A DNA stretch of 64,000 nucleotides from a virus. The notes beneath the pieces were generated by a model. It was not told the DNA's origin and did no database searches. It worked only from the letters and a program-made list of their open reading frames with translations. Both the position numbers and the translations under genes were made by a program. Shown here piece by piece: positions 1-64,000 of the stretch (the stretch's first letter is position 1; every line of letters starts with the position of its first letter). The DNA lies in the IMG/VR virus record IMGVR_UViG_3300006162_000012, positions 3,228-67,227 of that record. The stretch is one strand, 5' to 3'.

Positions 1-17
1 AGGCGATCTCGGAGGCG

Positions 18-326
18 GTGAGGGAATACACCCTCGCCGTTTCGAACATCAATATCAAGCGCGCAGAAGCGCTCGAAGCTGTCGAAGCGCAACGGAAGAA
101 GGACTCATCCGCTGCGCTCGAACAACTCAACCAGAAGATTGCTTTAGCGATCTCCGCCGCGAAGAGCAAGACCTTTTCTCTCACGAATGAGCAGGTTTCT
201 TCAGCGGCAGCGACGGTCGAAGCGGCCAGCGCTATCGGGACGAAGCGGATCGAGGATTTCAATGCGAAGTTCAATCTTCTCGCCGGCGATCAACTACGCG
301 CGTTGTTAGGCGAGCATCAAGCCTAA
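18..326 (+). CDS. hypothetical helical/coiled-coil protein
   Basis: GGAGG RBS before GTG; 102 aa, Ala/Glu-rich; converges on the end of the late operon. Confidence 0.65.
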   Translation: MREYTLAVSNINIKRAEALEAVEAQRKKDSSAALEQLNQKIALAISAAKSKTFSLTNEQVSSAAATVEAASAIGTKRIEDFNAKFNLLAGDQLRALLGEHQA

Positions 327-335
327 AAAAACTGC

Positions 336-365
336 AAAAAAATAGCCCCGCTTGACGGCGGGGCT
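336..365 (-). terminator. Rho-independent terminator ending the late (minus-strand) operon, possibly bidirectional
   Basis: stem AGCCCCGC (344-351)/GCGGGGCT (358-365); the A-run at 336-342 is a U-tract on the minus strand; lies between convergent genes. Confidence 0.75.
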
Positions 366-494
366 GTTGAAGTCTTGGTCTAAGGGCAGTGAGTCTAGGC
401 GATAAAAAGGCAGGGACCTGTTTACCGGCGTGCAGATCCTACTATAGGATCTTTCCGCAGGAAAAGAATACGCTTTTTCCCCTCAATTAGTAAA

Positions 495-854
495 TCAAAT
501 TTTCCCTGTTATCTTCCCTTCGGAGCGCGCGCAATCAATGCGCCGCTGCGCGAAGAACGACGCCGTTTGCTCGATGGCTATTCCGAGGAGAAGGATGATC
601 ACGAACGGCTTCGGCTTCGCATCCGCGGAGAAGGAGTCGAAGAAGACGAAGGCGGCGGCGCTCCCCTTGACGACGACGCCTAATTGGGCCCAGCGCTTGA
701 GCGCTGTTCCATCGTCCTTGTAGAGCCAATAGTTGAAGCGCTGCCATCCGACGGCGGCGAACACATAGGCTCCGAGGACCATCTCGATCCATGCCCAATC
801 GTCAGCTGAAAGACGCTGCGTCATCCACCAGACAAATGAGTCGGAAAGGGTCAT
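495..854 (-). CDS. membrane protein with about 3 TM segments, lysis-cassette associated
   Basis: hydrophobic segments; ATG at 854 overlaps the upstream stop (ATGA). Confidence 0.6.
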   Translation of the reverse strand: MTLSDSFVWWMTQRLSADDWAWIEMVLGAYVFAAVGWQRFNYWLYKDDGTALKRWAQLGVVVKGSAAAFVFFDSFSADAKPKPFVIILLLGIAIEQTASFFAQRRIDCARSEGKITGKI

Positions 855-1210
855 GGCTTTTTGCTCCAAGGAACAAGCCAACTAACGCCTTCAGTGTCGA
901 TCCGTTTCCAGACCGTGAGGATAATTTTCGTCCCCAAGATCGCCGCGACGAGCGCGGACATCGGCTTTGGGAAACCTATGGACGAATTGATGTATGGCGC
1001 CGCCGTGACGCCGACCATCATGCCGAGAAACCAATGGACGATCATCGTGACGGCGGCGCGGTCGATTCCGATCGCCACGCCGCCCAATGATCCGCCGAAC
1101 GCCATCGCCCAAATGGCTTTGTCGGGCTCGATTGAAGCCCCTAGGTTGATGATCGCCATGGCGACCGTGAGCAGACAGATTTTGATCCAAACGAGATAGT
1201 CGTCGCTCAC
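851..1210 (-). CDS. putative holin-like membrane protein
   Basis: 119 aa, 3-4 hydrophobic helices, basic C-terminus, downstream of the endolysin. Confidence 0.55.
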   Translation of the reverse strand: MSDDYLVWIKICLLTVAMAIINLGASIEPDKAIWAMAFGGSLGGVAIGIDRAAVTMIVHWFLGMMVGVTAAPYINSSIGFPKPMSALVAAILGTKIILTVWKRIDTEGVSWLVPWSKKP

Positions 1211-1253
1211 GGCGCTATTCCTTTCTCGCCGCTTTGAGTTGGCGGCTTTTAAT

Positions 1254-1556
1254 TTAAACGGAAGGCGCGGCGTCCTCTACTTGCGAAGCGCTGACGCTAG
1301 CGTTCCACGCGGCGGCGGCAGTCGCGGAAAGCGACTGGAGCGCCGAGAATTGATCCGCTGTCTTGTTCGGATTGTTGCTCAAGGCGTTGATGATCGCCTG
1401 AATGGCCGAGACGACGGCTGGAGCCGCGCCTTCGAGAAGCGGGACCGCCTTGGCGATCTGCGCGAGGACGTTGTCGATGGCCGCCGGCGCCATGGATTCG
1501 ATTGTCGGCAGCAACGACATGAGCAAGTCGAGAATTACGGTGATGATCGGGGACAT
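1254..1556 (-). CDS. hypothetical amphipathic protein (spanin-position gene)
   Basis: 100 aa, hydrophobic N-terminus, Ala-rich helices, adjacent to a lipoprotein gene. Confidence 0.6.
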   Translation of the reverse strand: MSPIITVILDLLMSLLPTIESMAPAAIDNVLAQIAKAVPLLEGAAPAVVSAIQAIINALSNNPNKTADQFSALQSLSATAAAAWNASVSASQVEDAAPSV

Positions 1557-1568
1557 GCGGGCGATTCC

Positions 1569-1949
1569 TTATTTCGCAGGGACGACGCTCTGGACCGACG
1601 CGATCGTCGCCTCCAGAACATTCAGCATCGAGACGGGCGCGGGAGCGCCGCCGTTGGCGGTCGAGTAGGAGATCAGCGCGTTCAATTCGCTGTTACCTGC
1701 CGCGATCAGAGGAATGAGCTTCGCGGTGATCGCCGGGTCGCGGCAAAGCGGCGGCTTGTTCGTCGCCGAACATTTTGCCTGATTGTTGTATGCCGTCGCG
1801 AGGCTTTCAGCGGCGACGAAGGCGTTGCCGGCGACGCTGATTTCAGTCGGCGTGACGGTGGTGCTGGTGACGGTTCCGATTGCGCCGAGTTGGGCGCAGC
1901 CCGATAAAAGCCCGAGCGCGAGAACGCCTGTCGTGATGATTTTGAGCAT
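1569..1949 (-). CDS. lipoprotein (possible o-spanin/Rz1-like)
   Basis: signal peptide with lipobox LSG-C; two further Cys; lysis region. Confidence 0.65.
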   Translation of the reverse strand: MLKIITTGVLALGLLSGCAQLGAIGTVTSTTVTPTEISVAGNAFVAAESLATAYNNQAKCSATNKPPLCRDPAITAKLIPLIAAGNSELNALISYSTANGGAPAPVSMLNVLEATIASVQSVVPAK

Positions 1950-1970
1950 GAGATTGTTCCTTTGAATGGG

Positions 1971-2009
1971 GTTGACCGGCGAGCGGGGAGGCGACCGCTC
2001 GCCGGCAAC
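1971..2009. other. strong intergenic hairpin
   Basis: GTTG-a-CCGGCGAGCGG / CCGCTCGCCGG-CAAC inverted repeat between the holin and lipoprotein genes; no clear U-tract. Confidence 0.5.
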
Positions 2010-2056
2010 TTCAAGAACGGGCGAGGTGAAGGGCGCGCCGTTTCGAGAAGCGGCGA

Positions 2057-2344
2057 TTACTTGAGCGGCGCGTTGACCTGCGGCGCGGGAGCAGATTCAG
2101 CGACGACCTTGACGCCGTTGTCAGCGGCGTTGACAGCGGCGATCTGAGCGGTCGGCGTGTGCTGCTGGAGCTTGTAAAAGCCGATGGCCGCTGCGACGCC
2201 GCCGCTGACGAGCAGTGTTATTTGGTTCGCCAAGGCGGTTTGATCGCCGCCGGGAATGACGCCCTTGTTGGCGGCATAGGTCGCGACGGCGGTCGCCGCG
2301 TAGCCGACTATCGTAGTCAGCAGGCTAAGAGTTTTGGGGTCCAT
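2057..2344 (-). CDS. putative holin with 2 TM segments
   Basis: start reassigned to MDPKTLSLL (ATG 2344); two hydrophobic helices; first CDS downstream of the endolysin. Confidence 0.6.
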   Translation of the reverse strand: MDPKTLSLLTTIVGYAATAVATYAANKGVIPGGDQTALANQITLLVSGGVAAAIGFYKLQQHTPTAQIAAVNAADNGVKVVAESAPAPQVNAPLK

Positions 2345-2405
2345 GGTGCGCTCCGAATGCTGGCGGGGGAATTCGGTTCGGCGAGCCAGCGTCGCCGAAT
2401 GGTAG

Positions 2406-2434
2406 TTTTCTTTCAGCGTGGGCTGAGATATAAA
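2406..2434 (+). promoter_or_regulatory. sigma70-like promoter for the antisense structured RNA
   Basis: TTTTCT (2406-2411), 17 nt, TATAAA (2429-2434); context GTAGTTTTCTTTC resembles the phage GGGTTTACTTTC motif. Confidence 0.45.
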
Positions 2435-2439
2435 AGCGA

Positions 2440-2615
2440 CGCGAGGCGGCGTGGTAAGACACGCAGGCGCAAGGCGGTAATAGAGCCATGATCTGTTGTT
2501 ACGGTAAAACGTTTCTTGACAGAGCCGAAGCCTTTGTCGTCGTGGGTAAACGACATTTGCAGGTAACTTTTTGATCCTGAAAAGGATCAGACAGGCAATC
2601 CTGCCCTCGTGCATC
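2440..2615 (+). ncRNA. tRNA-like structured RNA with inserted helices
   Basis: 7-bp acceptor-like stem CGCGAGG/CCTCGTG; D-like arm GCGTG/CACGC; long variable-like arm TGTCGT/ACGACA; T-like stem GCAGG/CCTGC stacked directly on the acceptor stem; GAAA tetraloop hairpin. Confidence 0.5.
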
Positions 2616-3261
2616 ACCCTCTCAAAGCCGCCTGCGTCGCGCGCCCCGCGATGCCGTCCGCGACCAAGCCGTGCGCCGCCTGGAACGCCTTGATCGCGGC
2701 GATCGTCTGCGGCCCGAGATCGCCGTCGACGTCGATCTTGGCGCCGTGAGTGTTAAGCGCGGCCTGAATTTCCTGGATCGACATCAAAGGGGCGCTAGGC
2801 GGGGCAGAGACAGGCGCCGGCTGGCTCGGATCGTCGGGGCGCAAGAATTGCGCGCGCTCGCCTTCGCGCCTGCTTTTAAGCACTGGCGGCTTCTCCCACA
2901 TCAAAAACGCATCCGCGCAAGCCTGGACGTCGCCCGCGTTGAAAAAGTGAACCATGCTCGATCCGTCGAACCCGCCATCGCCGATGTTGAAGTCGACCGA
3001 GCAGAAGGCGTCGAACTGATTTTGCGTCATGGGGCGTTTGATGACGCTCTGGACGTTCGCTTCACTCTTGGCGATGTCGAGCGCGAGAACGGCCAACACT
3101 TGATCGACCGTCCAGCCCTGTCCGACCCACACGGCGGGAGGGCCGCCCGTCGCCGCATGGCCGACGCCGTTCGTCGGGATGCCGCGCGTGTCGAGATAGC
3201 CGACCGTCTCGAAGCCCTCGCGGTGCATGATCGCTTGAAGGCCGGGGAGGGAGACTTTCAT
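2614..3261 (-). CDS. endolysin: GH24 phage lysozyme with C-terminal peptidoglycan-binding domain
   Basis: EG..YLD..GIPTNGVGH catalytic region (E-8-D-5-T), QNQFDA, RREGE; C-terminal DGDLGPQT..FQ...GLVADGIAG PG_binding_1-like repeat. Confidence 0.92.
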   Translation of the reverse strand: MKVSLPGLQAIMHREGFETVGYLDTRGIPTNGVGHAATGGPPAVWVGQGWTVDQVLAVLALDIAKSEANVQSVIKRPMTQNQFDAFCSVDFNIGDGGFDGSSMVHFFNAGDVQACADAFLMWEKPPVLKSRREGERAQFLRPDDPSQPAPVSAPPSAPLMSIQEIQAALNTHGAKIDVDGDLGPQTIAAIKAFQAAHGLVADGIAGRATQAALRG

Positions 3262-3470
3262 TGCGGAAGGCCCTTGATCAGATGCCTGATCATGGATTCC
3301 GCTTGAGTCGCGTCGAGAAGATTGGTCCCGGTGGGAAACCGCTCGTATTGATGCTCGGTCCCCTTGTTCCCGAACCGCTCAAACGAAATCCCGCCATCGG
3401 GCGAGAAGTTTTCAGGCAGCGGCCAAGCGAGAAAGCGGTCGACCATGCGTTCGATCTGTTCGTCTGTCAT
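3258..3470 (-). CDS. small hypothetical phage protein
   Basis: MTDEQIERMVDRFLAWPLPENFSPDGGISF; ATGA overlaps at both ends. Confidence 0.65.
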   Translation of the reverse strand: MTDEQIERMVDRFLAWPLPENFSPDGGISFERFGNKGTEHQYERFPTGTNLLDATQAESMIRHLIKGLPQ

Positions 3471-3733
3471 TTTGGGCATTCCCCATTGACCCCGCTTCCG
3501 CAGATCATCGACGGGATCGGACGCGGCGGTTGCGTAGGATGCGCCAGGACGGGCGAAGGCGTCGGGATAGGCAAAGGCACCCAGGACGGGAGAACAGGCG
3601 CAGGCGGGCCGTTTGCCGCAGTCGTAGGGGCCGCCAGGAGGGAATAGTAGGCCAGCATCGTCGCTTGCCCGAAAAGAAGGAGCAGAGCGCCGGTCAGGGC
3701 GTGGATCACAAATGAGAGCGCCGGGCCGCTCAA
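3467..3733 (-). CDS. Pro-rich membrane-anchored or secreted protein
   Basis: TTG start overlaps the upstream stop; hydrophobic N-terminus, Pro-rich linker, C-terminal Cys pair. Confidence 0.5.
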   Translation of the reverse strand: MSGPALSFVIHALTGALLLLFGQATMLAYYSLLAAPTTAANGPPAPVLPSWVPLPIPTPSPVLAHPTQPPRPIPSMICGSGVNGECPK

Positions 3734-3861
3734 GGCGCTTGCTTCCCGACAACCTGACTGACGCCGCCCCAATAGGCTGAGCCGCCGTTGTGGCCGAAAT
3801 CGCCAAGGCCGCTGCATCCGGCGACCGTCAGCATGGCGATCATCAAAAGGATCGTGCGCAT
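3730..3861 (-). CDS. small lipoprotein
   Basis: MRTILLMIAMLTVAG-C lipobox; TGATG coupling to the upstream gene; 43 aa. Confidence 0.6.
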   Translation of the reverse strand: MRTILLMIAMLTVAGCSGLGDFGHNGGSAYWGGVSQVVGKQAP

Positions 3862-4175
3862 CAAAACGACTCCGAAGGGGCGAAGAAACAATAAATCTGC
3901 GTATAGCTCCCGTCCGACCGGACCGCAAAGAACGCCCAATATTCTCCGTCCTGGCTCGGTGACGTTTCGCTGAATGGAACCGGCTTCGGATAGCCGTCGA
4001 TCACATAGCCGAGCGCCGTAACATGGACATGCTCCGCTTGCAGATGGTGAGCGTCGGCCTTGCCGCAGCAATCCGCCTTGACCCAATCTGGCACCGGCTC
4101 GCCATCCGCCCAAAAGTCGTGCGCGGCGGCGGGCGACGCGAGCAGCGCAAGAAGGGCGATGGAGACTCCGCGCAT
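3861..4175 (-). CDS. secreted Cys-containing protein
   Basis: start at MRGVSIALLALLASPAAA|HD (Sec signal); CC..D and SQDG..W..YCFF motifs. Confidence 0.7.
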   Translation of the reverse strand: MRGVSIALLALLASPAAAHDFWADGEPVPDWVKADCCGKADAHHLQAEHVHVTALGYVIDGYPKPVPFSETSPSQDGEYWAFFAVRSDGSYTQIYCFFAPSESF

Positions 4176-4177
4176 GG

Positions 4178-7100
4178 TCAAAACTCGATCGCAGAGCAAT
4201 TGAAGTTGTTCAGCGTCGCCGTCCCTCCCGTCGCGGTCAGCCGTTCGTCGACCCAATACGTGACGCCGTTTGAAAGTCCAGTGACGACGCCACCGTTTGA
4301 AAATGGAACCTCGTTTGTCCCTTGCTCCGCAGAGACCGTGCCGAAGCCGGTTCCGGTGGGTGCAGCGCCGTTGGACGGTGCCGCTCCTGAACCATAATAT
4401 GCTTGCGCCGTTGAGAAATTCGCCGTCGAATTGTAGAAATTACCATTCAAAAACAGAAGCATTCGTCCTGTTGTCTTCGGCGTGAATGTGCATGTTGCAC
4501 CCAGGCCCATCATGACGCCACTTGTGCTGGTGGTCGGTGAAGGATTGCCAGGTGTCGTTTGCAGATAGGCACCTAAGCCGCCCATATAGGCATGCCCCGC
4601 GCTGACGGACGCGAGAAACGGCCCGGCTGATCCCGTTCCAGCGCTCGCGTTTTGGTTCGGGTTGATGAAGTAATTGTCCGAACCAACAGACATGCTGATA
4701 GCGTTCTGGCCGTTCGATCCCCAATTCCACGACCATGTGCCGCCGATGAATGTATTGTTGATGATCGTGCCGGACGAGGCCGTGATGCAGTTCTGGACGA
4801 CTTCGCAGTCGGTCGCGTTAAAAACGTTGCCGTAATTGTAATCGGTCGAAAAGCCGAGGAAGACCTGCCCGTTCGACCCGCCAAGCTGCCAATTGCCGAA
4901 GGCGACTTTGCGGAATTGAAAGAGGTTGTTCCCGCCTTGCGTGCCAGCGCCCGAGGAGCAATTGAGGTGAAGGCCAGCGGGCGAATAAACGGCGTTAAAC
5001 TGAAAGCAGATCGACGACGAGCCGGTGTTGAAGTTCTGGACGACTACGTTGAAGAAAAGCTGTTGGTTCATATAGTCGCCGAAATTCGGACGACCGTCTT
5101 GAATGCAAGGTCCCGCGACGTTGCACAAAATGTGCATTCCGGCCATGCCGCCGTAGACGACGGAAACGGGCGAGCCGGGCGTGCCCGACGATCCTTCATA
5201 CAAGATCGGCGGGTTGGCGGAGTTCGCCTGCATGTCGAGGATCGTTCCCGCTGTGTCTCCCCAGAGCATAATTCCGTTGTAGAGATTTGGGTTCTGGTCG
5301 ACGACGATCTGCGCGCCGGACGCCTTCCACGTCCCCGAGGCGAGATAGCAGCTTCGGCCCTGTGAAATGCCTGCGACGATGCAGGAGTTGATCGCCGCAG
5401 AGACGTCAATTGAGTCCGTCCGGCTCAAGCCGTCGGCGATCTGCGAGGACGTCATGAAGTCCGTCGCATAGAGCGGACGCACGCTCTGCATCTGCCCCAG
5501 GTTCGTCGCGACTGCGCCGGTTCCGGTCTGGGTGAATGTCGAGAACGTCGCCGGGAGAGAGCTGATGACCGACGCGACGCCCGCCGAACCGGAACCACCG
5601 TAAATCTGCGAAGTCGTGGCGGACGGGAGCACTGCTGATAAGGCGCTCGTCAAGACGATGTTGCCGGAGCCTGAAACTGAAACGCCTAACGCCGCCAAGA
5701 CACCCGAGCCTGCGCCCGAAAGGTTGCTGACGGCGTAGCCTGTCGTGTTCGCTAGGTTGCCGCTCGAAGGCGTCCCGAGTGCGCCTGAGTAACCCACGAC
5801 GCCGTTGTTGTTGTTGAGCGCGAAGCCCAAAGCGTTGGCTACTCCAGACCCTAAGCCGGACACGCCCGTTGAAATCGGCAAGCCAGAGACATTGGTCAAT
5901 GTGCCGCTCGAAGGAGTTCCGAGCGCGCCGCCGTTCTGGACTGCGCCAACGATGCGCGCGTCATTGCCTTGGGCGGCTGTATTCGAAGAAGCGCCATAAG
6001 TGACGGAGATTGCGCCGCTTGAATTGGTGATCGTCGTCCCATCAGGCTTCACGCCGCCCAACGTCGAACTCGTCGCGGCGGGGAGAGAATATGCCGACGC
6101 AAATGCCCCAGAGCCGAGCGAAGAATACGTTGCGAAGCCGCCCGCAGCTCCCGCTGTGTTGCCGAGCGCTGTTGCGACGCCAGAGCCCAAGCCAGAGATT
6201 CCGGAGATCGGGAGGCCAGTTGCGTTTGTAAGAGTTCCGCTCGACGGCGTGCCGAGAGCGCCGCCATTGACGAGGAAAGAGCCCGCCGATCCGGTGTTGT
6301 TGCTTAGCGCTGTCAAAACGCCCGTTCCGGTCGTGGTCCCGCCGACGACGGTTCCGGTTCCGGTGTAATAGGCGAGCTGTCCGCTCGTTCCGGAAGAGAC
6401 TGTGCCGCTGCCGCTGCCCGTTCCGCAAGCGCCACCTGCGTCGGTGACGCCGCCAGATCCCCATTGCAAACAATGGCCGACCGTGTAGCCGCCCGCCGCC
6501 AAGGGGATGCCGCCCGCCGCGTTGGCCGCCGTCGTCAGCGCCGTGCCGACGTTCGCGCCAAGGCCGGTCAGGCTCGCGACAGGAACGCCGGTGAGCCCTG
6601 ATCCGGAGCCGTTGAAGCTGGCGCCATAAATCGCGCCGAGCGCGCCGATGCCGCCGTGAACGGTCAATGCACCAGTGCCGGTCGATGTCGAGGGCGTCGT
6701 CGAATCTAAAACCACGCTCTCTGTGGTCGGTGTTACTTGAATCGCATAGGCGCCAGCAATAAGATCATAAAGATAAAAGTCGTTCGGATTTGGCCCGCCG
6801 AACTCGCCGCCTAAAGCCCAACGTTGCGTGCTTGCATAGCCAAAATTGACCTGCGCGGCGTCGTTGGACGTTTTCCCATACATATTGATTTGGCTCGTTC
6901 CGGACGACGGAGCGATGGTCGCTTGCCCGGTGGCGTTCAACGCCAATAATCCGGAAGGCGCGTTGACAGCGTTCGACATCGCGCTGATCACGCCTGCGCC
7001 GGTTGTCGCTCCGACGACGGTCGTTCCTGAAGAAAGATAATAGGCGATCTGCCCTGCGATGGAGGATGATACCGTTCCGCCGCCGCCGCCAATCGAACAT

Positions 7101-7456
7101 GCGCCGCCTGCGTCGATCAAATTTCCGTGGCTGTCAAACTGGACGCAATGGCCGTTGGTCAGCGTCCCTATCGCGGTCGCATAGGTTGTCGTGTTGCCGG
7201 TTGGGACGCCAGTCGTGAACGGCCCGAGGCCATTGGCGAGGACAGGCCCTGTCCCAAATGACGTGCCTCCAGTTCCTCCGCTTGTTATGGGGAGGGCTGT
7301 TCCGTTGCCGAGGACGTCCTGCTTGGACGACCACATCGCGTTCCATTGCGCAGGCGTCGGTTGAAAGCCGTAATACCAAGAAGGATTTGACTGCGCGAGC
7401 GCATGCCCTCCCAAAAGCAAGCAAGAGGCGATCAGCGCGCGGGCAATCATCTTCAT
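4178..7456 (-). CDS. tailspike/fibre-like protein with N-terminal signal peptide, Gly/Ser/Thr repeats and pectin-lyase-like beta-helix
   Basis: 1092 aa; DVSAAINSCI..YLASGTW resembles a Pectate_lyase_3-type N-cap; internal repeats; lies directly downstream of the tail fibre gene. Confidence 0.7.
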   Translation of the reverse strand: MKMIARALIASCLLLGGHALAQSNPSWYYGFQPTPAQWNAMWSSKQDVLGNGTALPITSGGTGGTSFGTGPVLANGLGPFTTGVPTGNTTTYATAIGTLTNGHCVQFDSHGNLIDAGGACSIGGGGGTVSSSIAGQIAYYLSSGTTVVGATTGAGVISAMSNAVNAPSGLLALNATGQATIAPSSGTSQINMYGKTSNDAAQVNFGYASTQRWALGGEFGGPNPNDFYLYDLIAGAYAIQVTPTTESVVLDSTTPSTSTGTGALTVHGGIGALGAIYGASFNGSGSGLTGVPVASLTGLGANVGTALTTAANAAGGIPLAAGGYTVGHCLQWGSGGVTDAGGACGTGSGSGTVSSGTSGQLAYYTGTGTVVGGTTTGTGVLTALSNNTGSAGSFLVNGGALGTPSSGTLTNATGLPISGISGLGSGVATALGNTAGAAGGFATYSSLGSGAFASAYSLPAATSSTLGGVKPDGTTITNSSGAISVTYGASSNTAAQGNDARIVGAVQNGGALGTPSSGTLTNVSGLPISTGVSGLGSGVANALGFALNNNNGVVGYSGALGTPSSGNLANTTGYAVSNLSGAGSGVLAALGVSVSGSGNIVLTSALSAVLPSATTSQIYGGSGSAGVASVISSLPATFSTFTQTGTGAVATNLGQMQSVRPLYATDFMTSSQIADGLSRTDSIDVSAAINSCIVAGISQGRSCYLASGTWKASGAQIVVDQNPNLYNGIMLWGDTAGTILDMQANSANPPILYEGSSGTPGSPVSVVYGGMAGMHILCNVAGPCIQDGRPNFGDYMNQQLFFNVVVQNFNTGSSSICFQFNAVYSPAGLHLNCSSGAGTQGGNNLFQFRKVAFGNWQLGGSNGQVFLGFSTDYNYGNVFNATDCEVVQNCITASSGTIINNTFIGGTWSWNWGSNGQNAISMSVGSDNYFINPNQNASAGTGSAGPFLASVSAGHAYMGGLGAYLQTTPGNPSPTTSTSGVMMGLGATCTFTPKTTGRMLLFLNGNFYNSTANFSTAQAYYGSGAAPSNGAAPTGTGFGTVSAEQGTNEVPFSNGGVVTGLSNGVTYWVDERLTATGGTATLNNFNCSAIEF

Positions 7457-7478
7457 GGCGGTTTCCCGAATGGTCGTT

Positions 7479-8678
7479 TTAAGCGTAAAGGCCGCCCGTC
7501 GCGGTCGTTCCGGAGACGCTTCCCGGAAGATACGTCGCGCCGCCGCCGTTTGTTTGGATCAAGGAGTTCAAATTCGAGACATAGCGCGTTCCGGTCGCAG
7601 AGCCTGCGAACGTGATGTTCGGGCAACGGATCGTCGCGGTTTCCTGACCGTATGCAAAAGTGGTGAATGCCGGCGTGCCGCTCACGGTGACTGTGATCGC
7701 TGTTCCGCTAAGGATCAATCCGCCGTCCGCGACAAGCCAATGATAGGTCGCACTGCCTGCGATCGTGTAGCTGTTCACCAATGAGACGATGCCGCCGTAT
7801 TGCGCGGAAATGTGAGCGCTGGTCGTCGCTCCGAACGAAAGGCCTGAGCCGATTTCGGCGATGCCGCCGTATTGTCCCGTCATGGCGGACGCGGACGCGC
7901 CGGTCGAGATCAGCGTCATGTTCGAGAATTGCGCCGTCGCCCCGAAGATGACGTATGCGGTGTTGGTGGAAGAGGTGAGCGTCGTGCTGCCCGCGCCGGC
8001 GCCCGAAAAGATTATCGGGCTGGTGCCGATGTCGCGCTGGCCGGTCAATTTTCCGGAGCACGTCACGTTGGCGAACGTGCCTGCGCCAATCGAAATCGTG
8101 ACGATGTAGCTGTTCAAATCTACATTGTTGAAAAGATAATTCCACGCGCCCTGCGGCGTCGCGAACGGATTTCCGACCGTGCCCGTCCCTGTCGTGTCGT
8201 TGCCAGACGTCGTGACATAATAGGTCGTGTTCGCCTGAATGCGCGTGCGCGCGAAAGCGAGATTGGAGAGTGAGATCGCCGACCAGTTCGCGCCGCTCGC
8301 GTCGGGATTTGACGTGTTGTTGTCTGCCGTCGAAAGCCAGTAAAGGCCCGCCGTGGTCGCGGAAGCGATTAAGGCCCCGTTTGGATAGCCGCCGATGGCG
8401 GTCGAGAATGTAGAATCATACTTGATGGGGCCGCCAGCCATATACCATTGTTCGGTCGCCGTCAGCTGATTGAGAATTCCGTTGAAGTCCTGACCGAACG
8501 GAGGCGTGCCGCCGCCGCCCACAGGCAAGAATGTGACGGGCGGAAAACCGTCCGTGAGCGACGCAGCGCCTGCCGTAATGCCGATCTGGGAGGCTGTCGG
8601 GATCGTCCGGATATAGCCGACGCCAGCGCTGGCGCCCCACGGAATGGAGAATTTTGCGGGGATCGATGATGCGAGCAT
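7479..8678 (-). CDS. tail fibre protein
   Basis: N-terminal SLTDGFPP..GGTPPFGQDFNGIL..GGYPNGA baseplate-attachment region typical of this myophage type; YYVTTSGND..G...NPFAT followed by a beta-helix-like C-terminus. Confidence 0.85.
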   Translation of the reverse strand: MLASSIPAKFSIPWGASAGVGYIRTIPTASQIGITAGAASLTDGFPPVTFLPVGGGGTPPFGQDFNGILNQLTATEQWYMAGGPIKYDSTFSTAIGGYPNGALIASATTAGLYWLSTADNNTSNPDASGANWSAISLSNLAFARTRIQANTTYYVTTSGNDTTGTGTVGNPFATPQGAWNYLFNNVDLNSYIVTISIGAGTFANVTCSGKLTGQRDIGTSPIIFSGAGAGSTTLTSSTNTAYVIFGATAQFSNMTLISTGASASAMTGQYGGIAEIGSGLSFGATTSAHISAQYGGIVSLVNSYTIAGSATYHWLVADGGLILSGTAITVTVSGTPAFTTFAYGQETATIRCPNITFAGSATGTRYVSNLNSLIQTNGGGATYLPGSVSGTTATGGLYA

Positions 8679-8696
8679 GGGTTTGGTTCCGCCTGC

Positions 8697-9524
8697 CTAG
8701 AGAGTTACGATTGAAGTTGAAACGCCCGCAGGTCGCGGGAGGATGCCCGACTGCTGGACGATGGCCAGCTCGACAGGCGTCAATTTGAACTTGAAGTTGT
8801 AAGTCATCGTCATAGATCCGAAAGCAGGGATCGATGTGGACGAAAACGGCTCTTGTCCGAACCCATACTCATTCCCGGCCTCTTGGAAACCGAAGAACAA
8901 TGTGCTCACAGGAGCGTTGTTGAATTGAGCCTGGCCGAATGTGTAGGCGTTTCCGGACTCCTGAAATCCGAAATAGCCGCCGAAGGCGTATCCATCTTGG
9001 ACATAAGCATTTCCGCGACCTGGGAAGAGCGTGCGTAAGATCGTATTGATTGATTGCGATGAGTCGCTAGAAATGTTCGCTGCCGCCTTCGCCAGGATCA
9101 TGAAGCGGAACGGCGTGTCAGGGACTAAATACACAGTCGTCAGATTGACGCCCTGATAGAAGGTCCCATTGTTGAAGCCATTGGCGAGGAGGCCGGACTC
9201 CTGAAAGCCGAAGTAGCTTGTCGAAGGAACGTTGAGAGCGCGCGAAACGCCGACGATGCGGCCCCAAAGATCGAGCCCATATCCGAACGCCGTATTGACG
9301 TTCCAAATTGAATCATAAAAATTCGACCAAGTCGGCGTTGGATCGAACGCTGAGTCCCAAGACGTGATGATCGACGTGAGGATCGGCGAATTTGCGTATT
9401 CGCTGAGGATCGTTGTCCAGACATTGAAGAATGCGACGTCCCCAATCGACATGATGCCGATCTGGCCTGTGCCGACAGAATTGCTTCCTGGGCTGGGCGG
9501 AGGCGGATAGGCCGGACCTGTCAT
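8697..9524 (-). CDS. baseplate wedge protein (DUF2612-like)
   Basis: TILSEYANSP, TAFGYGLDLWGRIVGVSR, LPRPAGV motifs; follows the baseplate J gene. Confidence 0.85.
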   Translation of the reverse strand: MTGPAYPPPPSPGSNSVGTGQIGIMSIGDVAFFNVWTTILSEYANSPILTSIITSWDSAFDPTPTWSNFYDSIWNVNTAFGYGLDLWGRIVGVSRALNVPSTSYFGFQESGLLANGFNNGTFYQGVNLTTVYLVPDTPFRFMILAKAAANISSDSSQSINTILRTLFPGRGNAYVQDGYAFGGYFGFQESGNAYTFGQAQFNNAPVSTLFFGFQEAGNEYGFGQEPFSSTSIPAFGSMTMTYNFKFKLTPVELAIVQQSGILPRPAGVSTSIVTL

Positions 9525-10954
9525 AGCGTCGAGACCGCAATATTGGCAGCAGAGATGACGGGGACCTGATTGATATTGACGCTCACTTCAAACAAGTTCG
9601 CCGCAACGCAGGTGATCGTTTCGCTCGATACGCTCTGCGAATTGCTGATGGTGTACGTCCCCACGCCGCCCGTTGTTCCAGTCAACTGGTTGATGATCTG
9701 CGTTCCCGAGACGATCGCGCCGCCAGCATCGAAGAGAAATTGACCAGCAGCCACAGCGCCGGAAGAGGTCGAAGACACGGTCAATACTGAAGCAGCGATC
9801 GATCCATAGACAACAGCGCCCGGCGCGTTGGTCGAACCGACTTGAAGCGAAACAATCTGCGCCCAAGAGCCGAGCGCTGTGACGGTCGTGTAATAGCGCG
9901 AAGCGAAGAGGATCGTCCCGATCTTGGCGCGTGGAAGTCCGTCGCCGCCCGCGTAAGCGGAGATGATGGCGTTCTGGATCAGGGCAGCGGCGTTCGCCGG
10001 AACTTGCGGGCTCGCGGCGATTACGACCTTCATGGCCGTCTGCAAATTGCTAGGCGTTTGGAACGCGACGGAGTATGAAGGATAAGGCGCAACATAGCCA
10101 GCGCTGGTGTCTTGCACAGTCACATAGGTGTTGCCAGTATAGACGCAGCCTGGAGGCTTGCGCGTCCATATTGCATAAGCGATCGCCGAAGCTGCGCCGC
10201 CCAGGACGCAGACATAAACAGAATTGGCTGAGATGGAAACGCCGCCTGTAGTCACGGCGACATTGCTCGGGTTGTCGACCACGTAAGCGTCAAGCACGCC
10301 TGGAACGCTCAACACTGCTCCCTTAATCGCGCCTAAAGTTCCGAGTGCATTTTGCGCCACCGATTGCTGACGGCGAATTTCAAAAGCCGAGGACGTCTCT
10401 GTGTTGTTGCCGAGCACGCCAGCTGCGACATTCGTGATAGAGTTCCATCCTGGAATCGCTTGGTAAATGATCGATAATGCGCCAGCGTTGCAGACCGTCG
10501 GTCCTGACAGGACCGCCGCAAAGGAAAGCGTGATGCTGCCGCCGCTCGGAATGGTTCCTGCCTGAGTGCAAACATACTGGTTCCCATTGATATCTTGCGC
10601 GAGCGCTCCGACAGGGATCACGACGCCTGCTGCGCCGGTGCAAAGCGCCTGGACGACTGTCGGCGCTGCGCCAATGCGTTGAAGAAAATAAATGCGTCCG
10701 AGCGCGTCTTGCATCCGCCCGCTAGAAAAGGCCGGATCGACGAGATTGACGTATTGCAGGAAGTAGCTATTGACGAGCCCAAGGAGCGCCGTCAGGCTAG
10801 TCGCGAGCTGGCCCTGGGGCGTCGCTGGGGAAGGGTTGAGCTGTCCGCCAAAAGCTGCATTGAGGTCAGCATTCACGCCCGCCAGCACAGCCGCCGACGA
10901 AGGCGCGACCGGGCCAGTCGCCGTGAAGGTTAGGGCGGGGACGTTTGTCGCCAT
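9521..10954 (-). CDS. baseplate J-like protein
   Basis: TPQGQLA, GRMQDALGRIYFL, ET...FEIRR, VLSVPGVLDAYV motifs. Confidence 0.9.
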   Translation of the reverse strand: MATNVPALTFTATGPVAPSSAAVLAGVNADLNAAFGGQLNPSPATPQGQLATSLTALLGLVNSYFLQYVNLVDPAFSSGRMQDALGRIYFLQRIGAAPTVVQALCTGAAGVVIPVGALAQDINGNQYVCTQAGTIPSGGSITLSFAAVLSGPTVCNAGALSIIYQAIPGWNSITNVAAGVLGNNTETSSAFEIRRQQSVAQNALGTLGAIKGAVLSVPGVLDAYVVDNPSNVAVTTGGVSISANSVYVCVLGGAASAIAYAIWTRKPPGCVYTGNTYVTVQDTSAGYVAPYPSYSVAFQTPSNLQTAMKVVIAASPQVPANAAALIQNAIISAYAGGDGLPRAKIGTILFASRYYTTVTALGSWAQIVSLQVGSTNAPGAVVYGSIAASVLTVSSTSSGAVAAGQFLFDAGGAIVSGTQIINQLTGTTGGVGTYTISNSQSVSSETITCVAANLFEVSVNINQVPVISAANIAVSTL

Positions 10955-11310
10955 CAGAAAGACGCCACGCTGGTCGTGCCGGTTTTATTGGTCACTTGAA
11001 CTTGCCCCATCAAAACTCGGTTGACCCATGAAGTGAAATATACCGAAGCAGCGACTGCGCCCGGCGCGAGCAAGGCGGCGCGGATCATATAGGCGCGCAC
11101 AAGGCTCAAGGGCGGATTGTGCCCGAGCACGCTCTGCCAATAAGGGACGCCGCGTCCAGTGTCGTAGTATGCCTCGCCGACGAACAACTTGATCTCGCAC
11201 GCCGCATCTTGCGCAATGGCGTAGGGCGCGCTGGCTACGGCGATGTTGCCGCTGATGTCGAGCGCGATGTCCCATGCGGCTGTGTCGAGAAGGAGGGATT
11301 GGCTGCTCAC
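10954..11310 (-). CDS. baseplate wedge/sheath initiator (gp25/W-like)
   Basis: LLLD..WDIALD.SGNIA, F.GE.YYDT.RGVPY; lies between the spike and J genes. Confidence 0.75.
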   Translation of the reverse strand: MSSQSLLLDTAAWDIALDISGNIAVASAPYAIAQDAACEIKLFVGEAYYDTGRGVPYWQSVLGHNPPLSLVRAYMIRAALLAPGAVAASVYFTSWVNRVLMGQVQVTNKTGTTSVASF

Positions 11311-11942
11311 GCGTAACGCGCCTTGGTGTTGATTGAAGGCCCGGAGATTGTATTCACAAAATCATAGGATCCTGTCACGCCGTCACCGCCCAGGAAGATG
11401 AAATTTCCCGCCTTCGGCTTGATGTAGACCTTGTCAGATTGCATCCGGATGACATTTCCGTTTACGTCGTGGATCTCGACGAAGTTAGAGCCGAATTGAA
11501 TGTACTGAACCGGAGTCGCCGGATTGCTCATCGCGGCGTGATAGACGCCATCTGCGAGATCGTGGCGACGGAAGGAGCCTGCATTCGACTCTGCGCCGTT
11601 ATTCGCCTTGAGGGCGGAAATGTCCCTGTCGCTGACGACGAGGTGACCGATGTCGCCGACGACTGGATCGTTGATAATGGCGCTACCGCCGCCTTGGTTG
11701 CGGGCGACCGGGATGCCGAAGACGGTTCCGTGAGACGAGGCTGTCCCGGTTCCGTCCATCTGCTTAATCATCACTTGAACGTCGACTGTCGGCGCAGCGC
11801 CGACGCCGCCGCCGTGAACGGCGATAATCTTGACAGGGACGCTCGTGCGCACATGCGAGAGCGCCTGCTGCACCAAGAAGTTGATTTGGTGATAAAGGCT
11901 CGCGCTGTCCGTTAGTCCGAGCTGTCCGGCGACGCCGCTCAT
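11307..11942 (-). CDS. baseplate central spike (Gp138/gpV-like)
   Basis: QGGGSAII.DPVVGDIG, DRDIS, RRHDLADG motifs. Confidence 0.85.
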   Translation of the reverse strand: MSGVAGQLGLTDSASLYHQINFLVQQALSHVRTSVPVKIIAVHGGGVGAAPTVDVQVMIKQMDGTGTASSHGTVFGIPVARNQGGGSAIINDPVVGDIGHLVVSDRDISALKANNGAESNAGSFRRHDLADGVYHAAMSNPATPVQYIQFGSNFVEIHDVNGNVIRMQSDKVYIKPKAGNFIFLGGDGVTGSYDFVNTISGPSINTKARYA

Positions 11943-12817
11943 GCTGGGTCCTGATTTCCTTTGGCCAATGTCGCCTCCATCGTCTGAAACCAGCGTCCAT
12001 GCGGCATCAGCGATTCAAGCTCATAAACAATCCGCGTCACCATCCAGGTCCCATTCGCCGGAGTCAGCGAGCTTTGCACCTGGATTGTTCCGTTGACTTT
12101 CACGGCAGGATTGAATTGCGACTTGACAATTATGCCAGCCTGACGGAAGGCCGGATAGCCCACCATCGGCGGCATCGACGTCGGCGAGATCATCGGGGAC
12201 GATCCATTGCGCGGCGTCCCAGCGGGACTGATCGCCAGAACGCCCTTGTCGACCACCATCTCGATGTTCGCGTGCTTAGCGATGCGGACCGCCTGTGTCC
12301 AGGGCGACCCTGGATAATAGGGATTGACAAGCTTGACGTTTACGCCATTGTTCTCCAGCGTGAGGCCCATTTGACCCGCCAACTTTCCCATCATTCCGGC
12401 GACGTCTTGCGAGCCAGGCAGCGAGATCGGTGGAACCGGCTCAACAGCCCAATAGCCGCCGCCCGGAACTGCTGAAATGCGGAAGCACACTTGCGGCATC
12501 GCTTGGGCGTCCACGAAGGCATTATGGATCAACCCTTGGAACACCAACGTCTGTCCGCTTTGCGCGTCACCTGCTTGAACTGAGATCTTGTTCTTGTCTT
12601 GTTGATCCAACTGCGTGCCGACCGTGCTCATTTGATTCATGAGCGTGAGCGGGAGGCCGTAGATCGCGAGTTCCATATTCCCCGACGAAGCGCCGCCGAC
12701 AGAAATGATCGTCGCCGACATGCGTAAATTGGCGATCGTCGTCGTGTTGCCGCCGCCCGAGAACTTCCCTGCGGCGAGATCGAGCGTGACCGTCAGAAGC
12801 TTATTCGTGAACGACAT
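11939..12817 (-). CDS. baseplate hub protein
   Basis: IYGL...MN, VQAGD, MVGYP, W.VTRIVYELES motifs; synteny. Confidence 0.8.
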   Translation of the reverse strand: MSFTNKLLTVTLDLAAGKFSGGGNTTTIANLRMSATIISVGGASSGNMELAIYGLPLTLMNQMSTVGTQLDQQDKNKISVQAGDAQSGQTLVFQGLIHNAFVDAQAMPQVCFRISAVPGGGYWAVEPVPPISLPGSQDVAGMMGKLAGQMGLTLENNGVNVKLVNPYYPGSPWTQAVRIAKHANIEMVVDKGVLAISPAGTPRNGSSPMISPTSMPPMVGYPAFRQAGIIVKSQFNPAVKVNGTIQVQSSLTPANGTWMVTRIVYELESLMPHGRWFQTMEATLAKGNQDPA

Positions 12818-12818
12818 A

Positions 12819-13139
12819 TTAAGTCGACGGGTAGTTGGCGGTGATGTCTGCAGGGGCGAGATACATCAGCGTGTACTGCGCTCCTAGGCCTGTGTAGTAA
12901 GGATCAGTGCTGGCGATGTTGTCGATGAACATCAAATCGCCTGAGAAGCCTAGATAAGGCGAGATCACGATGTACCGCTTATTGAGCGCCAGGACGCCTG
13001 AAACGATGATGGAGTTGTTTACGTAAAGATCGACGAAAAGTCCCGACCATTTCTGATAGACGTTGATCTGGCAATTTTGCGTGCCAAGCGTGACGAACAC
13101 TGTCTGGTTTGCGACAGCTTGAAGCGGGACAGTTTGCAT
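12819..13139 (-). CDS. small baseplate protein
   Basis: PLQAVANQ, YLGFSGDLMF.D, DP.YTGLG..Y.LMY; synteny. Confidence 0.7.
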   Translation of the reverse strand: MQTVPLQAVANQTVFVTLGTQNCQINVYQKWSGLFVDLYVNNSIIVSGVLALNKRYIVISPYLGFSGDLMFIDNIASTDPYYTGLGAQYTLMYLAPADITANYPST

Positions 13140-13143
13140 CGCG

Positions 13144-13773
13144 TCACCATGGCCCAGTCGCGACGCCGTTGGAGGCGACCGTCACCTGGCTCGTCGAGGG
13201 CGTTCCAGGCTGCACAGCTCCGCCAGGAGCTGCAGCGGCGTCGTCAGGAGCGGCTGTCGTGGTGGCGGCGGTAGAAGAGCCATTCGGAGCGACTTGAAGG
13301 CACCAGACGTCCACTTGCAACAATCCTAGGCCGCTTCGAGCAGTGCGGCGGTAATCGTAATGCGTGATCGTCACGCTCGTATAGACGACTTCAGGCGTCA
13401 CAACGTCGAATAGTTGCGTTGTTCCCGCCACAGCAGCCAACGAATTCAACAGCGCGTCCCGAGAAGAGATCGAGCCTGCCGTGAACCGCACACGGACGTC
13501 GAATGGCAAGGCCACTTTGTCGTAGGTGGCGAAGGCCCCTTGTTCGACGGGATAGTCAGACAATGACCATTCCTGCTTATAATCCATTCCGACGACAGAG
13601 TCGGCGACGATGATCGGTGCACCGCCCTGGAAGATGCCCCACTGCGAGGAGAAGCCGAAATAGCCGCTGACGCTGTCAGAAGTAAGGAACGAAAGAGCTT
13701 GCGTGACTGCGCCCGTCGCAAAGGTGACTTGCGGAACACCAGGGACGTTCGGGACGTTGACGGGGAAGGTCAT
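13144..13773 (-). CDS. tail tube initiator/Dit-like baseplate protein
   Basis: SDYPVEQGAFATYDKV, VVTPEVVY motifs; follows the tape measure gene. Confidence 0.75.
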   Translation of the reverse strand: MTFPVNVPNVPGVPQVTFATGAVTQALSFLTSDSVSGYFGFSSQWGIFQGGAPIIVADSVVGMDYKQEWSLSDYPVEQGAFATYDKVALPFDVRVRFTAGSISSRDALLNSLAAVAGTTQLFDVVTPEVVYTSVTITHYDYRRTARSGLGLLQVDVWCLQVAPNGSSTAATTTAAPDDAAAAPGGAVQPGTPSTSQVTVASNGVATGPW

Positions 13774-15719
13774 GCCTGACCGCTCTGCGCCATCATCGAA
13801 AAGGTCGAACGCGCGAGCGCGTCAGAGATCGCTCCGGCGATGCCATTGGCGTCCGTGGCCTGCGGCGCATTGACGTCGAGGCGCGAGATGTTGATTGAGT
13901 TCGAAGAAGAGCTCGTCGTGACAGGATGTGCCATGCCCATCGTCGAAAGTGAAGCGCCGCCTTGCGGGATGCCGTTCGGCAAGTCCGATCCTGCCCACAT
14001 CGATCCGCCATTTCCTCCCATGCTCGCTGGGAGCCCCGCCAAGTAACGCTGCCGTTCCTGGAGCGCCGCCATTGTGTTCGCAGGGCGTTCGTAATTGCTC
14101 ACGAGAGCTCCGAGCATTTGCTCAGGGCGCATGCCGCTATTGAGAGCTGCCCAAGACTGAGCATAGTCCGGATTTGTCTTCATCTCCCAAATGGCAGCGC
14201 GCGTTTGCTCCGCCACGGTCATGTCTGCAGGGTCTTTTCCGAATTGAGCCTTTATCGCAGCTGCACGGCCCGGGTGCCATTGCGCGATGCCTTGAGCTTG
14301 TCCGTTGTCGCCAGAGCGATCTGCTGGATTGGCCAGGGACTCACCAGAGAAATTCGCGGCGAGCGCGCGGGCGGCGTTGTCGCTCAATCCTTCCGAACGA
14401 GCAGTCTTGTAGACTTCGTTCTGATTTGCGCCCAAATCCCCCTTTGCAGCTTTTGCTCCGCCGCTGAACAACCCTGTCAAACCGCCGAAGATCCCGCCGC
14501 CACCGCTGCCATCCGACTTGCCGAATAGCCACTCCCACAAGCCGCCGCTCGACGTGCTCGGGTTGGCAGGCTCGACCACCATCGGGTGGGCGCGGGTGCC
14601 ACGATCTTCCTGAGATCCAGAACTGCCGCCGCCGAACCAGCCCTTGATCGCGGGACCGATCTTGTCGGTCCCCCATTCCTTACCGATGTCAGCGCCGACC
14701 TTGTCTGCACCAGCAGAGAACTTGTTCAGGAAATTGACGAAGGCGTTGTCGCTGACAAACTTGACGATATCAGCGAGCGCCTGCGCGACCGCCACTAAGT
14801 CTTTCGCCAACTCCGCCGCGCCGTTGCCGACTGACACCCAATCGATCGTCGCCAGCCACTTGGAGAATTGCTCGACGTACTCATTGACCTTAGAGAGGAT
14901 AAGTTCTCGGTTCGCCTGCAGCCATTTCGACATCTGTTCAAGAAGCGGGACAATGACCGGAGAAAGGTTCGAGACGATCGCGTTCCCGAGCGAGATCGCG
15001 TTCTGCTGAAGAGTGACCCAAGCAGCAGAAAGGTCCTGCGCGGCCTTGATCGCGCCGTTCGATTGCGCGAGCTTTTTGGTCTCCTCGACGACCTTCCCGA
15101 TGCCTGCGCCATACTTGAACATCAAGTTGGCAGTCGATTCATCAATGCCCATGCCTTGGGCGATGAAGTAGGCCCTCGTCGGATCGACGTCATAGAGCGC
15201 CTTCAGCGCCGCCGCCGTGTCGCTCAAAAACTTCGCCGCGCCGTGCTCTGTGTCAATCTTGAAATTCGTGGCCGCTTGCAGGCGATAGAATTCGTCCGGA
15301 AGGGCCTTGCCGTTCTGGTGAAGATCGTAGAGCGCCTTGGCGATTGTCTTGAATGATGCTTCAGCGTCTTTGCTCGATCCGCCGACGCGCTCGACTGCCA
15401 TGCCCCAAGCGGCGATCGTCTGCGACGACTCACCCATGTTGTCGGCGAAGCGCCCGAGCTCCGCATTGGCGCCAGTGATGCCTGCGACAAACTCCTTGAT
15501 GCCGCGAGCGCCCAATAGAATGGCGAAGAAGCCCAGAGCCTCGTTGCGCAGCTTGGTGAAGCTGTCGGCGAGCTTCTTGGTGCTTTCGTCGACGTCTTTC
15601 GTCGCCTTGACTGCCGCCTGCTTCGTTTTGTCGAAGGCGCTGATCGCAGCAGCTTTACCCTTGTTGAACTGGCTGTCGTCCAGCTTGAGCGTGACAACGA
15701 GTGAGTCGATGATGTTCAT
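13770..15719 (-). CDS. tape measure protein with C-terminal phage-tail-lysozyme-like domain
   Basis: IIDSLVVTLKLD N-terminus, Ala-rich helices; ES..NP..GDNG.A.GIAQW...R and YERP motifs. Confidence 0.85.
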   Translation of the reverse strand: MNIIDSLVVTLKLDDSQFNKGKAAAISAFDKTKQAAVKATKDVDESTKKLADSFTKLRNEALGFFAILLGARGIKEFVAGITGANAELGRFADNMGESSQTIAAWGMAVERVGGSSKDAEASFKTIAKALYDLHQNGKALPDEFYRLQAATNFKIDTEHGAAKFLSDTAAALKALYDVDPTRAYFIAQGMGIDESTANLMFKYGAGIGKVVEETKKLAQSNGAIKAAQDLSAAWVTLQQNAISLGNAIVSNLSPVIVPLLEQMSKWLQANRELILSKVNEYVEQFSKWLATIDWVSVGNGAAELAKDLVAVAQALADIVKFVSDNAFVNFLNKFSAGADKVGADIGKEWGTDKIGPAIKGWFGGGSSGSQEDRGTRAHPMVVEPANPSTSSGGLWEWLFGKSDGSGGGGIFGGLTGLFSGGAKAAKGDLGANQNEVYKTARSEGLSDNAARALAANFSGESLANPADRSGDNGQAQGIAQWHPGRAAAIKAQFGKDPADMTVAEQTRAAIWEMKTNPDYAQSWAALNSGMRPEQMLGALVSNYERPANTMAALQERQRYLAGLPASMGGNGGSMWAGSDLPNGIPQGGASLSTMGMAHPVTTSSSSNSINISRLDVNAPQATDANGIAGAISDALARSTFSMMAQSGQA

Positions 15720-15722
15720 GGA

Positions 15723-15959
15723 TCAGCGCTTCCGCTGATTGCGGCGACGGAGCACGCGCGCGTTGTGGGCGTCCACGGAGATCACCTCCAGGATGTCGTA
15801 CAGATCAACGATTGAGAGGGTTGTGCCCAGCTCGCTCATCGTGGCCTTGCCACACGAAATTGCTGTTCCGATGGAGCGCGGGACATTGGGGTATTCGAGG
15901 AGTCCGTCGGTCGGGGCGACGTCGCTGACGTCGAATTCGATGAGCCGACGGGCGTAGAA
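15723..15959 (-). CDS. -1 frameshift extension of the tail assembly chaperone (gpGT-like)
   Basis: open -1 frame FYARR..ATMSELGTTLSIVDLYDILEVISVDAHN.. entered at slippery heptamer A-AAT-TTT (15965-15959); stops 4 nt before the TMP start. Confidence 0.75.
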   Translation of the reverse strand, partial: FYARRLIEFDVSDVAPTDGLLEYPNVPRSIGTAISCGKATMSELGTTLSIVDLYDILEVISVDAHNARVLRRRNQRKR

Positions 15960-16345
15960 AAATTTAGGTGGATGTTTATCACCTCCATGCGGAGGGTCAA
16001 AAGAGTGCGCACTTCCTCGATGTCGTCTTCAATCAACGGGCGCGTGAGCGAGGGATTGCGAGGGTCCGGCTTGACCGTCACGCATCGCAACATCTCCGCC
16101 ATCAACGGCTCGATGTCTGAGTAGTTGGCCGACATCAGAGCCTTGATGCCAAGGACCGCCACAGCTTGCATCCCGGAACTGATGGCGCTGTCGTCGATAT
16201 CTACGCCGCCGCGCGCCGCCGCTTGCAACGCCTTGACGGCCCAACGCTCCGCTTGGAGCGCCGACATCTCGGTGATGTGGAAGACCTTACCCTGATCACG
16301 GCCTTCGTCTGTGACCGTGAAATCAATCTCGCGCCTGCTGCCCAC
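15836..16345 (-). CDS. tail assembly chaperone (gpG-like)
   Basis: GRDQGKVFHITEMSA..AERW, DDIEEVRTLLTLR; lies between tube and TMP genes. Confidence 0.85.
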   Translation of the reverse strand: MGSRREIDFTVTDEGRDQGKVFHITEMSALQAERWAVKALQAAARGGVDIDDSAISSGMQAVAVLGIKALMSANYSDIEPLMAEMLRCVTVKPDPRNPSLTRPLIEDDIEEVRTLLTLRMEVINIHLNFSTPVGSSNSTSATSPRPTDSSNTPMSRAPSEQQFRVARPR

Positions 16346-16375
16346 TCAATGCCTCCATGAGTGTGAGAAGAAAAC

Positions 16376-16822
16376 TTAGTGGCCGGTCGATGAGATCGGC
16401 GAGGGGACGATGCTCTCCCATGTGATTTCATAGATTCGGGGTTGCAAGACGCGCTTCGCGTTCGACGTCGAAGGGTAGGTGGTCAACAATCCGTTGTTCA
16501 GCGAATAGGTCTTGTTGACGGAAGGAAGCGTGACCGTGGCCGTGGCGAAGTAGACGTCGACAATTTGTTTTTGCGACTTCCACCACGTTTCAAAAATGAA
16601 GTTGCTGGGCGAGTCTGCCTGAAGCGCGATCTTCATCTTGACAGGAACGTAGATGAAGCCGCCCGAAAGCGTTCCGTCCACGCCCATCATCACCTCCGCC
16701 GCCTCCAGCGGATCGATGTCGAAGATGTCGTCGGCGGCGAAGCCCTGAAGCTGCTGAGGGACAGGGAAGATCGAGTTGACCCCCAGCATGAGAACGGCAT
16801 TGGCTGAAGTGATCGAAGCCAT
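16376..16822 (-). CDS. tail tube protein
   Basis: ITSANA, LQGFAADD, MGVDG.LSGG, LQADSPS; follows the sheath gene. Confidence 0.85.
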   Translation of the reverse strand: MASITSANAVLMLGVNSIFPVPQQLQGFAADDIFDIDPLEAAEVMMGVDGTLSGGFIYVPVKMKIALQADSPSNFIFETWWKSQKQIVDVYFATATVTLPSVNKTYSLNNGLLTTYPSTSNAKRVLQPRIYEITWESIVPSPISSTGH

Positions 16823-16849
16823 TTGAGGAACCTCGTTGTTGTCTGGCTA

Positions 16850-18796
16850 TCAGACGAGTTCGATGGAATTGAGCGTGATCTGCTGGACGGACTGGCCGTC
16901 AACATACCAGAAGTTGAACGGAGGAGTTCCGCGCGCTTGGCGCACTTGCGGCGTGGCTGCGAGCACCTGAACATACCACCCGCGCTGCGAGAGCACATCG
17001 TCAATGCGGTAACCCGCCGCCGTGTTGACTTGGATCGCCTGAGACGAAGAGAGCGGCACGCCTGCACGGATCGCACCGAAGGTGAGCGCCTGATTGATCG
17101 TCGTTAGAAGCGCTGCCTGCATGATCGCATAACCCGCCGCGTTGTAGGGGATTGAGTTGATGTTCTGCAACATCAAGATCAATGCGAGCTGGAACTGGTT
17201 GTTGAGCCAGATTTGATTGATCAGCGAGTCCAACCACAGGAAATTTCCGGTCGCTTGGCCGTTGTAGAAGAAGATCCAGCTTTGATTCGCCGTTGCGTAG
17301 GCGCCATAGAAGTTGTAGTTGTTCGCGATGAGGTTCGCGGCGACTTGCTGATTGGTGACCGTCGCCGGGAGGCCCGCTTGCGATCGGAAGGCGAAGGTGA
17401 TGCGCCCATTGACAGCCGAAAAGTTGACCGAGGCGATCGAACCGGCGACGAAGGCCGCGATGCCGACATTGCTCGGATCATAGATCGGGCACACGCCATA
17501 ATAGTTGAGGCCATTCGGCCCGCAGATGTAGCCCAAGCTCGCCGTCGCGGCGTTGGAGGCTGTCGGCGTGACGTCGGAGTCCCAAGCGATGTAGACATAG
17601 CGGTTGTTTTGCAAGCTCGTCCAAGCGGCGAACGCCTGCTTTTGGACGTTGCCGTTGCCGTCGTCCGGATCGAACACTGTGAAGAAGCTCGCCCAGTTCT
17701 GCGTGACGGCGATCAGGCCCGTCATGAAGGTCGAGGGCGATTGCGCGATCGAGCCTTGGCTGAGGACTGCGCCGGTCGCAGACGTCAAGTTGAGCGACGC
17801 CGAAAGAGTGCCGGTCGCATAAGCGATCGTCGAAGCTGCGCCGGTGATGCCCGACGTGAAGAACAGCGAGCCGCTCACGGAATCATAAGTAACTGTGATG
17901 TTCGTCGCGGTGAAGGTCAGCGTCGTAGAAGAAGCAGTCTGTGTCGGCGAGACGTAATAAGTGCCTGTCAGGCCGACGCCAGTGCCGAGCTGAGTTACGA
18001 CGGTGCCAGCGGTGACGCCGGTTCCGGTCACGGTCTGTCCGACAGAGACAGTTCCGGAAGTGACCGCCGAGACCGTCAAGATGCCGCAGCTCCCGGAAAT
18101 TGCCGTGGAGACGACTGCCTGGATGATCGAAACGGCGTAAGTTCCCGCTGCGCCAGCGACGCCCGAAAGCTGCGCCAGCACCTGCGTGCCTGCAGTCACG
18201 CCTGTGCCGGTGATGATCGTCCCGATGGCGAGCGTGCCCGTGACCGTGCCCGTGACAGTCATGACGTCTTCCGCGATCGACGCCGTGAAGCTCGACGTGA
18301 CCGGGGCGATCGCGCCCGTCATCACAGCTTCCGTGGGCTCAGTGGTGTTGAGCGCAGTTTGGATCAGCGTCGCGGCGGCGGTGTAGCTCGTGGCCGAAGA
18401 AAGATTGACAGAAGCAGCGGTGCGAGGATAGCCATCAACAGTGATGTTGATCGAGCCCGTCAGCGCTTGGATCTGCGCAATCGACAAGCCCGAGATCGGG
18501 CCAGAGCGCAGCCAAGCAGCGACAGACGTTTGTGGGTACTGGGCGATCAACAACGAGCCGGGGAGCTGCGTCGATCCGGTGAAGCCACCGAAATAGATCT
18601 GCGCCTTGAGGTATTCTTGCGAAGTCAGCCCGAAAAACGCGCCGACAGACGCAGCAGTGGCGAATGACTGCACTGTGCCGATCGGCACGCGGTAGCTCTG
18701 GGTGAGCATGATGCCATTGAGAACGAGAGCGCTGCCGCCCGCCGAAATGACGTTCGGAAGGACTTGAACGATTGCTGAGGCAGGAATTGTGGCCAC
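16850..18796 (-). CDS. tail sheath protein (DUF3383-like) with inserted repeats
   Basis: IPASAIVQVLP.V, TQNWASF, YNFYGAYATAN, SIPYN..GY, WYVDGQSVQ. Confidence 0.9.
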   Translation of the reverse strand: MATIPASAIVQVLPNVISAGGSALVLNGIMLTQSYRVPIGTVQSFATAASVGAFFGLTSQEYLKAQIYFGGFTGSTQLPGSLLIAQYPQTSVAAWLRSGPISGLSIAQIQALTGSINITVDGYPRTAASVNLSSATSYTAAATLIQTALNTTEPTEAVMTGAIAPVTSSFTASIAEDVMTVTGTVTGTLAIGTIITGTGVTAGTQVLAQLSGVAGAAGTYAVSIIQAVVSTAISGSCGILTVSAVTSGTVSVGQTVTGTGVTAGTVVTQLGTGVGLTGTYYVSPTQTASSTTLTFTATNITVTYDSVSGSLFFTSGITGAASTIAYATGTLSASLNLTSATGAVLSQGSIAQSPSTFMTGLIAVTQNWASFFTVFDPDDGNGNVQKQAFAAWTSLQNNRYVYIAWDSDVTPTASNAATASLGYICGPNGLNYYGVCPIYDPSNVGIAAFVAGSIASVNFSAVNGRITFAFRSQAGLPATVTNQQVAANLIANNYNFYGAYATANQSWIFFYNGQATGNFLWLDSLINQIWLNNQFQLALILMLQNINSIPYNAAGYAIMQAALLTTINQALTFGAIRAGVPLSSSQAIQVNTAAGYRIDDVLSQRGWYVQVLAATPQVRQARGTPPFNFWYVDGQSVQQITLNSIELV

Positions 18797-18826
18797 AGGA
18801 TGACTCCAGGGTGAGAGGGCGGACCG

Positions 18827-19537
18827 CTAAACGGGCGGCGGGTAAATGGTGACGGAAGCAGCGCCCATAAACTGCATGGGCCAAGTTACGACTTGCGTCG
18901 TTTGCATGACGGCGTCGACCACCCAACGGCTCTCCCATTGCTGTTCAGCATTCTGGAAAGGCACTTGCCTGGGTTCGTCGGCGTAGAGCGGATCGAAGTT
19001 CAGCGAGACTGCCTCAAGGGCGTTCGTCCCGATCTCCGAGCGGAACAAAGTGCTGATCGTCGCGGCCATGTCAGCGGCGTCGGCGACGTTGGCGCTGTGG
19101 ATGTCCAATTGCATGGTCACCTGGACAGGTTGCGCCAAGGTGATGTTCCCGGCTGCAAGTGTCTGGGGAGCCAAGCTCTGCGCCACGGAAACAACATAGG
19201 AGCCCACTCCGCCAGGCCCGCTGATGATCGTCGTCCCAGCGGCGACATTGATGCCCCAAAGCGTCGAACCGGGGAGGATCGTCCCGAACTGCATCGAGCT
19301 GACAGTCAACGTCGTGCCGGAGATCGAGCCGGTGAAGGCGACGTCAGCCCAAGCGACGAAATTTGTCTCAAGGCGTGATCGCAAGATCGGCGTCATGATG
19401 ATGAAGTCAGTGGACGAAGGCTCGCTTACACGTGAATCCTGACCTTCGATCACCTCGACGCCAGCAGGGACGACCGACAGCAAGAACGAGCGGAGCGCCG
19501 TCTGCAGGCTGGAATTGTTCGGGACCGGGACAGCCAT
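18827..19537 (-). CDS. tail terminator/neck protein
   Basis: GQDSRV.EP, QLDIH, PLYADEPRQ.PF.N.EQQWE.RW; upstream of the sheath gene. Confidence 0.75.
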   Translation of the reverse strand: MAVPVPNNSSLQTALRSFLLSVVPAGVEVIEGQDSRVSEPSSTDFIIMTPILRSRLETNFVAWADVAFTGSISGTTLTVSSMQFGTILPGSTLWGINVAAGTTIISGPGGVGSYVVSVAQSLAPQTLAAGNITLAQPVQVTMQLDIHSANVADAADMAATISTLFRSEIGTNALEAVSLNFDPLYADEPRQVPFQNAEQQWESRWVVDAVMQTTQVVTWPMQFMGAASVTIYPPPV

Positions 19538-19538
19538 C

Positions 19539-19814
19539 TTACTTGTAGTAGGTGACGTTCAGAATTGCGCCAGCCGTCGCCTGAATGAACTGCAAATTGA
19601 CAATGGTGCCGTAATAGAAGATCGGCGTGTCAGTGGTCGCTAGCAACATTCCGACAGTCGCTGTCGGGGCAGTTCCATCATCCCGCCAACGGACGCTCTG
19701 TGCTTCAGCCTTGAAAATTGCGAGCGTCGTGCCTGCCGGGACCGTTAGCGGCGTGGCGGAGGACATGCTCGTCAATTGCTGATAACCGAGCGGAATCCAG
19801 CGAGGGTCGATCAT
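19539..19814 (-). CDS. small beta-rich virion-associated protein
   Basis: 91 aa; VRWRDDGTAPTATVGM; tightly coupled within the neck block. Confidence 0.65.
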   Translation of the reverse strand: MIDPRWIPLGYQQLTSMSSATPLTVPAGTTLAIFKAEAQSVRWRDDGTAPTATVGMLLATTDTPIFYYGTIVNLQFIQATAGAILNVTYYK

Positions 19815-19817
19815 TGA

Positions 19818-20192
19818 TCAGCTTCCGTTTTGTTGGGTGATGACCGCCGAACACCAATCCGGCCATTGCTCTGCGACGAAGGCGACCTTCCAAACCGTCC
19901 CGTCAGGGAGCGTGACCAAGTCCCCGCCCTTGTCGGTCTGGCGGACGAGCCCATTGATCGCGCCGTTGATGTAGAGCTTGCGGCGAGTGCCTTGAATGTT
20001 CATGGCATCCGCTTGCATAATATCGGTATATTGCAGCGCCTGGACTTGCGCTGAGACGACCTGCGCGGCGAGGTAGGCGGGCGAACGCGAGCCGTCTCCG
20101 TTCGTCGTGTATCCATTGCTGACTTGAATGGAAACGCTGATGAATGGATTGATGGCCGCGATCGCGCCCGAGACAACGCCGTGAAGGTTCAC
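19818..20192 (-). CDS. head-closure / head-tail joining protein
   Basis: MNLHG..SGAI..INP, QVQAL, GGDL, EQWPDW motifs. Confidence 0.75.
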   Translation of the reverse strand: MNLHGVVSGAIAAINPFISVSIQVSNGYTTNGDGSRSPAYLAAQVVSAQVQALQYTDIMQADAMNIQGTRRKLYINGAINGLVRQTDKGGDLVTLPDGTVWKVAFVAEQWPDWCSAVITQQNGS

Positions 20193-20193
20193 G

Positions 20194-20802
20194 TCAGTTC
20201 ATTCCATAGACTTCAGTCAAGAAGTGGACGATGTCGGTCGTCGTCGTGACGGCGTTGGCCGTAATGGCGATCCAGATATCGCTCGCTTCCGTGACAGTCA
20301 CCACAGAGCAAGGCACAAGAGCCCCGATCTGCAAGCCAACTTGCGCAGTCTCGTGAATCAATGATTGCTGGTTGAGGACGCCAGTCTTAAAGACGTTTCC
20401 AGACAGCTGATAGGCCGTCGCTAAATTGGTCGTATAAGCGCCAGTGTCAGCGAGCAATGTTCCGCCTGAAACAAGCGAGCCGACGACTGGAGTAGTAGCG
20501 TTCCACCAAATCTTGATGCGCTTGGAGTTGGTGTTAGCGGCGACGTTTCCAGCGGCGACGATGTTCAGGCCGCGCCCAACTTGATCGAGCGATCCGCCAG
20601 GGATCTTGAAGACATCAACCACGTAGTCGCCGTTGATCGTGCTCGGGCTGACGCCGGGGTTTGGCGAATTGCGGTAGATGTTCCCCGCGTCGCGGGCTAC
20701 AGCGGCAGTGGCGATCGGAGCGCCGCCGAAGCGCGTAGCGGTGTCCGGAGGCAGAGCATTGCTGGCAACATCGCCGAGATTGGTGAAAAAGTAAACTGCC
20801 AT
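20194..20802 (-). CDS. hypothetical virion protein, paralogue B
   Basis: aligns along its length with 20804-21415 (RGLNIVAAGNVAANTNSKRIK, GGTLLADTGAYTT). Confidence 0.7.
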   Translation of the reverse strand: MAVYFFTNLGDVASNALPPDTATRFGGAPIATAAVARDAGNIYRNSPNPGVSPSTINGDYVVDVFKIPGGSLDQVGRGLNIVAAGNVAANTNSKRIKIWWNATTPVVGSLVSGGTLLADTGAYTTNLATAYQLSGNVFKTGVLNQQSLIHETAQVGLQIGALVPCSVVTVTEASDIWIAITANAVTTTTDIVHFLTEVYGMN

Positions 20803-20803
20803 G

Positions 20804-21415
20804 TCAATTGGCCCCGTTGATCAGCAATATATTATATATGATATCTGTCGCTGCCGTCGCCGCATTGGCAGTGATGGCGATAATGATCGGAGCGTTTTCA
20901 GGAGCAGTCAAGGCCACAGGGACGATCAGGGAAGAAGCCGCCGCTCCAATCTGGCAATTGACTACGGCGGCTAGCTGCGTGTTCGATCCTGCAGCGCCAT
21001 ATTTGAGCACGTTGGTCTCGAGCGCCCATCCCGCTGCGCCAGTGGTGGTGTAGGCGCCAGTGTCGTTGATGAGCGTTCCGCCGGAGACAACGGAGCCGAC
21101 CACAGCCGAGGTGCAGCCCCAAAACATCTTGATGCGCTTAGAATTAGTGTTGTTGGCCACGCTGCCTTGCGCGACGATGTTGACACCGCGCCGGGCGATG
21201 TCGAAGCTGAGGGCGGGAAGCGTATAGACGCCGACGACGTAATCGCCTGCCGTGCCGCCAGGATTGCGTGAGGCGACAATTTCTCCATAGATCGTTCCGT
21301 CATTACGGATCGTCGCGGCGCTGGCGACGGGAGCTCCGCCGAAGACTGTCGCGGTATCTGACGGCAACGCCGTGCTATTGAGATCGCCGAGCTGGCTGAA
21401 AAGATACGTTCCCAT
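20804..21415 (-). CDS. hypothetical virion protein, paralogue A
   Basis: RGVNIVAQGSVANNTNSKRIK, GGTLINDTGAYTT; tandem duplicate. Confidence 0.7.
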   Translation of the reverse strand: MGTYLFSQLGDLNSTALPSDTATVFGGAPVASAATIRNDGTIYGEIVASRNPGGTAGDYVVGVYTLPALSFDIARRGVNIVAQGSVANNTNSKRIKMFWGCTSAVVGSVVSGGTLINDTGAYTTTGAAGWALETNVLKYGAAGSNTQLAAVVNCQIGAAASSLIVPVALTAPENAPIIIAITANAATAATDIIYNILLINGAN

Positions 21416-21430
21416 AGAGGATTGTCCTTC

Positions 21431-21883
21431 TTATTCTTTGACAATGTGGCTGACAGAATTGCGCATCTGTCCGGTGTCGATGAGGGGCTTATCGAAGCCC
21501 TTCCTTGCGATGGTCGAGGGCGCGAGCGGAGGAGAGACCAACTTGTCGATCGAGTCTTGCAATTGACTTGCGACGCCCTGCCCAACTTCTTCAAGCGTGG
21601 CGCGTGCGTCGAATTCATTCGCCTTCAAGCGATCGGCTATCGCTTTCGGCCAAGATGAGCTCTTCTCCGCGATCATGCGCCGGAAGAACGGGCGCGGCGG
21701 CTGATTGCGCGAAGGCGCGCCGAACTCATTGATCGCCGCGACCATCGGGACGGAAGTGCCGTCCGGATAGGTTTGCCCTTCGAGGAAGCCGACTTGGACT
21801 TCGCTGGCATTGCCGAGCTTGCCAGAGATCGCGTCTAAGGCCCGCCCGAACTTGCCGCCGCCCGAGACTGAGGAAGCCATCAA
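21431..21883 (-). CDS. neck/tail-completion protein
   Basis: VGFLEG.TYPDG, NEFG, PPRPFFR, PPLAPSTI.RKG.DKPLIDTG. Confidence 0.8.
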   Translation of the reverse strand: MMASSVSGGGKFGRALDAISGKLGNASEVQVGFLEGQTYPDGTSVPMVAAINEFGAPSRNQPPRPFFRRMIAEKSSSWPKAIADRLKANEFDARATLEEVGQGVASQLQDSIDKLVSPPLAPSTIARKGFDKPLIDTGQMRNSVSHIVKE

Positions 21884-22311
21884 TAGACTCCGAAGCGCCC
21901 ACCCTGGACCACGGGAGATGGATTGGCGCGGTAACTGAAGCGCCGATAAAGGTTCGTCGCCGCCCAGTAGGCCGCGCCGTACTTGGTTTGGTTCCAGTAC
22001 TGCGCTGTCCCGTCGGGGACTTTCATCTCAAATGAGCCATTCACAGAGCCCTCAGCCCCTGAAGCAAGACGGCCGACAACTTGCGTCGGGGCCTGCCCAT
22101 TGACGCCGAAATTGAGCGCGACGATGTGCGCTGTCGCCATATTGAGCAGCTGGAGCTGGACGCCCGGATCATTGATCGGGCCAGTCCCATCGTTCGCATG
22201 GAACAGCGTCGCTTCATTGAAGCACAATTGGAGCGAGAGGGAGGCGACCGTCGAGAACTCCGGATAGCGCGCCAAGAAAGCCTGGCTGGAGAAAGCGGCG
22301 ATCGCCCCCAT
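21880..22311 (-). CDS. head-tail adaptor (DUF4054-like)
   Basis: F.ARYPEF, AHI..L, VGR..S..EGSV, QTKYGA.YW. Confidence 0.85.
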   Translation of the reverse strand: MGAIAAFSSQAFLARYPEFSTVASLSLQLCFNEATLFHANDGTGPINDPGVQLQLLNMATAHIVALNFGVNGQAPTQVVGRLASGAEGSVNGSFEMKVPDGTAQYWNQTKYGAAYWAATNLYRRFSYRANPSPVVQGGRFGVY

Positions 22312-22312
22312 A

Positions 22313-22750
22313 TCAAGCCGCCTTTTCGGTCACGCGGGAGACGTTCTTGGGCACGCGCGTGTCGCCTGAGGGCGAGAGCGGCTCAAGGCCTGTCTTCTGA
22401 TCGCGGCCCGCCTTAGTTTGAGCCTTGATCTCCTTCATGTCGCCGTGGACGATGACGAGGCCATTCAGAACGAGGTCTGAATCAGCGTTGTCCTTCATCC
22501 ATTGCGCGACGATGTCGGCGTCCACTCCGAAGGTCAAGGCGTAACCGTCGTTGTTCGGAGAAGCAGGATCGTCGCCGCCCGTGACGCCCCGGCGAGGCCC
22601 CTTGATCTCCACACGCTTGTTCGACGCTTGCCAGACTTTTTCGTCACGCATCCCGCCGCCCAAGACAGGGACTTGACGCGTGACGAATTGGCCCGCTCGC
22701 ATGATGATGCCTGGCGGATATTTGCAGGCGACCGTCACTGTTGCAGCCAT
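22313..22750 (-). CDS. hypothetical virion protein downstream of the capsid gene
   Basis: VTVACK.P.G, GYALT.GVDAD, KTGLEPL; position conserved in this head module. Confidence 0.7.
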   Translation of the reverse strand: MAATVTVACKYPPGIIMRAGQFVTRQVPVLGGGMRDEKVWQASNKRVEIKGPRRGVTGGDDPASPNNDGYALTFGVDADIVAQWMKDNADSDLVLNGLVIVHGDMKEIKAQTKAGRDQKTGLEPLSPSGDTRVPKNVSRVTEKAA

Positions 22751-22780
22751 AGTTTTGCGCTCCTCTTTTGAGTACTTGGA

Positions 22781-23872
22781 TCAGACGCCGAGCATCGAGG
22801 CGATCGCCATGGGATAGCGAATGATCGCGCCCCAGGTGCCGCTCGTGATCTTGCGCTTGTAGCTGGAAGTCTTCACCTCCATCTTGTGGCCGCGCATCTT
22901 CTCGGTGAACGAGCAGAACACAGTGTCGTTGCCGTCGATCTTCTTCGCGATCAACTGCACCAAGTTGCCAGCGGCGAGGCCCTGCGGGTTCTGCGCGCTC
23001 GAAGCGCCATACTGCACAGCCGTCTCGACCTTCAGCTTTGGAAAGTTCTGCATCAACAGCTTGTAGACATCGACGCCGAACGAGTTGGTCGCGGTCAGCG
23101 CCACCTTAACGATGGGCGCGAGGGCGAGGATCAATTCATCCTCCTCCTGCACAACGCCGCCGCTCTGGAGGACGAGCTGATAGAACATCGCCTGGATGTC
23201 CGCGTAGATCTCGTTCGCGGTCGCGTTGATGGCCCCAGTCGAAAGGATCCAGCGGACGCCGCCCGCCGCCTTGGTCGAAGGCGTGAGCGAAGCGGGGAGG
23301 CTCGGGTCGTTCAACGCTCCGTAGTTCTGCAGGCCCTGGAGCCCGAAGAAGTAGGAGTAGTTGCCGAAGCGGGCCAAGTTCTCCGCCGAAGCGCGATTGA
23401 CTTCGGACACGTAGTTGATCTTGGTCAGGCCAGCGCGCTCCAATTCGCGTTCACCGTATTCTTCGATGACCTGGAAATGGAACGATTGGCGCTGCGGGAA
23501 GTTCTGGTTGACGCCCGCGCGGCCATTCTCGACGAAGTCGCCGTAAGCCGACGTCTCGCCGGTGGCTTCCACGACGGAGAACATCGCGGTGTCCATCAGC
23601 CAGTCGCCCATCTTGCGCTCGCCGAAGATCTTGGCGGCGGCGACGGGCGCGAAGGCGAAGCGCACGACTTCCGGATCGACGAAGGTCGTGAAGATCATCG
23701 GCAGCGCCGAATTGGGCGAAGAGCCGATGGCCGGCACGGCGTCCATCGCGATCCTGTAGTCACGCTTCATCTCAGGCGTGACGTAGCTCGTGACATCAGG
23801 GAAGACGATGCCGCGAGAAGCGAGGTGGGCGCGGTCAGCGGCCCACTGCGATTGTGCTTCAAACGTGTTCAT
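22781..23872 (-). CDS. major capsid protein (DUF2184-like)
   Basis: GERKMGDW, YGERELERAG, NYGALNDP, GTWGAIIRYP..IA.MLGV. Confidence 0.9.
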   Translation of the reverse strand: MNTFEAQSQWAADRAHLASRGIVFPDVTSYVTPEMKRDYRIAMDAVPAIGSSPNSALPMIFTTFVDPEVVRFAFAPVAAAKIFGERKMGDWLMDTAMFSVVEATGETSAYGDFVENGRAGVNQNFPQRQSFHFQVIEEYGERELERAGLTKINYVSEVNRASAENLARFGNYSYFFGLQGLQNYGALNDPSLPASLTPSTKAAGGVRWILSTGAINATANEIYADIQAMFYQLVLQSGGVVQEEDELILALAPIVKVALTATNSFGVDVYKLLMQNFPKLKVETAVQYGASSAQNPQGLAAGNLVQLIAKKIDGNDTVFCSFTEKMRGHKMEVKTSSYKRKITSGTWGAIIRYPMAIASMLGV

Positions 23873-23888
23873 GATTCAATTACTCCGA

Positions 23889-24839
23889 TCAGCCGAGCGG
23901 CCATGAGGAAATTTTCACCAGTTCGCCGACGCCGCCAGACGACATCGCGAGGAACTTGGTGGCGACGTTCGTGGTCGCGGTGATCGTCGTCGAAGAGACA
24001 ACGGTGTTGTTGTTCACGACGAGCGTGTTGCCGTTCGCGGTGCCGGAGCCAGCGATATAGGCGGTGATGGTCGTGCCAGCCACCACAGAGGTGCCCGAAA
24101 TGACTGCGCCGAGGAGGAACTGGCCCGAAGGCGTCGCGCCAAGGGTGAGCGTGCCATAGGTGCCGGAGACCGTCGTGGAAGCGGCGTTCTGTTCAGCGAT
24201 CGAGACCGAATAGGTGCCGATGCCGTTCGCCGTGCCGGACAGCTGCGAGACGACCTGGTTGCCGGTCGAGATGCCGGTGCCAGAGATCGTCGCGCCGGGA
24301 TAGACCGAGCCCGAGCCGACGGCAGTGACCGTCATAACGTTGCCGATGACCGTCGCGGTGACCGAGAAGGTCGAGGCGGCCACAGCCGACGTAGCGGCGG
24401 TGACGGTGCCTGCAGCCGACAGGCCGGTGGCGAAGCTCGCCGCGCCCGAAGCCAAAGCGGCGTAGGCATATTGCCCAGCTTGGCAATAGGTCGCGCCCTC
24501 GTTCTTCACCCAGAAGTCGCCTTCCGAGAATAGCGGAACCATGAAGCCCGAAGGAATGAGCTGCGTTGAGTCCGAAAGAAACGTCGTGTTCAATCCCTGG
24601 AGCGCGCGGCCAACAAAGCCGCCGACCGCGCCAGCGCCGAACGAGTTGACGATGATCGGAGCATTGTCCGGATCGATCAGCGACGAAAGCAACCAGCCGA
24701 AACGGCCAACCGTCACGCCTGCCGAACCGGCGATGAGTCCGCCAGGGCCAGCATTGACCGTGACGCGGGGATTGTGGCTCGCGAAGTCGCCCGCGACGGC
24801 GACGCCCGGAAGCGTGTTGACCAAAGTCTGGAAAGGCAT
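23889..24839 (-). CDS. head decoration/cement protein with inserted repeats
   Basis: FQT.VN..PG.AVAGDFASHNP, GVTVGRF.W, GDFW, GELVKISS; lies between scaffold and capsid genes. Confidence 0.8.
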   Translation of the reverse strand: MPFQTLVNTLPGVAVAGDFASHNPRVTVNAGPGGLIAGSAGVTVGRFGWLLSSLIDPDNAPIIVNSFGAGAVGGFVGRALQGLNTTFLSDSTQLIPSGFMVPLFSEGDFWVKNEGATYCQAGQYAYAALASGAASFATGLSAAGTVTAATSAVAASTFSVTATVIGNVMTVTAVGSGSVYPGATISGTGISTGNQVVSQLSGTANGIGTYSVSIAEQNAASTTVSGTYGTLTLGATPSGQFLLGAVISGTSVVAGTTITAYIAGSGTANGNTLVVNNNTVVSSTTITATTNVATKFLAMSSGGVGELVKISSWPLG

Positions 24840-24863
24840 GATGAAGTGTCCTTTTGTGAGATG

Positions 24864-26390
24864 TTACGCGACGCCGATGCGGGCGGCATCGGGGAAGCGC
24901 GTCAGGAAGTCATCCGACGGAGCGGCGTCAGCCGCCAGCGTCGCGTTGTCGCGCTTGCGGGCGGAAATGGTCGGGTGCATCGAGATGAGCGTCGTGAGGG
25001 CGCTGGCATGGACCTTTTCAGCGTTCTTGACGCCAAGGATCTTCAACGCGGCGCGGTGGACCTGTTCGGCGCTGTCGCAAGCGATGGCGATCTCACCGAC
25101 GTAGGGAGCGACGAATCGTTCAGCCTCGCGCAGCTCGCGCTGCTCCTTGCGGACGTTCGCGATGGCCGCGTCCATGGCGCCCTTCGTGATGCTCTCGCCC
25201 TTCTCGCCACCGCCCTTGGAGTCTTTGTCGTCCTCTTCGGCGTCCTTGGCGGCTTTGTCCTTAGCTGCCTTGTCTTTGGCGCGCTTGTCGGCCTTGACGG
25301 CTGATTGCTTCTTCTTTTCCGCTTCCTTTTCTCCAGCGGAGGCCTTCTCGTCGTCGAGGTCTTCCTCAGCGGCGTCTTCGGCGTCGTCTTCGTCCTTCTT
25401 CTTTTTGTCGTTGTCGTCGTCCCAGTCGTCTTCCGCCGTGTCGTCATCTTCCATGGCGTCGAGCGACTTGGTCAGATCATCAATCTTGGCGTCTTTCGCC
25501 AGCTTGCCGTCGAGCTCCTTGCGGAGTTCGGCGAAGACACTGACCTTCGATTCCTTGAAATTCTTGAAATCGAGCTTCGAGACGATCGGATCGAGATCGA
25601 TGGAGGCATCTGCGGCCATCTTAGGACGCAGGTAGGCCAAGAGCGCGCCCTTGGAAACGGCGGCCTTGCGGCTCAGCACGATGCTGGACATTCGGTTTTT
25701 CTCCTTTTGAACACTTGTGGGTTTCAATGCTTCATCTCCGACCATCGCCCCGATGACGCGTCCTTGCGACACGAGGGCGACGTGGTTGGCTTCAATTTCC
25801 GTCATGCGCCCGTCATAGCGCACGCCGTTGTAGGTTCCCGCTTCCATCACAGGCACATAGCGATAGCCTGCTGAAAGGTCTTTCTGCTCGCCCGACTCGA
25901 TGGCTGCGATCGCCTTTGCGTCCCAGATGGTCAACTCCGCCTTGACGTTCGGGTTGTCCCATTCGGGATTATTGACCGATCCGACGACGATCGACTTATC
26001 ATGATCGCCCGCGACCTGTGGCCGATGGACGATCAACAGCGGCTTGCCGTGGAAGGTCTTGGCGGCCTTCTCCAGCTCGACCGGATCGCGCAGCAATGCA
26101 TAACGCTGCTCCGGGGCGAGACCGAGCCTTTCATAGTCGGGGATCTCCCGGCCTAGATAATCGTTGACTTGGGCTGCAGAGATGATTGACGACGCGATGT
26201 GCATGTGCCCATCTGAGTCAACCGTTCGCAGTGATCCACGATCAAAGGCCAGAACGTCCCCGCCATAGCCGTTGGCGTAAGCGGCTTGGGCCTGCTTTTC
26301 GGCGTCGGCGCGGGAGGCGTAGCACTTGCCGGAGTCGCCCCACTGCCAGCCTTGGCCGCCTGATGGTAGGGTGCACTCTTTGATCGGCAT
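24864..26390 (-). CDS. prohead protease/scaffold (DUF2213-like)
   Basis: DSDGHMH, YLGREIP, LSAGYRY, NHVALV..GR; acidic/charged scaffold C-terminus. Confidence 0.9.
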   Translation of the reverse strand: MPIKECTLPSGGQGWQWGDSGKCYASRADAEKQAQAAYANGYGGDVLAFDRGSLRTVDSDGHMHIASSIISAAQVNDYLGREIPDYERLGLAPEQRYALLRDPVELEKAAKTFHGKPLLIVHRPQVAGDHDKSIVVGSVNNPEWDNPNVKAELTIWDAKAIAAIESGEQKDLSAGYRYVPVMEAGTYNGVRYDGRMTEIEANHVALVSQGRVIGAMVGDEALKPTSVQKEKNRMSSIVLSRKAAVSKGALLAYLRPKMAADASIDLDPIVSKLDFKNFKESKVSVFAELRKELDGKLAKDAKIDDLTKSLDAMEDDDTAEDDWDDDNDKKKKDEDDAEDAAEEDLDDEKASAGEKEAEKKKQSAVKADKRAKDKAAKDKAAKDAEEDDKDSKGGGEKGESITKGAMDAAIANVRKEQRELREAERFVAPYVGEIAIACDSAEQVHRAALKILGVKNAEKVHASALTTLISMHPTISARKRDNATLAADAAPSDDFLTRFPDAARIGVA

Positions 26391-26412
26391 CGCCTGTCAC
26401 CTCTTCGCATGG

Positions 26413-26691
26413 CTAGAATTGAGCTTGGTTCACGAGAAATAAATCCACGACCGTGACTTGAACGGCACCCGTCCCAATCCACTCATATTGATGGACCCCG
26501 ACTTGCACTGCTGAAAACAAGGCGCTGTAGTTTCCCGTCGTTCCAGGAACGATCGTTCCTGAGAGATCAGTGATGACGTAATCCGGCGTTTGAACGCGCA
26601 AGGTGACAGTCGTGGGAGCCATCGGGACGCCCGCATTATTCGTGAACGCCACAGAGAGCGTCAAGAGATCGCCCGCTGTGTAGGTGTTCAT
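26413..26691 (-). CDS. small Ig-like beta protein
   Basis: 92 aa; alternating beta pattern, TGNY.A, G.HQYEW.GTG. Confidence 0.65.
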   Translation of the reverse strand: MNTYTAGDLLTLSVAFTNNAGVPMAPTTVTLRVQTPDYVITDLSGTIVPGTTGNYSALFSAVQVGVHQYEWIGTGAVQVTVVDLFLVNQAQF

Positions 26692-28490
26692 TGCGCATTG
26701 CTCACTTTGGCTGTCCAGGTCAAGACGTTATTGGCGATGGCGATGAAGTTCGCCGAGTTCCCTGCCCGAGCGAAGCCCGGAGTGGGCGTCGAGAGCGGCA
26801 ACAGCAGCAATCCGCTTTGCGTCGCGCGCGTCCAAATCTGCACGCTGTAATCGCCGGGGTTGTCCCTACGGATCAGCGCGACGAACGGGACCGGCGCGCC
26901 CAACGAGGCGACCAGCGGCTTGTTGAGGCCGACGGGCGCGCCGGTCCAAAGCGTCTCCGGCGTCAGGCCCGAAAGCCAGAACTTCGGGGCGAACGGCGTC
27001 CGCGTAATCAGCGGAAGGTTCGTCCCGAACGCGGGGGACCACGTAGGATCGGCAGCGACGTCCTGCCGCCACAACCGCCCAGGGACCGGCGAGATCGCCG
27101 CCAGAAGGGCGTTTGCGCCAATCGTCGGGCGCCAGAACGCGGCGTCATCCGGCGTGACGATGAAACGCGATGTCGGCGTCGCCAGCGGCTTGCCGCCGCC
27201 CGTCAAGATCGGAATGACCAACGAGCCCGAAGGCGTCCCCAACCAAACCGGGTCAGGAGTGTGGTCCGCGCGCATCCAGTTTTGCTGGAAGGGCGTAGGA
27301 ACGCCTAGCGTGGCCAGGAGCGCCCGATTCACGACCGGCGAGGCGGTGAACCAGGCCGGATCAGGGACGACGTCCCCGCGCCAGAAGCGCGGGTTAGGCT
27401 GACCGCCCGTCGCCAGCTTGAGGATCAGGTTGGCCGAAAGCGGAGAGCCAGACCAATTCGGATCAGGCGTATGATCGAGCTTCCATGTCGGCATGCGCGA
27501 CGTTGGCGAGAACGACAACATCGCGAGCGAACGCGCCGCCGAAGGCCCGCTGTGCCAATCCGGCTCCGGTGAAAAATCAACACGGCGCATCGGAGCGAAG
27601 AATGGATTGACCGACGCAGCGGCGTGAAGCATCGCCGGAGACGCAAACGAAGCGCCAGACCAGAAATCCGCCTCTACGCCACGCGGCGCATAGAAAGTCG
27701 CGCCGGGGATCGTTTGCGCCGTTTGCGAACTGTTTAGAATCGCCAGCGACGCGCTCGACTGACCGCGCCAATACGGATCGTCGTTGAACGCCGCTAGGGC
27801 GTTCCAGTTCGGAGCCTGATACGCATAGAGAGCCGAAACATATTGCAACGCATTGAACGACGAGGTCGGCGCGGCATACCAAGGATCGACGTCAAAACCT
27901 CGCGGCGTGTAGAATGGCGCGCGCGGCGTCGATTGCGCCGGAGCGGACATGATCGCCGCAGAGGGCGCGCCGGTCCAAACCGAATCGTCGGCGGCGCGCA
28001 CAAAGGCGAATGCTGGTTTGAACGGCGCTTGCGTTCCCGGCGCGAGCAACGCGGAATTGCGCGAAGCGACGCCGGACCATGTCGCATCGACTTGAGCGTC
28101 GATGCTCCATTTGCGCGGCGTAAAGGGATTTCCGCCGACCACAAGCTGCCTCAACGTTCCGGCGTTGACCGGAGCGCCCTGCCAATCTGGGTCAGGCGCG
28201 TAATTGTTGCGCCAGAATTTCGGAACGAACGGCGAAGCGCTGAGCAGCGCGAGCGTCCGAGCGCCAGCGACCGTGTTCGACCACGCGATTTCTTCTACGC
28301 CGCGTGGCGCATAAAAATTGGACGTCAGTTGATTCGCCGGAGTTAAGGTCGCGCCCAACGCGACAGACATCGCGATTGACGAACCATTCCAGCCGATTTC
28401 GTCCGTCCCGCGCGGCGCATAGAACGGAGCGCGAGCCCCGGTGCTGTATGTGCCGGGGAGATTGACGTTTTGCAGAAGGGCTAGAAGCAT
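26688..28490 (-). CDS. periodic Pro/Trp repeat protein
   Basis: about 16 degenerate ~34-aa repeats (PF.P..W....PDP.W.G.P). Confidence 0.75.
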   Translation of the reverse strand: MLLALLQNVNLPGTYSTGARAPFYAPRGTDEIGWNGSSIAMSVALGATLTPANQLTSNFYAPRGVEEIAWSNTVAGARTLALLSASPFVPKFWRNNYAPDPDWQGAPVNAGTLRQLVVGGNPFTPRKWSIDAQVDATWSGVASRNSALLAPGTQAPFKPAFAFVRAADDSVWTGAPSAAIMSAPAQSTPRAPFYTPRGFDVDPWYAAPTSSFNALQYVSALYAYQAPNWNALAAFNDDPYWRGQSSASLAILNSSQTAQTIPGATFYAPRGVEADFWSGASFASPAMLHAAASVNPFFAPMRRVDFSPEPDWHSGPSAARSLAMLSFSPTSRMPTWKLDHTPDPNWSGSPLSANLILKLATGGQPNPRFWRGDVVPDPAWFTASPVVNRALLATLGVPTPFQQNWMRADHTPDPVWLGTPSGSLVIPILTGGGKPLATPTSRFIVTPDDAAFWRPTIGANALLAAISPVPGRLWRQDVAADPTWSPAFGTNLPLITRTPFAPKFWLSGLTPETLWTGAPVGLNKPLVASLGAPVPFVALIRRDNPGDYSVQIWTRATQSGLLLLPLSTPTPGFARAGNSANFIAIANNVLTWTAKVSNAQ

Positions 28491-28514
28491 CGCCCTAGCC
28501 CTTCGTTATGAGCA

Positions 28515-29150
28515 TCAGAGCGGCAATTCAGCCCACAGAAGGCCAAGCTGGATGACGCCGGTTGTCGCGGTGTTCGCGAACGATACGGCGGCCCAGGAAT
28601 TCGGAAGCACGACCATCGCGCCGCCGATGTCGATCCAGCCCGCGAGAGCCTGCGCGACGGTGATCGCGCCGGTGCCGTAAGGCCCGAGCGGGGCGAAGCG
28701 GTTGCCCGCGTTGGTCACAGTGCCGACGTTGTAGACGTTCATCGAAGGGGCGGGGCCGCCGATCAGCATGTTGCCGGAAGCGGTGATCGCGGTCGTCGAG
28801 GTCGGCGCTGCGGTCTGGCCGATGTTGCCGGTCAAGCCGATGGACGTCGCGACGGTGTTCGCCGTCGTCACGCCGCCGACCATCACGGAAAGCAAGTGAG
28901 CTTTCTTGTTGGACGTGCCGTTCCAGAGAAGCGGCCCGCCAGTGCCCGCCGCCGTCGAGTAAATCACGCCCGACGTGATCGTGGCGAACGCCGACATGAG
29001 GACGCCGCCTTCCGCCATGTGGGCGTAGCGACCGAGCAATTCCGAAACAAGCTGCTCCGAAAATTGGCCGCCCGCCACGTTGGGATTGCCCGCTGTCGCG
29101 CGAGGCGGGAACGAACCGGCTGCGACGGCCTGACTTTGCGCAGTAGCCAT
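28515..29150 (-). CDS. hypothetical beta-rich structural protein
   Basis: 211 aa, Gly/Thr/Ala-rich; LWNG..., LLWAELPL C-terminus. Confidence 0.7.
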   Translation of the reverse strand: MATAQSQAVAAGSFPPRATAGNPNVAGGQFSEQLVSELLGRYAHMAEGGVLMSAFATITSGVIYSTAAGTGGPLLWNGTSNKKAHLLSVMVGGVTTANTVATSIGLTGNIGQTAAPTSTTAITASGNMLIGGPAPSMNVYNVGTVTNAGNRFAPLGPYGTGAITVAQALAGWIDIGGAMVVLPNSWAAVSFANTATTGVIQLGLLWAELPL

Positions 29151-29165
29151 AGGGTTGAGCCTTTC

Positions 29166-30413
29166 TTAAATGTAAGCGTAATTGACCGCGATGGACGGAG
29201 ACGTCAGCGCGGTCGTGTCGCCGGACGCAATCGCGCCGGAAACGGTGTAGGCGATGCCAGAGCTGAAATATAATCCGCCCTCTGGCAGGAAGACCGGGAT
29301 GCTCGCGCCCGCCGTCGCCGGGATGGCGATTGTCAGGACCGAAGCAGTCGACGTCGTCGCGGCGGAATTGTTCTGCATGTGCAGATAGCCGACGTTCGCC
29401 GCGCCGTTGGAAACGTAAAGCATCGTCAAGCGGCCAGCCGACGCCTTGACTTGAGTTACCGCCGCCGTTGTGGCGGTGATGATCGTCTGGCCGATGGTCT
29501 GGCCGTTGGTTGTGGCGTTCGATCCGAGAACCACGCCGCCGCTCGACGTATCCGTCAGGATGCGGCGGGTGTTCGTTCCGTCCCATGCCAGCGGGACGGG
29601 ATTCAACGTCGGAGCGGAGCCGACAGCAATGTTGCCGCCGACGGAGAGCGTGCCAGCGACGCCCGCCGTGACGATCGCCGTGCCATTCCAGGAGGCGACG
29701 TTGTTCGTCGCGGTCGCGGTCGGCACCGACGTCGTGTAAGTGCCCGGCCAAGGCTGCGCGCGGAGATAGGCGACCGCCGTCCCCGCCGCCGTGACCGTGA
29801 TGCGGAAATAGCGCGCGAGGCAGGGGAACGAATAGCCCAAGTTCGCGGCCACCGCCGTCACATACGCGCCCAAGACGAGCGGAACGCCCGTCAGCGCCGA
29901 CCACGTCACGCCGTCATTCGAACAAGTGATATTGCCGGCTAGCGCCTGCGTCGTGATGTTGATCGACTCATATCCGGTCGTGTCGATCACGATGAATTGG
30001 TTGAGAGCGCCATAGATATTGATCGGCGCGGGCGCGTCGCTCAGAATCGTCGCGTTTTGCGCGTCACGCTTTTCCGGATTGAAAATGCGGACGTTGAGCG
30101 CCTCGCCCGTCCCCGAATCCATCACCGCTTCGAGGATGTTTACGCCAGCATACGGCCCGCTCGGATCGCCGACGATCGACATCGCGCCGGGCGCGTCGTT
30201 GGTCAGCGGCGGCGGGACGGGGAACGGGTTGTTGTTGGCGTCGTAAAGCTCGACCGAAAGCGGGTTGGTCGGGCTTGTGTCGCCGCCGTCGACATCGACG
30301 TTTCCGGTGACGATCTTCACGCGCTGGACGTCGAAGCCGCGCGGCGACAGCGTCTCGGTGTCGACGACCTTTCCGCCTGAGCCTACGTTTAGCGGTACGC
30401 CGCTGTCTGCCAT
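29166..30413 (-). CDS. fibre-like structural protein
   Basis: 415 aa; QRVKI..G N-terminus; C-terminal VKASAGRL..LYVSN..YL...GLYFSSGIAY beta-sandwich. Confidence 0.7.
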   Translation of the reverse strand: MADSGVPLNVGSGGKVVDTETLSPRGFDVQRVKIVTGNVDVDGGDTSPTNPLSVELYDANNNPFPVPPPLTNDAPGAMSIVGDPSGPYAGVNILEAVMDSGTGEALNVRIFNPEKRDAQNATILSDAPAPINIYGALNQFIVIDTTGYESINITTQALAGNITCSNDGVTWSALTGVPLVLGAYVTAVAANLGYSFPCLARYFRITVTAAGTAVAYLRAQPWPGTYTTSVPTATATNNVASWNGTAIVTAGVAGTLSVGGNIAVGSAPTLNPVPLAWDGTNTRRILTDTSSGGVVLGSNATTNGQTIGQTIITATTAAVTQVKASAGRLTMLYVSNGAANVGYLHMQNNSAATTSTASVLTIAIPATAGASIPVFLPEGGLYFSSGIAYTVSGAIASGDTTALTSPSIAVNYAYI

Positions 30414-30433
30414 GATGCTTCCTTATGCTCCGA

Positions 30434-31822
30434 TCACATCATGATGCGCGTTTGCACGGAGAGAATTTGCGGGACGATCGCCGCTTGGGGGATCCACGCA
30501 CCGACGCTCACGTTCGTAAGATAGGACCATTCAGCGCCGTTCGTGCTTGACCCGCTCAGGCTCACCGAGCCGGTGGCGGTGGAGTGCGTCGCCCATGCTT
30601 GATTTTGGCCCGCGCTATAAGAGATCGGGCCGTCCGCCGCCAGATTGGTCCATGAGACGGCAGACGATACAGGATAAGCGCCGGAATTGTTTTCCGAAAA
30701 GAAGCCAGCCAACGCCAGCCCGTTGGCGGGGATGGCGAGCGAAATGCTGATCGGATTGACGCCCTGTTGATTGAGAGTGCTGGCGGTGACGACAGGTCCT
30801 CCCGTCGCCGCACCGGTCAGAAACCAGCACTCCAGGCCCCAATCTGGAATGTTGTATGATCCCCAATAGACGACCAGTGTGTCCGTCGTCGCCGACGCAA
30901 GATCGGCATACCACAATTCCGATCTCTGGACGCCCGAACCGCTGTTGAGCGAGCCGGTGGCCTTAGTCATCGTCACACCGCCGATGGTCGGCGGTGCGGT
31001 GATTTCGACACCCGCGCCGATGAATAGCACGAACGTCGTTCCGGCGGGAATGCTCGGGCTTCCCGCAAGGGCGCTGCCGAGCAGATTGGTATATGTGTAG
31101 CTCGTCGCGCCGCTATAGCCAGGGTTGAGCGCGCCAGGGCTTCCAGGGCACCACGTCGAGATCACTTGAGCGGCGACCGTCGCCGGATAATAGGCGATAT
31201 AACCCATGACGCCGTAGTCAAGAGCATCAGGAGAAATGGACGCTGAAACTGCGCCCGACGTTGTCACTTGGGATGAGCCGCCCCAGATTTGACCTACGTA
31301 GCCGCTTTGTTGGTCTCCGGAGCTGTTCGTGGTGCCCGTCCACGTCGCAGTTTGACTCGCGGACGTCGTTGCGTATTGCGCCGACGCCAGCACGGCGGCT
31401 GACCCCCCGATCGGGACCGGAATTGGTTTTACAAGCGGTTGTGAATGAATGATCTGACCGCCATGCGCGGTCGCAAAAGCGCCCTGAATGACGGAATAAC
31501 CGACAAGCACGATAACGCCGACTAGATCGGTCGATCCGTTTCCAACAACGATGTTGCCGCTTGTGCCGGTCGGGACGAGGGCTTCCCACCAACTATATCC
31601 GTTGACGGCGGTCCCGCCAATTATTGTGCCAAAACGCAGCGTTGCCGGCACGCCGCCGATGGTGACCTGAGTAACCCCAGCAGAACCACCGCCGCTCATG
31701 CTCATGCCAACGACGATCAAACGCGACGGATCAGCGGTTCCGAAATTGAACGCTGAAAATGTGATGGACGACGCGAGGGGGAAGGCGCTCACCGCGCCGA
31801 GCGCCGTCATCGAATAGGCCAT
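30434..31822 (-). CDS. two-domain beta-sandwich fibre-like protein
   Basis: 462 aa; second half paralogous to 34066-34776. Confidence 0.7.
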   Translation of the reverse strand: MAYSMTALGAVSAFPLASSITFSAFNFGTADPSRLIVVGMSMSGGGSAGVTQVTIGGVPATLRFGTIIGGTAVNGYSWWEALVPTGTSGNIVVGNGSTDLVGVIVLVGYSVIQGAFATAHGGQIIHSQPLVKPIPVPIGGSAAVLASAQYATTSASQTATWTGTTNSSGDQQSGYVGQIWGGSSQVTTSGAVSASISPDALDYGVMGYIAYYPATVAAQVISTWCPGSPGALNPGYSGATSYTYTNLLGSALAGSPSIPAGTTFVLFIGAGVEITAPPTIGGVTMTKATGSLNSGSGVQRSELWYADLASATTDTLVVYWGSYNIPDWGLECWFLTGAATGGPVVTASTLNQQGVNPISISLAIPANGLALAGFFSENNSGAYPVSSAVSWTNLAADGPISYSAGQNQAWATHSTATGSVSLSGSSTNGAEWSYLTNVSVGAWIPQAAIVPQILSVQTRIMM

Positions 31823-31825
31823 CGA

Positions 31826-34066
31826 TCAATACCCCGACGCTTGGCCGTAACGGATCAAGCTCGATCCGCCGAAGCTGACGACCCATTCTTGATAGACGTT
31901 CAAGTTTCCCGTCGCATCATTCATGAGGTCGAGCCGACCGGCAGGGAATGTTCCGAGAGTGAACCATGTCGCGCAATAATCGTCCGATTCCCAAATGCCG
32001 TAGACGCCGTTGATCCATCCGAACATGATGATCGCTGGATAGCTTTGCCCGACAGCCGCCTTGCCGAAGCCATAGGCGTTCGGTCCAAGGATCGTATAGC
32101 TGCCGTTGCTGACGTCGTTCCACGTCGCGCCGCCATCGGTCGAGCGCAGCAATTTCGCCGACGTCGACGGCTGCGTGGTCGGGTTCATCAAGATCGGGCC
32201 GGGGATATAGAACAGGTTTCCGGCGTGCCCAGGCACGGCCTTGATCACGTCGTTGAAGCCGAAATTCGGGTTGAATGGCCCGGTGCCCGAGAGCATCAAC
32301 GTCCATGTCGACCCGGCGTCCGTCGAGCGATAAACTCCGTTGCCGCTGAGAAGATAGAACGTGCCGGTGTTGACGTGATCGGCGGTCGCCCAACGCGCAT
32401 GCACCGATTGCGCATAGGCGGGAGTGAACGCGCTACCCGTCGGCAGCGTCGCGGGCGTGAACCAGGTATTTCCGCCGTCCTGGGTCACATACGCTTTTTG
32501 GTCGGCGTAGCTGATCACCACCCAATTGAGCGGCGTCGAGACGGCGATTGAGCCATTGCAGAACGCGGAGCTTGGCGACGGTTGCACCGGCGCAAGCGTC
32601 CAGGTGTTGGACACGCCGCCATCGGTCGCTGTCCAAAGCGTGAGCGGGCCGCCGTCGCCGGTCCCGCCCGCGAGCGCGACGACGAAATTGGGCGACGACT
32701 TCGCATAGTCGTTGCCCATGCCCAGGCGCAGATCATACTGATAATTCGGCCCGTAGCCTTGGGGATAAGTGTTCGGACTGCTCAAGCACCAGATCGCGCG
32801 ATCTTCGCACGAGAGCAGCGGATAATATCCTGGCGGCCATGTCACATGCGAGCCGACGAGATTCTCGATGCCGCCTGTCTGGTCGTAGAACGGCTGATTG
32901 ATCGTCACGGCTGTGATGCTGTTCGTATACATCACGCCGCAGCCCCAGAAAATCCAGACGCGGCCTGATACGTTGGGATCGAAGAACGAGTCTCCGTGCG
33001 AATAATACCAAGCGCCGCCCGCCAAATGGTAGGCGACGGAAACGTTGTGGTACCACGGCACGCCGGTTGAATTGTAATCGGTGGTGGACCCGTAATAGCC
33101 GTAGTTGCCGCCCCAGGTCGGCGTGCCAGAATTCGCGTTCGTGGATTCGTCGAACAACGTGCCGCCAAGCTCGACAACCATATGGCCGGCATTGTTCGGA
33201 TCGCACGCGATGCCCGCGAGCCCGACGTTGCCGTTCGCCGAGGTGCGGATCGTCGTCCACACGCCCGCAGGCGAAAGGCGATAGACATTCGGGCCACCGT
33301 CGATGGCGTAATAATAGCCATCCGACGCCATCTTGCCTTTTGTGATGGCGGTCGGCGCGCCGCTCGACGCGGCCCAGGTCGATCCCGCATTCGTCGAGAT
33401 ATAGACGCCGACATTGAAAACCGGGATGATGATGCGATTGGTCTTGCCGCCCGTCGTGCCGCTGGTCTGGTCAAATGCAATGCCCGGCGCGCCATGCGCG
33501 CTCGCGCTCGACGGGATCGTCGAGGGGTTGAGCTTTGTGCACGTCGTCCCGCCGTCGGTCGTGACGTAGATGTTGCCGTCCGAATCGGAGAAATAGACGA
33601 CGTTCGCATTGGCCGGATCGACCGCCATCTTCTGGCCTTCGGTCCGGTTCGGGCCGTTGGGGTCAGCGTTAAAAAGCGTCAAGCACGGACAGATCGCCCA
33701 TGTGTTGCACTTGTCGGTCGTCTTGATCAGATAGGCGGTGTTAGATTGACCGCCGAAAATCGCGTAGATGATGCTCGAATTGCTCGGCGCGATGCGCGCT
33801 TCCCAACACCCCGACCCATAGAACGGATTGCCGGTGATCGTCGACGGCAGACCGGCTGCATTCCATGCGTTCACCCAAGGCGCGCCAAGCGTGACGTTGC
33901 CGATGTAGAGCGAATTGACGTCGACGCGGGTGATCATCGTCCCATCGGGGTGCATGTCCCCGCCAGTGCAATAGCCGCCGCCGCCGATCTTGACCGGATA
34001 CCAGCCGATCGGATTCGAGCCGGACGAGCCGCCTGACCCATACAGCGCTCGCGTGATGAATCCCAT
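31826..34066 (-). CDS. BNR/Asp-box beta-propeller protein, GH74 xyloglucanase-like
   Basis: start reassigned to ATG 34066 (TAATG overlap); GGGY..G, RVDV, several S/T.D.G.TW Asp-boxes, FGKAA.G.SYPAI. Confidence 0.8.
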   Translation of the reverse strand: MGFITRALYGSGGSSGSNPIGWYPVKIGGGGYCTGGDMHPDGTMITRVDVNSLYIGNVTLGAPWVNAWNAAGLPSTITGNPFYGSGCWEARIAPSNSSIIYAIFGGQSNTAYLIKTTDKCNTWAICPCLTLFNADPNGPNRTEGQKMAVDPANANVVYFSDSDGNIYVTTDGGTTCTKLNPSTIPSSASAHGAPGIAFDQTSGTTGGKTNRIIIPVFNVGVYISTNAGSTWAASSGAPTAITKGKMASDGYYYAIDGGPNVYRLSPAGVWTTIRTSANGNVGLAGIACDPNNAGHMVVELGGTLFDESTNANSGTPTWGGNYGYYGSTTDYNSTGVPWYHNVSVAYHLAGGAWYYSHGDSFFDPNVSGRVWIFWGCGVMYTNSITAVTINQPFYDQTGGIENLVGSHVTWPPGYYPLLSCEDRAIWCLSSPNTYPQGYGPNYQYDLRLGMGNDYAKSSPNFVVALAGGTGDGGPLTLWTATDGGVSNTWTLAPVQPSPSSAFCNGSIAVSTPLNWVVISYADQKAYVTQDGGNTWFTPATLPTGSAFTPAYAQSVHARWATADHVNTGTFYLLSGNGVYRSTDAGSTWTLMLSGTGPFNPNFGFNDVIKAVPGHAGNLFYIPGPILMNPTTQPSTSAKLLRSTDGGATWNDVSNGSYTILGPNAYGFGKAAVGQSYPAIIMFGWINGVYGIWESDDYCATWFTLGTFPAGRLDLMNDATGNLNVYQEWVVSFGGSSLIRYGQASGY

Positions 34067-34776
34067 TACATCATCACCATGCGCTTGGGCATGAGCAGCG
34101 GACTCGAAACGGCAGCCCAAGCCGCCGCGCCATTCGACGAATTATATTGCCAACTCGCCGAAGAACTTGTCCCGGTGATCGTCGTCGATCCAGTCGTCGT
34201 CGAGTGGGCCGCCCAAACCTGGCATACGCCTCCGGACGCCGTGCTTCCATCCTGCGCCGTGCTGCCGCTGAACGTCGCCGCAGGGCTTAAAGGAACGGTT
34301 CCTGCGAAGGTATAAAATCCCGCGACAGCGACGCCGTTTGTTGGAATTGACAGCGTGACCGTCGGCCCTGCGCCGCCGATGCCGCTTGCGAAACTTCCCG
34401 TCGCGCTCGGACCGCCCGTCGCCGCGCCCGTCAAATACCAGCATTCGATGCCGATATAATTTATCGTCGATGCCGTGACATGCAAGACAAGCGTGTCGGT
34501 GACGGAAGCGCCGCCGATGTCGGCATAATACATGCCCTCGGAAATGTGGCCGTAACCGCCAAAGTCGCTGAACAATTTTGTGAGGGTGACGCCGCCAATC
34601 GTGATCGGTGAAGGGTCGGAAATCCCGTCGCCATTGCCAAGATAAAGAACGAACGTCGTGTTGGCCGGAATATTCACTCCGCCATTGACGTTCGCGAACG
34701 TCAATGTCGCGCCGTTCGCGCCGCCATATGATTGGAGCGTCGGGCTTCCCGAGCAATAATTCGAAGAAGCCGCCAC
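34066..34776 (-). CDS. beta-sandwich fibre-like protein (paralogue of the C-terminal half of 30434-31822)
   Basis: TTFVL, TIGGVT.TK, YAD, TDTLV, ECW.LTGAATGGP shared. Confidence 0.7.
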   Translation of the reverse strand: MAASSNYCSGSPTLQSYGGANGATLTFANVNGGVNIPANTTFVLYLGNGDGISDPSPITIGGVTLTKLFSDFGGYGHISEGMYYADIGGASVTDTLVLHVTASTINYIGIECWYLTGAATGGPSATGSFASGIGGAGPTVTLSIPTNGVAVAGFYTFAGTVPLSPAATFSGSTAQDGSTASGGVCQVWAAHSTTTGSTTITGTSSSASWQYNSSNGAAAWAAVSSPLLMPKRMVMM

Positions 34777-35133
34777 TTACTTCGCGTCCTCGACCAACTT
34801 CCTCAGCAGCGGATTCGGGATCTCATTCGGGTCTTGCGCGGGGACGACTTGACCGTTGACGTAATATCCCGCCCCGATCGCGCCGTGCCAGCAATTGTCG
34901 CAGCACGCGATCTCCGAGCCATTGTCGGCCATCATCAAGCGCGTGCGGATTTGGCCGCGCTCATGGATCGAGCGCGGCGTCTCTTCGAAGATCGGCTCCA
35001 GGCACCAACGGCAAAAGCGCCGGTCGCTCGGATCGTTGATCTGCGGCGGAAAACGGAACCTCGCCTTGGGAGCTTCATGCTCCTTGCGAAAGAACGTGTC
35101 CGCGTTGCTGAACGGCTTCAAGGGCTCGGTCAA
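34777..35133 (-). CDS. small putative zinc-binding protein
   Basis: CRWC ... CCDNC motifs. Confidence 0.6.
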   Translation of the reverse strand: MTEPLKPFSNADTFFRKEHEAPKARFRFPPQINDPSDRRFCRWCLEPIFEETPRSIHERGQIRTRLMMADNGSEIACCDNCWHGAIGAGYYVNGQVVPAQDPNEIPNPLLRKLVEDAK

Positions 35134-35162
35134 AGTCGCCTCCGTCTTTGATTGCGAGCGCC

Positions 35163-35678
35163 TTATTGCGACTCATATTCCATGTGCGCACCGATGGCGC
35201 CGACCGTGCCGCCCGTGAAGGCGGACAGCGAGATTTCGCCGAACGAGGCGGTGTTGCCGAGGACGGAGATCGTCTCCTCGACCCTGTTGGCGCGCCAGAA
35301 GTAGACGCCGCCGAAGGCGTTGAGCGAGCAATTCTCCAAGTGCAAGGTCGAGGACCGCTGCGGCTTGGTGGTGGCGTTGGAATTGCCGGTGACGGGCGGA
35401 GCGGCGAGCGCGACGGTCGCGGGGTCTTTCGAGGCGTCCGTCTGGCCCGCGCCGAGCGTGTTCGTGCCCGACGCGACGGTCGAATCGCGCGCAAGGATCA
35501 TGAACGTCGGCGAGGACGACGAAGCGGCCTGGCCAGAGATCGAGATTTCCCAGATGCGGTTCAACTGCGTGGCCGATCCGCCTTGCAACAGGAAGGGATA
35601 GGTCGCGTCGACCAAGTTGGTCGTGTCCGCCGTGGCGGTCGGGGTCATCGTGGTGACGGAAGTAATGCGACGTGCCAT
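35163..35678 (-). CDS. hypothetical beta-rich structural subunit
   Basis: 171 aa, Ser/Thr-rich, AGGAG RBS; LNAFGG...W. Confidence 0.7.
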   Translation of the reverse strand: MARRITSVTTMTPTATADTTNLVDATYPFLLQGGSATQLNRIWEISISGQAASSSSPTFMILARDSTVASGTNTLGAGQTDASKDPATVALAAPPVTGNSNATTKPQRSSTLHLENCSLNAFGGVYFWRANRVEETISVLGNTASFGEISLSAFTGGTVGAIGAHMEYESQ

Positions 35679-35679
35679 T

Positions 35680-36030
35680 TCATTTTCTCCTGAGGAGTTG
35701 ATCGGGCACTACGCCCGTTGCCAAAAACTGGTCCTGCAATTTCGCGAACGGAACGCAGGTCCCGGTCATCTTCATCTCTGCGCCGCATCCATCGCAGATG
35801 TCGTGATCGCAATTCGAGCAATACGCCCGCGCCCTCAAGCGGTCGGGATTCTTCACCACGACCTTCTGGCAATGCGAACAGGTGTATGTCGCGCCCTCGA
35901 ACAATTGACCCGGACCGATGTGCCCGGCCAGCTTTGTGCGGCCAGCCTTGATGAGGTCAGCACCGGTCAAGCCAGGGCTTTCCCGATGGTCGATCATCAG
36001 ATAGCCTTCGCGTTCTGACTTTCTGAACAT
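35680..36030 (-). CDS. zinc-finger protein
   Basis: CSHC, CSNCDHDICDGC, C.PF. Confidence 0.7.
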   Translation of the reverse strand: MFRKSEREGYLMIDHRESPGLTGADLIKAGRTKLAGHIGPGQLFEGATYTCSHCQKVVVKNPDRLRARAYCSNCDHDICDGCGAEMKMTGTCVPFAKLQDQFLATGVVPDQLLRRK

Positions 36031-36263
36031 CAGCTCGGTCCATTCGGCGCAAGGACCGCCATCGCGGCCTTCTCGATTTCAATTTTGTACAAATCGACGT
36101 CGTCGATGAAGCCGTTCTCGTCTGCCAATCGGGCGGAGACTTCCTCGATGACGCCGTGCATCTGCATGTCGACCTGCGCGCAATAGAGCGCTAGGCCTGC
36201 CTTCTGCTCCCGCGTCAGGCGGCGGTGATCGAACCAACGGCCCTTGAGGATAACGACCATCAC
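36030..36263 (-). CDS. hypothetical protein
   Basis: 77 aa; overlapping start/stop coupling at both ends. Confidence 0.55.
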   Translation of the reverse strand: MMVVILKGRWFDHRRLTREQKAGLALYCAQVDMQMHGVIEEVSARLADENGFIDDVDLYKIEIEKAAMAVLAPNGPS

Positions 36264-37078
36264 TCAAATCCTGGAATAATCGGCTTCGCCCGGCAACGGC
36301 AATTGATCAATTCGCCGGGGTAAATGTTGCGTCCTTCATCTGGATCGAACCAGCCCTTCTTGACGTCGTAGCGGACCTTGTCTCGTCCTGCCTTGAGGTG
36401 AGAAGGGCGCGGAACTTTACCGGCGCTGGAGTGCATCCACTGGGCTTCTTTGATTCCTGCTTCAATCTGGCGCGCCCGCGTGATCGCCGCTGTGGCCTTG
36501 TTGTTCTGGTCACGAGCGATCAACGCCGCACGCTTCTTGGTCACGCCGTAGGTGTGTTGGAGCTCCTTGGCCAATGGCCCGAGGTCTCCGCCCCGCATGA
36601 CCGCGCGCATCACCGCGCCTTCGACCGCTTGGAGGTAACGCTGCGGAATGGACTTGATGAGTCCAACGCTCTCGCCACGCGTCGCGGTCACCACGTCCCG
36701 CACAAACGGCGAGACCTTGAATTCGACGGTGAAGCCTCCATCGCGCAAGATCTTCTTCAGCGCGTCCGTCGATCGCCGGTCCACCGATTGGGCGAACCAC
36801 TTGCCCAAATTCTCGGACAAGTCATCGAAGCGTCCGAACCATCTGTCCTGGAGCTTCTTCATCGTGCGCCTCAAGAAGGCCGCAGGCGTCTCGTCTTGGG
36901 CCAATAGGGATGGATTCTGGTTATTCGCCGCCCTCACCCAATAGAGCACCGAGGCATGCATCTCGTTGAGCAAGCGGAGCACCCGCCGTTGATACTCCGC
37001 CGCTATCCCCGCGTTCGGGTTCACCGGGCGCAAGACTCTCGCCTTGCGCAGCTCGGACTTTGTTTTGCGGGGCTCCAT
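36260..37078 (-). CDS. head morphogenesis protein (SPP1 gp7/MuF-like)
   Basis: RAALIARDQNNKA, W.HS, PRPSH, PGELINCRC. Confidence 0.9.
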   Translation of the reverse strand: MEPRKTKSELRKARVLRPVNPNAGIAAEYQRRVLRLLNEMHASVLYWVRAANNQNPSLLAQDETPAAFLRRTMKKLQDRWFGRFDDLSENLGKWFAQSVDRRSTDALKKILRDGGFTVEFKVSPFVRDVVTATRGESVGLIKSIPQRYLQAVEGAVMRAVMRGGDLGPLAKELQHTYGVTKKRAALIARDQNNKATAAITRARQIEAGIKEAQWMHSSAGKVPRPSHLKAGRDKVRYDVKKGWFDPDEGRNIYPGELINCRCRAKPIIPGFE

Positions 37079-37156
37079 GCGCGCTCCTCGCGAAGACGAA
37101 TTGTTCCTGGACGCTGAGGTGGTCTTCGAGCGGGATGTCGAAGAGGGAGAGGGAGA

Positions 37157-38773
37157 TCATGAAGCTTTGCGCTCAGCAAACAGTTTGTCAATCGAGTTAT
37201 CCGCCCCGCCAGCCTTCGCGCTCGTGCCATGGACCACAAGCCCCTCATCTTCCTCTTCGGAGAGATCGGGTACGTCCTCAGGATCAAGGCCGTCGTAGAT
37301 CGAGTTGGGATCGCTCGCCAGCCGCTTGCGCGAATCTTCAGGAGAGAGCACGCCAGCGTCGATCAGGATGACGTCTGTGTTCGCCTCCTTGTTGCGGCGT
37401 TCGGCGCGCTCCAATTCGCTTTCCTCTTCGAGCGGGCGGAACTCGAATGTGATGGACTCGTCGATCTCATTGAACAACGAGAGCTGGACCATGCACAAAA
37501 CGCGGTGCAGCGGATCGCGGAACAAATGCTCTTGGCGGGCGTGGATGAAATCATAAAAGACTTGGATCTCGCCCTCGGACGAAGCGTTCAATCCGGACGG
37601 CGAAATGCCCGTCAGCTTCACGAGCGGGATCTTGGAGACGCTCGACATGTGCTCTTGCGATTGGGCCTGCAGCTCGTGGAGCCCGCCCAATGGCGTCGAG
37701 ACATTGACGAAGTCTTCGCTAGCCATGTCCAACATCAACAGTCCACGATTGGACCGGACATTGTTCATCATGTCAGCGCGCGAGGACAACGAGTTGTAAG
37801 ACGAGAAGTCGCCGCCCTGCAGGGCCGCTTGCATATCCGTCTTTACCACCGACACAGAGAAGTTGAAGATCAGGTCAGCGACAGACTGCTTGGTCTTGAG
37901 CCAGATGTCGACGTAGCTCTTGGCGAGCTGCGAGAGCGATAAGCCGCCGAAGTTGTAGACCGGCTTCAACAAGTCCGGCACCTCCCGCCCGACCACCGTC
38001 AGCAGGCGCGTCGCCGAGACCGGCTTGCCCATCACATACCACAGGCGCGGTTTGTACCAATGCTTGGACAGCGGATTGGAGCTGTCATAGTCCGACGGAT
38101 AGCACCAGATCGGCTCGACGTTGCGCAAAGCCGTCAGCGGATTGGTCTTTCCGATCTTGACCTTTGAAGTGTCGTCGCGTCCGTCGCCGATCGGCTTCAT
38201 AAGCTCGTCGTCACTGACCTTGTCTTCATCGCCCAAACAGACGAAGATGTGGCCGCAACCGAACTGGCCGTCGTGGATAGCGCTTTGATAGAAAGCCTTC
38301 TGCACCTTCAGCCGATCGAACTCCAACTCGATCTTCTTGATCTTTTCGGCGACCGCTTCGTCGTCTTTTGAATTGGACTTGATCTCGATCCACTTGCGGG
38401 TCATCTCTTCCGCGATGGTCTCGTAGATCATTCGGTATTCTGGACGCTGCGCAAGCTCGGAAAGGTAAGGGTAGCCCAGGAACTGCGTTCCAGCGACGCC
38501 CCACGAGGCGAACTGGCTCGATGCCCAGGACATATCGTCCATGGCGAACTTTGGCTTCACCCCTTCAGGCAGCACGCCGGGCGGCGGAGTGTAGGGCTTG
38601 AACACCTGGGCTGCGTTGCTCGCCTTACCGCCCAAAGCGGCGGCTGCACTCTCACGGATGTCCATGCCGAGGCGCTTAGGGGCCACACCCGCTGGCTCCG
38701 GCGCGCGGGCCGGGGAAACGGTGCCGTTGAAGAGCGCCAGCCACTCTAGCCCACGCGTGAGCCATGAGCTCAC
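37157..38773 (-). CDS. portal protein (DUF1073-like)
   Basis: FLGYPYLSELAQRPEYR, IPLVKLTGISPSGLNASSEGE; start placed at GTG 38773, overlapping the terminase stop. Confidence 0.9.
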   Translation of the reverse strand: MSSWLTRGLEWLALFNGTVSPARAPEPAGVAPKRLGMDIRESAAAALGGKASNAAQVFKPYTPPPGVLPEGVKPKFAMDDMSWASSQFASWGVAGTQFLGYPYLSELAQRPEYRMIYETIAEEMTRKWIEIKSNSKDDEAVAEKIKKIELEFDRLKVQKAFYQSAIHDGQFGCGHIFVCLGDEDKVSDDELMKPIGDGRDDTSKVKIGKTNPLTALRNVEPIWCYPSDYDSSNPLSKHWYKPRLWYVMGKPVSATRLLTVVGREVPDLLKPVYNFGGLSLSQLAKSYVDIWLKTKQSVADLIFNFSVSVVKTDMQAALQGGDFSSYNSLSSRADMMNNVRSNRGLLMLDMASEDFVNVSTPLGGLHELQAQSQEHMSSVSKIPLVKLTGISPSGLNASSEGEIQVFYDFIHARQEHLFRDPLHRVLCMVQLSLFNEIDESITFEFRPLEEESELERAERRNKEANTDVILIDAGVLSPEDSRKRLASDPNSIYDGLDPEDVPDLSEEEDEGLVVHGTSAKAGGADNSIDKLFAERKAS

Positions 38774-40047
38774 TGAAACATCTCCCGACGAAGACGCGAG
38801 CCGCCATTGATGAACACAGCCGCCGCCTCTCGATTGATGAGCATGGGTTTCTTCGCTCGGGTCAAATGGTGATTGGCCTGCGCCAACGCGCAAACGCAAT
38901 CGTCGTGAGCGCCCTCCGGCGCTGAGTACCGCGCGCCAGTGCGGGTGTACTCATATTCAAACTGCTTCAGCTCGATCACGATCGGTCCGTCGGGATAGCC
39001 GACCTTTCGGTTCTGGATGGAGACCGCAAGGCCCTCCATGATCTGTTGCTTGGATTGAGAGCTGTACTTGAAGCCCTCGAAATTGGAGCCCAGCTCCTTC
39101 TGCAGGAGCTCAACGACAGGGTCACCCACGCCGGTGGAATCGACCAGAGCCGGAACACGGCCTGTCATGGACTTGATGATGCGGATTGTCTCGTCCCAAG
39201 GCTTCTGAAAGCGCTGGAACTCGCAGACATCGCCGTTCTCATCGAGGCCGACGCCAACAGTCCAATCGACCGCCTTCGCCAAGTCCCAGCCCCAAGCTTT
39301 CGGCGGCTTGCGCGACATCGGCTTGACGCATGCAGCAATTTGCGCATCGGTGCCGAACGGATTGCCGCCGTCGTCGTTCGGTTCGGCGAGGTAGAGCTCT
39401 TTGAACACCCCAGCAGGCAAATCGCGCTGGGCGCTTTCGACTTCGTCCTTCGTCAGGACGCCTGCCTTGACGGCGTCGTATGCCACCATGCGGTGGTAGC
39501 TCAATCCCGGCGAACCTTTCTCTGCACGGCGGCAAAGATCATAGAACCAATTCTTACGGCCCTTCACGTTCCCGATCGCCCGCAACGGGCCTTGGGTCGC
39601 GGTCAAGGTCGAGCGCACGGCGTGCCAGGCTTCCGCCCTCGCGCGGCTGGCCTCGTCCATCACAGCCGCCCAAACGTCTTCACCATAAAGGTTGTCCGGC
39701 TTCTCGCCAGACTTGAACCAGATCGACGAGCCATTGATCAGCGTCAGGCGTTGGTCGCCGTCGTGCGACGAATAAATGCGCTGCGGCATGCCGCGCTTCA
39801 TGCGGGAATAGGCGATCCGCGCTTGAGGGTAAACCGGGGCCACCCACCAATAGTTTCGGCCTTTCACCGACGCTTGGTAAGCTTGTTCGAACAACCAAGT
39901 GATGCAGGAAACTGTCTTCCCGGTCTTTGTGCTCGCCTCGACGAACGACATGCGCGCTGGTTTCCCGTCGCAGTCGAACGGGTTGAAGATGGCCTCAAGC
40001 TGCTTCGGATACATCCAAGGACGCGTATACTTATACTCTTGCGTCAC
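38770..40047 (-). CDS. terL: terminase large subunit
   Basis: Walker A STKTGKT, Walker B VMDEA, nuclease acidic residues GWDLA..D.T and HDD. Confidence 0.93.
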   Translation of the reverse strand: MTQEYKYTRPWMYPKQLEAIFNPFDCDGKPARMSFVEASTKTGKTVSCITWLFEQAYQASVKGRNYWWVAPVYPQARIAYSRMKRGMPQRIYSSHDGDQRLTLINGSSIWFKSGEKPDNLYGEDVWAAVMDEASRARAEAWHAVRSTLTATQGPLRAIGNVKGRKNWFYDLCRRAEKGSPGLSYHRMVAYDAVKAGVLTKDEVESAQRDLPAGVFKELYLAEPNDDGGNPFGTDAQIAACVKPMSRKPPKAWGWDLAKAVDWTVGVGLDENGDVCEFQRFQKPWDETIRIIKSMTGRVPALVDSTGVGDPVVELLQKELGSNFEGFKYSSQSKQQIMEGLAVSIQNRKVGYPDGPIVIELKQFEYEYTRTGARYSAPEGAHDDCVCALAQANHHLTRAKKPMLINREAAAVFINGGSRLRREMFQ

Positions 40048-40622
40048 TCGTCGTCGCCCATCGGGCTAAAATCTAAGACTTCGCCTTCGATCATCTTGTC
40101 GGCGGGGGTGGCGTTTTGCGTCGCCTTCAGTTCGATCTGCTGCTTATTCGCGCCGTCGATCGTCATCGTGAATTCGAACGCGTTGCCGCTAGTCCCAGTT
40201 TCTGGCGCAGCTGGCGCTTTGTCGCCGTACTTCTTCGGGAGGATCCGGGACATGATCCATTTACGAGTGTCTACGCGCAAACGAGACCGCGCTAAATATT
40301 CTCCGTTTTCCCGCCAACCGACGATAGCGCCTGATTCATCGCGCTTCGCCATATAATCATTCGTTCCATCGTCTGAAATATCGACGATTTCGTCAGCGAA
40401 CGTTTCGGCTTGAATTTCTCTTGCCCGCGCATATTGAGCGTAAAAACCTTCACGGTCTTCGATCGCCCAGCGTCGGATCGTATGATGGCCAGGAAGTCGC
40501 TCATCACGGCAAATCTGCCGCAAAGATTCTCCCGCAGCTAAGCGATCGCAAACTTCTTTAGCAATCTTTTTTGAAAAAGAAGATGGCCGCCCAGGAAGCC
40601 CTTTAACTTCCTTCCGAGCCAT
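40044..40622 (-). CDS. terS: terminase small subunit
   Basis: GRPS, GESLRQIC, YARARE, RLRVDTRKW, PKKYGDK. Confidence 0.9.
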   Translation of the reverse strand: MARKEVKGLPGRPSSFSKKIAKEVCDRLAAGESLRQICRDERLPGHHTIRRWAIEDREGFYAQYARAREIQAETFADEIVDISDDGTNDYMAKRDESGAIVGWRENGEYLARSRLRVDTRKWIMSRILPKKYGDKAPAAPETGTSGNAFEFTMTIDGANKQQIELKATQNATPADKMIEGEVLDFSPMGDDE

Positions 40623-40708
40623 AGTGCATCTCCATCAGCAAAAACGTTTCACGCCTCCCACCAATTTTGGATGGGTCCAGCCCCCCCATGGGCAGGACGG
40701 AGCCGCGG

Positions 40709-41221
40709 CTAATGGACTGCCGGGACGCCCGAAAACGCGCTTGACTTGATACGCATTTCCCTCGTCGATCCGAAGACCTGAGCGAGGACATACAACTCAT
40801 TCTTTTTGACGCGGGAAACCACCGCGCCCATACCATCGAGGAAAGATCCTTCGATATGAAGGACACCTTTATCCCCCACGCGGGGACCTACGCTAGGCGG
40901 CAAAGGCCTCACCCCATCTGCGCCGACGAGCGAACGCACAAACGCCATGACCTTTTCGGAGATGGCCACGGGCTCGCCGTCGAACGACACAGGGGTGATG
41001 AAATCGCTTACAGGATGGTAAAGCCGATCCGGGATGTCGGCGAAGAGATATCCTGGGAACAACGCCCGGACCTCTTTGCAGAGTTCGAACTTATTCCCCC
41101 TCACCCGCACACGGCGCATCGCTTCAGTTTGGGGGAAGAAAACTGGCACGGAAAACCGCTTAAGCTCGCGTAAAGCAAGCTCTTGCCTTGTCGATGTGAC
41201 ATAAGCGGCGAACCACGTCAT
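40709..41221 (-). CDS. NusG-family transcription antitermination factor
   Basis: start at MTWFAAYV; LFPGYLF NGN motif; KOW-like VGD..IEG.F.G..AVV; VFG. Confidence 0.8.
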   Translation of the reverse strand: MTWFAAYVTSTRQELALRELKRFSVPVFFPQTEAMRRVRVRGNKFELCKEVRALFPGYLFADIPDRLYHPVSDFITPVSFDGEPVAISEKVMAFVRSLVGADGVRPLPPSVGPRVGDKGVLHIEGSFLDGMGAVVSRVKKNELYVLAQVFGSTREMRIKSSAFSGVPAVH

Positions 41222-41279
41222 AGCATCCGCGTATACCACGGTAAAATCATATTGTAAACGTAAAAGCCTTTTCCAGCAG

Positions 41280-41613
41280 GCCAAGAGGGCCTTTTTCACC
41301 TCATGCTATACGAACTATTCGATACTTCGAGAGAGTCGTGCATAGTGTGTAATATATATATAATGTAAGGACGGCTTTTTATAAAATAATACACTATATA
41401 AAAAGGTTGTATAGTTTGTATAGTCCGTATTTTTCCTAACGATTACAATGGCCCTCCCTATCCGACCTTTACGGCCTTCTCCGCCGCTATTCGGTCTTTT
41501 TCCGTTCATTAAAAGTAGTCTACCATTTTGGTATAATTAAATTTTTCTCTTACAATACGGGCTTTTGGCCCTTTTCACTATTCGGCCTTCCCCTTTTTAG
41601 GCCCTTTTTCACC
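41280..41613. other. AT-rich repeat region, candidate replication origin
   Basis: very AT-rich (TATATATATAAT); tandem TTGTATAGT x2; GGCC(C)TTTT(T)CAC x3; CTATTCGG(C/T)CTT x2; directly downstream of the primase-helicase. Confidence 0.5.
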
Positions 41614-43728
41614 TGGAAGATTGGCCCGGTATTTATCCCCTTTTTGTAACGGCCAAGGACGGGCGAAACCGCGCCTATTATTGAAGACTAACGGTTTCCA
41701 CCCGTTTGTTTGCATCGCCCGGTTGCACCGGTAAGCGACGCCCGGCCGCCAGTGGGACGCGTCGATCTCTAAGGTTAGCCGAAGATCTTCCGTCGAAATG
41801 AACCACCGGCCTCTTTCTTCCTGGATAACACCGATCTTCCCGAACGGCGCTCCTTCTAAAGGAGGGGAGAACCCGCCGATTTGCTCTTCCCACGGATCCG
41901 ATTGCCGCTTAGACTCCTGCTTCTCCCGGGCTAACGATTCGAGGTCCCTCGGTAAATAAAGATCCGGGTCGGCCTTTTCTTCTTCCATCGCTTCGGCGAA
42001 TAATTGGTCCCTAATTTCGAGGATCGAATCTGTGTCGATTTCTTCCTGTATTTCGTGGGGCCAAAAGCGCCGGTTGCCAGTCGACCCCTGGAGATAATCC
42101 CCGACGTTATTCGTCGTTCCCCACACGACGAAGCTACGGGGTTTGTTCATATTATAAGTGCCCATTTCGCCGAAAGCGTCCCGCCCTCCGTCCTCTTCAC
42201 GGGTGATGAACGATTTGACGTCCTCGACGTCCGAAGCGTGGAACCCGGCCAATTCGGCGATTTCAAGCACCCACTTCCCTTGGAGGGCTTCTTTGATAAG
42301 CTTCCCTCCCTCTTTCATCAATTTATGGACCGGCTCCCGGCTGACGTATCTAGCGTCGTTGAAGTTCCCGCTTGTGAGGACGTTAAGGAGGGAAGATTTG
42401 CGCAATCCTTCCCCTCCTTCCGATATTGGCACATAATCCCATTTGCATCCGGGGCGGAAGATGCGGCGGACCATCGCGAGGAGGACAAGGCGGCCTGTCT
42501 CCCGATTGAGCGGCGTGTCCTCGACATTGCAATGGTCGACGAACCAATCCTTAAGCCTTTTCTTCCTATCCCACTTCAAAGCGTTCAAATAATCTTTCAC
42601 CGGGTGGAACGTGTTCCATTTCGCCGCCCGGACTAATCCGTCTAAGGCGTGCTGCCGGCCGGGATCGAAGCCGAACGTGGAATGGCACCAAAGCCTGAAG
42701 CTAAGCGTCAATTCTTTCACGTTGTTCTTCGCCATCCCTCCTTCGTCGTAAATGATAAGCCCCGCGAATTCGTCGAAACGGAGGTTGTAGCTTGACCGCC
42801 TCGCCGCCACGACGGCGTTCGGGAAAGTCGGCCGTGGCGTTCCGTCTTTAGAAAGATCAAGGAAAAGGAGCCCTTCGTCTTCGACGCCCTTATTGACCTC
42901 GGCGACGCTTTCTCCAAGTATGTCGTAGACGCTATCGGGGTTTACGCCCGTAAGCTCGATGAGCCTTGGGAGGCCGACGGCTTTTTCTTCGTCCTCGATC
43001 CTTTCATATGTCGTCTCGACCGTCCGGCGGACTTTCTTCACATTATCGCCGACTACGCCCGCCAACGCTTCGATGGCTTCCACGGCTGTTTCTAATTCGA
43101 CGCCCCTACGCGTCAACGCGCCTGCGAGGGCGAGCGTCGCGTCGTTGCGCACGCCTGCGGGCGCCCAATGCCTAGAAAAGAAAGCCATCAACGCAGTGAG
43201 CCGAGCTCCTTCGACCAACGCCGATCCGTCCACTTCAGGCGGCGGGCCTTTGTCCCAGGCTGGAGAAAACTTATAAATGTCCCCCGACGGATGGCCGCTT
43301 TCGGGAAAAGCAGAGCAGCAATTTTGGATGCGCACTTCAAGAAGAACATTGTCCTTTTCGATTTCCTTATCGACTATTTTAATGACCGTTTCGTCGTCCC
43401 GCGCGGAGAGCTTCGTTCGGTAAAGAAAATGCGAAGCAGGATTTTCTGAACGTCCCCAGATGAACGTCGTCTTCGGGAGGAAAATAGAAGCGAACGGCTT
43501 GACCTCTTCGCAATCAAGGTCTATGTCGGTCGCGCCTCCCACGCCCATTTGCACGGCGACGTTCTTGTTTTCGAACGTGATGTCAGCGTATTCTTTTTCG
43601 GTCCATTCCTTAGACGTCGGACCACGTTTGCCTTTTTCCACTGGAATAGGTTTAAGGCCGAGAGACCTGGCGAGGGCTGCGCTTCGCTTTCCTGCTGCAG
43701 GGACGAACGGGATAGGATCTTTGCTCAT
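41578..43728 (-). CDS. primase-helicase: bifunctional prim-pol N-terminus plus VirE/VapE-like ATPase
   Basis: DIDLD, SHFLY, RNDATL; FHPVKDYL, PGCKWD, GGEGLRKS Walker A, EIAEL, GTTN, TGNRRFWP. Confidence 0.88.
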   Translation of the reverse strand: MSKDPIPFVPAAGKRSAALARSLGLKPIPVEKGKRGPTSKEWTEKEYADITFENKNVAVQMGVGGATDIDLDCEEVKPFASIFLPKTTFIWGRSENPASHFLYRTKLSARDDETVIKIVDKEIEKDNVLLEVRIQNCCSAFPESGHPSGDIYKFSPAWDKGPPPEVDGSALVEGARLTALMAFFSRHWAPAGVRNDATLALAGALTRRGVELETAVEAIEALAGVVGDNVKKVRRTVETTYERIEDEEKAVGLPRLIELTGVNPDSVYDILGESVAEVNKGVEDEGLLFLDLSKDGTPRPTFPNAVVAARRSSYNLRFDEFAGLIIYDEGGMAKNNVKELTLSFRLWCHSTFGFDPGRQHALDGLVRAAKWNTFHPVKDYLNALKWDRKKRLKDWFVDHCNVEDTPLNRETGRLVLLAMVRRIFRPGCKWDYVPISEGGEGLRKSSLLNVLTSGNFNDARYVSREPVHKLMKEGGKLIKEALQGKWVLEIAELAGFHASDVEDVKSFITREEDGGRDAFGEMGTYNMNKPRSFVVWGTTNNVGDYLQGSTGNRRFWPHEIQEEIDTDSILEIRDQLFAEAMEEEKADPDLYLPRDLESLAREKQESKRQSDPWEEQIGGFSPPLEGAPFGKIGVIQEERGRWFISTEDLRLTLEIDASHWRPGVAYRCNRAMQTNGWKPLVFNNRRGFARPWPLQKGDKYRANLPGEKGPKKGKAE

Positions 43729-43770
43729 TGCGTTCGATCCTGAGCTTGCTGCCTCCTTGTTGTTTTTCTA

Positions 43771-43799
43771 TTTACGCCATGGCCTAAAAGGGATAAATA
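43771..43799 (+). promoter_or_regulatory. plus-strand sigma70-like promoter, antisense to the primase leader
   Basis: TTTACG, 17 nt, TAAATA; the same CTATTTAC context recurs at 43927. Confidence 0.45.
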
Positions 43800-43840
43800 A
43801 AACATTGGCCCAATCTTTCCGAGTATTGGCGCTATTACCT

Positions 43841-43879
43841 GAAAGCCCGGCCGCCGCCCCGCAGCCGGGCTTTCTTTTT
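43841..43879 (+). terminator. Rho-independent terminator
   Basis: 11-bp stem GAAAGCCCGGC/GCCGGGCTTTC followed by TTTTT. Confidence 0.7.
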
Positions 43880-43989
43880 GCGCTAGAACGCCGCTTATAA
43901 TCCACTAAAAAATTTTTGGTATCCCCCTATTTACTACATGAGCCCTGCAGGCCTAGCGATGGAAGCTCCAAAAAAGGGGTCAGGCCGCC

Positions 43990-44253
43990 ATGCGCATCAA
44001 CGTTTATTCTCAGGAGCTTACGGACGAAACTTCCATCGTCGAAAAGAAGTCTGACACAGGCGTGGTCTATTCCGGCGTCCGGCTTATGCTTAGGAGTTCT
44101 GAATTCCTGCATGATTATCCTTTCGACGACGACCGCTCGGCCGTGACGTTCTGGCTTCCTAAGACAGTTGCGCGGCGGGAAGAAATCGCCAAGGCCTTCG
44201 AAGAAATGGCTGCGCTTACGCGGTCGGCGAAAGCTGAAACAGGAATGGACTGA
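43990..44253 (+). CDS. hypothetical phage protein
   Basis: MRINVYSQELT..DDDRSAVTFWLP; first gene of the plus-strand block. Confidence 0.7.
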   Translation: MRINVYSQELTDETSIVEKKSDTGVVYSGVRLMLRSSEFLHDYPFDDDRSAVTFWLPKTVARREEIAKAFEEMAALTRSAKAETGMD

Positions 44254-44254
44254 G

Positions 44255-44422
44255 ATGAAAAAAGAAGAACTCCCCTCTTTTTACAAATTGACGCCGGCGC
44301 AGGTCCGCGAGATCCGCCGACGGGAAGACGTAAGCGTGGCGCATTTCGCAGAGAAATTCAGCGTCTCGAAGATGACCGTGAGCAAAGTCCGCCGTGGACT
44401 TACATACCGGAGCGTGCAATGA
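44255..44422 (+). CDS. small HTH DNA-binding protein
   Basis: KLTPAQVREIR..AEKFSVSKMTVSKVRRG.TY. Confidence 0.7.
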   Translation: MKKEELPSFYKLTPAQVREIRRREDVSVAHFAEKFSVSKMTVSKVRRGLTYRSVQ

Positions 44423-45117
44423 CTAAGCCGAAAGATTACGAACTCCACGAATTCTGCGCCGCCTTCCCCGAGCTCGAAGCGAAAGATTTGCAAGACCTCG
44501 CCGACGACATCTACGCCAACGGCCTTCGCCATCCGATCATCCTCTTTGAAGACAAGATCCTTGACGGGCGGAACCGTTACCTCGCGTGCAAGATCCATGG
44601 CGTCGAACCGGAATTCGAAGAATTCCAAGGACCGCGGACAAAAGCGCTTGACTTCGTTGTCTCCGAGAACCTCGCCCGCCGGCACTTAAGCACGGCCGAA
44701 AAAGCTTTCGCCGCCGCCCGTCTATCCGACCTCCGCGGAACGAAAGCCCAAGATGAAGCCGAGCACCTTAAGGTCTCGTCGTCGTCCGCCCGCCGCGCGG
44801 AGAAGATCATCGATAAAGCCATTCCCGCTATCCAAGAAGCAGCGGAGAAAGGCGACATCACGCTCTTCGACGCGGCGAAGCTCGCGGACAAGCCGGCGGA
44901 AGTCCAAGAAAAAGTCGCCCGTTCTAAAGACAAAGACGCGGCTGCGAAAAAGGCGGTGAGCCCGCCGGTCCAGCCGCTCAAGACGATTATGACAAAGGAC
45001 GACAAGAAGGTCTTGGCGGAGATCGTGGACATCTGGAACATGGACCTTGCCGATATGTGGAAGCAGCTCGGCGACGTGGCGAAGGGGAAATTCATTTCTG
45101 ATGTCCTGGAGTATTGA
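44419..45117 (+). CDS. ParB-N-like domain protein
   Basis: L.DDI..NGL.HPI, ILDGRNRY.AC, SENL.RRHLS, then an HTH. Confidence 0.8.
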   Translation: MTKPKDYELHEFCAAFPELEAKDLQDLADDIYANGLRHPIILFEDKILDGRNRYLACKIHGVEPEFEEFQGPRTKALDFVVSENLARRHLSTAEKAFAAARLSDLRGTKAQDEAEHLKVSSSSARRAEKIIDKAIPAIQEAAEKGDITLFDAAKLADKPAEVQEKVARSKDKDAAAKKAVSPPVQPLKTIMTKDDKKVLAEIVDIWNMDLADMWKQLGDVAKGKFISDVLEY

Positions 45118-45131
45118 AAAAGGATTGAAAT

Positions 45132-45563
45132 ATGCCGCAGCCTCTTATCGATTATGGAGCGTATTGGCGCGCTAGGCCCTCTGTCTACGAGAAGGCGCGG
45201 CGGGAAGCGACACCGTGGATAGCTCCGTTTATGGAAGGGGTGAAAGGTGAGACGCAACTCCGTAGCGTCTGCATCCATAGCGGCGTCACTAGCCTCGATC
45301 ATTTGCAGGAATTTGAAGATGAGTTTTATACGCTTCCTTCTGCTGGAAAAAAGTTGACGAAGATCGTCGCCGACCGATTTTGGAAGAAAGGCGTCGTTTG
45401 GCTCCCTAAAATCCTGCCGACTAAACGCTACGATCCTTTCAAGGAAGAGATATTCGAACAAGCTTTCTTCAGGCGGTTAAAAGTCGTAGGGAACGACCCT
45501 ATTTACGAAATCAGGAAACAAGCTGCCCAAGAAGCGCTCAGGCAAATGAGGACCATCGATTGA
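45132..45563 (+). CDS. hypothetical protein
   Basis: 143-aa ORF with RBS, in operon. Confidence 0.65.
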   Translation: MPQPLIDYGAYWRARPSVYEKARREATPWIAPFMEGVKGETQLRSVCIHSGVTSLDHLQEFEDEFYTLPSAGKKLTKIVADRFWKKGVVWLPKILPTKRYDPFKEEIFEQAFFRRLKVVGNDPIYEIRKQAAQEALRQMRTID

Positions 45564-45916
45564 TGGTCTCGTTCACCTACGCTTCGTGTGGGACAAGCCT
45601 CTACATAAATTATATGAGTGCTGACTCAGGAACCACTATTACCTTAACCGGGACTGGTAATCATTGCCCGCATTGCGGCTATTCGCTGTCGAATCACCCT
45701 TACGAATATCCGGCATTTTCAGGAGCTGTCTCGCAAGCATTCAATGATCTAGACTGGCGTTCAGATTTCCCTGCGCGGGTCGCTTGGTTCCTTTGGGGCA
45801 AGCCACCGCCGTTCCGCCCGAACGCTTACGCGGCCTTCATCCGGCCCGCGAAGCAAGCCGCAAGGCCGCGCTGCCGATCGCCGCCTTGTGGATTTCTCCG
45901 GGGGGAATTTCAATAG
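45560..45916 (+). CDS. hypothetical protein with CxxC motif
   Basis: HCPHCG; overlaps the upstream stop. Confidence 0.45.
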   Translation: MMVSFTYASCGTSLYINYMSADSGTTITLTGTGNHCPHCGYSLSNHPYEYPAFSGAVSQAFNDLDWRSDFPARVAWFLWGKPPPFRPNAYAAFIRPAKQAARPRCRSPPCGFLRGEFQ

Positions 45917-45986
45917 GGAGAAAAGGAATGAACGCAGAAGCGGCAATCGAGAAATTAGGCTACAAACTTCAGCCAGGATTTAAACC

Positions 45987-46295
45987 ATGAAGATCGTTTG
46001 GACCCATTGGCGCAGGCCGAAAGAAATCGCGGCGATGAAGGCTGCGGGGACGCTCCCGACGGAAGAATTCGAAGTTGTCGACCATATCGCTTCTTATCTT
46101 GCTAGCACTAAATACGGCGGGAGGCAAATCGTGGAATTCATCGTTCAATCAGCTCGGGATAAAAACGAGGACGCGTTCCGCGACGGAGGAAAGATCGTCA
46201 TCCTCGAGCCAGAAGCGTTCGCTGACGCCTATGAAATATCCGTCAGTTGGAAACCGACGTTCTTCATCATGCCGAGTTCCGCGTTACGGCCCTGA
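45987..46295 (+). CDS. hypothetical protein
   Basis: 102-aa ORF. Confidence 0.55.
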   Translation: MKIVWTHWRRPKEIAAMKAAGTLPTEEFEVVDHIASYLASTKYGGRQIVEFIVQSARDKNEDAFRDGGKIVILEPEAFADAYEISVSWKPTFFIMPSSALRP

Positions 46296-46631
46296 CAAAA
46301 TTTTCTGGATCGTCGGCCAATCGTATGGACCGGCGTAGATAGGAACTTCCATTTCAATGTCTCTGCCTTCGTATATCGCCGTGGCAAATTGGTCGCCCTC
46401 GACGATGAAGCATCGGCCTCCTAAAGAGGACCGTCGTTGGAGCCAGCCCTTTTGGCCTGGGCGGAGCGGTTTCCCTTTGCGCTTGAATTCGATCCATACG
46501 TCGATCCCGCCGTGGAAGAGGACATGGCAATCTGGGACGCCCCAAGACACATATGACTCGATCGGCGTGAATTGGCGCCGCTTCAAGTTTTTCTGGAACT
46601 TAGCTCGAAGGCCGGCGTCGGCTTTCCCCAT
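46284..46631 (-). CDS. VRR-NUC / Holliday-junction-resolvase-like nuclease
   Basis: GVPD, WIEFK, LRPGQ..W, GG..F. Confidence 0.8.
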   Translation of the reverse strand: MGKADAGLRAKFQKNLKRRQFTPIESYVSWGVPDCHVLFHGGIDVWIEFKRKGKPLRPGQKGWLQRRSSLGGRCFIVEGDQFATAIYEGRDIEMEVPIYAGPYDWPTIQKILSGP

Positions 46632-46632
46632 A

Positions 46633-46664
46633 GGGTTTACTTTCAGGTTAGTTTAGCTTAAAGG
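46633..46664 (+). promoter_or_regulatory. phage promoter motif GGGTTTACT (copy 1)
   Basis: TTTACT, 17 nt, TAAAGG; motif recurs at six other intergenic sites. Confidence 0.55.
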
Positions 46665-46671
46665 AGCGGAT

Positions 46672-46947
46672 ATGGACACGGATCAAATACTCAAAGAACG
46701 CCAGACGACCCATGGAGACTTCCCCGATGTGGCGGAAGTGAACATAGCGTTAGAGCGCGCCGCCTATTCTGGCGTAAATTGGGACAAATTGCCACCCGTC
46801 GCCAAAATCGCCATCAAGATGATCCTCCACAAAATCGCCCGAGTCGTCAGCGGGAATTGGTCGTTCGACGACCACTGGGCAGACATTATGGGTTATGCGG
46901 GGTTGGTCCGCAAGTATATCGCAGGAGGGTTTAATGCTAAAAGATAA
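46672..46947 (+). CDS. DUF6378-like protein (often near phage nucleotide-modification genes)
   Basis: IL.ER..THGDF, KIAR..SG, DHW.DI.GYA. Confidence 0.75.
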   Translation: MDTDQILKERQTTHGDFPDVAEVNIALERAAYSGVNWDKLPPVAKIAIKMILHKIARVVSGNWSFDDHWADIMGYAGLVRKYIAGGFNAKR

Positions 46948-47086
46948 GCGTAGCGACGGGTGGTCTGACGAGCACCGCAAGAATATGTCTTCAGCGATGA
47001 AGGCCGCGTGGGAGCGGAAAAGAAAAATCAAGGAACAAAAAAAGAGCGCGGTGAAGCCCGTGAAGACCCATCGGGGAGCGAAATAA
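46934..47086 (+). CDS. small basic protein (NUMOD3-like)
   Basis: SDEHRKNMS.AMKAAWERKR. Confidence 0.5.
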   Translation: MLKDKRSDGWSDEHRKNMSSAMKAAWERKRKIKEQKKSAVKPVKTHRGAK

Positions 47087-48336
47087 TGTGCGGCTTCGCG
47101 ATGTCCCTCCTCCCCGACGATCCGTGGCTTATGAAGGCTGCCGCGGCGATCTCCCACCGCGGGACTCTCCCGCCCCGTGTCACTCGGCATTCAGCGTTCG
47201 CGAGGTTGCCGATCGTCGGGAGCTTCGAGCAACCGATCACGATCTTCGACGAGGAATTCTGTTTCGTCGGCGAATTGCTTAATTTTAGAGATTTCACGGA
47301 TGAGCTCGGCGACACGATGCTCGCGTTTAGGACCCTCCGCGACTTCGGCGTCCGCGGGTTCCAAGGGTTCGACGGATTTTGGTCAGTCGCCTACCACCGG
47401 CACGGCCGCATCACGCTGATCGCCGACTACCTCGCCCAGAAGCCGATCTTCTACACGCATTCTCGGGCGTGCAGCGAGCTATGGCCTTTGGTCGAAGAAG
47501 GAGAAGATTTCGACGAGGTTTTTCTTTCTGACGTGATGAAATGGGGCTATTGCCCGGACCAAAGCCGCACGCCGTTCACGAGGATTAAGAAAGTCCTTCC
47601 GGGCCATTCCGTGTCGTTGCCCGAACGCCAGATGGAGCATGCGGATCCAGTTTTCATCGCCGACGACTATTCTCCCGAAGCCCTCAAATACGCTTTTGAA
47701 GAAGCTGTCCGCCTCCGCGTCCAATCGTCAGACGTCCCCGTCGCCTGCCTCCTTTCCGGCGGATATGACTCGTCTTTGGTCTATCGGACTGCGCGGGAAT
47801 ACGGCGACATCGTCCCTTACCACATCGGCCTCACCGGAGAGCTTGGCGTCGCCCAATCTATCGCAGGTCCGTCTCTCCGCGTCGTGCCGACGGCCGCCCC
47901 GCCGACGGATCTTGAGATCCTCCTCTGGATGCAAGAACCTGTCGACCTTGGATCGGTGGAAGCCCAAATCCTCATGGCGGAAGCCGTGAAAGAAAACGTC
48001 TGCCTCGGCGGCGACGGCGCCGATGAATTCTTCGGCGGCTACGGACGGGCTGCACGATATGACAGCCGTTATTCGGACGTGTTCCACGAGCTTGTCTGTT
48101 ACCACCTTCCGCGGCTCGATCGGGTGATGATGCGGAAGGCCGTCGAATACCGGTCTCCCTTCCTTAGCCGAAGGATGGCCCAGCTGGCTTTAGCCGCCCC
48201 TTACGCGCCTAACAAAAAGATCCTTAGGGATATATGGCCCAACGACGTCGAGAAGAAGCCCTTGCGCCCGGCTGGCTTCGACCGCGAGGCCCATAGCATC
48301 CGGCTGGTCAAGCTTTTCCGGGAGATCTGGCTATGA
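47086..48336 (+). CDS. asparagine-synthetase-B-like amidotransferase / amide ligase
   Basis: start MCG (ATG 47086, TAATG overlap); HRG, RL.IV, PP-loop LLSGGYDSS, GDGADEFFGGY, DR..M...E.RSPFL. Confidence 0.88.
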   Translation: MCGFAMSLLPDDPWLMKAAAAISHRGTLPPRVTRHSAFARLPIVGSFEQPITIFDEEFCFVGELLNFRDFTDELGDTMLAFRTLRDFGVRGFQGFDGFWSVAYHRHGRITLIADYLAQKPIFYTHSRACSELWPLVEEGEDFDEVFLSDVMKWGYCPDQSRTPFTRIKKVLPGHSVSLPERQMEHADPVFIADDYSPEALKYAFEEAVRLRVQSSDVPVACLLSGGYDSSLVYRTAREYGDIVPYHIGLTGELGVAQSIAGPSLRVVPTAAPPTDLEILLWMQEPVDLGSVEAQILMAEAVKENVCLGGDGADEFFGGYGRAARYDSRYSDVFHELVCYHLPRLDRVMMRKAVEYRSPFLSRRMAQLALAAPYAPNKKILRDIWPNDVEKKPLRPAGFDREAHSIRLVKLFREIWL

Positions 48337-48569
48337 GCGTCATTAATCGGATGAATATCTCGATTTCGTCTATAGATAAACCTTCGACGATCGACGGTGA
48401 AGTCGTCCATTTCTCGTTCCACGGCGATCATTTCGCCATATGGTTTGTCCCATATAGGCCACGGCGCCAAGTGAAGATCGTCGGCACGGGGGAAACTTAT
48501 AAAGGGCGCCATTTAATCAGCGTTTCATTTGGAGACGCCGCTTGGCATTTAATTGAGGTGCAGGAATGA
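48333..48569 (+). CDS. hypothetical protein
   Basis: 78 aa; ATGA coupling at both ends. Confidence 0.6.
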   Translation: MSVINRMNISISSIDKPSTIDGEVVHFSFHGDHFAIWFVPYRPRRQVKIVGTGETYKGRHLISVSFGDAAWHLIEVQE

Positions 48570-49981
48570 AAAAGAAAGTTGAAGTCCCGCAGCTCACCGC
48601 CGTCGGTGTGACGTCTGGCATAGGGTCGATGCTCCATGGGGCGGCGAAGGCTGGGTTCAAGACGCTCGGGAACATCGAATGGCGGAAGTATTACCACGCC
48701 CGCGACGAACGCGGCCGCAACACGTTCACGGAGAATTTTCCCGGCGCCGTCTTCAAGCACAAATGGTCTGACCTTACGCCGGAAGAGGTCGAACGGCTGA
48801 TGAACCCGACGCTTGCCCTCATGCATTGCGAATGCGGGAATTTTTCGAAATTGAACGGCGCGAACGCCGACCGCCTGGAGGACTTGACTGATCCTGGCGA
48901 CATTCCGATCACGTTCGAGGTCGTGGCGAAGCTCCAACCGAGGTTCTTCGCTGCGGACAATCTTGCTCCTTCTTTCCAAGCGTTCTCGATGCGGGATTAC
49001 GTCGACGCCCTGCCGGATTACGATATTTTTCCTGAAGCGGTTTCGAATTGGGGTTACGGGAATGTGCAGAAAAAACGCGATCGGATGTTCGTTCTTGGCG
49101 CGAAGAAAGAAGAGGGCTTCACCTTCCGGCCTGACGAGCACGCCCATTCTGGCACTGTTCGGTCAGTCCTCGAAGGTTTAGGCGAGCCAGGGAAATCTAA
49201 TTACCCTAACCATGATCCCCACGCTCTTGACGTCATTTCTCCCCGCTCGACGAACATATTGCGCTTAGGAAAATCGGAGAATTGGCGCGTCGTCCGCGAT
49301 TGGTTCGCCGCCCGGCCTCCAGGGACGATAATGGAATATCTGAATAAAGATGGAGAGCTGAAAAAGCGCATCGGTTTCCTCAAAGCTAAATGGGACGGCC
49401 CGTGCAACGTCCTCACCGGCGGCAACGCGACGATCCACCCGATCCGCAATGTCCCCTTCACGATCCGCGAACGCGCCCGCATCCAAGGTTTCGACGACGA
49501 TTTCGTTTTCTACGGGACTAAGCTCGACGAGAAAGGGCAGTGGGTCCACGAAAACAATATGCACATGGTGAAGATGACGGGAAAGGCGATGCCGATCCAG
49601 TTCAATGAATACTTCGCCCGGCAGGTCGCTGCCCATGTCCTTCGGCAGCCTTTCAAAGCGGCAGGGACGCGGCTCCTCAAAAACGACCCGTTCATCGATG
49701 AAGCCAAGACTTGGTTTTGCGACAACGTGGGTTATTCGAAGCAGGAAGCGGCCTGCGGAGCGTGCTGGTTGGCTGAGGAGTGCGAAGTCAGGCGGAGGCG
49801 GTTCGGTTATACCCCTCCTCCTGAAGCGGCCGTCCGCAAGGTTCCTAAGGCCCCTGCCGTGAAAGCCGAAAAGGTTCCGAACGCGCCAAAAGCGCCAAAA
49901 GCGCCCCGCGCCGTAAAGGCGCCTAAAGAAACGATCGCGCCTGCCGGCGCGACGGCTACTACGATGTTGAAATTTGACTGA
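48566..49981 (+). CDS. divergent DNA C5-cytosine methyltransferase homologue (candidate carboxymethyltransferase)
   Basis: motif I VTSGIGS, IV HCECGNFS, VI ADNL, VIII Q..RDRMF, IX RERARIQGF.DDF, X TGKAMP. Confidence 0.82.
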   Translation: MKKKVEVPQLTAVGVTSGIGSMLHGAAKAGFKTLGNIEWRKYYHARDERGRNTFTENFPGAVFKHKWSDLTPEEVERLMNPTLALMHCECGNFSKLNGANADRLEDLTDPGDIPITFEVVAKLQPRFFAADNLAPSFQAFSMRDYVDALPDYDIFPEAVSNWGYGNVQKKRDRMFVLGAKKEEGFTFRPDEHAHSGTVRSVLEGLGEPGKSNYPNHDPHALDVISPRSTNILRLGKSENWRVVRDWFAARPPGTIMEYLNKDGELKKRIGFLKAKWDGPCNVLTGGNATIHPIRNVPFTIRERARIQGFDDDFVFYGTKLDEKGQWVHENNMHMVKMTGKAMPIQFNEYFARQVAAHVLRQPFKAAGTRLLKNDPFIDEAKTWFCDNVGYSKQEAACGACWLAEECEVRRRRFGYTPPPEAAVRKVPKAPAVKAEKVPNAPKAPKAPRAVKAPKETIAPAGATATTMLKFD

Positions 49982-49995
49982 AGGGAGAAGAAAAT

Positions 49996-50892
49996 ATGTC
50001 TATGGGCGATAAAGTTGAGGTTAGGGACGGCGACATACCGGGCGATTATCATTGCGCATGCGCATGGTGCTCGAAAGCCATCGGAGAGCTCCGTCCTTTG
50101 GACGGCTCATACTACAGTCGACTTGAGCGGCGGGCTTATTATTCCCCGACGGAAAAAGGCAAAGGCGGGCACATCGCGAAAACGCCGTTGCATATCGCCC
50201 GTTGGGCGATCCAAGCTTATTCGAAGAAAGGAGACTGGGTCCTGGATCCGACGATCGGCGCCGGGACGACGGCCGTCGAGTCGTTGACTCAAGGGCGAAG
50301 CGTCGCGGGGATGGAGCTTGAATTCGGGCAAATCCTTTCCGATAATATCAAGAAAGCTCTCTCCACGATCCCGAAAGGATCGGCAGAAGCGAAAGTCGCC
50401 CAAGGCGACGCGAGGAACATCGGCGATTTCTTGAAAAAGGTCGACCAGAAGTTCAAGCTGGTCGTCAACAATCCCCCCTATAGCGGCGACAAATCGGTCG
50501 GCACGCTCATCAAGGGAGGACCGCCGCAAATCCTCTACGCTTACGACAAAAAGCTCCCGAACCTGGCTTTCCTAAATGAAGGTCCCGTCTATATCGAAAC
50601 GATGACGGACATCTACAAAGCTTGCGTTTCAGCCCTCCAGCCAGGCGGGCATTTCGTCGTCGGCGTTAAAGACATGATGCGGAAACGCGAACCCTTCCTC
50701 CTTCACCAAATCTATTGCAGGATCCTCGAAGACCTAGGGATGGAATATGTCGGCGCCGCTTTCTTGAAGCATTATCCGGGCACATTGTTCCTGAACACAT
50801 ATTTCACGGCCCGCGGCGTCCACCCGCCTTATTACCAGACGATCGTCGTGTTCAAAAAACCTGGCGGCCGGGCGGCGAAAAAACTTTCCTGA
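49996..50892 (+). CDS. amino-methyltransferase (N4-C/N6-A type) homologue
   Basis: H.AKTP, VLDPTIGAGTT (motif I), GDAR, NNPPY (motif IV). Confidence 0.8.
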   Translation: MSMGDKVEVRDGDIPGDYHCACAWCSKAIGELRPLDGSYYSRLERRAYYSPTEKGKGGHIAKTPLHIARWAIQAYSKKGDWVLDPTIGAGTTAVESLTQGRSVAGMELEFGQILSDNIKKALSTIPKGSAEAKVAQGDARNIGDFLKKVDQKFKLVVNNPPYSGDKSVGTLIKGGPPQILYAYDKKLPNLAFLNEGPVYIETMTDIYKACVSALQPGGHFVVGVKDMMRKREPFLLHQIYCRILEDLGMEYVGAAFLKHYPGTLFLNTYFTARGVHPPYYQTIVVFKKPGGRAAKKLS

Positions 50893-50904
50893 AAATACAG
50901 CAGT

Positions 50905-50930
50905 AAGCGGCGTTAGTCCGCCGCTTGTTT
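50905..50930 (+). terminator. probable terminator after the methyltransferase operon
   Basis: stem AAGCGGCG/CGCCGCTT followed by GTTT. Confidence 0.5.
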
Positions 50931-50935
50931 CCTCC

Positions 50936-50967
50936 GGGGTTTACTTTAAGAGATTAAAGGGTTTACA
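50936..50967 (+). promoter_or_regulatory. phage promoter motif, two tandem copies
   Basis: GGGGTTTACT (50936) and GGGTTTACA (50959) upstream of the ORF at 50988. Confidence 0.55.
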
Positions 50968-50987
50968 AAGATATTCCTGGAGGAAAA

Positions 50988-51488
50988 ATGGTTGAGCTTA
51001 AAAAATTGCCTTTAGCGGAAAGCGCCACGGCGCGGACGATCGAAATAATTAAGACTCTTCCGTCGGGAAGCGTCTTCACAAGCACGACCATCAAAGACAT
51101 CGCCGCGGACGGCGGATGGTCCCTCGACGTAAGCCATATATCTGCAGCGCTTTACCGATGGCGCGGCAAGAAAATGTTCCGATGCATCGGCCATTCGTCC
51201 AACAACCGCAAACGCCTAGTTTACGTCATGGAGGATCCTTCCGTCGTCTTTAAGCTTAACCGCCGGCCGGAGCATGTAGTTGTCCGTCCAAGGCTCGGCG
51301 GTTACCATAAGCATTCAGACGCTCCGAATGTCCTCATCGGAGAATTCGGCTCCTCGAGGATAAACGAGCTTCCTAAGCAAGAAGTTACCGTGGTTCCGCC
51401 TGTCATTCTTGAAGACACACCGTCGTCGATCCTTGACGATTTCCTCCAGCTCCTCGTGCGGTTAGAAAAATTATTGAAGAAGGATTGA
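50988..51488 (+). CDS. hypothetical protein, possibly winged-helix
   Basis: GGAGG RBS; helix-turn-helix-like N-terminal half. Confidence 0.6.
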   Translation: MVELKKLPLAESATARTIEIIKTLPSGSVFTSTTIKDIAADGGWSLDVSHISAALYRWRGKKMFRCIGHSSNNRKRLVYVMEDPSVVFKLNRRPEHVVVRPRLGGYHKHSDAPNVLIGEFGSSRINELPKQEVTVVPPVILEDTPSSILDDFLQLLVRLEKLLKKD

Positions 51489-52276
51489 CGATGTTCAAGA
51501 ACCAAATCACAGCTTTCCGCGGAGCTCTCCTCGAAGCCCCAATCGTTAAGACAGAAAAATGGCAGGGCGTCGAAGCGAACCTTTCGACGAAGGAGATGAC
51601 AAACCAGTTCTTTATCGTCGATCTTAAGGGTGAGGAACGACTCAATGCCTATGCTGACGACATCAAGCCGAACCTTCCGTTCGCGGATAAAGCTTTTGAA
51701 GAGCGCGTCGGCGGGGAGCCTTTGAACCCTGGGACCGCGTGGCTTAGTTGGCCGTGGTCCCGATCGGCGGAAAAATTCAAGCCCTCAGTGTTCGACCATT
51801 CCTACGCAGAGCGTTATTGGCCTAAATTCGCGAACCGAAGCGAAGGAGGGAAATTGCCGGTTTCCTATCCTGAACGCATCCGACGTTACCCGGCGAAAGA
51901 TCCCCGGCCTCGGTGGGGAGCCCGCGGGCCATACGGCGACCTTGAGGATCTTGTGAACCTCCTTGACGACCAGCCCTTCACCCGGCAAGCTTACTTGCCG
52001 ATCTTCTACCCAGAAGATCTCGGCGGCTTGCCGCGGAAGCCTTGCACACTCGGCTATCATTTCCTCCAACGGGATGGGAAGTTCAATGTTTTCTACCTAA
52101 TGAGGAGTTGCGATTTCACAAGGCATTTCCGCGACGACTGCTACCTCACTATCCGTCTTCTTCTCTGGGTGCTCGACCAGCTCCGGATAAGGGACTCGTT
52201 TTGGCTCGGCGTCGTTCCTGGCGATTTTTCCATGTGGATCGGAAGCCTCCACGTTTTTGAAAAGGACCCCCTATGA
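51485..52276 (+). CDS. thymidylate-synthase-family protein, dCMP hydroxymethylase/methylase-like
   Basis: TRQAYLPI, catalytic PC, MRSCD, SLHVF; Asp at the pyrimidine-specificity position; short C-terminus. Confidence 0.82.
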   Translation: MTMFKNQITAFRGALLEAPIVKTEKWQGVEANLSTKEMTNQFFIVDLKGEERLNAYADDIKPNLPFADKAFEERVGGEPLNPGTAWLSWPWSRSAEKFKPSVFDHSYAERYWPKFANRSEGGKLPVSYPERIRRYPAKDPRPRWGARGPYGDLEDLVNLLDDQPFTRQAYLPIFYPEDLGGLPRKPCTLGYHFLQRDGKFNVFYLMRSCDFTRHFRDDCYLTIRLLLWVLDQLRIRDSFWLGVVPGDFSMWIGSLHVFEKDPL

Positions 52277-52644
52277 GCTATTTTCTTGATGTCCGAGATT
52301 TCCATCGAAAATTCGGCCTTCCTTCCGACGGGCCGGCGCGCCGGCTCGACGACGTCGAGCGGATTTTCCGCGAAAAATTCATGGAAGAAGAACTCAAAGA
52401 ATACAAAGAAGCCGACACGAAAGCCGACCAGCTTGACGCCCTCGTGGACCTTTGCTATGTCGCGATCGGGACTGCCGTGATGCAAGGCTTCGACTTCGAT
52501 GAAGCTTGGCGGCGGGTCCACGAAGCGAACATGAAGAAAGTCCGTGTATCGTCCGCTAGCCAAAGCAAGAGAGGGTCGACCCTCGACGTCGTGAAGCCGC
52601 CGGGCTGGACGCCTCCAGATCATTCCGACCTTGTAGGAGAATGA
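52273..52644 (+). CDS. MazG/PRA-PH-like dNTP pyrophosphohydrolase
   Basis: V.DFH.KFG, EEELKE, DALVDLCYV, VHEANM.K, KP.GW.PPD. Confidence 0.85.
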   Translation: MSYFLDVRDFHRKFGLPSDGPARRLDDVERIFREKFMEEELKEYKEADTKADQLDALVDLCYVAIGTAVMQGFDFDEAWRRVHEANMKKVRVSSASQSKRGSTLDVVKPPGWTPPDHSDLVGE

Positions 52645-52645
52645 C

Positions 52646-53074
52646 ATGACTGATTGGATTGTCCGATGGTTCGAGCTGGCTGAGCACATTTCGACCTGGA
52701 GCAAAGATCCTAGGACGAAAGTCGGCGCAGTCCTCGTCGGCGCTGACCGACGGGAGATCGCCGTTGGGTTCAATGGGTTCCCCCGCGGTGTCGAAGACAC
52801 TGAAGAACGCTTGAACAATAGGTCGGTGAAGAACGCCCTCACGCAACATGCAGAGAGGAACGTCCTCGACAACGCCCGCTTCGACGCGAAAGGCGGAACG
52901 CTTGTCGTGACTTTCGCTCCTTGCCATGAATGCGCGAAGTCGATCATCGCCAAAGGCGTCGCCCGCGTGATCTGCCCTCCTAGCAGCCAGGATCCGAAGT
53001 GGCTGGAGAGCTTCGCCCTATCTTCAGAACTTTTCGATGAGGCCGGCGTCGAATTGCTAATTTTTTCAAAATAA
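52646..53074 (+). CDS. dCMP deaminase
   Basis: WSKDP.TKVGA, GFNGFPRG, HAE.N, PCHECAK.II. Confidence 0.92.
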   Translation: MTDWIVRWFELAEHISTWSKDPRTKVGAVLVGADRREIAVGFNGFPRGVEDTEERLNNRSVKNALTQHAERNVLDNARFDAKGGTLVVTFAPCHECAKSIIAKGVARVICPPSSQDPKWLESFALSSELFDEAGVELLIFSK

Positions 53075-53084
53075 GGGGTTTACA
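53075..53084 (+). promoter_or_regulatory. phage promoter motif
   Basis: GGGGTTTACA directly after a stop codon. Confidence 0.5.
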
Positions 53085-53166
53085 GCTCCCTAGGAAGTAT
53101 GGCATAGGATCCTGTGTAACAAGACAGAAAAACGGAAAACCAGAAAACATTAAGCAGGAGAACATC

Positions 53167-53829
53167 ATGCATCCGAAGCCAGACTTTTCAAAGATGAACG
53201 GACAGCAGCTTTTGGACACGTACAATATGTACGCTCCGAAGTCTCGGTCGGCGAAGTTCCAGGATAAACAGGAAGGCGTCGCTCGTTGCGAGGCCGAATG
53301 GGTGAAATGGGACAAGGCCAACCCGAACCACCCAGACCGCGCCAAGAGCTTGGCGCTTACGACGACTACGACCCCGGCCGCGTCGGCCCCGGTCGGACCC
53401 AAAGTGGAGGACAAAAACATGGCGAAGACTGCGACTGCCGCGGCTAAGGCCGCCCCGAAGACGGAAACCAAGAAGACGGCTGCGAAGGCTCCTTCCAAGC
53501 CCAAGACTGCACCGGCCTCGAACAAGGCCAAGGCGAAGGCGGAAAAGCAGAAGGACCGCCCCGAGCGTCGGAAGCCGGAGTCGCTCCAGGGCCGCAATCG
53601 CCGGAGCTACGACATCATCCAGCGCAAGGCGAAGGTCAATCCCCGCCGAGAGGGTTCCCTGTCGCACGACTTCTTCGAGGAAATGGTCGACGGCCGCACC
53701 GTCGGCGAATACCTCGACCAGTTCGACGACTCGGAACGCCGCAACGCTTCGCAGTGGCTCTCGAATTCGATCGCGGAAGGCCACATCACGATCAAATACG
53801 GCGAGCCGCCGGCTGAGTCGGCGAAGTGA
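53167..53829 (+). CDS. Lys/Ala-rich putative DNA-binding protein
   Basis: histone-H1-like KA/P linker; C-terminal NPRREGS...DG.TV.EY domain. Confidence 0.65.
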   Translation: MHPKPDFSKMNGQQLLDTYNMYAPKSRSAKFQDKQEGVARCEAEWVKWDKANPNHPDRAKSLALTTTTTPAASAPVGPKVEDKNMAKTATAAAKAAPKTETKKTAAKAPSKPKTAPASNKAKAKAEKQKDRPERRKPESLQGRNRRSYDIIQRKAKVNPRREGSLSHDFFEEMVDGRTVGEYLDQFDDSERRNASQWLSNSIAEGHITIKYGEPPAESAK

Positions 53830-55664
53830 AAAAAAAGGCAAGGCTCCACAGCCCCGCCTTCCCCTCGCTTCAAGGCCAAGGCTATATCGGGATAGACCTT
53901 GAGACGAAGGATCCTGACCTCAAGAAATTGGGGCCAGGATATTTCCGCGAGGGCTCTTATGTCGCCGGTGTCGCTGTAGGGACGGAGGCGGGGTTTAGGG
54001 AGTATTACCCTATCGGCCACGAAGAAGGCCCAAATTTGCCTAAAGGGCAGGTTGCTGAATGGCTCCGGCGGGAGCTTAGCACAGACGTCCCGAAGGTCGG
54101 GGCGAATATCATTTACGACCTCGGGTTCCTCCGTTTCATGGGTGTTGAGCCAAAAGGTCCTTTTTACGACATTCAAGTCGCTGAACCGTTGATCGACGAA
54201 AACCGCCTTTCTTATAGCCTTGAGGCCTTGTCGCAAAAATACCTTGGTGCGGGAAAATTCGACGAAGAGCTTAACGCTTACCTTATCGCGAAATACGGGC
54301 GGAAAAATCCGAAATCGAACATCTGGCGCGCGCCTTCGCATATCGTCAAACCTTACGCGGTCGGCGACGTCGAGCAAACTCTTTACGTGTTCCGAAAGCA
54401 AATTCCGATCCTTAAAGCGGAAGCCTTGTGGGATTTGTTCGAGATGGAATGCAGCCTCATCCCGATGCTCCTCGACATGCGGGTCCGCGGCGTCCATATC
54501 GACGTCCCCGCCGCGAAGAAGATGCATGCTGAACTTACGGAAAGGCAAGAAAAGCTCCAGAAGAAAATCGGCGATGCGTCTGTCTGGGCGGCTGCAGAAA
54601 TCGCGCTGTTATTCGACAGGCACGGCATGGAATATCCCCGCACTCCGAAGACTAAAGCTCCGTCGATCACGGCGGACTTTCTTAAGGCGTGCCCGCACCC
54701 ATTGGCGAAAAGCATCCTTGAGGTGCGGCAGCTGGACAAACTCCGCGGGACTTTCCTAGAAGGCGTGATTTTCGACATGCTTTACGAAGGATCGATCCAC
54801 ACGTCTTTCAACCAACTCCGGAGCGACGACACTGGCGCGGTCTCTGGCCGGTTTAGCTCATCCCTTCCGAACCTCCAATTCATTCCGTCCAGGACAGAAG
54901 ACGGCAAGCGTATCCGCTCGCTTTTTGTCCCCGATAAGGGGTGCGATTGGGGGAAATTAGATTTTAGCCAAGTCGAATTTCGGCTGGCTGTGAATGACGC
55001 CATAGATTGTAAGCTAGGAAAAGCCCACGCAATCGCAGAAGCTTACCAGAGGGATCCAAACCTCGACTATCATCAAGTCGTCGCCGATATGTGCGGCGTC
55101 ACTCGGACGCAAGCTAAGACGATCAATTTCGGCATCCTTTACGGAGAAGGCGCCGCGAAGCTTTCTTCGCAGCTTGGCTTAGATGAACAAGGCGGTCGAA
55201 AGCTGTTGAGGAAATATCATCTGCGAGTCCCGTTCGCTAAGCCTCTTTCCGAGCGATTTTCTAGCATCGCCAAAAAGCAGGGTTACGTCGTCACCCTTTA
55301 CGGCCGGCGCCGCCGGTTTGAAAAATTTTCTGTGGGAGGGAAAGATGGTTTCCAGATTGTCCCAGAAGGGACGATCGGCGCAAGGCGGGCTTTCGTCCAC
55401 AAAGCCCTCAACGCGCGGATCCAGGGAAGCGCGGCAGACGTGATGAAATTGTCGATGCTTGCAGTCTATAAATCTGGCGTGACGAAAGTCCTCGGCGTTC
55501 CGCACCTCACCGTGCATGACGAGCTCGACTATTCGATCCCCCGGACGAAGGAAGGCCGCGAGGCTTTCGCGGAAGCGAAACATCTTATGGAGACGTGCGT
55601 CGAATTGAATTTGCCTTTGAAGGTCGACAGCGGCGTCGGCCCCAATTGGGGGAAAGTAGCATGA
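53826..55664 (+). CDS. DNA polymerase family A with 3'-5' exonuclease domain
   Basis: ExoI DLET, ExoII N..YD, ExoIII YA..D; GRFSSS.PNLQ, DFSQVE.R, AKTINFGILYG, IQGSAAD, VHDEL. Confidence 0.95.
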   Translation: MKKKARLHSPAFPSLQGQGYIGIDLETKDPDLKKLGPGYFREGSYVAGVAVGTEAGFREYYPIGHEEGPNLPKGQVAEWLRRELSTDVPKVGANIIYDLGFLRFMGVEPKGPFYDIQVAEPLIDENRLSYSLEALSQKYLGAGKFDEELNAYLIAKYGRKNPKSNIWRAPSHIVKPYAVGDVEQTLYVFRKQIPILKAEALWDLFEMECSLIPMLLDMRVRGVHIDVPAAKKMHAELTERQEKLQKKIGDASVWAAAEIALLFDRHGMEYPRTPKTKAPSITADFLKACPHPLAKSILEVRQLDKLRGTFLEGVIFDMLYEGSIHTSFNQLRSDDTGAVSGRFSSSLPNLQFIPSRTEDGKRIRSLFVPDKGCDWGKLDFSQVEFRLAVNDAIDCKLGKAHAIAEAYQRDPNLDYHQVVADMCGVTRTQAKTINFGILYGEGAAKLSSQLGLDEQGGRKLLRKYHLRVPFAKPLSERFSSIAKKQGYVVTLYGRRRRFEKFSVGGKDGFQIVPEGTIGARRAFVHKALNARIQGSAADVMKLSMLAVYKSGVTKVLGVPHLTVHDELDYSIPRTKEGREAFAEAKHLMETCVELNLPLKVDSGVGPNWGKVA

Positions 55665-56698
55665 TCATCAAAGAAGCTTTAGACGCTTACGCCAAGTCGA
55701 TCGACCGGCCGTTTTTTTCGGATCGGACGAAGACCGTCGGCGCGTCAGAAGTCGGCCAGTGCGCGAGGAAAACGGCGTTCGTGAAGCAAGCCCATTTGCC
55801 GGACGCTGACTCTACCGAGCGTTATGGCGCGAAACTCCGCGGCGTGTTGATCGAGAATTATTTCTGGGTGCCGGCCCTTCGGGCGAAATATGGGGACGAC
55901 CTCCTTTACGCTGGGGACGTCGGCCAAAACACGCTGATGCGCGGTTACCTCTCCGCGACGCCTGACGCTCTAGTCGTGAACCAAAAGCCGAGCGCCTTGA
56001 AGGAATATGGCGTCCCGAAGATCGCGGGCGGGTGCTTCATCGCGGAAGCTAAGTCGATCGATCCGCGGAGCCCGATCGCCAAGGCGAAGGAGCAGCATAT
56101 TTACCAAGTCCAAGTCCAAATGGGCCTAATGCGGGAGAAGACTAAGCACAAACCGAACCACGCCCTCATCAGCTATGTCGACGCGTCTTTCTTGCATGAA
56201 ATTTCAGAATTCGTCGTCGCGTTCGATCCTAAGATCTACGCGAACGCCCACAAACGGGCGGAAACGATCATGACCGCGAAGGATCCAAAAGACATTCCCC
56301 CCGAAGGCCTCATAGCTGGCGGCGGGGAATGCGCATATTGCGGGTTTACTACAAGATGCAAAGCGGTCAAAAAGGAGGACCTCGCTTACGCCGAGCCTAC
56401 CGATTTGCCTGCGGCGTTCGTGGAGAAAGTGGAGAAGCTATGCAAAGAAGCTAAGCAGTTGAAAGAGACATCAGAAACAGATATGGTCAAATACCGGACG
56501 CTTCAAGAAGAAATCAAGGACTTGCTCCGTAGCCAGAAAATCCGCAAAGTCCCTGGCGTCGTCACTTGGAGCTTCGTGAAAGGACGAACCTCTTACGATA
56601 TGAAAGGACTTCGAGAAGCGGCGGCAGAAGCCGGCGTCGACGTCGAAAGCTTCCAGACCGTAGGAGAAATATCAGACCAGTTAACAATCAGACTCTAA
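55661..56698 (+). CDS. Cas4/PD-(D/E)XK-like exonuclease
   Basis: start ATG 55661; ASEVGQCAR, ATPD, EAKS, Q.Q.QM, CAYC....C (Fe-S-type Cys). Confidence 0.82.
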   Translation: MIIKEALDAYAKSIDRPFFSDRTKTVGASEVGQCARKTAFVKQAHLPDADSTERYGAKLRGVLIENYFWVPALRAKYGDDLLYAGDVGQNTLMRGYLSATPDALVVNQKPSALKEYGVPKIAGGCFIAEAKSIDPRSPIAKAKEQHIYQVQVQMGLMREKTKHKPNHALISYVDASFLHEISEFVVAFDPKIYANAHKRAETIMTAKDPKDIPPEGLIAGGGECAYCGFTTRCKAVKKEDLAYAEPTDLPAAFVEKVEKLCKEAKQLKETSETDMVKYRTLQEEIKDLLRSQKIRKVPGVVTWSFVKGRTSYDMKGLREAAAEAGVDVESFQTVGEISDQLTIRL

Positions 56699-56727
56699 GC
56701 AGGAAACAGGAAAAAGGAAAACAGAAA

Positions 56728-57453
56728 ATGGCTAATCTTGTCAAAGCAAGCGACCAAGAATATATCAACCAAGTGGCGAACGCTTTCGACGCCTTCGGCG
56801 ACACGACAGCTTCGTCGAACATCGTCGGCACCCTCCTCAAATTCAACAAGGGCGACTGGCTCCTCGGCCGCGACCAGGAAGAAGTCGAGGAAGGGACGAA
56901 ATTCGTCGTCCTCATGGACGATATGCAAGTCGGCTGGCAAAAATGGATGGACAGCAAGCCGACTGAGCAGAGGTTCCAAAAGATCACTGACCCGTCCTTC
57001 CAGCATGTCTCCCGGAAGGACCTTGACGCTCAAGACGAGTCGGAATGGGAGATCGGCGACGACGGCAAGCCGCGCGATCCGTGGTCGGCGACGTCGTTGG
57101 TGTTCCTCAAGAACGTCGGCGATTACGGTGAAGAAGCTACGCTCTACACCCTCCCGGCGAATTCCAAAGGCCTCCTGAAGGCAGTCGGCGAATTGTCGAA
57201 GATCTACGCGGCTAAAGTCCGCCAGGATCCTTCTGTCAACCCGATCGTCGAGGTCGGCAGCGACTCGTATATGCATCCGAACAAAGCCTATGGTCGGATC
57301 AAGACGCCGACGCTGAAAGTGGTCGATTGGGAGCCGAAGGAAAGCGAAGTGACGACGAAGAAAGTGTCCGCCCCAGTGAAGAAGGCCGAACCGGCGAAAA
57401 AGCAATTGGCTCCGCCGGCGAAGAAGGCCCCGGCGCCCGCTAAACGGCGCTAG
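56728..57453 (+). CDS. putative ssDNA-binding/annealing protein
   Basis: LLKF.KGDW, GWQKW, DPW, P.VE...DSY.H..YGRIKTP; lies between exonuclease and helicase genes. Confidence 0.65.
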   Translation: MANLVKASDQEYINQVANAFDAFGDTTASSNIVGTLLKFNKGDWLLGRDQEEVEEGTKFVVLMDDMQVGWQKWMDSKPTEQRFQKITDPSFQHVSRKDLDAQDESEWEIGDDGKPRDPWSATSLVFLKNVGDYGEEATLYTLPANSKGLLKAVGELSKIYAAKVRQDPSVNPIVEVGSDSYMHPNKAYGRIKTPTLKVVDWEPKESEVTTKKVSAPVKKAEPAKKQLAPPAKKAPAPAKRR

Positions 57454-57467
57454 AACTACGGAACCGA

Positions 57468-57495
57468 CCCGCTGGCGGCCAAAATCGCCAGCGGG
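57468..57495. other. intergenic hairpin
   Basis: 10-bp stem CCCGCTGGCG/CGCCAGCGGG; no U-tract. Confidence 0.5.
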
Positions 57496-57503
57496 AGGCC
57501 AAT

Positions 57504-59087
57504 ATGCCCTACCTCTCCCTTCGGCCGCCCCGCGTCAAGCAGCGTGAAGCCCTCGAATGGCTCAAGGGGCGCCGGGCTGGCGCGTTGCTTATGGCGATGC
57601 GGACGGGAAAAACGAAAGTCGTCGTAGACGATTGGGGCCGCCTCGTCGATCAGGGATTAGTCCGGTCTCTCCTTGTCATCGCGCCGGCCGGCGTCTATAA
57701 AACTTGGGAGAAAGCGATCCGGGACGACGCCCCGCCAGATTTCCTCAAGAACGCCACGATCGGCCTCTGGGTGAGCGGAAAAGAACCTCCTGAATTCAAA
57801 CGCGGCCCGCGCGTCCTCCTGATGAACAGCGAAGCCATCAGCATGACGAAAAAAGCCCGTGAATACGTCCTGTCGTTCCTCCGCGCTGACGTCGGCTATA
57901 ACATGGTCGCTGTGGACGAGTCCGTCATTATCAAGAATAAAGACTCAGTCGTCGGGAAATTTATGGTCGAAAAGGTCGAACCTTTCGCGTCTTATAAACG
58001 GATTTTGACGGGCCTTCTGTCTCCCCGTTCGCCGGTCGACGTCTATAACCAATTCAAATTCCTCGACCGCAAGATCTTTCCTGAGCCTTTCGGGATGTTC
58101 CAACACCGTTATTGCAAGATGAAGCATATCGTCCGGATCGCCGATCCTTTAGTTGATATGTATTTCAGGCGGATGTTCGCGAACAAGAAAAACGAGGCTG
58201 CCGTCCTTAAGCTCCTCGGGACGAAAGCGCCGACGGTGAAAGAGGCGATGTCGTGGATGACCCGAGATGAGAAAATCGGGCATGTCTTCAGGCTTGGCGG
58301 GTGGATGCCAAATGTCCCCGTCACGGAAGGCTTCCAGAACCTCGACGAATTGCATAAACGGATCGCTCCGCATTCTTTCCGCGTCGCTTTAGAGGACTGC
58401 GCCGACTTGCCGGCGATCGATTATTCTTTCCGCGACGTGGCGATGACGAAAGACCAAAAATTCTACTATCAAAAAATGAAAAAAGAAGCTTACGCGGAGC
58501 TCGAAAGCTTAGGAAGCAGCGTGACTGCGACGCAGGTCATCGTCCAAATCCTCCGCCTTCATCAAATCCTCTGCGGATTTATGACTACAGACGACGGGGA
58601 TATTTTTCCGATCGTCGAGGATCGGACGGACGAAATCTTGTCAATCCTGGAAGATTACGAAGGGAAAGCCCTCATTTGGTGCGCTTACGACTACGTCGTC
58701 CAGCGCGTGTCGAAAGCAGTGGTCCAGCGCTTTGGCGAGAAAAGCCTCGCCCGTTTTTGGGGCGGGAACCTTAAGACACGCGAAGCTGAAGAGCTTTCTT
58801 TCCGAACGGATCCTGCTGTGCGTTTCCTTGTCGCGACGCCTGACGCTGGCGGAAAAGGCCGGACGTGGGACGTGGCTGACCTGGCGATCTACCATTCTTG
58901 CCGCAATAACCTTGACCACCGTTTGCAATCGGAGGAACGGATCAGGTCGCTGGACAAGACCCGGCAGCTCGCCATCGTCGACCTTCGGTGCCCTGGGACC
59001 GTCGAAGAACCGATGATCGAGGCGCTTCGAGCGAAGCAGGACATGGCGAATCTGATTGTCGGAAAAGAATGGAAAAAGTGGCTTTAA
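57504..59087 (+). CDS. SNF2-family helicase
   Basis: MRTGKT, VDES..IKN, ILTG, GG.G, QSEERI. Confidence 0.9.
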   Translation: MPYLSLRPPRVKQREALEWLKGRRAGALLMAMRTGKTKVVVDDWGRLVDQGLVRSLLVIAPAGVYKTWEKAIRDDAPPDFLKNATIGLWVSGKEPPEFKRGPRVLLMNSEAISMTKKAREYVLSFLRADVGYNMVAVDESVIIKNKDSVVGKFMVEKVEPFASYKRILTGLLSPRSPVDVYNQFKFLDRKIFPEPFGMFQHRYCKMKHIVRIADPLVDMYFRRMFANKKNEAAVLKLLGTKAPTVKEAMSWMTRDEKIGHVFRLGGWMPNVPVTEGFQNLDELHKRIAPHSFRVALEDCADLPAIDYSFRDVAMTKDQKFYYQKMKKEAYAELESLGSSVTATQVIVQILRLHQILCGFMTTDDGDIFPIVEDRTDEILSILEDYEGKALIWCAYDYVVQRVSKAVVQRFGEKSLARFWGGNLKTREAEELSFRTDPAVRFLVATPDAGGKGRTWDVADLAIYHSCRNNLDHRLQSEERIRSLDKTRQLAIVDLRCPGTVEEPMIEALRAKQDMANLIVGKEWKKWL

Positions 59088-59120
59088 GGGGTTTACTTTC
59101 TCTTCATGGCGTAATAATGG
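59088..59120 (+). promoter_or_regulatory. phage promoter motif
   Basis: GGGGTTTACT, 17 nt, TAATGG. Confidence 0.55.
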
Positions 59121-59144
59121 AAAAGAACGCTCAGGAGAAATCAA

Positions 59145-59378
59145 ATGGCCCATACCTTAACCTGGAAAGAAATTTACCGAGCTTCCAATGAGGCTGGTTT
59201 TTTCCACGGTGTTATGGGCGCTGAAGAAAACGCCAGCGACACTATCTACGTCGACAAAGCCGCCGCCCCGGAAGATTTCGACAAAATCGCCCTCGCCTCG
59301 CTGGAAGGCTATTTGGCCGAAGGGACGCTCGATAAAAAAGAGCATGACTTCTTCGTTGCTTTGGGGGTCCGTTTTTAA
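59145..59378 (+). CDS. hypothetical protein
   Basis: AGGAG RBS; 77 aa, acidic. Confidence 0.65.
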   Translation: MAHTLTWKEIYRASNEAGFFHGVMGAEENASDTIYVDKAAAPEDFDKIALASLEGYLAEGTLDKKEHDFFVALGVRF

Positions 59379-59392
59379 CAAGGAGAAAACAG

Positions 59393-59536
59393 ATGTTCAA
59401 GATCTATTACGGCATCATTCTCGTTCATTCTTTCAAATCTACTTCCCTTAAAAAGGCGCTTATCCGCGCCCAACAATTCCGGGTCATGAAGACCCACTTG
59501 ATCACTCCCGGGGGGAAAGAAATTTCCCTCCTTTAA
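59393..59536 (+). CDS. small hypothetical protein (47 aa, not in the ORF track)
   Basis: AAGGAG RBS, ATG..TAA; MFKIYYGIILVHSF.. Confidence 0.55.
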   Translation: MFKIYYGIILVHSFKSTSLKKALIRAQQFRVMKTHLITPGGKEISLL

Positions 59537-59543
59537 TCCCTAA

Positions 59544-59554
59544 GGGGGTTTACT
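59544..59554 (+). promoter_or_regulatory. phage promoter motif
   Basis: GGGGGTTTACT upstream of the helicase gene. Confidence 0.5.
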
Positions 59555-59618
59555 TCAAAATAAAGATATGACAATAAGAAGGGGAGGAAAATTCTTCCCT
59601 TTCTTTTTGGAGCTCGTT

Positions 59619-61112
59619 ATGAACCTCTCGATCCAACAACAGGCCATCGTCGACTGGACCAAGAACGGAAAAGGTTCGGCCTTCGTCGAAGCCGTCGCCG
59701 GCGCCGGGAAGACCACGACCCTCCTCGAGCTCCTCTCGGCTACGAAGGGTCCGGTCGCCTTCGCCGCCTACAACAAGGCGATCGCCACGGAAATCAAGGA
59801 AAAGGTCGCTAAACTCGGCCTTGGCCCGCGGGTGAACGTCGGGACGTTCCATTCTTTCGGCTTCAACGCCTGGCGGAAAATCCACCCCGACGTGAAGGTG
59901 GACGCCCGGGAAAAGGAAAAAAGGACTACGGAGTTCCTCCGTCAATCCAACGCGGCGAACCTTGACGGGTTCGTGAGGAAATTGGCTTCTCTCGCCAAGC
60001 AACGAGCCCTTGGCGTCTTCGGATCGACGGCGGACCTTTCTAAGTGGTTCGAGATCGTCGACCATTTCGACCTCGCCTTCGAGATCGAAGACGAAGCCCA
60101 AATCGAGCGGGGCGTCAACCTCGCCATCCGCGTCCTCGAGCTCCACGTCCAATGGGCGGATAAGCTCATTGACTTCGACGATATGATCTATATGCCGCTC
60201 GTCAGCGGCTGCAAGATGTGGGAAAACGACTGGGTCCTGGTCGACGAGGCCCAGGACACAAACCCGGCCCGCCGGGCGTTGGCCCGTAAAATGCTCCGCC
60301 AAGGCGGCCGGGGGGTCTTCGTCGGCGACCGGCATCAGTCCATCTACGGTTTCAGCGGCGCGGACTCGAACGCGATCGACCTCATCGTCAAAGATTTTTC
60401 CTGCAAAATCCTCCCGATGACGACGACCTACCGTTGTCCGAAGGCGGTGGTCTCTGCCGCCCAGGCTTTCGTCTCGCACATCGTCGCTGCGGATAGCGCC
60501 CCAGAAGGCGTGGTCCGGACGATCCACGCCAACGATTTGCCTACCGAATCTTTGACTGCCGCCGACGCCGTCCTCTGCCGCAACACGAAGCCCCTAGTGG
60601 AAATGGCCTATACGTTGATCCGCAAGGGCGTCGCCTGCCACGTGGAAGGCCGGGACATCGGCGCCGGCCTCCTCAAGCTGGTCGATCGGTTCAAGGCTAA
60701 TTCCCTCCCGAACCTCATCGGAAAGTTGGAAGACTTCGCCGAACGCGAGTCGGAGAAATTGATCGCGAAGGGGAAGGAGACCCAGGCTGAAGCGCTTCTC
60801 GACAAGATCGAGACCATCCGGACGATCGCCGCCGGTTCGTCCGACATTTTCCAGTTGAAGTCGAAGATCCAAAACCTTTTCCTCGACGCTGAATTCGAGG
60901 CTAAACCGACCCTCACGCTTTCGACGGTCCATCGGTCGAAAGGGCGGGAATGGAACCGGGTTTTCCTGCTAGGACATGACACCTTGATGCCGTCCCGCTA
61001 CGCCCGGCAAGAGTGGCAAAAGCAGCAAGAAAACAACCTCATCTATGTCGCTTACACGAGGTCGAAGTCCGAGCTCATCCTCGTCGACCTTCCTGCCTCT
61101 CCGAAAGGCTAA
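59619..61112 (+). CDS. UvrD/Rep-family SF1 helicase
   Basis: start ATG 59619; AVAGAGKTT, VDEAQD, VGD.HQSIYGF.GA, YRCP, TVHRSKGRE, YVAYTR. Confidence 0.92.
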   Translation: MNLSIQQQAIVDWTKNGKGSAFVEAVAGAGKTTTLLELLSATKGPVAFAAYNKAIATEIKEKVAKLGLGPRVNVGTFHSFGFNAWRKIHPDVKVDAREKEKRTTEFLRQSNAANLDGFVRKLASLAKQRALGVFGSTADLSKWFEIVDHFDLAFEIEDEAQIERGVNLAIRVLELHVQWADKLIDFDDMIYMPLVSGCKMWENDWVLVDEAQDTNPARRALARKMLRQGGRGVFVGDRHQSIYGFSGADSNAIDLIVKDFSCKILPMTTTYRCPKAVVSAAQAFVSHIVAADSAPEGVVRTIHANDLPTESLTAADAVLCRNTKPLVEMAYTLIRKGVACHVEGRDIGAGLLKLVDRFKANSLPNLIGKLEDFAERESEKLIAKGKETQAEALLDKIETIRTIAAGSSDIFQLKSKIQNLFLDAEFEAKPTLTLSTVHRSKGREWNRVFLLGHDTLMPSRYARQEWQKQQENNLIYVAYTRSKSELILVDLPASPKG

Positions 61113-61113
61113 A

Positions 61114-61122
61114 GGGTTTACA
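61114..61122 (+). promoter_or_regulatory. phage promoter motif
   Basis: GGGTTTACA after the helicase stop. Confidence 0.45.
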
Positions 61123-61170
61123 AAATGAGGGCGGACAGGATATGTTCGCCTTCGGTCTAAGGAAATCCAA

Positions 61171-61752
61171 ATGACGAAAAGGTTAGATCCTAGCGAGCTT
61201 CTTCAATTTCGCTGGACACGGGAAATGGACACTATACTTCGGAACCTCGCGGTCGGGAAAAAAACCGCCCAAGAAATCGCTTCCATTTTCAATAAAATGG
61301 GCTATCAAAACATCACGCGGTATTCTATCTTAGGACGGAGCCACCGCATGGGACTTCGATTAGATAAATTCTTCTGGACAGCCGAAATGGACGCCTTTTT
61401 AAGGAAAGTCGTCGAGGACGGCAAGTCGGCCGCCGAGGCTCTTGTCCTTTTTTATGAAAAAGGACACTCCAGCTTGTCCAGGAACGCTCTTGTGGGCCGG
61501 AGCCACCGACTCGGCCTGCGGTTCCATAAAGCGAAAGAACGCAATGTCCCGATCAAGCGCGCTGCGAAGCTAGCGATCGCTGTCGACGAGGTCTCCTTCG
61601 ACGGCGGCGTCGATTTCGCCAGCCTTCCCGATAAGGCCTGCCGTTTTCCTGTCAGCCCTTTCCACGCGAAAGAACACAAATTCTGCGGAGCTCCTTCCGA
61701 CGGAAAATCGCGTTATTGCGCAGACCATGCAGCGATCGCTAGGAGGAATTGA
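61171..61752 (+). CDS. GcrA-like regulator with duplicated N-terminal HTH
   Basis: two WT.EMD..LR...GK.A...(T/S)R....GR.HR.GLR units; C-terminal CRFP..FCG.P...YC..H. Confidence 0.8.
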   Translation: MTKRLDPSELLQFRWTREMDTILRNLAVGKKTAQEIASIFNKMGYQNITRYSILGRSHRMGLRLDKFFWTAEMDAFLRKVVEDGKSAAEALVLFYEKGHSSLSRNALVGRSHRLGLRFHKAKERNVPIKRAAKLAIAVDEVSFDGGVDFASLPDKACRFPVSPFHAKEHKFCGAPSDGKSRYCADHAAIARRN

Positions 61753-61753
61753 G

Positions 61754-62101
61754 ATGGCCCCGCAAAAGATCTACATCGCCGGTCCGATGGGCGGTTTGCC
61801 TGATTTGAATTTTCCCGCGTTCCACCAAGCAGCAGAAAAGCTCCGCCGGTGGGGACATTTTGTCTTCAACCCGGCGGAGCACGACCAAGGATCCTATAGA
61901 GCGAACCTCCAAATCGACTTATCTTGGATATGCGGTGAAGCTCAGGCGATTTTCATGCTTGCCGGCTGGGAAAAAAGCCCTGGCGCGAGAGCAGAACATG
62001 CGTTGGCCGTGGCGTTGGGGCTTGACATTTGGTATGAAATGTTTCTCCTATTGACGCTTGACGAAACTGAAGCCGCTCATCATTTCGTAGGCGAAAAATA
62101 A
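61754..62101 (+). CDS. DUF4406 / nucleoside-deoxyribosyltransferase-like protein
   Basis: IYIAGPM.G.PDLNFPAF, NPAE, L.GWEKSPGARAEH. Confidence 0.8.
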   Translation: MAPQKIYIAGPMGGLPDLNFPAFHQAAEKLRRWGHFVFNPAEHDQGSYRANLQIDLSWICGEAQAIFMLAGWEKSPGARAEHALAVALGLDIWYEMFLLLTLDETEAAHHFVGEK

Positions 62102-62102
62102 A

Positions 62103-62276
62103 ATGAAACCACTCCCGCGCTACGAAACCGCGACGACGTATCGGCTGTTCGCGTTAGGCCTTTGGATCGGCGCGGCGCGGGAGGACGATTTCACGCGTAA
62201 AGTCCTAATCGTCGGCGGTTTCGTCTTCGTAATTTGGGCGCTGATACTCGTCTTGAGAGAGGAAAAGGGACCATGA
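62103..62276 (+). CDS. small membrane protein (57 aa)
   Basis: ATG..TGA; TM segment VLIVGGFVFVIWALILV. Confidence 0.45.
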   Translation: MKPLPRYETATTYRLFALGLWIGAAREDDFTRKVLIVGGFVFVIWALILVLREEKGP

Positions 62277-62449
62277 ACACATATTGGGTCTTGATAATCA
62301 TCATTCATGGTTGGGGCGCGGGGACCGGCTCGAACGGAAACGCAATCGGGTCAGTGGACTTCATACTGAGAGAAGATTGCGAAGCTGCCCGCGCGGCGAT
62401 CGCCGAGAAAATTGGAGAAGACTCATTTTCTGTCTGCGTGAAGAAATGA
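62273..62449 (+). CDS. small hypothetical protein
   Basis: WVLIII..F...DCEAA..CVK; ATGA coupling. Confidence 0.6.
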   Translation: MNTYWVLIIIIHGWGAGTGSNGNAIGSVDFILREDCEAARAAIAEKIGEDSFSVCVKK

Positions 62450-62518
62450 GCCAGCAACAGGAGGCGCGTGATGGCGACGAAGACGATCTGCATAGCCGGG
62501 GACTTTTAGGAGACGACG

Positions 62519-62809
62519 ATGGCGAGAAAAGAAAAAATCCGCGCCGGAGCCATGGCCCTCGGCTTGCTGCTCTCCGGGGCGGCGTTGGGGCAGGGCGTAG
62601 TTTTGTCGCCCAACAGCACTTCGCAAGGCATCGCGACGAACCTCGTACTTCCCATTTGTCCGAAGGATCGAGCGCTCGTCACTATACCTGGGACGACGAC
62701 GATGTTCATGTGCGCGAAAGACCTGACGAGCGCCTATCGTTGTTGGGTTCCGAATCAATGTCAGAGCATCGACGGTTCGACTAACTGGACCTGTGAGTGT
62801 CAGCCATGA
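62519..62809 (+). CDS. small secreted Cys-rich protein
   Basis: hydrophobic signal-like segment followed by 6 Cys. Confidence 0.5.
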   Translation: MARKEKIRAGAMALGLLLSGAALGQGVVLSPNSTSQGIATNLVLPICPKDRALVTIPGTTTMFMCAKDLTSAYRCWVPNQCQSIDGSTNWTCECQP

Positions 62810-63480
62810 GCAAAGATCGCATCGAAGAAATCCGCGCCCGGCTTGAGGCGGCGACGCCGAAAGCATCGCAAGAGAGAGCCGATTTGTTTTGGCTGTTGGA
62901 GCGGGTGGAGGAACTGACGGAAAGCCGCGACAATTTTCGCACCGGGCAAGAGGTCGTTTACGAGGAACTGACCGCGCTCAGCGCCGAACGTGACAGGCTG
63001 GCGGGGGAGTTGGTGAAGATCAACGACAAGCGCGCGCCTGTGCAAGGCTACTCTCCCGGCATCCCGTGGGAAATGCACCTTCGCGCATATGACGCCTACA
63101 GCAAGAAATACGGCAGACAAGATGCGTTGATCGACCTTGAAGGCCGCAACTGCCGTGGAGGTTTTGGTTGCACTGAACTGGATATGTTCGTGCCCGGCTG
63201 GCGTGAGGAGCTTTCCGAACGAACGAAGCTAATCACCGAACGCGATGAAGCTCTCGCGCGCATTGCCCGCATCGCCGCCGAAACGAAAGAGCGGTGCGCG
63301 AAGGTGTTGGATCGTCGCGCCGCTTACGCTTTTTCAAACTGTGACCACATGGGCATGACTGATCCAGAAACGGGCGTTGGTGAGTGCAGCCTAGCGGCTC
63401 GTGGGCAAGACTGTCTCTGTCAAGAGCGGTTTGAGGAAGCGGAAAGTCTCGCCGCCGCAATTCGCGCGATGGGGGAGTGA
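62806..63480 (+). CDS. Ead/Ea22-like mosaic hypothetical protein
   Basis: IEEIRARLEAATP N-terminus, coiled-coil segments, C-terminal AAAIRA. Confidence 0.6.
   Translation: MSKDRIEEIRARLEAATPKASQERADLFWLLERVEELTESRDNFRTGQEVVYEELTALSAERDRLAGELVKINDKRAPVQGYSPGIPWEMHLRAYDAYSKKYGRQDALIDLEGRNCRGGFGCTELDMFVPGWREELSERTKLITERDEALARIARIAAETKERCAKVLDRRAAYAFSNCDHMGMTDPETGVGECSLAARGQDCLCQERFEEAESLAAAIRAMGE
63265..63303 (+). repeat. 39-bp direct repeat, copy 1
   Basis: 38/39 identical to 63660-63698. Confidence 0.9.
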
Positions 63481-63761
63481 GGGGTATGACGTTAGTTCCG
63501 ACCGAGGCCGACAAAAGGCTTGATGCCATTGTCACCGAAATGAACGCCACCATCGCCACCCTCCGCGAGGAAAACGCGCGGCTGGCGGAAGTTGCCGAGG
63601 GTTACCGGCGATCAGCCGTCGAATTGCAGAACGAAAAGACCGAACGGATTTTTGACCGCGCCCGCATCGCCGCCGAGACGAAAGAGCGGTGCGCGAAGAT
63701 AGCTCTGTGGGGCGAAGGGCCTATCAAAATCGCCGCCGCAATCCGAAACATGAAGGAGTGA
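63477..63761 (+). CDS. hypothetical coiled-coil protein
   Basis: shares RIAAETKERCAK with the upstream gene. Confidence 0.6.
   Translation: MRGMTLVPTEADKRLDAIVTEMNATIATLREENARLAEVAEGYRRSAVELQNEKTERIFDRARIAAETKERCAKIALWGEGPIKIAAAIRNMKE
63660..63698 (+). repeat. 39-bp direct repeat, copy 2
   Basis: 38/39 identical to 63265-63303. Confidence 0.9.
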
Positions 63762-63767
63762 GAGATA

Positions 63768-64000
63768 TGACGCAAACCGCTGCGACTGATTTTGGCCGGT
63801 TTGAAATAGATCAATTGCGAGCCGCCAACACCTCCCTCCGCGAGGAAAATGCGAGACTGATCGCAGCGTGTGATGCGTTGTTCCATTCCTATGCAGTGCC
63901 GCTTGAAAAGAGCGACAACGACAAAGCACTTCTGCGCTTTGCTGACGCCGTTAGGCCAATCGTTTATGCCGATGGAAAGGCAACGTTAATCCGCGCCCGC
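63768..64000 (+). CDS. hypothetical protein (runs off the window)
   Basis: GGAG RBS, ATG 63768; LREENARL shared with the previous gene. Confidence 0.55.

Follow-up and report, generated by a model that had tools for sequence, protein, structure and literature searches.

A Lys-type C5-methyltransferase homologue and an AsnB-like ligase in a freshwater phage: a candidate CmoA-independent relative of the CmoX/CmoY pathway

The genome of a freshwater phage (record IMGVR_UViG_3300006162_000012; 67,227 bases, 98% complete) encodes a homologue of C5-cytosine methyltransferases (MTase homologue) that carries lysine in place of the motif-X asparagine and is linked to a gene for an AsnB-like amide ligase. 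Our leading, still tentative reading, to which we assign a probability of about 0.4, is that this cassette represents a Lys-type relative of the CmoX/CmoY pathway that is independent of CmoA and may carboxymethylate cytosine at C5 and amidate the product to 5-carbamoylmethylcytosine. An earlier note on the 64,000-nucleotide stretch analysed here (the window) had put this forward as a candidate new DNA hypermodification pathway while cautioning that related phage systems might already be published. They are: Yang et al. 2025 proved the CmoA/CmoX/CmoY system in Synechococcus phage S-B43, with 5cxmC and its glycine amide as products (PMC12783734), and the pathway is thus not new as a kind. The CmoX search filter of that paper, SPPC plus R350, leaves the Lys-type family out of the published set by design (PMC12783734).

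Four genes on the + strand, spanning positions 47086 to 50892, form one coupled operon as previously suggested (Table 1). The stop codon of the AsnB-like gene overlaps the start codon of a 78-aa ORF (ATGA), this ORF and the MTase homologue have 4 nt in common by their coordinates, and a 14-nt gap separates the MTase homologue from an amino-methyltransferase (amino-MTase). The 78-aa ORF is translationally coupled at both ends, but its place in the operon is not conserved, as a counterpart was found in 0 of 34 related loci (tblastn). In close relatives the AsnB gene directly abuts the MTase gene with no gene in between, and in distant relatives the gap between them holds an all-alpha NTP pyrophosphatase; the 78-aa gene probably stands outside the pathway.

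Table 1. Features of the cassette and its flank (positions refer to the window)
Feature	Position	Strand	Match or remark
AsnB-like glutamine amidotransferase / ATP-dependent amide ligase, 416 aa, starts Met-Cys-Gly (MCGF)	47086..48336	+	Pfam Asn_synthase 2.6e-22
78-aa ORF	48333..48569	+	weak DUF7352 match 0.0021, under cut-off
Lys-type C5-cytosine methyltransferase homologue, 471 aa	48566..49981	+	DNA_methylase PF00145 4.9e-11
Motif IV Glu89-Cys90-Gly91 (canonical Pro-Cys-Gln)	48830..48838	+	alignments A1 and A2
Motif VI Asp131-Asn132-Leu133 (canonical Glu-Asn-Val; family Asp-Asp-Leu)	48956..48964	+	
Motif X Gly339-Lys340, Lys codon AAG 49583-49585	49580..49585	+	within MTGKAMPI
Cys385-X11-Cys397-X2-Cys400-X5-Cys406 cluster, then Lys/Ala/Pro-rich tail; C-terminal in MTase homologue	49718..49783	+	
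Amino-methyltransferase (DPTIGAGTT ... NNPPY)	49996..50892	+	N6_N4_Mtase PF01555 1.3e-15
Thymidylate-synthase homologue, Asp218 (52136-52138) at E. coli Asn177 position	51485..52276	+	phrog_160 1.9e-25
MazG/PRA-PH-type nucleotide pyrophosphohydrolase	52273..52644	+	PF01503 5.9e-13; phrog_671 7e-27
dCMP deaminase	52646..53074	+	PF00383 3.5e-18; phrog_174 3.6e-41

The MTase homologue is recognised by Pfam (PF00145, 43.1 bits versus a cut-off of 22) and has at least 336 relatives at E <= 0.001. It departs from the canonical DNA (cytosine-5) methyltransferase motifs PC(Q), ENV and GN, with EC(G), DNL and GK in their place; motifs IV, VI and VIII of the window read HCECGNFS, ADNLA and QKKRDRMF. The EC of motif IV and the DNL of motif VI, both singled out by the earlier note, are present in the window; the family consensus is HPEC and DDL, HCEC and DNL being the window's own versions. 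An acidic residue precedes the motif-IV Cys in 31 of 35 sources (34 loci plus the window; a regular expression run on six-frame translations, which missed four). The motif-X reading GKAMP, with its Lys codon at 49583-85, was borne out: MAFFT places Lys340 opposite Arg350 of SpCmoX (VGRMVP) and opposite the Asn found in two annotated phage cytosine MTases (IGNSVS, AGNAVP). Lys occupies this position in all 36 reported HSPs, which derive from the window and 33 of the 34 related viral loci, L033 having given no HSP. The catalytic Cys is likewise kept, since C90, together with G91, D131, R171, R173, G339 and K340, is invariant among 33 aligned family members (A1). Furthermore, Cys385, Cys397, Cys400 and Cys406 are all invariant in A1, and no solved chain aligns with this C-terminal region past residue ~370 (VIA-align).

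The position following the catalytic Cys is Gly91 here, Gln82 in M.HhaI and Ser in SpCmoX. In M.HhaI, the pocket that receives the transferred group is lined by Gln82 and Asn304, which crowd extended transferable groups; Q82A lowers the activity with AdoMet about 16-fold, and methylation is about 30-fold slower in variants engineered at these sites (PMC3526304). These losses argue against an ordinary sequence-specific 5-methylcytosine MTase accompanied by an unrelated AsnB-like protein that supplies asparagine or modifies another molecule, as do the invariant Asn-to-Lys and Gln-to-Gly changes at two pocket positions and the near-obligate linkage described below. We regard this alternative as very unlikely, although Pfam and NCBIfam recognise a C5-MTase alone, AsnB-like genes occur with no MTase nearby in other phages (L123-L126), and ordinary MTases tie with SpCmoX on fold. 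The AF2 model of the MTase homologue (pLDDT 88.9) aligns with SpCmoX (8yf3) at Z 25.0 (rmsd 3.5, 286 aligned; VIA-align), and with 3g7u, 1dct and HhaI at Z 26.4, 25.7 and 24.3, respectively.

The AF2 model of the AsnB-like protein (pLDDT 90.0) superposes on E. coli AsnB (1ct9) with Z 37.0 (rmsd 2.6, 387 aligned), with residue 2 onward paired with residue 1 onward of 1ct9, and its PP-loop LLSGGYDSS aligns with that of the E. coli enzyme. In agreement with the earlier assignment, the protein has the full two-domain AsnB fold, consisting of an Ntn glutaminase domain with an N-terminal Cys and a PP-loop synthetase domain. The Cys after the initiator is conserved, with MCG in 27 of 33 sequences and V/L-CG in five more, which we read as alternative start codons. 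The protein scores 112 bits against NCBIfam asn_synth_AEB, under the cut-off of 267, and is therefore not an AsnB equivalog. The proposed check on the co-occurrence of GK-type MTases with AsnB genes gave an AsnB-like gene in 32 of the 34 MTase-selected loci; among 80 loci selected by their thymidylate-synthase (TS) homologue, both genes are present in 17 and a single gene in 1+1. The linkage of the two genes is near-obligate.

We hypothesize that the MTase homologue would flip out a cytosine in phage DNA, with Cys90 attacking C6, and would then transfer to this base an anionic group bound by Lys340 in a pocket that Gly91 widens; carboxymethyl transfer from carboxy-SAM provides the precedent. 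The AsnB-like enzyme would then adenylate the new carboxylate and amidate it with ammonia that its Cys1 domain frees from glutamine, yielding 5-carbamoylmethylcytosine, a base that may protect the DNA from restriction. The analysis establishes the fold, the positions of the motifs, their conservation and the linkage of the genes; DNA as the substrate, the group transferred, the amide and any protection from restriction are inferred. In favour of carboxymethylation we count the shared Lys340/Arg350 column with its unbroken Lys, the contact of SpCmoX Arg350 with the carboxymethyl group, Gly91 at the HhaI Gln82 site, the invariant Cys90, Arg171 and Arg173, the AsnB fold with N-terminal Cys, the linkage of the pair, and the finding that E. 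coli's own CmoA was sufficient for SpCmoX in vivo (PMC12783734).

The weakest step of this explanation is the donor. A search for CmoA (TIGR00740) gave no match at E <= 10 in the whole 67,227-base record and none in 34 related records, of which 11 are 90% complete or better; run on S-B43 as a positive control, it recovers SpCmoA at 2.5e-34. The lack of a CmoA-like carboxy-SAM synthase noted for the window thus extends to the full record and its relatives. Across the contigs of 5615 Arg-type CmoX, in contrast, 4257 CmoA sequences were reported (PMC12783734). The genome encodes a GcrA homologue, which points to an alphaproteobacterial host, and the closest MTase fragment lies in an alphaproteobacterial MAG, indicating the same host class; the host is probably an alphaproteobacterium. 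Among 201 sampled genomes of this likely class, five have a CmoA over the cut-off and eight reach SpCmoA's own score. The missing CmoA and the CmoA-poor host class both count against carboxymethylation.

Both would be accounted for if ordinary SAM served as a donor of 3-amino-3-carboxypropyl (acp) to cytosine and the AsnB-like enzyme amidated the product to a diphthamide-like 3-amino-3-carbamoylpropyl-cytosine, which we judge rather unlikely. Lys340 is proposed to hold the alpha-carboxylate of the moving group and the family-specific Glu89 its ammonium, which would give a role to the acidic residue preceding the Cys that CmoX is without. The NPPY amino-MTase might go on to methylate the amine or amide so formed: it adjoins the MTase homologue in 18 of 34 loci, the two are fused in 6 of 120 relatives among the matches listed, and the amino-MTase has weak NCBIfam matches to CcrM and to the amide N-methylase PrmC. 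Transfer of acp followed by amidation has precedents in diphthamide and Tyw2. However, we know of no C5-MTase-fold enzyme that transfers acp, the papers retrieved for acp together with DNA and bacteriophage were unrelated, and many phages carry N6-adenine MTases that have no such role. It is doubtful, too, that Lys-type enzymes in general work without carboxy-SAM by moving acp from SAM onto cytosine or a 5hmC handle, with amidation by the AsnB-like enzyme and possible N-methylation by the NPPY methyltransferase. If acp transfer did take place, a diphthamide-like pathway would write a cationic amino-amide base into DNA. This would account both for the consistent absence of CmoA alongside a family of at least 336 proteins and for the extra acidic residue beside the catalytic Cys.

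The genes flanking the pair may point to cytosine modification at the nucleotide level. The TS homologue is the genome's only one (PF00303 matches once, and ThyX has no match in the genome); its best PDB sequence match is the CMP 5-hydroxymethylase MilA (8.6e-05), whose Asp is aligned. All 32 of 32 TS homologues contain the RSxD-x7-D pattern (RSCD-x7-D) with Asp at the E. coli Asn177 site, by which they are predicted to be cytosine-specific (dCMP hydroxymethylase/methylase type). In 31 of 34 loci the TS homologue and the MTase are within 10 kb of each other, and in L032 and L033 the TS homologue separates the MTase from AsnB; a dNMP-kinase domain is encoded directly upstream of AsnB in 10 relatives. 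A module of TS, PRA-PH and deaminase marks modified-cytosine contigs, including phages with all cytosines modified (PMC8670742), and by analogy the Asp177-type TS homologue next to the pair may be a marker of pre-replicative cytosine replacement. If this module replaced C fully, C5 would not be free for the MTase homologue. As 61 of 80 loci have the module but not the MTase/AsnB pair, the pair looks like an add-on.

These features would suit a pair that decorates a base installed before replication, the TS homologue and the pyrophosphatase (with a dNMP kinase in relatives) replacing dC by 5-hydroxymethyl-dC. The MTase homologue is proposed, for example, to O-alkylate the hydroxyl with a carboxylate-bearing group and the AsnB-like enzyme to amidate the product, a role comparable to that of the glucosyl- or carbamoyl-transferases in other 5hmC phages; the changes in motifs IV and VI would be in keeping with a different flipped base. 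We nevertheless consider this unlikely. The catalytic Cys is invariant although O-alkylation needs none, no kinase domain was found in the window, and the product of the TS homologue may be 5hm-dCMP, 5m-dCMP or a dTMP supply through the deaminase. In addition, PolA is 25-53% identical among these phages, which are all related, and their common gene order may therefore be inherited rather than functional.

For carboxymethylation and subsequent amidation of DNA cytosine, as the earlier note proposed, the position of Lys340, Gly91 and the fold and linkage of the AsnB-like protein hold up, but the source of carboxy-SAM and motifs IV and VI, which are unlike those of CmoX, are weak points; we also count against it the lack of significant similarity to SpCmoY and the flanking Asp177-type TS, pyrophosphatase and deaminase.

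The Asn-to-Lys exchange occurs at the same motif-X position in M.MpeI N374K, which was reportedly engineered by Wang & Kohli in 2021 as a carboxy-SAM-using C5-MTase. That enzyme is a CpG methylase with one engineered substitution and its canonical motifs IV and VI kept, whereas the Lys described here is natural, family-invariant and accompanied by further active-site changes. The Asp177 TS homologue, PRA-PH and dCMP deaminase that flank the pair also make up the 5hmC modules of T4 and MetaGPA phages, together with a decorating enzyme; in those modules a glucosyl- or carbamoyl-transferase does the decorating, and the available part of that source does not describe a pairing of a C5-MTase homologue with an AsnB-like protein (PMC8670742).

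The MTase homologue resembles CmoX (PDB 8YF3) in its C5-MTase fold (hhalign probability 94%) and catalytic Cys, in having a cationic residue where motif X normally has Asn and a small one where HhaI has Gln82, and in the AsnB-family ligase gene alongside, but the two are only 20% identical in alignment A2. In the SpCmoX crystal structure Arg350 touches the carboxymethyl group, and the authors draw a comparison with the engineered M.MpeI N374K (PMC12783734); Lys340 keeps the charge, and its contact with the carboxylate is putative. The base-contacting motifs IV and VI differ (HPEC/HCEC versus SPPC, and DDL/DNL versus ENV), a 4-Cys C-terminal module is present where SpCmoX ends after motif X, no CmoA was found in the 35 records, and an Asp177-TS cassette is encoded, in contrast to S-B43, which is without a PF00303 match. 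Like CmoY, the AsnB-like protein has an AsnB-family synthetase domain with an SGGxDS PP-loop and is encoded beside a C5-MTase homologue. SpCmoY, however, comprises 271 aa without a glutaminase domain, compared with 416 aa including one; BLASTP found no significant similarity between the two (E 0.03, 30 residues around the PP-loop only), and SpCmoY matched 0 of 34 related loci in tblastn. Yang et al. 2025 also predicted glutamine-dependent ligases, an ammonia-using cluster with a glutaminase domain (A0A7T0Q3R0-type) that was not expressed in soluble form (PMC12783734), and the AsnB-like protein, which likewise has a glutaminase domain, may belong to this second-largest ligase cluster of their paper.

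The window covers bases 3228-67227 of an IMG/VR virus record that comprises 67,227 bases and is rated 98% complete. A search of sequencing runs yielded assembled contigs of freshwater metagenomes only, three of which may be the source. Positions 47086-50892 encode four tightly packed genes on the plus strand, with 4-nt overlaps or one 14-nt gap between them, in agreement with the coupled operon proposed in an earlier note made from the sequence: an AsnB-like protein, a 78-aa ORF, a C5-cytosine methyltransferase (C5-MTase) homologue and an amino-methyltransferase (amino-MTase). The NPPY amino-MTase has a Pfam match spanning 60 residues only and weak NCBIfam matches to CcrM and to the glutamine-amide methylase PrmC; it may methylate either adenine or the new side chain. 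On the 3' side of this cassette follow a 166-aa ORF without family, a thymidylate-synthase (TS) homologue, a MazG/PRA-PH pyrophosphatase, a dCMP deaminase and DNA polymerase I. The genome also encodes a nucleoside 2-deoxyribosyltransferase-like protein, a member of a superfamily that includes nucleotide N-glycosidases, which might remove a canonical dNMP. A promoter/terminator scan gave 8 promoter-like sites versus 3.0 +/- 1.8 expected, and a search for tRNA genes found none.

Coordinates of the features discussed (window positions, or positions in numbered related loci, L, from collection scans)
Feature	Position	Strand	Evidence or context
ParB-like gene	44419-45117		2 kb 5' of the cassette
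AsnB-like protein, N-terminus Met-Cys-Gly	47086-48336	+	Pfam Asn_synthase, 2.6e-22
78-aa ORF	48333-48569	+	between AsnB-like and C5-MTase genes
C5-cytosine methyltransferase homologue	48566-49981	+	PF00145, 4.9e-11
Lys340 codon, AAG	49583-85		within MTGKAMPI
C-terminal Cys cluster and tail of C5-MTase homologue	49718-49981		Cys-X11-Cys-X2-Cys-X5-Cys
Amino-methyltransferase	49996-50892	+	PF01555, 1.3e-15
TS homologue	51485-52276		sole TS homologue in genome
GcrA homologue	61171-61752		PF07750, 9.8e-18, over cut-off
Nucleoside 2-deoxyribosyltransferase-like protein	61727-62101		phrog_355, 1e-33
Closest MTase relative	L042:10001-10605		N-terminal fragment
Tandem Lys-type MTase paralogues	L017:8607-9950 and 10001-11161		one phage
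Tandem Lys-type MTase paralogues	L020:4422-5600 and about 6500
~265-aa ORF/TS-only cassette representatives	L206:9144-9938, L209:2548-3531

The C5-MTase homologue carries Lys340 in motif X, encoded by the very codon that the earlier note had named, and belongs to a Lys-type family with at least 336 relatives (E <= 0.001) among 8000 candidates scored. In an alignment of the window enzyme with 32 of 120 listed relatives, Cys90, Gly91, Asp131, Arg171, Arg173, Gly339 and Lys340 are invariant and the consensus reads HPECGNFS, MDDLP and TGKAMP. The alterations of motifs IV, VI and X described previously therefore hold, whereas HCEC and DNL are local versions in the window; the family has HPEC and DDL. 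A profile search paired p-e-C with P-P-C of solved C5-MTases and vmDdLp with aENVp. Scanning IMG/VR with the family alignment yielded 34 related loci, in which gene presence was scored by tblastn; Lys occupies motif X in 36/36 HSPs (33 of the 34 loci plus the window), and L033 gave no HSP. Some regex motif counts missed or mis-hit motifs, and aligned results were preferred where counts differed. When aligned by MAFFT with two annotated phage cytosine MTases and SpCmoX of Synechococcus phage S-B43 (GenBank MN018232), Lys340, Arg350 of SpCmoX and the ordinary Asn fall in one column, and the Gly91 column holds Ser in SpCmoX and Gln in ordinary enzymes. Gln82 and Asn304 of M.HhaI are described as lying near the transferable group; Q82A lowers AdoMet activity ~16-fold, and variants at Q82, Y254 and N304 show better extended-group transfer with ~30-fold slower methylation (PMC3526304). 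The natural Gly/Lys pair therefore argues for transfer of a bulkier, anionic group.

The predicted structure of the C5-MTase homologue (pLDDT 88.9) matches the SpCmoX structure 8YF3 with a Z of 25.0, compared with 26.4, 25.7 and 24.3 for the ordinary MTases 3g7u, 1dct and HhaI. Because these values are tied, CmoX is not separable from ordinary MTases by fold, and the modelled fold identifies a C5-MTase, nothing more specific. A PDB search with the sequence alone missed 8YF3; a profile search and hhalign found it, but a 12-residue insert makes their alignments stop short of motif X, and MAFFT was therefore used for that column. Near the C-terminus, four invariant Cys form a cluster that precedes a tail rich in Lys, Ala and Pro. 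The last three of these Cys have a spacing reminiscent of the Fe-S cluster loop of EndoIII/MutY, and the cluster could be a metal-bound DNA-binding module. Elsewhere in the family, two tandem paralogues share one phage (L017 and L020), a PF01555 amino-MTase is fused to the Lys-type MTase in 6 of 120 listed relatives, and six further listed relatives contain Vsr-like (PF04480) domains, four of them together with intein/Hint domains. The MTase match in L035 stretches over 2.1 kb, which suggests an insert.

The predicted model of the AsnB-like protein (pLDDT 90.0) superposes on both domains of E. coli AsnB (Z 37.0, rmsd 2.6, 387 residues aligned), beginning with model residue 2 on chain residue 1, and its match to the hydroxyamidotransferase TsnB9 is just as good (Z 37.0); its PP-loop reads LLSGGYDSS. 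Cys follows the initiator (MCG) in 27 of 33 AsnB-like sequences, and 5 more show V/L-CG at the aligned start, taken to be GTG/TTG start codons; neither form was assigned to the L010 N-terminus. Known AsnB-fold enzymes convert a carboxylate to an amide via an acyl-adenylate, and a carboxylate is therefore expected to arise in the pathway. We favor C5 carboxymethylation of cytosine and then conversion of the product to its amide, 5-carbamoylmethylcytosine, with a probability of about 0.4. In four deposited phage records (L123-L126), AsnB-like relatives have no MTase or CmoA nearby, and no link was gained from them.

The AsnB-like gene accompanies the Lys-type MTase in 32 of the 34 MTase-selected loci (the exceptions are L028, which lacks it, and L027, which is truncated on its upstream side), which bears out the proposed coupling of the two. 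The TS homologue is found in 31/34 loci and the amino-MTase in 18/34. AsnB directly abuts the MTase in close relatives, an all-alpha NTP pyrophosphatase lies between them in distant ones, and a dNMP-kinase domain, not present at this place in the window, is located directly 5' of AsnB in ten relatives. SpCmoA, SpCmoY and the 78-aa ORF have no tblastn matches in the 34 loci, against which the 78-aa gene appears to be unique to the window. The ParB-like gene of the window likewise has matches in 0/34; ParBc-domain proteins are reported on many CmoX contigs (PMC12783734).

In IMG/VR, 480 stretches encode a TS relative. Among the best 80 of these, some of whose contigs are also in the 34-locus set, 61 have TS alone, 17 combine TS, AsnB and MTase, and one each has TS with AsnB or TS with MTase. 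AsnB and MTase thus form a tight pair, which is an add-on to the TS module in this lineage. The fold is compatible with a reading in which the MTase is an ordinary methylase and AsnB has nothing to do with it, and we consider this reading very improbable. Of 17 loci found by scanning with the AsnB alignment, two were new: L129, which is incomplete, and L137, which encodes AsnB, amino-MTase, TS, deaminase and PolA with no C5-MTase match. The 61 TS-only loci contain a ~265-aa uncharacterised ORF just 5' of TS in 51 cases and a dNMP-kinase-MazG fusion in 45; both are candidates for components of another cytosine-modification cassette.

No ThyX was found in the genome. All 32 TS family sequences carry Asp eight residues past the RSCD motif, at the position of E. 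coli Asn177; the best PDB match of the window's TS homologue is the CMP hydroxymethylase MilA, with this Asp aligned, and its C-terminus lies 7 residues past SLHVF. Exchange of Asn177 for Asp is described to turn TS toward dCMP, and TS, PRA-PH and dCMP-deaminase domains to co-occur specifically on modified-cytosine contigs (PMC8670742). The TS homologue probably acts as a dCMP hydroxymethylase or methylase. If the module turns every C into 5hmC or 5mC, no free C5 is left, and the mechanism of CmoX is inapplicable as written. The pair might then decorate a 5hmC-type base, which would make sense of the motif IV Pro to Glu and motif VI Glu to Asp changes, absent in CmoX, and of the module of Asp177-type TS, PRA-PH and deaminase that flanks the pair. 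However, these phages are all related (PolA 25-53% identical) and shared gene order may be inherited, and the invariant Cys points to covalent chemistry at C6 of a base whose C5 is free; we regard this alternative as unlikely.

Carboxymethylation of cytosine raises the question of the donor. As noted earlier for the window, a CmoA-like carboxy-SAM synthase is absent: TIGR00740 has no match in the full 67,227-base record at E <= 10 or in the 34 related records (11 of them >= 90% complete) at E <= 1, and the same search detects SpCmoA (2.5e-34, 115.6 bits). None of the replication module ORFs without assignment resembles a class-I methyltransferase. The GcrA homologue, a relative of an alphaproteobacterial cell-cycle regulator, is a hint of an alphaproteobacterial host; as no more than 2 of 20 family records contain GcrA, this holds for the window and not for the whole family. 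A bacterial genome collection contained three loci: one is an N-terminal MTase fragment, and the other two are phage contigs that had been binned in MAGs. The MAGs, which are incomplete, have no CmoA over cut-off. The fragment (L042; 71% identity over 87 residues, with a frame break close to residue 95) is found on a 2.78-Mb contig recorded as uncultured alphaproteobacterium; neither AsnB nor TS adjoins it, and it probably represents a remnant. Among 201 genomes of that class, the CmoA cut-off was passed by 5, SpCmoA's own score was reached by 8 and E <= 1e-10 by 10. With CmoA rare in the probable host class, host-supplied carboxy-SAM is possible but unlikely for this phage, and the Lys-type family is confined to phage-like contigs, never beside a cofactor synthase. 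Transfer of a 3-amino-3-carboxypropyl group from SAM, followed by amidation, would also introduce a carboxy group; we judge it rather improbable.

Only since December 2025 have carboxymethylcytosine and its amides counted among the natural DNA bases. If carboxy-SAM comes from hosts, the known pathway would be extended to the primary amide, which is analogous to ncm5U in tRNA and to our knowledge has been predicted and never observed. Another donor, or a 5hmC target, would imply a DNA base that nobody has described and a natural C5-transferase with new cofactor scope for DNA labelling, in a large, unstudied family.

The only paper found on this kind of pathway established it in S-B43, where CmoA makes carboxy-SAM, CmoX carboxymethylates cytosine C5 at GC sites and the AsnB-like ligase CmoY adds glycine (Yang et al., Nat Commun 2025; PMC12783734). 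The earlier note was thus right on the kind of pathway, though not on its newness, and its donor and target are unproven proposals. The crystal structure of SpCmoX shows Arg350 in contact with the carboxymethyl group, which the authors liken to engineered M.MpeI N374K (PMC12783734). SpCmoX lacks the C-terminal four-Cys module of the Lys-type family and, when used for scanning, matched only 86-97% identical cyanophage relatives; S-B43, unlike the phage of the window, has no Asp177 TS. SpCmoY, with 271 aa, has no glutaminase domain and resembles the window's two-domain AsnB-like protein in sequence only at the PP-loop (E 0.03). The second-largest ligase cluster of the published survey has a glutaminase domain, is predicted to use ammonia and was insoluble on expression; the survey retained 5,615 sequences with SPPC and R350, whose contigs held 4,257 CmoA and 2,251 ligases (PMC12783734). 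Arg-type CmoX contigs commonly carry CmoA, in contrast to the Lys-type records, which are entirely without it. The filter for SPPC and R350 left out the Lys-type family by design; the pathway kind is therefore already in print, and what is new is the Lys-type family outside that survey.
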